Shown: positions 1 through 28,110 of the stretch, one piece after another | Position numbering within the stretch: position 1 is the stretch's first letter | Layout of the letters: each line of letters starts with the position of its first letter | Assembly: GCA_963751275.1 (NCBI GenBank) | Contig: CAVVTZ010000004.1 | Span: 1 to 28,110, forward strand | Source: an uncultured Gemmatimonadaceae bacterium | Lineage (GTDB): Bacteria > Gemmatimonadota > Gemmatimonadetes > Gemmatimonadales > Gemmatimonadaceae | Reading direction: 5' to 3' | Length of the DNA: 28,110 nucleotides | Made by a program: the position numbers and the translations under genes | Notes under the pieces: model-generated | Database searches by the model: none | The model's input: the letters and a program-made list of their open reading frames with translations, nothing else | What the model was told of the DNA's origin: nothing

Positions 1-420
1 GCCCGGCTGCCTCTCACGAGCCGGCTGGTGCAGTCGGCGCGGGCCGCACCGGTGATCGTCGTCGCGAGTGCTCCCGAGGCGGACCGTCGCACGGCGCTCG
101 AACGCCATGGGGTGGAGGTCCTCCTGGCGCCGTCGCTGGACGCGGGCCTGGTGGCGCTGCGGGAGCGCGGGATCCGCGCGCTGCTCGTGGAGGGGGGCGC
201 CCGGCTCGCCGCAGCCCTGCTGGAGCGCGCACTCGTGGACCGATTGGTTATCTTTCAGGCGCCGATCAACCTCGGGGCCGGCGCGCTGCGCCCCTTCGAT
301 GCGTTGCCGCCCGCGTTGGTGCCTGACGCCTCGAAATACCGCGTCGTGGACCGGCGCGCGGTGGATGCGGACACGATGACCGTCTTTGCCCTGAGGGAGC
401 TCCAGTGTTCACCGGACTGA
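1..420 (+). CDS. ribD: Riboflavin biosynthesis protein RibD, C-terminal reductase domain (5' partial)
   Basis: Frame is open from base 1 (ARLPLTSRLVQSA...). It contains the RibD_C motifs LLVEGGARLA and VDRLVIFQAPINLG and lies directly upstream of riboflavin synthase. Confidence 0.9.
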   Translation, partial: ARLPLTSRLVQSARAAPVIVVASAPEADRRTALERHGVEVLLAPSLDAGLVALRERGIRALLVEGGARLAAALLERALVDRLVIFQAPINLGAGALRPFDALPPALVPDASKYRVVDRRAVDADTMTVFALRELQCSPD

Positions 421-1010
421 TCGATGATGTCGGACAGATCGAGCGCGTCGCGGCCACACCGGCCGGCGCCGAGCTCACGGTCCGCTGCCGCTACGGGGAC
501 CTCGCGCCCGGCGAGAGTATCGCGCTCAACGGCGCGTGCCTCACCGTGCGCGAGTGCGGCCCGCAGTGGTTCGCCGTCGCCGCGGTGGGCACCACGCTCG
601 AACGCACGAACATCGCGAACTGGAGGCCGGGGACTCGCGTGAACCTCGAGCGCGCGCTCCAGGTGGGCGACCGCCTCGGCGGCCATATCGTGCAGGGCCA
701 CGTCGATGGGTTAGGCACGATCCGCAGCACCCGGGAGGTCGATACCGCGAGACTCCTCGATGTGTCGTTCCCGCTGCCGCTGCTCGATCTGGTCGTGCTC
801 CACGGCTCGGTCGCGATCGATGGTGTGAGCCTCACCGTGAATGCGCTGCCGTCGCCGGACACCGTGCAGGTGGCGATCATCGACTATACGCTCCGCCATA
901 CCACGCTCGGCGAACTCGCCGCCGGCGACCACGTGCACGTGGAGGCGGACGTCGTCGCCAAGCACGTGCAGAAGCTCATGGCGCCTTTCAGCGCGGGAGT
1001 GGTCTCGTGA
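405..1010 (+). CDS. ribE: Riboflavin synthase (alpha chain)
   Basis: Starts with the diagnostic MFTGLI. Motifs SIALNGACLTV, VNLERAL, GGHIVQGHVDG and GSVAIDGVSLTVN are present. Confidence 0.97.
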   Translation: MFTGLIDDVGQIERVAATPAGAELTVRCRYGDLAPGESIALNGACLTVRECGPQWFAVAAVGTTLERTNIANWRPGTRVNLERALQVGDRLGGHIVQGHVDGLGTIRSTREVDTARLLDVSFPLPLLDLVVLHGSVAIDGVSLTVNALPSPDTVQVAIIDYTLRHTTLGELAAGDHVHVEADVVAKHVQKLMAPFSAGVVS

Positions 1011-2221
1011 GCTCCCCCTTCGGCACCGTCGAGCAGGCGATCGCGGACATCCGCGCCGGCAAGCTCATCATCGTCGCCGACGACGAGGATCGCGAGAACG
1101 AGGGCGATCTCATCGGCGCGGCGGAGTTGATGACCCCCGAGATGGTCAACTTCGTCACGAAGCGCGGGAGCGGGCTGCTCTGTCTCGCGCTGCCGTCCGA
1201 CCGCTGCGACGAGCTCGGGCTCACCGCCGTCTCCGAGAACAACGTGGACGCGTACCGCACCGCGTACACGGTGAGCATCGATGCGGTCGCGCGCCATGGC
1301 GTCACGACCGGCATCAGTGCGCGCGACCGCGCGATCACGATCCGCGTGGCCGCCGATCCGGCAATGACCGCGGCCGACATTCGGCACGGCGGCCACATCC
1401 AGCCTCTGCGCGCGCGGCGCGGCGGCGTGCTGGAGCGCACCGGCCACACCGAGGCGGCGATCGACCTCGCGCGCCTCGCCGGATTGCAGCCCGCCGGCGT
1501 CGTCTGCGAGATCCTGCGCGATGACGACGGCCAGCCCGCGCGCCGCCCGGAGCTCGAGAAATTCGCGCGCGAGCACGCGCTCACCTTCATCACGGTCGCG
1601 CAGCTCGTTGCGCACCGCCTGCAGAACGAGCGGCTCGTCCACCGCGTCGCCGAGGCGCGCCTCCCCACCGAGTGGGGCGAGTGGCGGATCATCGGCTACC
1701 GGAACGATGTGGACGCGCATGAGCACGTCGCGCTCGTCTACGGCGACGTCGCCGGCGGCGAGAACGTGCTGGCCCGCATGCATTCGCGCTGCCTCACTGG
1801 CGACGTGTTCGGCTCGCAGCGCTGCGACTGCGGCTGGCAGTTGCACAGCGCGATGCAGATGATCGCCGAGGCCGGCAGCGGCGTGGTGGTCTATCTCGAC
1901 CAGGAAGGGCGCGGCATCGGCCTGCTCAACAAGCTCCGCGCGTACGCGCTGCAGGACGCGGGCGCGGATACGGTGGAGGCCAACGAGCAACTGGGCTTCA
2001 AGCCCGATCTCCGCAACTACGGGATCGGCGCGCAGATCCTGCTCGACCTGGGCCTCAAGTCGATCCGGCCGATGACGAACAATCCTCGCAAGATCGTCGG
2101 GCTCGAGGGGTACGGGCTCGGCGTGGGCGAACGCGTGCCGATCCGCGCGCCGAGCACCGTGGAGAACAGCGGCTATCTCGCGGTGAAGCAGAGCAAGCTC
2201 GGCCACTTGTTGGCGCACTGA
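1007..2221 (+). CDS. ribBA: Bifunctional DHBP synthase / GTP cyclohydrolase II
   Basis: GTG start overlaps the ribE stop (GTGA). DDEDRENEGDL and ERTGHTEA mark RibB; RMHSRCLTGDVFGSQRCDC and QEGRGIGLLNK mark RibA. Confidence 0.97.
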   Translation: MSSPFGTVEQAIADIRAGKLIIVADDEDRENEGDLIGAAELMTPEMVNFVTKRGSGLLCLALPSDRCDELGLTAVSENNVDAYRTAYTVSIDAVARHGVTTGISARDRAITIRVAADPAMTAADIRHGGHIQPLRARRGGVLERTGHTEAAIDLARLAGLQPAGVVCEILRDDDGQPARRPELEKFAREHALTFITVAQLVAHRLQNERLVHRVAEARLPTEWGEWRIIGYRNDVDAHEHVALVYGDVAGGENVLARMHSRCLTGDVFGSQRCDCGWQLHSAMQMIAEAGSGVVVYLDQEGRGIGLLNKLRAYALQDAGADTVEANEQLGFKPDLRNYGIGAQILLDLGLKSIRPMTNNPRKIVGLEGYGLGVGERVPIRAPSTVENSGYLAVKQSKLGHLLAH

Positions 2222-2700
2222 TGGCGGAGTTCAGCGGAACACCCACCGGCGCCGGCCGGCGCATCGCCGTCGCCGTGAGCCGGTTCAATGAGACCGTCAC
2301 GCAGAAGCTGGTGGACGGCGCGTTGGACGCGCTGCTCAAGCACGGCGTGGCGCTCGACGACATCGATGTCGTCTGGGTGCCCGGCGCGTGGGAGCTCCCG
2401 GCGGCCGCGCGCGTGCTCCTCGCCAGCGAGCGCTACGACGCGCTCATCGCGCTCGGCGCCGTGATCCGGGGCGAGACGCCGCACTTCGAGTACGTGGCCG
2501 GTGAGGGCGCGCGGGGGCTCGCCGATGCCGCGGCCGAAGCCAACGTGCCGCTCGGGTTCGGCCTGCTCACCTGCGACACGGTGCAGCAGGCGATGGACCG
2601 CGCGGGCGGCGCCCACGGCAACAAGGGCTGGGACGCGGCGCTCGCCGCGCTCGAGATGGCCGACCTGTTCGACCAGCTCCAGGCGGGCGATGAAGATTGA
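2221..2700 (+). CDS. ribH: 6,7-dimethyl-8-ribityllumazine synthase
   Basis: Motifs VSRFN, VPGAWELP, GAVIRGETPHFEYV and GNKG. Confidence 0.97.
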   Translation: MAEFSGTPTGAGRRIAVAVSRFNETVTQKLVDGALDALLKHGVALDDIDVVWVPGAWELPAAARVLLASERYDALIALGAVIRGETPHFEYVAGEGARGLADAAAEANVPLGFGLLTCDTVQQAMDRAGGAHGNKGWDAALAALEMADLFDQLQAGDED

Positions 2701-3103
2701 GACGCGCGCGCGGGCGCGCGCGGTGCAGGCGGTGTATGCATGGGATGTGACCGGCGCGGACTCGCTCGAGCGCGTGTCCGAGCGCCTCTGGGATGACATC
2801 GTGGTCACCGGCACGGTGCGCCGTCGCGCCGCGGCGCTGGTGAAGGCGGTCGGCGAGCGCTGTGCGACGATCGACGCACTCCTCCGCGACGTGACCGAGA
2901 ACTGGCGCCTCGAGCGGCTGGGCGCGATCGAGCGCTCGGTGCTGCGCGTGGCCGCCGCCGAACTCGCGATGGAAGAGACACCGCCCAAGGTCGTGATCCA
3001 GGAGGCCGTGCGGCTCACCGAGCGATTCGGCAGCGAGGCGAGCGCGCGATTCGTGAACGGCGTGCTCGACGCGCTCGCGCGGCACATGGGGCGCCTCGCG
3101 TGA
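2690..3103 (+). CDS. nusB: Transcription antitermination factor NusB
   Basis: RARARAVQAVY, NWRLERLGAIERSVLR, PPKVVIQEAVRL and FVNGVLD; the ribH-nusB linkage is typical. Confidence 0.95.
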   Translation: MKIETRARARAVQAVYAWDVTGADSLERVSERLWDDIVVTGTVRRRAAALVKAVGERCATIDALLRDVTENWRLERLGAIERSVLRVAAAELAMEETPPKVVIQEAVRLTERFGSEASARFVNGVLDALARHMGRLA

Positions 3104-4200
3104 AGCTCGTCGTCGTCAACTGGAACGATCGCGAGAATCCGCACGCCGGCGGCGCCGAGATCCACCTGCATGAGATCTTCGGCCGGCTCGCCGCGCGCGG
3201 GCACGCGGTCACGCTGCTGAGCAGCGGCTGGGCGGGCTGCGCGCCGCGCGCCGTGCTCGACGGCATCGACGTCCACCGCGTGGGTGCGCGTTATACGTTC
3301 CAGTTCCAGGCGCACGCGTACTATCGCCGCGCGCTCGCGCCGCTGAACGCCGACGTGCTGATCGAGGACATCAACAAGGTGCCGCTCTACACGCCGCGCT
3401 GGCACGCGCGTCGCACGATGGCGCTCGTGCCGCACCTCTTCGGCAGCACGGCGTTCCAGGAGGTCTCCTGGCCAATGGCGGCCATGGTCTGGACGCTCGA
3501 GCGGCCGCTCGTGCCCGTCTACCGTGGCATCCCCTTCGAGGCGATCAGCGAGAGCACCGCCGGCGATCTCGCCGACCGCGGCGTGCCGCGCGACACGATC
3601 CGCGTGATCTACCCGGGCATTGACTCTGTCTTCTATACGCCAGCCCCCGATGCGCGCGCGCCGGAGCCGCTCTTCGTCTACCTGGGCCGTTTGAAGCGAT
3701 ATAAGCGGGTGGATCTGATCATTCGGGCCTTCGCGCAGATGGCGCACCCCACCGCGCGGCTGCTCATCGCCGGCACCGGCGGCCACCGCGCCGAACTCGA
3801 GGCGCTCGCGCGCTCGCTTGACCTCGGGCAACGCGTGGAGTTTCTTGGATTCGTGACCGATGCGCAGAAGCTCGCGCTGCTGCGCCGGGCATGGGCCCTG
3901 GTGTTCACGTCGCCCAAGGAAGGGTGGGGGATCACGAACTTCGAAGCGGCGGCGTGCTGTACGCCGGTGATCGCGTCGGATTCGCCGGGATTGCGGGAAT
4001 CGGTGCGGGACGGCGAGACCGGATTCCTGGTGCCCCACGGCGATGTGGCCGCGCTCACGAAGTCGATGACCCGCATCGCCGGAGACCGCGCGCTCGTGGC
4101 GGCGCTGGGAGCCAAGGGACGGATCTTCGCCGAGCGGTTCTCGTGGGACCGCGCGGCGGATGAAACGGAAGCGCATCTCGCGTCGATCGCCGGCGCGTAG
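3100..4200 (+). CDS. Glycosyltransferase family 4 (GT-B fold)
   Basis: N-terminal GGAE, YLGRLKRYKRVD, EGWGITNFEAAAC (EX7E-type motif) and ESVRDGETGFLV. Confidence 0.92.
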   Translation: MKLVVVNWNDRENPHAGGAEIHLHEIFGRLAARGHAVTLLSSGWAGCAPRAVLDGIDVHRVGARYTFQFQAHAYYRRALAPLNADVLIEDINKVPLYTPRWHARRTMALVPHLFGSTAFQEVSWPMAAMVWTLERPLVPVYRGIPFEAISESTAGDLADRGVPRDTIRVIYPGIDSVFYTPAPDARAPEPLFVYLGRLKRYKRVDLIIRAFAQMAHPTARLLIAGTGGHRAELEALARSLDLGQRVEFLGFVTDAQKLALLRRAWALVFTSPKEGWGITNFEAAACCTPVIASDSPGLRESVRDGETGFLVPHGDVAALTKSMTRIAGDRALVAALGAKGRIFAERFSWDRAADETEAHLASIAGA

Positions 4201-4212
4201 CTCAACGGGAGA

Positions 4213-4530
4213 GTGCCAGTGCGAATCGATTTCCACGCCCACCATGCTCTGATCTCCGATTCCCTCCGTTTGCGCGCGACGCGCACGATGAATCGCATCG
4301 CCGGCCGCGCGCCGCATCCGATGGACGCCGCCGTGCGCGTGGAGCGCGACGGCCCGGACATCCACGTCGAGGTGGAATTGCACGCGAAGCGGCGCAAGCC
4401 GCTCGTCGGCACCGCGCGCGCGCGGTTCGCCGGGCCGGCGTTCACCGAGGCGGTGGCGAATCTCGAGGCGCAGGTCACCAAGGCGCGCACCCGCATCGCG
4501 TCGCGCCGCGCCGCAAAAGCCCGCGCATGA
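4213..4530 (+). CDS. HPF/RaiA (S30AE) family ribosome-associated protein, short divergent form
   Basis: About 105 aa with an HPF-like pattern (ISDSLR...HVEVELH...AFTEAVANLEAQV). It lies directly upstream of hprK, the usual position of hpf. Confidence 0.7.
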   Translation: MPVRIDFHAHHALISDSLRLRATRTMNRIAGRAPHPMDAAVRVERDGPDIHVEVELHAKRRKPLVGTARARFAGPAFTEAVANLEAQVTKARTRIASRRAAKARA

Positions 4531-5498
4531 GACAGCCCTTCACCGTCGGGCGCCTGTTCGAGATGATGCGCGAGCCGCTGCAGCTCGAGCTCATTGGCGA
4601 CGACGCCGGCCTCAAGCGCGAGATCAAGAGCAGCGAGGTCTCGAGCCCCGGCCTTGTGCTCGCCGGCTACGTCGAGCGCTTCCCCGCCGACCGTGTGCAG
4701 GTGTTCGGGCAGACGGAGATCACGTACCTGGTGTCGCTCCCCGACCACGAGCGGCGGCGCCTGCTCGAACTGTTCTTCTCCTTCGATGTCCCATGCGTCG
4801 TGGTCACGAAGGCGCAGGCGATCCCGACCGAGATGCGCGAGCGCGCCTCGGCGCGCGGCGTGCCGATCCTGCGCACCGCGCTGAGCACGTCCGAGTTCTT
4901 CCAGCGGGTGAAGCCGGCGATCGCCGATGAGTTCGCGCCCACCACCACGCTGCACGGGTCGCTCGCCGACATCTACGGCGTCGGCGTGCTCTTCACCGGG
5001 CAGAGCGGCATCGGCAAGTCCGAGTGCGTGCTCGATCTCGTCGAGCGCGGGCACCGGCTGGTCGCCGACGATCTCGTCATCGCGTCGCGCCGCGGCAGCG
5101 ACATCATCATCGGTCGCGGCCATGAGAACCAGCGGCACCACATGGAGATCCGAGGCGTCGGCGTCATCGACGTCCCGTCGATCTTCGGCGTGCGCGCCGT
5201 GCGCCAGCAGAAGCGCATCGAGGTCGTGGTCCATCTCGAAGAGTGGGACAAGGCCAAGGGCGCCGACCGCACCGGCCTCGACAGCGCGATCGCCGACATC
5301 CTCGGCGTCGAGCTCCCCAAGGCGGTGATCCCGCTGAATCCGGGCAAGAACATCACCGTCGTCGCGGAGGTCGTCGCGATGAACCATCTCCTCAAATACA
5401 GCGGCGTGAACACGGCCGAGGCCTTCAACGACAAGCTCATCGCCCGGATGCGCGCCACCGCCGACCTGCGCCGCTATCTGGCCGAAGACGATGAGTGA
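4527..5498 (+). CDS. hprK: HPr(Ser) kinase/phosphorylase
   Basis: LHG, Walker A GQSGIGKSE, GHRLVADD and the signature MEIRGVGVIDV. Confidence 0.97.
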   Translation: MRQPFTVGRLFEMMREPLQLELIGDDAGLKREIKSSEVSSPGLVLAGYVERFPADRVQVFGQTEITYLVSLPDHERRRLLELFFSFDVPCVVVTKAQAIPTEMRERASARGVPILRTALSTSEFFQRVKPAIADEFAPTTTLHGSLADIYGVGVLFTGQSGIGKSECVLDLVERGHRLVADDLVIASRRGSDIIIGRGHENQRHHMEIRGVGVIDVPSIFGVRAVRQQKRIEVVVHLEEWDKAKGADRTGLDSAIADILGVELPKAVIPLNPGKNITVVAEVVAMNHLLKYSGVNTAEAFNDKLIARMRATADLRRYLAEDDE

Positions 5499-5889
5499 GC
5501 GGCCCGCGGCGATCGTGCTCGCGCACGGCTCGCTCGCCGACGGCCTCGTTTCCGCGGTGCAGGCCATCAGCGGACACGGCGCGCGGCTCATGGCAATGTC
5601 GAACGAAGGGCTGAGCGGCGCCGACCTCGCCGCGCGGCTCACCGCGGCGATGGACGCCACGGGCGCGCGCGTGATCTTCACCGACCTCCCGGCCGGCAGC
5701 TGCAACTCGGCGGCCCTGCGCGCGATCCACGGCCGCGAGGGCGCGGTGGTGGTGATGGGCGCGAACCTGCCCGCGCTGCTGCACTTCGCGATGCACGATG
5801 AGCTGCCCCCCGACGCCGCGGCGCGCCAGGCGGCGGCGCGCGGCCTCGCCGTACTCAAGGCGCACCCGGCCGCACCCAGTGCCGGTTGA
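5491..5889 (+). CDS. PTS mannose/fructose/sorbose family EIIA
   Basis: IVLAHG (phospho-His), FTDLPAGS and GANLPALL. Confidence 0.88.
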   Translation: MSERPAAIVLAHGSLADGLVSAVQAISGHGARLMAMSNEGLSGADLAARLTAAMDATGARVIFTDLPAGSCNSAALRAIHGREGAVVVMGANLPALLHFAMHDELPPDAAARQAAARGLAVLKAHPAAPSAG

Positions 5890-6370
5890 GCTGAACCGGG
5901 TGGACGATCGGCTGATCCACGGCCAGGTCGTCGTCGGCTGGGGACAGGCCCTGGGACTCGCGCTCCTGCTGCTCGTGGACGATGTGATCGCCGCGAGCGA
6001 ATGGGAGCAGGAGCTCTACCGGATGGGCGTGCCGCCGGAGATGGAGGTGCGCTTCGCCTCGGTGGACGAGGCCGCGCGGCAGTGGGCGGCCTGGAACGCG
6101 GACCCGCGGCCGGCGATCCTGCTCACGGCGAGCGTCGACGCGATGGTGCGCCTCGCGGCGCGGGTGCCCGCGCTCAAGACGGTGAACCTCGGCGGCGTGC
6201 ATCAGGGCGCCGGCCGCACGGAACTGCTCCGCTATCTCTATCTCACTCCCGGCGAAGCGAGCCAGCTCTCGGCGCTCGCGGCGCGCGGCGTAGAGGTCAC
6301 CGCGCGCGATGTGCCCACCGCGAGCGCGGTGACGCTCGCCGAGCTGCTCGCGAAGCACGGAGCGGCATGA
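5879..6370 (+). CDS. PTS mannose/sorbose family EIIB
   Basis: GTG start; signature RVDDRLIHGQV and VNLGG. Confidence 0.93.
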   Translation: MPVELNRVDDRLIHGQVVVGWGQALGLALLLLVDDVIAASEWEQELYRMGVPPEMEVRFASVDEAARQWAAWNADPRPAILLTASVDAMVRLAARVPALKTVNLGGVHQGAGRTELLRYLYLTPGEASQLSALAARGVEVTARDVPTASAVTLAELLAKHGAA

Positions 6371-7047
6371 CCGAGACCACCGTGTTGCCGCTCGCGCTCC
6401 TGGGCGGGCTGGTGGGGCTCGATGTCGTGAGCTTCCCCCAGGCGATGTGGTCGCGGCCGCTTGTCGCCGCGACGCTGGGCGGCGCGCTCGCGGGGGATCC
6501 GGCGCGCGGATTGCTCGCCGGCGTCGTGCTCGAGATGCTCGCCATGGAGATGCTCCCCGTGGGTGCGTCGCGGTATCCGGAGTGGGGCACCGCATTGGTG
6601 GTGGGCGGCGCGATCGCCGCCGCCGCGCCGTTCAGCGCCGGCGAACTCGTGCTTGGCGTGATGGTGGCGCTCGCTACCGCGTGGGCCGGCGGCTGGTCGA
6701 TGCATGCCGTGCGCCGGCTCAACGGCATCTGGAGCACGCGGACGCGCGCCGCACTCGAGGCAGGGGACACCAGCGTCGTGACCACCCTGCAGCTGCGCGG
6801 TCTCGCCGTGGACTTCGTTCGCGGTGCGGCACTCACCGCCGCGGCGATGCTGATCGCGCGCCCCCTCGTCGATGCGCTCGCCACGCGTTGTATCCCCTCC
6901 GCCGGCGTCGCGCTCGCCACGCTCGCGGCGCTCGCCGTGGCCGTCGCCGCCTCCGCCGTCTGGCGCAACGCGCCGCCGACTCGAGCCGTCCGCCTCGCCG
7001 CCGTGCTCGCGCTGGCAGCCGGGATCTCACTCGCGGTGGTGCGATGA
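6367..7047 (+). CDS. PTS mannose/sorbose family EIIC
   Basis: Hydrophobic; QAMWSRPLV...LEMLAMEMLPVGASRYPE matches the IIC-Man pattern; ATGA-coupled to IIB. Confidence 0.88.
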   Translation: MTETTVLPLALLGGLVGLDVVSFPQAMWSRPLVAATLGGALAGDPARGLLAGVVLEMLAMEMLPVGASRYPEWGTALVVGGAIAAAAPFSAGELVLGVMVALATAWAGGWSMHAVRRLNGIWSTRTRAALEAGDTSVVTTLQLRGLAVDFVRGAALTAAAMLIARPLVDALATRCIPSAGVALATLAALAVAVAASAVWRNAPPTRAVRLAAVLALAAGISLAVVR

Positions 7048-7862
7048 CCATGGATCGCAGTGCCGGGAGCCGAGCGCCGAGCGCCGACGGCCTGCCGTCC
7101 GAACGCTTGCCCGTCGGCGTGCGTATCAGGATGCTCGCCCGTCTCCTCGCACTCCAATCCTCGTGGAACTACGAGACGCTGATCGGCAACGGCACCGCCT
7201 TCGCGCTCGATCCGGCGCTGCGCCGTCTCCCCGGCGGCGCGGATGGCGCCGCCTACCGCGGTGCGATGGCGCGCGAGGCGCGGTACTTCAACGCACATCC
7301 GTATCTCGCGTCGCTCGCCGTGGGTGCATTGGCGCGCGCGGAGCTGGACGGCGCACCGCCGGAGCAGATCGAACGATTCCGCAACGCCCTGGTAGGGCCG
7401 CTCGGCTCGGTGGGCGATCAGCTCTTCTGGGCCGGATGGCTCCCGTGCTGCGCGATGATCGCGTTGCTCGCCTACGGACTCGGCGGATCATCACTTTTCG
7501 TCGTGCTGCTCTTCCTCGGAGCCTACAACGCGGGCCATATTGCAATGCGCGTGTGGGGCTTGGAAGCGGGGTGGCGGAGCGGATTGCGGCTCGCGGGCGC
7601 GCTCGCGCATCCCGTGCTCCGCGAGGGACCGCGCCGCATCGCGGCGGCGACGCTCGTGCTCGCGGGCCTCGCGCTGCCGCTCGCGGCGGCGCGCATCGTG
7701 GGCGCGGGCGCGGCGCTGGGATCGCCGGCGTGGCGGTGGGCGTTCCCGGCGGGCGCACTGGTGATGGCGGCCGCGCTCGTTCGGCTCCGCGGCCGGGTTG
7801 AGGGATGGAAGGCCGCGTTCGGTGTCCTCCTGCTGCTGGTCATCTACTCCGTGCTGCGATGA
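7044..7862 (+). CDS. PTS mannose family EIID
   Basis: LQSSWNYETL, YFNAHPY and GPLGSVGDQLFW signatures. Confidence 0.92.
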   Translation: MTMDRSAGSRAPSADGLPSERLPVGVRIRMLARLLALQSSWNYETLIGNGTAFALDPALRRLPGGADGAAYRGAMAREARYFNAHPYLASLAVGALARAELDGAPPEQIERFRNALVGPLGSVGDQLFWAGWLPCCAMIALLAYGLGGSSLFVVLLFLGAYNAGHIAMRVWGLEAGWRSGLRLAGALAHPVLREGPRRIAAATLVLAGLALPLAAARIVGAGAALGSPAWRWAFPAGALVMAAALVRLRGRVEGWKAAFGVLLLLVIYSVLR

Positions 7863-8127
7863 CCGCCGAACGCATCGTGAAGATCGTGAACGAGAATGGC
7901 CTCCACGCGCGGCCCGCGGCCGAGGTCGTCAAGGTGGCTGGGAGGTTCAAGTGCGATATCACCATGATCCGTGACGATCTCGAAGTGAACGCGAAGAGCA
8001 TCATGGGCGTCATGATGCTCGCGGCCGAGTGCGGCTCGGAATTGATCGTGCGCGCCAACGGCTCCGACGCGCAGGAAGCGGTGGATGCGATCGCCGCGCT
8101 CGTCGCGAACAAGTTCGGGGAGCGGAA

Positions 8128-8131
<4 letters not shown>
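7859..8131 (+). CDS. ptsH: Phosphocarrier protein HPr
   Basis: GLHARPA (His15) and NAKSIMGVMML (Ser46). Confidence 0.97.
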
Positions 8132-11895
<3,764 letters not shown>

Positions 11896-11899
<4 letters not shown>

Positions 11900-12876
11900 T
11901 CGCCGCGCGCCTCGCGTTGTTGGCCGGCCTTGCGATGTGGATGTGGCAAGGCGCGGCGCCCGGCGCGCGCCCGGTGCGGCGCAGCGCGCGCGCGTGGTCG
12001 ATGGCCGGGTGGTGCGTCCCGCGCCCGCGAGCGGCACGCTCTCGCCCGTCGCGGGCGCGTGGGTGGTGCTGCATTGCGTCGGCTCCGACACCGCGCGCCC
12101 GCTCGACTCCGTGCGCACGCGCGCCGACGGCGGCTACCGCATCGCGTATCGCGCCTTCGGCGTCGAGGACGCGATCTACTTCGTGGCGGTGCGGCACGAT
12201 GGCGTCGCGTACTTCTCCGCGCCGCTGCATGACGCGCGCGTCGACGGGCGCCGACGCCGAGCTCACGGTGTACGACACGTCCTCCGCCGGCGACCCGCTG
12301 CGCGAGCGCGGGCGGCACGTGATCGTCTTCGCGCCGGCGTCCGGCGTGCGCAAGGTGGTGGAGGTGTACGAGCTGGAGAACACCGGCCGCACCACGCGCG
12401 TCTCCGCCGGCGATGGCGAGCCGGTGTGGCGCGCGGCGATCCCCGATGCGGCCTCGGCCTTCCATGCGGGCGAGGGCGACATCTCGGCGGCGGCCATATC
12501 CGGCGGCGCCGGCAAAGCCGAGGTCTTCGCGCCGATCGCACCCGGCATCAAGCAGGTGAGCTTCACGTACTCGCTGCCCCCGGCCTCGTTCCCGCTCGCC
12601 CTGCCGCCCTCGAGCGACAGTCTCGTGCTCGAAGTCCTACTCGAGGAGGATGGCGCGATCGCCGCCGGCGCCGGACTGCACCGCGCCGACAGCGTCACCG
12701 TGGATGGGCACCACTTGTCGCGCTGGCTCTCGCCGAACGCGCCGAAGAACGCCGTCGTCACGATCACGGGCGGCCGCCGTACGAACCCGATGACGTACGC
12801 GGTGGCCGGCCTCGTGATCGTGATCGCGGGCGCGATGCTCGTCGCGCTCGCCGCTTCCTACAAGCGGAGCGGTTGA
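11896..12876 (+). CDS. Exported/membrane-anchored hypothetical protein (possible carboxypeptidase-regulatory-like domain); two compensating frameshifts near 11970 and 12250
   Basis: GTGA-coupled start and a signal-peptide-like N-terminus. The middle segment (VDGRVVRP...WVVLH...YFSAPL) lies in another frame. A C-terminal TM helix is followed by YKRSG. Confidence 0.7.
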
Positions 12877-12901
12877 CGCGCCCCGCCGGCGGCGGTAGCT
12901 T
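12873..12901 (+). promoter_or_regulatory. Sigma70-type promoter for the riboswitch/btu operon
   Basis: TTGACG (12873-12878), a 17-nt spacer, then TAGCTT (12896-12901), just upstream of the riboswitch. Confidence 0.65.
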
Positions 12902-12918
12902 CGATCCACAATTGAATT

Positions 12919-13063
12919 GCGGATGCGGGTCCCGGAAGCCGGTGCGAATCCGGCGCGGTCCCGCCACTGTAACGGGCATCATGAGTGCGCTCACCACGCC
13001 ACTGGCCAGACCGGCTGGGAAGGCGGGCGCGCTGCCCGAAGCCAGGAGACGCCTCGCGTCCGC
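12919..13063 (+). promoter_or_regulatory. Cobalamin (B12) riboswitch aptamer
   Basis: GGAAGCCGGTGCGAATCCGGCGCGGTCCCGCCACTGTAAC, GCCACTGG...GGGAAGGC and the B12 box AAGCCAGGAGAC. The closing stem is GCGGATGCG/CGCGTCCGC, and the element lies upstream of B12 uptake genes. Confidence 0.95.
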
Positions 13064-13132
13064 GCCACGAACTCAGACCCTCGGAGAAAGGGCTGGTGGC
13101 CGCGCGAGGCATTCACTCACGCGCGCGCACCC

Positions 13133-13171
13133 GGGCACCGCTCCGATACGGAGGGTGTCCGTTTTGTTTCT
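13133..13171 (+). terminator. Riboswitch expression platform: terminator-like hairpin that also sequesters the btuF Shine-Dalgarno
   Basis: GGGCACC-g-CTCCG-ata-CGGAG-GGTGTCC followed by GTTTTGTTTCT. GGAGG (13150-13154) lies in the 3' arm. Confidence 0.7.
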
Positions 13172-14049
13172 CCGCCGCGCCGCCGCGCTCCTGCTGCTCG
13201 CTGCCGTCGCCTGCCATTCACGCGGCGACGCGGCCGCGACCGCACTCGCCGATGATTTCGGCGCGACGATCCCGCGCGGCTCGGCGGGCCATCCCGCGCG
13301 CATCGTGTCGCTCAGCCCGGCCACCACGGAACTGCTCTTCGCCCTCGGCGCCGGCTCGCGCGTCGTGGGGCGCACCACCTGGGACACGTATCCCGCCGAG
13401 GCGCGCGCCGTGCCGGATGTCGGTGCCGGGCTCCGCCCGAACGTCGAAGCGGTGCTCGCGCGGCAGCCGGACCTCGTGGTGCTCTACGCGAGCGCCGACA
13501 ATCGCGCCGCCGACGCGCAGCTCCGCGCCGCCGGCATCCCGGTGATCGCGCTCAAGATCGACCGCATCGCGGCGTTCCGTCGCGCGGCGCTGCTGCTCGG
13601 CGTCGCAACCGGCGACAGCGCGCGCGCGGCCGCGGTGGTGGACTCCGTGGACCGCACGCTCGAGCGAGTGCGCGCGGCCACGAGCGGCCTCGAGAAGCCC
13701 ACGGTCTTCTGGCACGTGTGGGACGCGCCCATCTACACGATCGGCGCCGGCAGCTATCTCGATGAGCTCCTCGTGATCGCCGGCGCGAAGAACGTGTACG
13801 GCAACATCGCCGCGCCGTCGCCGCAGGTGTCGCTCGAGGACATCGTGCAGCGCGATCCGCATTACATCCTGGCGGGCCCCGAGGGCGCCGCGCGCATCCG
13901 CGCGAGCGCGGCGTGGCAGGGCGTGCGCGCGGTGCGCGAACATTGCGTGCTCGTGGTGGACACGATGCTCGTCGGCCGCCCCTCCGTGCGGCTCGGCGAA
14001 GCGGCGATGAGCCTCGCGAAGCTGCTGCATCCCGGCGTCATCGCAGTGA
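13164..14049 (+). CDS. btuF: Cobalamin ABC transporter periplasmic binding lipoprotein (BtuF-like); stop probably masked by a +1 insertion near 14043
   Basis: TTG start 9 nt after GGAGG; lipobox-like AVAC; RIVSLSPATTELLFALG, PNVEAVLARQPDLV and GAGSYLDEL. GTGA at 14046-14049 is the probable real junction. Confidence 0.85.
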
Positions 14050-15024
14050 CCCGCGCGGGCTGGTGGATCGCGGCGGCCGCCGCGCTCGCGCTCCTCGCGC
14101 TCCTCGCGATCTCGTACGGCTCGGTGGCGCTCCCGATCGGCGACGTCGCGCGCGCGCTCGCAGGGCGGGGCGACGCGGAGACCTTGTCGATCGTGCGCGA
14201 CCTGCGGCTGCCGCGCGTGGTGCTCGCGCTGCTCGTGGGCGCGGGACTCGGCATGGCCGGCGCGGCGCTCCAGGGTTCGCTGCGCAACGCGCTTGCGGAG
14301 CCCTATCTGCTCGGGGTCTCGGGCGGCGCGGCGGTGGGGGCGGTGATCGCGGTGGCGGCTGGCTTCAGCGGTGCGGGGGCGCTGCCGCTCGCGGCCTTCG
14401 CCGGCGCCGCGATGGCGATCGGCGCCGCGCTCCTCGTCTCGCGTGCGGCGGGCGGCCGCGCGGATGCGCGCGCGCTGCTCATGGCCGGCGTGATCATCGG
14501 CGCGTTCGCGAATGCGGCGATCATGGCGCTGCTGGCCGACGCGCCGCCGAACACCGTGCGCGGCGCGCTCTGGTGGATGATGGGCTCCGTGGCCGACGCC
14601 GACTGGCCGCGCGTGCGTGTGGCTCTTCGTCTACGTGGCAGTCGCCGGCGCCGCGCTGGTCTGGTTCGCGCGCGACATCGATGTGCTCGCACTCGGCGAA
14701 GAGCCCGCCGCCGGACTCGGCGTGGACGTCGACCGCGCGGGCCGCCGCATCTATCTCGTGAGTTCGCTGCTTGCGGCCGCGACCGTGGCCGCCGCCGGGC
14801 TCGTTGGCTTCGTCGGGCTGGTGGTGCCGCATCTCGTTCGTGGTGCGGGCGTGCGAAGCCACCGGCCGCTGATCCTCGGCGCGGCGCTCGCCGGCGCGGC
14901 GCTCGTGGTCGCCGCCGACCTCGCCGCGCGCACCGTGCGCGCCCCGGCCGAACTCCCGCTCGGCGCCGTGACCGCGCTCATTGGGGTGCCCTTCTTCCTC
15001 CTGCAGCTCCGGCGGTTCGCATGA
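14046..15024 (+). CDS. btuC: FecCD/BtuC family ABC permease; +1 frameshift near 14616
   Basis: LRLPRVVLA, LQGSLRNALAEPYLLGVSGGA, LALGEEPAAGLGV, GFVGLVVPH and ELPLGAVTALIGVPFF. Confidence 0.9.
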
Positions 15025-15812
15025 TCGCCTTCGAGCACGCCGTCATCCGCTATCCACGGGCGCGCGCCAACGCGGTGGACGATGTCACCTTCCGCGCGCT
15101 CGCCGGTGCGCTCACGGCGGTATGCGGCCCCAACGGCAGCGGCAAGAGCACGCTGATCCGAGCGTTGCTGCGCCTCGAGCCGCTCGCCGGCGGCAGCGTG
15201 CGCATCGAAGGGGAGCCGCTCGAACGTTTCGACCGCCGCGCCCTCGCGCGCCGCGTCGCGATCGTGCCGCAGCGCGAGGCGCTCGTCTTTCCTCTTCTGG
15301 TGCGCGAGTACGTGGCATTCGGCCGCTATCCGCACGAGGGGCCGTGGCGCGCCGCCGCCGCGGAGGACGAGGCCGCCATCGACCGCGCGCTCGCGCTCGC
15401 GGGCGTCTCGGAGTTCGCGTCGCGGAGCACGCTCGAGCTCTCGGGCGGCGAATGGCAGCGGGTGCGCATCGCGCGCGCCCTCGCGCAGGGCGGTCGCGCC
15501 ATCGTGCTCGACGAGCCCACTACCTTCCTCGACGTGGCGCACGAGATGGCGATGTTCGAACTCTTCTCCCGCCTCGCGCGCGACGGCATGGCCGTGCTGC
15601 TCGTGAGCCACCAGCTCAATCTCGTCGCGCGCTTCGCCGACCTGATCGTGCTCCTGCACCACGGGCAGGTCGCCGCCGCCGGCGCGCCCGCCGCGGTCAT
15701 GCGCGGCGATGTTCTGGAACGGGTCTACGATTGGCCGCTCGTCATCACCCGCGATCCCGCGGTCGGCGCTCCGGCGCTCGTGCCGCTCCGCCGTCCGCCC
15801 ACGCATTCCTGA
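15021..15812 (+). CDS. btuD: Cobalamin/siderophore-type ABC transporter ATP-binding protein
   Basis: Walker A GPNGSGKST, signature LSGGEWQR, Walker B IVLDEPT and H-loop VSHQLN. Confidence 0.92.
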   Translation: MIAFEHAVIRYPRARANAVDDVTFRALAGALTAVCGPNGSGKSTLIRALLRLEPLAGGSVRIEGEPLERFDRRALARRVAIVPQREALVFPLLVREYVAFGRYPHEGPWRAAAAEDEAAIDRALALAGVSEFASRSTLELSGGEWQRVRIARALAQGGRAIVLDEPTTFLDVAHEMAMFELFSRLARDGMAVLLVSHQLNLVARFADLIVLLHHGQVAAAGAPAAVMRGDVLERVYDWPLVITRDPAVGAPALVPLRRPPTHS

Positions 15813-15827
15813 TCAAGTGAGCATCCT

Positions 15828-17798
15828 GTGACCCGTCGCCCCATCGCCGTCGCGTTCCTGCTCGTGATCCCCACCGCCGTGGCGGCCGCCCAGAACAGCG
15901 TGCTCAATCCGCCGTCGAAGGACACCGCGGTCCTTCGCCCGGTGGTCGTCACGGCCACGCGCGATTCCGTGACCCAGGTCGCGCCCACGGCCGCCACCAC
16001 CGTGATATCGGGCGAGCAGTTGCGCGCAGAGGGGATCATCAGCGTGGCACAGGCGCTGAGCGTCATCTCGAGCATGACCACGGTGCAGGCGGGATCCTTC
16101 GGCGCCACCACCTCGCTCTTCACGCGCGGCGGCCAGAGCAACTACACGCTGCTCATGATCGACGGATCCCCGGTGAACGATCCGGGCGGCTTCCTCGATC
16201 TCGCGAACCTCACCACCGACGACATCGACCGGATCGAGATCGTGCGCGGCCCCGGCAGCGTGCTCTACGGATCCAACGCGATCAGCGGCGTCATCCAGAT
16301 CTTCACGCGGCGGCGCGCGGGCGCCGATTTCGCGAACGTCGTCGCGAGCGGCGGCAGCTACGGCACGCGCGACTACGAGATCGGCGGCGGCTTCGGCAAG
16401 GAGGCGGCGGCGATCACGCTGGATGCGTCGCGCGCCAATACGAACGGCATCTACGCCTTCAACAACTCGGCGTCGAACGACGTCTACAGCGGCCTCATCC
16501 ACTTCGGCAGCGCGGGCAGCGCGCACCTCGATGTCTCGGGCCGCCAGATGCGGTCGGTCTACAACTTCCCCACGGATTTCACCGGCGCGCAGGTGGACAG
16601 CAGCCAGTGGACGAACAGCCGCCTCACCGTCGCGTCCGTGGATGGCGGCTTCTACATGGGGAAGAAGGTCGAGTTCCGCGTGCTCGCCGCCGGCACGGAG
16701 AACCAGAGCACGTCGCAGAATCTCCAGGACAACGCGGGCGACACGCTCGGGTTCTACTATGTGGATCCCAGCACCACCAAGCAGTGGAGCGTCGACGCGC
16801 GCCTCGCCATCCATGCGAACGCCTCCACCGCGATCACGCTCGGCGGCCAGTACGACGACCAGCAGATCAAGAGCTTCGACTCCAGCTTCTCGGCGGGCTT
16901 CACCGACACGTCGTCGTTCGCGCACTCGCGCACGAACACCGCCTACTACGCGAACGCCACGGGCGACATTGGGTCGAAGTTCACGTACGATGCGGGCATC
17001 CGGATCACCAACAGCGATCTCTTCGGCACCTTCACGAGCTACCGCGTCGGCGCCGGCTATGTGCTCACGCCCAAGACGCTCGTGCGCGGTTCCATCGGCA
17101 GCGCCTTCAACGAACCGTCGTTCCTCGAGCAGTACTCCACGGGCTTCACCACGGGCAATCCGGACCTCAAGCCCGAGACCGGCACCTCCTGGGAGATCGG
17201 CCTGCAGCAGTCGATCTCGAGCGGGAAGGGCGTGATCGGCGTGACGTACTTCTCGCAGCACTTCACCGACATGATCCAGTACGATCCCGGCGTGCCGCCC
17301 GGCGATCCGAACTTCGAGAACATCGCGAAGGCCGACGCCAGCGGCATCGAGGCGGAGCTGCGGCTCGCGGTCTCGCAGGCGTGGTTCCTCGACTTCGCCT
17401 ACACCTGGCTCGACACGAAGGTCGTGAGCGCGCTCTCGAGCGGCGATCCGGGCGCGACGCTCATCGCCGGCGACGCGCTGCTGCGCCGCCCGTCGAACGC
17501 CGGCAACGTGGGTCTCACGTACTACCTGGCGAAGAAGCTCACCTTCAACATGCAGGGCGTATACGTCGGCAGCCGCGCGGATGTGAACTACAGCACCGAC
17601 GAGCGCGTCACGCTGCCGTCGTACGTGCTCATGAACGCGTCGCTGATGCTCACGCTCAAGGCCGACAACGAAGGCCGCTTCGCCGCGGTCACCGCCCGCG
17701 CGACCAACCTCTTCAATCACGGCTACGAGCAGACGGTCGGCTTTGCCGCGCCCGGCCGCACGCTCATGGTCGGGATTCGCCTCGGAGTAGGATACTGA
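15828..17798 (+). CDS. btuB: TonB-dependent receptor, probably for vitamin B12 (BtuB-like)
   Basis: Signal peptide, TonB box VVVTATR, plug motif IDRIEIVRGPGSVLYGSNAISGVIQI, GNPDLKPE, NLFN...GRT and a C-terminal aromatic residue. It is in the B12-riboswitch operon. Confidence 0.9.
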   Translation: MTRRPIAVAFLLVIPTAVAAAQNSVLNPPSKDTAVLRPVVVTATRDSVTQVAPTAATTVISGEQLRAEGIISVAQALSVISSMTTVQAGSFGATTSLFTRGGQSNYTLLMIDGSPVNDPGGFLDLANLTTDDIDRIEIVRGPGSVLYGSNAISGVIQIFTRRRAGADFANVVASGGSYGTRDYEIGGGFGKEAAAITLDASRANTNGIYAFNNSASNDVYSGLIHFGSAGSAHLDVSGRQMRSVYNFPTDFTGAQVDSSQWTNSRLTVASVDGGFYMGKKVEFRVLAAGTENQSTSQNLQDNAGDTLGFYYVDPSTTKQWSVDARLAIHANASTAITLGGQYDDQQIKSFDSSFSAGFTDTSSFAHSRTNTAYYANATGDIGSKFTYDAGIRITNSDLFGTFTSYRVGAGYVLTPKTLVRGSIGSAFNEPSFLEQYSTGFTTGNPDLKPETGTSWEIGLQQSISSGKGVIGVTYFSQHFTDMIQYDPGVPPGDPNFENIAKADASGIEAELRLAVSQAWFLDFAYTWLDTKVVSALSSGDPGATLIAGDALLRRPSNAGNVGLTYYLAKKLTFNMQGVYVGSRADVNYSTDERVTLPSYVLMNASLMLTLKADNEGRFAAVTARATNLFNHGYEQTVGFAAPGRTLMVGIRLGVGY

Positions 17799-17807
17799 GA
17801 ACGGCTC

Positions 17808-18013
17808 AACGACTTTCAACGAATGGCAGCGCGAAAACCGGCGAATGCGGCGAATCGCTCCGAGTACGCGATGAATGCCGCGAGTGCGGGCAGGCGCTGA
17901 AATTGTTGTTAACAACAATTCCTCGGCTCGCAAACACTCTCGAGGCCATTCGCGCTCATGGAGCGATTCGCCGCATTCGCTCGTTTTCGCGCTGTCATTC
18001 GTTCAAAGTCGTT
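17808..18013. repeat. 206-bp gapless imperfect palindrome centred on 17910/17911 with perfect core AATTGTTGTTAACAACAATT
   Basis: Manual ungapped alignment of the left arm to the reverse complement of the right arm gives 50/54 in the outer part, 18/39 in the middle and 10/10 in the inner part. Confidence 0.95.
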
Positions 18014-18069
18014 AGGCAGTTGCCGTAAGTGCCCTGCGGACAGCGCGCTGAGGCCACTATCTTTCGCAG

Positions 18070-18834
18070 ATGCCCCTCGTCGAGACCGACGCGATCGTCT
18101 TGCACGCTTTCAATTATTCCGAGACGAGCCGCATTCTCCGGCTCGCCACGCGCGATGCCGGCGTGCAGTCCGTGCTCGCGCGCGGTGCCCGGCGCGCCAA
18201 GAGCCGCTTCGGCAGCGCGGTGGACCTCTTCGCGCAGGGGCACGCCGAACTGCATCTCCGTGAAGGGCGCGATCTCCAGACCCTGAGCGCCTTCGATGTC
18301 ACCACCGCGCGCGCCACGATCGCCGAGGACCTCGGCCGCTTCACCGGCGCCAGCGCCGTGGCCGAGATCGTGCTGCGCTTCGCGGCCGCCGACGAGTCGC
18401 ATGCCGCGCTCTTCGATGTCCTCAGCGCCGCGCTCGACCGCATTGCGCTCGCGCCGGCCGAGCAGGCGGGGGAAGCGGCGCTCGGCGGCGCCTGGAGCCT
18501 GCTCGCCGAGCTCGGCTTCGCGCCGCAGCTCGCCGAGTGCAGCGCGTGCCACACGCCGCTGGATCCCGCCGCCACGGTCGCCTTCCACCACGCCCTCGGC
18601 GGCGCACTCTGCGCCGCGTGCGCCGCGCGCCACCCCGGCGGACGCACGCTGCCCGCCGCTGATCGGGCGCGCATCGCCGCGTGGACGGAAGGCGCGAGCG
18701 TGGACGCGCTCACGCCGCGCGAGGCGCAGGCGCACCAGCGGCTGCTCCGCGAATTCCTCGAGTATCACCTCTCGGACAATCGCTCCTTGCGCGCCTTCGC
18801 CGCGTGGGAGCATGGTCACTGGGACGCGCTGTGA
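18070..18834 (+). CDS. recO: DNA repair protein RecO
   Basis: [28 protein letters not shown] and the Zn-finger CSAC...CAAC. Confidence 0.95.
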
Positions 18835-20670
18835 TCCTCGGCACCGCCGGCCACGTCGATCACGGCAAGACCGCGCTCGTGAAGGCGCTCACCGGCGTCG
18901 ACACCGACCGCCTCGCCGAGGAGAAGCGCCGCGGGATCACGATCGAGTTGGGCTTCGCGCCGCTCGTGATCGGCGATCTCACGCTGGGCGTCGTGGACGT
19001 GCCCGGCCACGAGGCTTTCGTGCGCAACATGCTCGCCGGCGCCACCGGTGTGGACCTCGCGCTGCTCGTCGTCGCCGCCGACGAGGGCGTGATGCCGCAG
19101 ACGCGCGAGCATTCTCGCGATCCTCTCGCTGCTCGGCATCCGTGGCGGCGTCATCGCGCTCACGAAGTGCGATCTCGGCGACGCCGACTGGCGCGCGCTC
19201 GTGGCCGAGGATGTGCGCGCGGCGGTGCAGGGAACTCCGCTCGCCGGCGCGCCCGTGATCGCCACCTCCGTCGTGAGCGGCGAGGGCCTCGATGCGCTGC
19301 GCACCGCGATCACCTCGGCAGCTTCGGCGCTGCCCGCGCGCGACCCCGCCGATCTCTTCCGCCTGCCGGTGGACCGCGCCTTCACGGTGAAGGGCACCGG
19401 CACGGTCGTCACCGGCACCGTCTGGAGCGGCGCAATTTCCCGCGAAGACACGGTGCGCGTGCTCCCGCTCGGCCGCGACGCCCGGGTGCGCGGCATCGAG
19501 ATGCACGGCCACGCCGCCGAGCGCGCCCTCCCCGGCTCACGCGCCGCGATCGCGCTCTCCGGCGTCGAGGTCTCCGACGTCTCGCGCGGCGTGACGCTCG
19601 TCGCCGGCGCCGGCTGGACGGCCGCGCGCGTGCTGCTCGCCGAGGTCGCGCTGCTCGAGAGCGCGCCGCGTGCGCTCGGCCCGCGCACCGCCGTGCGCTT
19701 CCATCTCGGCACGCAGGACCTGGGCGCGCGCGTCGTCTGCCCGGGGGGAAAACTCGCCTCGGGCGCCTCGGCGCAAGCGCGCATCGCGCTCGATCACCCG
19801 GTGGTCGCGCGCGCGGGGGACCGTTTCGTGCTGCGCGGCGGTTCGCCGCTCACCACCATCGGTGGCGGCATCGTGAACGACCCCGCGCCGCCGGGCCGCC
19901 GCGCGCGTCCATGGCCGGCGAGCGCCGTCACGCCAGCCGCGCGCCTCGAGCGCTCGCTCGAGAACGCCGGCGCCCGCGGCGTGCCGGTGAACGAACTCGC
20001 CCTGCGCACCGGCGCGACGCCCGCCGCCGCCGCGCAACTCGCCACGCAGCTCGGCGCCGCCGCGATCGAGATCTCCGGAACGCTCTACCCGGCGGCCGTT
20101 CTCGACGACCTCGATCGGCGTCTTCTCGCGCTCGTCGACGCGCACCAGGCGAAATTCCCGCTCGACAGCGGCGCGCAGCTCCAGTCGATCCGCGCCAAGC
20201 TCGCCGCCCCGGATGGCCTCGTGGACCACGCCGTGAACCGCCTCACCCTCGACGGCACCCTCGAACTCGACGCCGCCCTCATCCGCCGCACCGGCTACCG
20301 CCCCAAACTGGATGACGCGCAGTCGATGCGCCGCCAGGAGCTCCTCGCCGCACTACAGGCCGCCGGCCGCGAGCCACCCAGCGTCGCCGAGCTGGAAGCG
20401 AAGCTGGGGAAGGGCGTCGCCCCCCTCCTGCGCATGCTCGATCGCGAGGGCGCCGTGATCGCCGTGGAACCCGACCGCTACTACGCGAAGGAGGCGGTCG
20501 AGGCGCTCATTGGCCAGCTGCGCAGCAGCCTGGCGCCGAGCAAGGTTTACCCGCCCAGCGACCTTCGCACCCTCCTTGGGGTCTCAAGGAAGTACCTCAT
20601 CCCATTGCTTGAGTACCTCGACCGCACCGGAGTGACCCGACGGCACCCGGATGGTCGTCAGTTGGTATAG
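18831..20670 (+). CDS. selB: Selenocysteine-specific elongation factor SelB; +1 frameshift near 19112
   Basis: [49 protein letters not shown] and the C-terminal winged-helix motif [13 protein letters not shown]. Confidence 0.95.
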
Positions 20671-20672
20671 CA

Positions 20673-20703
20673 GTCTAACGTCCAAGTCTAACGTCTAAGT
20701 CTG
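20673..20703 (+). repeat. Short tandem GTCTAA(C)-like repeat
   Basis: GTCTAAC-GTCCAA-GTCTAAC-GTCTAA-GTCTG immediately after the selB stop. Confidence 0.8.
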
Positions 20704-20710
20704 CATTTTC

Positions 20711-20739
20711 TTGACCTTTCCCTCGCCCGAAACTATGTT
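20711..20739 (+). promoter_or_regulatory. Sigma70-type promoter
   Basis: TTGACC (20711-20716), a 17-nt spacer, then TATGTT (20734-20739). Confidence 0.65.
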
Positions 20740-20808
20740 CGCCGCCAACCATCCCCTGTGGCGCGGAGCCAAATAAACGTCCCTCCCCCGTCAGTCCGGA
20801 GAAGGCAC

Positions 20809-21285
20809 ATGAAGGTCCGTTGGGCCGCACTGCTGTTCGTGCTCGCCCTCGGTGTGCTCACGCCGGGGAGAGCGACGGCCCAGGCGACCCCGGTCACTCC
20901 GCCGGCCGCGCCGGCTCCGCCTCCCCCGCCGCGCAGCCCCGGGTTCGAGCTCGGGCAGAACAGCCCGAATCCATTCACGCAATCGACCGTCATCCCGTTC
21001 ACTCTCGGTGACCCGCCCGCCTGCACGGACGGCGGCCGCGAGTACACGGTGACGCTGCGCATCTTCAACGTGCTCGCGCAGCTCATGGCGATCCCGGTGC
21101 TGCAGACGGGCGAATTCGCGAACGGCAACGCCGTCGTCGGACTCGGCCTTCGCTGCGGCAACTACATCGCGTTCTGGAACGGTTACTACCTCAACACCAC
21201 GCAGCCCGTGCCGCCGGGCGTGTACCTCTACCGCATCGAGGTGGACGGACGCGCGACGGCTCGCAAGATGGTCGTGGTGCGGTAG
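20809..21285 (+). CDS. Secreted protein consisting mainly of a FlgD-Ig / T9SS type-A CTD-like domain
   Basis: GGAGAAGG lies before ATG 20809. A signal peptide (..ATA-Q) and a Pro-rich linker are followed by LGQNSPNPF...LRIFNVL...WNG...PPGVYLYRIEVDG...RKMVVVR. Confidence 0.75.
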   Translation: MKVRWAALLFVLALGVLTPGRATAQATPVTPPAAPAPPPPPRSPGFELGQNSPNPFTQSTVIPFTLGDPPACTDGGREYTVTLRIFNVLAQLMAIPVLQTGEFANGNAVVGLGLRCGNYIAFWNGYYLNTTQPVPPGVYLYRIEVDGRATARKMVVVR

Positions 21286-21591
21286 CTACTTCACCCCGAC
21301 CCCTGCGTCCACGAGCTTCCAGAGCGATTCAGCTCGTGCGGGTTGCGCCGCCAGCGCCCGGGCCGCGGTATCGAGCTGTTCGGGGGTCAGGTGATACCGC
21401 TGGAGGATCAGACGGCGCGTGGAATCGCGCAGCATGTCATCCATCGTCGTGTCGGACGCGACCTTCCGCAGCTCGATCATGCTGTGAACGAACACGGAAT
21501 CGCTCATTCCGAGCCGCGCCTTCTTCTCCGTGGGCGGGCATGCCATGAGCAATACCCCGACACCGATCGCCGCCGCAGAGCGTAGATTCAT
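21286..21591 (-). CDS. Small helical lipoprotein (possibly DUF4296-like)
   Basis: Lipobox LLMA-C, a helical body and its own promoter. Its stop abuts the stop of the convergent gene (TAG|CTA). Confidence 0.7.
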   Translation of the reverse strand: MNLRSAAAIGVGVLLMACPPTEKKARLGMSDSVFVHSMIELRKVASDTTMDDMLRDSTRRLILQRYHLTPEQLDTAARALAAQPARAESLWKLVDAGVGVK

Positions 21592-21597
21592 GCGCGA

Positions 21598-21626
21598 AGG
21601 CTAGAGGGCGCACAGGAGTTGGTCAA
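21598..21626 (-). promoter_or_regulatory. Sigma70-type promoter giving a probably leaderless mRNA
   Basis: The minus strand reads TTGACC, 17 nt, TAGCCT, 6 nt, ATG. Confidence 0.65.
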
Positions 21627-21720
21627 TTCTGCGACCCCAACGAGCGCGCTGCGCTCCAACGTCTAACGTTGAAGTGTCCGTCGCTCTGCCGAGCGCCGAG
21701 CGCCGATGTCGTCCGTTCCG

Positions 21721-21744
21721 TAAGTTAAGCGCTATATTGACTTA
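21721..21744. promoter_or_regulatory. Inverted repeat upstream of clpB (candidate operator)
   Basis: TAAGTTAA-N8-TTGACTTA (7/8 symmetric) in an AT-rich patch 40 nt upstream of the clpB start. Confidence 0.45.
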
Positions 21745-21784
21745 GCCCCTACCTGATAAACCAGCTTCGGAGATGCACTAGATC

Positions 21785-24388
21785 ATGTTGAACCCCGACA
21801 AGCTGACCGTCAAAGCCGGCGAGGCGATCAAAGAAGCGCTCAACCTCGCTCGCCGCGCCGGCAATCCGCTCGTCTACGACGGCCATCTCCTGAACGCCCT
21901 CCTCGGCCAGGACGAGGGGATCGTCGTCCCCCTGCTGCAGAAGATCGGCGTCAACGCCGCCGGCCTCCGCGCCCAGGTCGAGAAGGAGATCGCGCGCTAT
22001 CCCAAGCAGAGCGGCGGCTCCGAGCCGTCGCTCTCCCGCGAGCTCAACCAGGTGCTGGACAAGGCCGAGGAAGAGGCCAAGGCGCTGAAGGACGAGTACG
22101 TCAGCACCGAGCACTTCCTGCTGGCGCTGGCGACGGTCAAGAAAACGGAGAGCTACACCCTGCTCAATGCCGTGGGTGCGAACCGCGAGGCGCTGCTCGA
22201 AGCCTTCGAGCAGGTGCGCGGCGCTCACCGGGTGACGGACCAGAATCCCGAGAACCAGTACCAGGCGCTCCAGCGCTTCACGCGCGACCTCACCGAAGCG
22301 GCGCGCAAGGGCAAGCTCGACCCCGTGATCGGCCGCGACGAGGAGATCCGCCGCGTGATCCAGGTGCTCTCGCGCCGCACGAAGAACAATCCGGTGCTCA
22401 TCGGCGAGCCCGGCGTCGGCAAGACGGCCATCGTCGAGGGGCTCGCGCAGCGCATCGTGAACGGCGACGTGCCCGAGAGTCTCAAGAACAAGCGGCTGGT
22501 CTCGCTGGACCTCGGCGCGCTGATCGCGGGCGCGAAGTTCCGCGGCGAGTTCGAGGAGCGGCTCAAGGCGGTGCTCAAGGAGATCGTCGCCGGCGAAGGG
22601 CTGTTCATCGTCTTCATCGACGAGATGCACACGATCGTCGGCGCGGGCGCCGCCGAAGGCGCGATGGACGCCGGCAACATGCTGAAGCCGATGCTCGCGC
22701 GCGGCGAGCTGCGCGTGGTGGGCGCCACCACGCTCGACGAGTACCGCAAGCACGTGGAGAAGGACCCGGCGCTCGAGCGGCGCTTCCAGCCCGTGTACGT
22801 GGGCGAGCCGAGCGTGGAGGACACGATCGCGATCCTGCGCGGGCTCAAGGAGCGCTACGAGGTGCACCACGGCGTGCGCATCACCGATGACGCGATCGTC
22901 GCCGCGGCCACGCTCTCGAATCGCTACATCGGCGACCGCTTCCTGCCCGACAAGGCGATCGATCTCATTGACGAGGCCGCGTCGCGCCTGCGCATCGAGA
23001 TCGACTCGCTGCCGCAGGAGATCGACGACGTCGAGCGGCGCGTGATGCAGCTCGAGATCGAGCGCCAGGCGCTCGCCAAGGAGAAGGACAAGGCGGCCAA
23101 GGAGCGGCGCGCCGCCATCGAGAAGGAACTCGCCGAGCTCAAGGAGAAGTCCGCCGGCATGAAGGCGCAGTGGCAGGCCGAGAAGAAACGCTCGGCAAGG
23201 TCGGCGAACTCAAGGGGCAGATCGAAGACGGCGCGCATCGAAGTCGAGAAGGCGCAGCGTGCCGGCGACCTGCAGCAAAGCGGCCGAATTGAGCTACGGC
23301 ACGATCCCCAAGCTCGAGCAGGAGCTGAAGGATGCCGAGGCCGCGATCAAGTCGCGGCAGACGGGCGGCACGCAGTTCCTGAAGGAGGAAGTGGACGCCG
23401 AGGACATCGCCGAGATCGTGGCGAAGTGGACGGGCATCCCGGTCACGCGGATGATGGAGAGCGAGAAGGAGCGGCTCACGAAGCTCGAGAGCGTGCTCGC
23501 GAGCCGCGTCGTCGGGCAGGCCGAGGCCGTCGCGCGCCGTGGCGAACGCGGTGCGGCGCTCGCGCGCCGGGCTGCAGGATCCCAACCGGCCCATTGGATC
23601 GTTCATCTTCCTCGGCCCCACGGGCGTGGGGAAGACGGAGACGGCGCGCGCGCTCGCGGAGTTCCTGTTCGACGACGAGCAGGCGATGGTGCGCATCGAC
23701 ATGTCGGAGTACATGGAGAAGCACGCGGTGTCGCGGCTGATCGGCGCGCCGCCGGGCTACGTCGGCTACGACGAGGGCGGCCAGCTCACCGAGGCGGTGC
23801 GCCGTCGGCCGTACTCGGTGGTGCTGTTCGACGAGATCGAGAAGGCGCATGCCGGACGTGTTCAACATCCTGCTCCAGATCCTCGACGACGGGCGGCTCA
23901 CCGATTCGCAGGGGCGCACGGTGGATTTCCGGAACACGGTGATCATCATGACGTCCAACATCGGCGGGGCGTACATCCTCGACGCGGCGAACCGCGACTG
24001 GCCGGCGGTCGGAGAAGGAAGTCCTGGAGGCGCTGCGCCAGCACTTCAAGCCGGAGTTCCTCAATCGCGTGGACGACATCATCGTCTTCCGCCCGCTCGG
24101 CGTGGAGCAGATCGAGCACATCGTGGACCTGCAGCTCAAGCGCCTCGAGCGCACGCTGGCCGACCGGAAGCTCACGCTCGAGGTGACGCACGGAGGCCAA
24201 GCGCGCGCTCGCCGAGGAGGGCTACGATCCGGCGTATCGGCGCGCGTCCGCTGAAGCGCGCGATCCAGCGGATGATCCAGAATCCGCTCGCGCTCGCGGT
24301 GCTCGAAGGAAAATTCAAGGACGGCGACCGCGTGGTCGCGAAGCTCGACGGCAATAAGCAGATCGTGCTCGAGCGGGCGGGCCCGTGA
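21785..24388 (+). CDS. clpB: ATP-dependent chaperone ClpB; about 8 single-base indels in the 3' half
   Basis: [15 protein letters not shown], Walker A GEPGVGKT, coiled-coil middle domain, second Walker [20 protein letters not shown] and [10 protein letters not shown]. Indels are near 23187, 23230, 23277, 23535, 23851, 24011, 24190 and 24238. Confidence 0.95.
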
Positions 24389-24852
24389 CGCAGGAGCGTG
24401 ACGTCGCGTTCATGAAGCAGGCGCTGGTGCTGGCGGCGGAAGCGGCGACATTCGGAGACGTACCGGTGGGCGCGCTGGTGGTGCGGCGCGACGAGATCAT
24501 CGCGAGCTCCGCGAACCGCACCGTGCGCGACCAGGACCCCACCGCGCACGCCGAGCTGCTCGCGATCCGCGCCGCGTCGCAGACACTCGGCAGCTGGCGG
24601 CTCGATGGCTGCTCGCTCTACGTGACGCTTGAGCCCTGCGCGATGTGCGCCGGGGCGATCGTGCTGGCTCGCGTGGATCGCGTCGTGTATGGCGCCTGGG
24701 ATGAGAAGGCGGGCATGGCGGGCAGCGTTGCCGACTTGTTGCGGCACCCGCGCCTGAACCATCGCCCCGAGGTCCTGGCCGGCGTCTGCGAGCCCTCCGC
24801 CGCCGCGATGCTGAAGGAATTCTTCGCCGAGCGCCGCGTGTCTAACGGCTAA
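24385..24852 (+). CDS. tadA: tRNA adenosine(34) deaminase
   Basis: [23 protein letters not shown] and FFAERR. Confidence 0.93.
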
Positions 24853-24889
24853 CGTCGCCACGCCGCCTGTCTAGCGGCCAGCGTCGCCA
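24840..24889 (+). repeat. Imperfect 21-bp direct repeat built from heptamers
   Basis: GTCTAACGGCTAACGTCGCCA (24840-24860) versus GTCTAGCGGCCAGCGTCGCCA (24869-24889), 18/21 identical. Confidence 0.7.
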
Positions 24890-24890
24890 G

Positions 24891-24919
24891 TTGGTTCAGC
24901 GCCCCATCTCCGTTACATT
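24891..24919 (+). promoter_or_regulatory. Putative promoter of tRNA-Ser(CGA)
   Basis: TTGGTT, a 17-nt spacer, then TACATT. Confidence 0.5.
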
Positions 24920-24931
24920 GCACCCTCCCCA

Positions 24932-25018
24932 GGACGGGTGGCCGAGTGGTTGAAGGCACCGGTCTCGAAAACCGGCATACCCGAAAGGGTATCGTGAGTT
25001 CGAATCTCACCCCGTCCG
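24932..25018 (+). tRNA. tRNA-Ser(CGA)
   Basis: Acceptor GGACGGG/CCCGTCC, anticodon arm CCGGT-CTCGAAA-ACCGG, long variable arm ATACCC-GAAA-GGGTAT, T arm GTGAG-TTCGAAT-CTCAC, discriminator G; CCA is not encoded. Confidence 0.97.
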
Positions 25019-25030
25019 TTAGGCTCACTT

Positions 25031-25071
25031 GGAGCCCGCGCTAGGTCATAGTGCGGGCTCCTTTCGTTATT
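25031..25071 (+). terminator. Intrinsic terminator after tRNA-Ser(CGA)
   Basis: GGAGCCCGCGCTA-ggtca-TAGTGCGGGCTCC followed by TTTCGTTATT. Confidence 0.85.
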
Positions 25072-25290
25072 GGATCATCGCGGGGGGCGGTCGCGCCCCC
25101 GATCCGCTCGGGACCGCTTCCGCGCGCGACGCTGCGAGCCTCGCGATACGGCCGCGAGTCTCTTGCTGCGCGCTAACGCGGCCGCTCGCGGACCCGGGCC
25201 GCTCCCTCTCGCGATCTCGAACGACAGAGGCGCCTGCCACGCTTCGCGCGGGTTCGCCGCTCGCTTCGCGCTAACAGTACGCGGGGGGCA

Positions 25291-25318
25291 TTGCCGGCCG
25301 TGGCGGCGGACATAGCTT
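25291..25318 (+). promoter_or_regulatory. Putative promoter giving a probably leaderless mRNA
   Basis: TTGCCG, 16 nt, TAGCTT, 7 nt, then ATG at 25326; no Shine-Dalgarno. Confidence 0.5.
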
Positions 25319-25325
25319 CAGCGGC

Positions 25326-26429
25326 ATGACGCGACTCGCAGCTCTCTCCGTAGCAGTCGGCCTTGCGCTCACCGGCGCCCGCGCCACGTCCGCTCAGCGC
25401 GCGACGAATACCGTCGTGCTCATCGTCAGCGATGGGCTGCGCTGGCAGGAAGTGATGACCGGCGCCGATTCCACGCTGCTCGGGGAGCATGGCGGGAATT
25501 GGGAGAGCACGGCGCAGCTGCGCACGAAGTTCTGGAACGACGACGTCGCGAAGCGGCGCGCGATGCTCATGCCGTTCTTCTGGACCGTCGTGGCCAAGCA
25601 GGGGCAGGTATTCGGCGACCGCGCGCTCGGCAACGTCGCGCGCGTCACCAACGGGTACGGCTTCTCGTATCCCGGCTACAACGAGATGCTCACCGGGCGC
25701 GCCGACGCGCGGATCAACAGCAATGAGTTCGGGCCGAACCCGGACACGACGGTGTTCGAGTGGCTCAACGCGATGAAGCCGTATCACGGTCGCGTGGATG
25801 TGTACGCGACGTGGGCGACGTTCAAGGACATCTTCAACATCCCGCGCAGCCATCTCGCGATCCAGGCCGGCTGGGACCTGCCGCCGCACGCGCAACATAC
25901 GCCGCGCGATGCGCTGCTCGATTCGCTCTTCAGGATCACCACGAAGCTCGACGAAACGGACCTCACGAATTCATTCCTGCAGATCCCGCTCATCGACATG
26001 GTGCGCACCGGCGCGCCGCGCGTGCTCTTCGTCGGCTACGGCGAGACGGACAATTGGGCGCACTCGGGGCGCTACGACCTCGTGCTGGAGAGCGCGCATC
26101 AGATGGACGCCTTCGTGCAGCAGCTCTGGACCGTCATGCAGTCGATGCCTGAGTACCGCGGCCACACCACGTTCATCATCACCGCCGACCACGGCCGCGG
26201 CAGCGGACTCGAGGACTGGAAGCATCACGGCGAGCAGTATCCGGGCTCCGAGGACATCTGGATCGGCGTGATCGGCCCCGACACACCGGCGCTCGGCCCG
26301 CGGTCGGGCCCGCTCGTCATTACGCAGAGCCAGATCGCCGCGACGATCGCCGCGCTCCTCGGCGAGGACTACCGCAAGTTCTCCCCGCTCGCGGCGGCCC
26401 CGCTGCCGGTGTTCGCTATTTCGCGCTGA
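25326..26429 (+). CDS. Secreted alkaline phosphatase superfamily protein
   Basis: Signal peptide; VLIVSDGLR, FSYPGY (putative Ser nucleophile), ETDNWAH, ITADHGRG and WKHHG metal-binding motifs. Confidence 0.85.
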   Translation: MTRLAALSVAVGLALTGARATSAQRATNTVVLIVSDGLRWQEVMTGADSTLLGEHGGNWESTAQLRTKFWNDDVAKRRAMLMPFFWTVVAKQGQVFGDRALGNVARVTNGYGFSYPGYNEMLTGRADARINSNEFGPNPDTTVFEWLNAMKPYHGRVDVYATWATFKDIFNIPRSHLAIQAGWDLPPHAQHTPRDALLDSLFRITTKLDETDLTNSFLQIPLIDMVRTGAPRVLFVGYGETDNWAHSGRYDLVLESAHQMDAFVQQLWTVMQSMPEYRGHTTFIITADHGRGSGLEDWKHHGEQYPGSEDIWIGVIGPDTPALGPRSGPLVITQSQIAATIAALLGEDYRKFSPLAAAPLPVFAISR

Positions 26430-27653
26430 CGTCCGGCGTGCGGATGTGCTCCGCGCGGAACCCGATCCCCACGATGCGCGCGGGAATTCGGCGCAGGGGT
26501 GGAAAGGTCTTCACCATCCAGAGCAGGAAGGGGAGCCGCCTGATCGGCCCGCGCTGCGCGAGCGCGGGGGCGATCACGCGCTTGTGGATGATCGCCTGAC
26601 CGCGTTGTGTCAGGCGCGTCGGGAATGCGCGGCGCGCTTGCACGCGGCGAAGTGTCGCGAGATCCACGGTGCCTCGCGAAAGGGGTTCTGCCAGGATGTT
26701 CGCCGCCGCCACGGCGTCCTGGATGGCGAGATTGATCCCGATGCCGCCCACCGGACTCATCGCGTGCGCCGAGTCGCCGATGCAGAGCAGGCCGTCGCGC
26801 GCCCACTCCTGGAGATGGTCGAGGCGCACGGAGAGCAGCTTGATGTCATCCCAGCTCGCGAGCTTCTGCGTGCGCCCCACGAAGTACGGCGCGATGCGCT
26901 CGATCGTCGCGCGGAACGCGGGAAGCCCATCGCGCCGGATGGCCTCGAAGCCGCCCTTGGGGATGATGTATGCGCATTGCCAGTAGTCGCCTCGGTCGAG
27001 CGTGATGAGGATCCGGCCTTCGCGGATCCGGCCGAGGGTCTGCTTCGGATCGGTGGGCGCATGGTCGAGCCGCAGCCAGAGCACGTCGATCGGCACGCCG
27101 TAGTCGATGATCTCGAAGCCCGGCTTTCTCGCGGACGATGGAGTGGCGGCCGTCGGCGCCAACCGTGAGGTCCGCGCGGACTCGAACGGGCCGCTCGGCG
27201 ATGTGCCGCGGACGCCGACGACGCGGCCGTCCTCGACGATGAGATCGGTGACCTCATGCTCCATGCGCAGCATGGAATGCCGGCATACTGCTTGCCGAGC
27301 TCGGCGATGAAGTCCAGGAAGTCCCACTGCGGCATGAGCGCGAGGAACTTGCAGTGCGTGGGGAGATGCGTGAAGTCCGCGACGGGCACGAAGAAGTCGT
27401 CGATCTGCGCGCCGATCGTCGGGAACTCCTGATGCGGGCGCTTGAGGAACTCGTCGATCACGCCGAGTTCGTACATCAGTTCGAGCGTGGACGGATGGAT
27501 CGTGTCGCCGCGGAAGTCGCGGAAGAAGTCGGCGTGCTTCTCGAGGACGGTCACGTCGACGCCGGCGCGCGCGAGGAGGAGGCCGAGCACCATGCCGGCC
27601 GGCCCGCCGCCGACGATGCAGCAGCGGGCGCGATCGGGCGTCGCGGGCGTCAT
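26416..27653 (-). CDS. FAD-dependent monooxygenase/oxidoreductase (UbiH/PheA-like); about 3 indels between 27120 and 27290
   Basis: CCIVGGGPAGM (Rossmann), LEKHADFFRDFRGDTIHP and IGDSAHAMSPVGGIGINLAIQDA, spread over three frames. Confidence 0.9.
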
Positions 27654-27759
27654 GCGGGAATATGCGAATTGGTCGAGGACTGTCACGCGCTGCCGAAATT
27701 GCGCGGGCCTTGCGATCGGATAGACTTCCTGCGCGGCCGCTCCGGCGGCCGTTGTATTG

Positions 27760-27846
27760 GGATGGGTGGCCGAGTGGTTTAAGGCGCACGCCTGGAAAGC
27801 GTGTGGGGGTGAAAGGCTCTCGAGAGTTCGAATCTCGCCCCATCCG
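27760..27846 (+). tRNA. tRNA-Ser(GGA)
   Basis: Acceptor GGATGGG/CCCATCC, anticodon arm CACGC-CTGGAAA-GCGTG, long variable arm and TTCGAAT loop, with one A.G mismatch in the T stem. TTGCGC-N16-TAGACT lies upstream at 27699-27726. Confidence 0.93.
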
Positions 27847-27870
27847 TGAACGCGCCGATCGAGTGCGCGT

Positions 27871-28110
27871 CTACTGCAACGTGAGTTCGATCTCTGGGCT
27901 CGATCCGAAGATGCAGGTCGTAGAACCTGCGGCCAGGCCGGTGATGGGGACTCCCTCTTCCCCGTTACAGATATTCGGTGTCGGCATCATCGCGACGATC
28001 ATGTGGTAGGCGCCCGCTGGAAGAATGTCGAGGGAACCGGCGGCCAGGGTAAACGAGGTCGCGGTCGGCGCCAGGGTCCAGGAGAGATTACGAGTCAAAG
28101 GGTCATCTTG
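27871..28110 (-). CDS. Hypothetical protein, C-terminal part (start lies beyond the window)
   Basis: The minus-strand frame is open from 28110 (QDDPLTRNLSW...) to TAG at 27871-27873 and looks beta-rich. No family recognised. Confidence 0.55.
   Translation of the reverse strand, partial: QDDPLTRNLSWTLAPTATSFTLAAGSLDILPAGAYHMIVAMMPTPNICNGEEGVPITGLAAGSTTCIFGSSPEIELTLQ

Follow-up and report, generated by a model that had tools for sequence, protein, structure and literature searches.

The element discussed here lies in a stretch of 28,110 nucleotides (the window) from the genome of an uncultured Gemmatimonadaceae bacterium, referred to as G000, in which the GC content is about 70%. Between the co-directional genes for a TonB-dependent receptor and for recO there is a 206-bp palindrome (17808..18013), which begins 1-9 bp past the stop codon of the receptor gene and ends about 50 bp 5' of recO (Table 1). 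Its symmetry about 17910|17911 is ungapped and tiered, with 50 of 54 positions paired in the outer tier, 18 of 39 in the middle tier and 10 of 10 in the inner tier, exactly as a preliminary description of the sequence had counted them, and a looser symmetry extends out to 17800/18021. The core, with 20% GC, is as AT-rich for this genome as that description had stated. Mismatches occupy 25 of the 103 arm positions, and five of these 25 are G.T or T.G. The palindrome has a gapless score of 55; the highest score reached was 11 among 100 shuffles and 16 in a 600-kb order-5 Markov null. The element folds strongly as RNA (-141 kcal/mol, z -14), and Rfam covariance models gave no match to it up to an E-value of 5.

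A 198-nt contig from a separate short-read run matches positions 17929-18126 with one difference and covers the right arm and recO, which shows that this arm is genuinely joined to recO; the core itself is crossed by no contig. The hexamer TATCTT, located in front of recO, is identical in four of the five congeneric genomes (G001-G005) and reads TAGTTT in the fifth. It is likely to be the -10 box of a leaderless recO promoter, in which case recO need not rely on read-through of the hairpin.

Table 1. Features of the palindrome and its flanks (positions in the window)
Feature	Position	Strand	Remarks
Upstream gene, TonB-dependent receptor (BtuB-like)	15828..17798	+	Best NCBIfam match is BtuB-type, below the curated cut-off
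Outer AAC-NGC module	17800..17807	.	Loose mirror at 18014-18021
Left outer arm, AAC start and degenerate ~9-bp repeats	17808..17855	+	GCGAA variant of the family CGGAT unit
CGCTCC box closing the left arm	17856..17861	+	Last repeat ends 55 bp from the dyad
Left spacer	17862..17900	.	Fixed length; weak 18-bp-periodic consensus; no selected structure
AT-rich dyad core	17901..17920	.	Family 16-mer at 17903-17918; central GTTAAC at 17908-17913
Right spacer	17921..17959	.	Resembles the left spacer no more than the spacers of other copies do (family-wide test)
CGCTCC box of the right arm	17960..17965	-	
Right outer arm	17966..18013	-	Inverted copy of the left arm
Outer GCAGTT/GCCG module, right side	18014..18025	.	
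TATCTT hexamer	18058..18063	+	6 nt 5' of the recO start; outside the element
Downstream gene recO	18070..18834	+	

A dispersed family with a common geometry

A scan of G000 yielded 271 non-overlapping gapless palindromes with a score of at least 25 and 333 with a score of at least 20, among which the focal palindrome ranks 69th. The long intergenic palindromes of this genome fall into about 15 families, several of which are built on short tandem repeats, and most hairpin families show an excess of AAC close to their ends. In G000 the focal family comprises 27 copies in head-to-head and 3 in inside-out arrangement, together with 2 lone arm matches, and 71 further head-to-head copies were found in four congeners, in fetched loci that represent part of the listed matches. 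These dispersed copies, about 30 in G000, point to a repeat family rather than a single conserved copy, so that a non-autonomous palindromic repeat, the last of the candidates in the preliminary description, was the right one. According to our own gene calls, the 27 copies of G000 lie between 17 co-directional, 7 convergent and 3 divergent gene pairs. These copies are located at a median of 28 bp from stop codons and 106 bp from start codons, and the family copies listed for G005, whose assembly is a single contig, are spread over all six bins of the chromosome.

Read from the outside inwards, each half of the element starts with an AAC end, which is followed by some three repeats of 9 bp (the autocorrelation peaks at lag 9), then by a CGCTCC box, a spacer of about 39 bp and a half core. 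These parts follow different rules. Across 97 copies, the two arms of one copy are more alike (identity 0.85) than arms from different copies of one genome (0.66), whereas the two spacers of a copy reach an identity of 0.55 against a background of 0.53; a separate test gave p 3e-10 for the arms and p 0.54 for the spacers. Structure inside the spacer was at z ~0 both as RNA and as DNA, the left and right halves of one copy fold no better than mixed halves, and no compensatory signal was detected between them. The 18 of 39 symmetric positions in the middle tier of the focal copy are ordinary in the family, which has a mean of 14.2 and in which 19 of 90 copies reach 18. The preliminary view that the middle is not a selected RNA stem is thus supported by the absence of any preference for own halves and by the free divergence of the spacers. 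Single arms folded alone gave a mean z of -2.2, with 29 of 60 below -2, relative to a null of mononucleotide shuffles only.

The core is conserved base by base. Its centre is GTNNAC in 90 of 98 copies, and GTTAAC in 74 of those 90. Deviations are mirrored on the other side in only 3 of 91 cases at dyad positions 1 and 4-8, positions 2-3 being outside this count as they are invariant through the selection of the copies. The 16-mer is matched in G000 at 28 places when up to 3 mismatches are allowed, all of them inside family copies. The distance to the dyad is 55-59 bp for 40 of the 41 exact anchor boxes, and the 48 copies with both anchors resolved have a mean of 56.1 bp (sd 1.2) and a modal total of 112 bp; 34 of 180 arms had no anchor in this measurement, and 32 had it at 62-67 bp, probably one repeat further out. 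Together, the tight spacing and the core conserved by its letters bear out the earlier idea of a dyad-symmetric DNA site in which the distance from a central box to outer boxes is kept. The same description had stressed the absence of gaps; this stands for the focal copy and fails as a trait of the family, in which the arms are exactly in register in only 33 of 90 copies. The core is a dyad site kept by sequence, the arms are kept by symmetry, and the spacer is free in sequence and fixed in length.

Arms alone are widespread, with matches in 55 of 140 genomes of the bacterial family, and many arm-bearing relatives show a one-sided T/G-rich tract in place of the full core. The full core is patchy, with 16 copies at one mismatch or fewer in G000 and one match each in 3 of the 300 genomes compared from elsewhere in the phylum. 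G239 (genus g88, which is placed in a different family of the order) has the whole architecture at 57 + 55 bp and two further tandem copies, and in G308, of the same genus, at least three copies have the core at a spacing of 53-58 bp. The core-to-arm spacing of 56 bp is maintained across two bacterial families. The core matches in G365 and G441 are devoid of arms. BLASTN with the focal element gave matches in only 3 of 40 relatives and hence underestimates the family. The GCGAA variant of the arm is found in 3 copies of G000, including the focal one, and in 1 copy of G005 by the same count. The inside-out copies of G000 (C11:397170-397409, C7:615678-615880 and C9:200411-200634), as well as one in G004 (L121), carry half cores at their outer ends, and the copy on C11 is also inside-out at the orthologous site of G004. 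A decayed copy, missed by the profile, was seen in G000 at C9 ~197900-198130, where the copies of G005 and G002 are intact.

Turnover and inversion at orthologous sites

The preliminary description had suggested looking for empty sites between btuB and recO in relatives. Such a site exists in G003, where the interval is 40 bp long and the hairpin is absent. A hairpin of another family occupies the same interval in G004, a hairpin of a third family does so in G002 and G005, and in G001 the gene upstream of recO differs. Another site shows the reverse situation, in which a copy of G001 has no counterpart in G000; the site is cleanly empty there, and the stop codon almost reaches the next start codon. 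For the family as a whole, 59 of the 71 congener copies could be mapped to G000 via both flanks. There, 34 face a family copy, 9 another scored palindrome and 15 no scored palindrome, and 1 is non-syntenic; these numbers refer to copies and not to independent sites, and several of the 15 show other repeats. The flanks of G000 and its congeners are about 86% alike, a distance at which most spacers have decayed to background identity while the core persists.

A comparison that included all hairpin families was carried out over 400 kb of synteny between G005 and G004. A scored hairpin is present in both genomes at 33 of 37 and 33 of 44 mapped sites, respectively, with the same family at 25 of the 33 shared sites and another family at 8. 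Of the remaining sites, 4 and 7 have a similar length without a scored hairpin, and 4 further sites are shorter and keep a remnant or, mostly, a small and different hairpin. As the 34 of 59 mapped family copies show, sites are mostly inherited, and families are swapped at some of them. At five or six adjacent sites, G005 (L240) carries one family and G004 (L260) another; this run hints at a regional conversion, the family labels being those assigned by BLAST.

The centre of the element can also change its orientation. In 56 pairs from the three closer genomes, the orientation was kept in 25, inverted in 10 and ambiguous in 21. The strong inversions concern five sites, a lower bound for the flipped orthologous sites. 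In the alignments of four of these, the flanking DNA is unchanged and the crossover falls within the arms. Host recombination by itself can invert a segment between inverted repeats, and no special enzyme is needed for this.

No young copies were found among the 97 copies, in which the best spacer identity between non-orthologous whole elements is 0.725. No signal of a target-site duplication was detected; the ends of the elements are fuzzy, so a short duplication could be missed. The birth of the element by fold-back duplication of one arm is not supported, the best identity between the spacers of a single copy being only 0.70 in the 97 copies. In G001, a small hairpin of 38 bp (L129:928-966) lies inside a core and has the central hexamer GTTAAC on both sides.

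GxxExxY nuclease genes next to and inside the arms

With regard to enzymes that could act on such repeats, five genomes (G000, G001, G002, G004 and G005; 63-89% complete, one of them a single contig) were searched. RAYT transposases (Y1 HUH, PF01797) were found in 0 of 5, in a search whose control was positive in 6 of 14, and protelomerase/ResT/TelK domains (PF16684) were likewise found in 0 of 5. Serine resolvases were not found in these genomes. G000 encodes XerC and XerD, as well as an integron integrase (C9:726701-728847, L056), which is followed by cassette-like DNA with GTTAGGC sites at the contig end; the single attC-like site seen there is very short.

A different type of protein is associated with the arms. 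In G000, the arms of other, matching hairpin families surround two genes of the GxxExxY type and several that encode four-helix bundles, and a third GxxExxY gene, of clade B (C12, locus L003), lies directly downstream of a copy of the focal family. Clade B was defined by hand, by a best E-value of ~2e-32 or lower and with the addition of the gene of G005, which is frameshifted as assembled. In the genus, a full copy lies within about 200 bp upstream of 6 of 6 clade-B genes (of 12 loci examined), at 2 independent sites, and the GxxExxY gene of metagenome locus L219 has a full copy directly at its 3' end. Family-wide, matches to the arm model are found within 450 bp of 18 of 29 clade-B loci, often as inverted arms that enclose the gene, as for the CGGAT arms of L181, L183 and L196. 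Another GxxExxY clade has arm matches at 0 of 29 loci, many of which carry a different arm type of their own. The left outer arm of the focal element is homologous to the arms around clade-B genes. This association with GxxExxY nuclease genes, which are located beyond the window, escaped the preliminary description. At loci L150-L179 and L180-L208, different GxxExxY clades are seen with distinct periodic arms, namely CACAGAG/CGCAGAG-like, GACAGGAT-like and CGGAT-like, and a gene-less hairpin is often right beside the GxxExxY gene.

Of 141 Gemmatimonadaceae genomes, 101 yielded GxxExxY (PDDEXK_3) proteins. A clade-B gene was detected in 19 of the 29 genomes with at least 5 arm matches and in 21 of the 112 others (p 3e-6), and the association persists among GxxExxY-positive genomes (19/27 arm-rich vs 21/74 others, p 2e-4), although related genomes are not independent and both p values therefore overstate the association. 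Ten of the 29 arm-rich genomes have no detected clade-B gene. The tallies include the unpublished genomes G012, G055 and G153 as rows, none of which is arm-rich. All of 40 GxxExxY proteins compared retain the D, E and K of the PD-(D/E)XK site, together with a QxxxY-type motif. A structural model of the protein (pLDDT 93.8) matches restriction-endonuclease folds, with AF1548 as the best hit (Z 8.1, rmsd 2.6, 83 aligned residues) and with Cas4, NucS, XisH and the resolvase Hjc (Z 5.8) among the others; these matches single out no function, and a sequence search of solved structures gave no match to the protein. PDDEXK_3 is catalogued as a domain of unknown function (PMC3424549), and in the one paper examined that mentions GxxExxY the name is a domain label only. 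A search of largely open-access literature gave no description of GxxExxY-linked repeats or of the present element.

The focal element is very probably a GxxExxY-type repeat. Because its arms are also found around a small nuclease gene in related soil bacteria, the palindrome is likely a member of a repeat-spreading system not described before, rather than a unique site of the chromosome. The explanation that we favour, and hold to be fairly probable as a whole, is that the focal element is a gene-less copy of a dispersed repeat whose arms enclose or adjoin clade-B GxxExxY genes, and that the nuclease would likely bind the arms and cut, upon which host repair would copy, replace or flip the hairpin. 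In the proposed mechanism, the arms with their 9-bp period would serve as binding arrays for the cognate nuclease, and the two arms could be brought together over the centre of about 112 bp by a U-turn or fold-back of the DNA. The core would represent two abutted half-sites, read as double-stranded DNA by a dimeric protein, with GTT|AAC as the candidate point of cutting or joining; the hairpin of G001 flanked by the hexamer and the inside-out copies that end in half cores point to this position. If a cut at the core or in the arms were mended with the opposite arm or a different hairpin as template, the homogenisation of arms, inversion and the swapping of families could result. Spread would be slow, and its targets would mostly be places shortly after a stop codon where a hairpin is already present. 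That the nuclease cuts at the core is the more tentative step, on which doubt slightly prevails. The core may have a reader other than the nuclease, since it is patchy while clade-B genes and arms are widespread.

A broader proposal is speculative, and we regard it as possible rather than probable. GxxExxY proteins would then be the enzymes of a new class of mobile DNA that works without transposase, integrase or HUH protein, each clade recognising arms of its own with a 9-bp period; in the present family the 112-bp loop would act as a ruler for a cut at GTT|AAC, and hairpins would home into others located behind stop codons, replace them and invert them. If the nuclease indeed drives the repeats, REPIN-like populations would be run by a class of enzymes unrelated to RAYTs.

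Related repeats and alternative explanations

Among the closest known systems is that of REPINs and RAYTs, which are extragenic, non-autonomous inverted doublets with a cognate enzyme (PMC3116915, 10.1101/2021.07.10.451892). Both types of repeat are dispersed extragenic inverted doublets, with a spacer that is less conserved than the arms and constrained in length; in both, a genome has several families, every one of which goes with a cognate low-copy enzyme gene that has repeat copies next to it, and both are mostly inherited vertically. Conversely, the present repeat has a PD-(D/E)XK nuclease as its candidate partner in place of the Y1/RAYT protein, which the five genomes searched did not yield, it measures about 210 bp rather than about 100 bp, its arms are 9-bp tandem arrays, its spacer is devoid of pairing, its central dyad is conserved in sequence, and a gene can lie inside the arms. 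The GTAG or CGTC tail of REPINs is not enriched at the repeat ends (43 of 180 arm ends vs 42% in random DNA). BIME-1 of E. coli is described as a unit of two inverted repeats with a long, well-conserved linker that often has an IHF site (PMC3333891). It resembles the focal repeat as a single-copy unit of two inverted repeats around a long linker bearing a site read by a protein; here, however, the linker is free except for a symmetric 16-bp core, which does not match the IHF consensus, and the linker flips. In TIRtrons, or TIRYTs, an enzyme gene lies between long terminal inverted repeats, and these repeats are also scattered as a family without the gene (PMC3733652). Clade-B GxxExxY genes present the same arrangement, although TIRYTs are tyrosine (HUH) transposases and GxxExxY is a protein with a restriction-endonuclease fold. 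Classical MITEs differ in having target-site duplications and near-identical copies. Taken together, the focal repeat works like a REPIN with its RAYT, has the layout of BIME-1 and resembles a TIRtron in its gene-in-arms form, without being a member of any of these groups. It is a real, previously undescribed variant of the non-autonomous palindromic repeat, with a striking, fixed geometry and a candidate nuclease partner that can be tested. The GxxExxY proteins thereby gain a concrete candidate substrate, matched to the clade, whose geometry is defined and which offers a possible cut site, and one experiment on binding and cleavage could address their function. The combination of symmetry-kept arms with a sequence-kept core and a 56-bp spacing across two families points to a protein-DNA architecture of which the literature search gave no description.

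The main rival explanation is a host role behind stop codons, in which the copies would now be host-serving 3' elements, either as a long RNA stem behind the stop that would protect or process the transcript, or as the target of a nucleoid or regulatory protein at the core, and the GxxExxY link would only reflect their origin. This reading is compatible with that of the nuclease, and as a replacement for it we consider it rather unlikely. The persistence of the sites, which outlive their occupants in the comparison of G005 with G004, favours such a role, as do the clustering behind stops, the survival of the core while spacers decay and the strong folding of the whole element as RNA. IHF binds the linkers of BIME-1 and offers an analogue for a protein bound to the core. 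Nevertheless, the IHF consensus is not enriched in the copies (1 of 90 matches it exactly and 11 of 90 with a single mismatch, vs 6% in shuffles), the core is absent from G000 outside the family, unlike the site of a regulon, the hairpin is missing from the btuB-recO interval of G003 and from another site in G000, and flipping and swapping speak against a fixed directional function.

Much less probable is that the hairpins are attC-like single-strand substrates of an integron integrase that recombines at GTT. The resemblance is that of long imperfect hairpins bounded by AAC...GTT; the segment 17800..17807 and the next three bases read like an attC R'' box, and the focal copy fits both end heptamers, RYYYAAC and GTTRRRY. 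Only 6 of 90 copies have both heptamers, the focal arms lack the extrahelical bases of attC, no cassette array is formed, and genes lie inside the arms instead of upstream of a site. Points in favour are the excess of AAC towards the ends of most of the hairpin families and the integrase encoded in G000 next to GTTAGGC sites. Integron integrases can also insert at short GWT sites of genomes (10.1101/2022.09.11.507474). The integrase, however, does not track the arms, as it is present in 20 of 29 arm-rich genomes and in 62 of 112 others (p 0.21), and in G005 none was found next to 55 arm matches in a single contig.

The preliminary description had also put forward a site for recombination, resolution or chromosome organisation. 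A dedicated chromosomal site of this kind, whether a protelomerase target, dif-like or similar, we now judge highly improbable. A loop-less dyad with an AT-rich core and a fixed geometry would suit such a site, and XerC and XerD are encoded, as they are in most bacteria. The copy number and the turnover of sites largely refute it, with about 30 sites in G000 rather than one per replicon, copies in all six bins of the G005 chromosome and a btuB-recO interval that is empty or holds other hairpins in congeners; as for a protelomerase target, no cognate TelA, TelN or ResT and no serine resolvase were found in the five genomes. Lastly, a fold-back or chimeric read artefact, raised in the same description, has practically no probability even though the assembly carries errors in the form of split genes, given that the arms differ at a quarter of their positions, that orthologous copies exist in independent assemblies and that the separate short-read contig contains the right arm and recO. 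The split genes are selB and clpB (18816-20670 and 21785-24388), each broken across several frames, probably through assembly errors.
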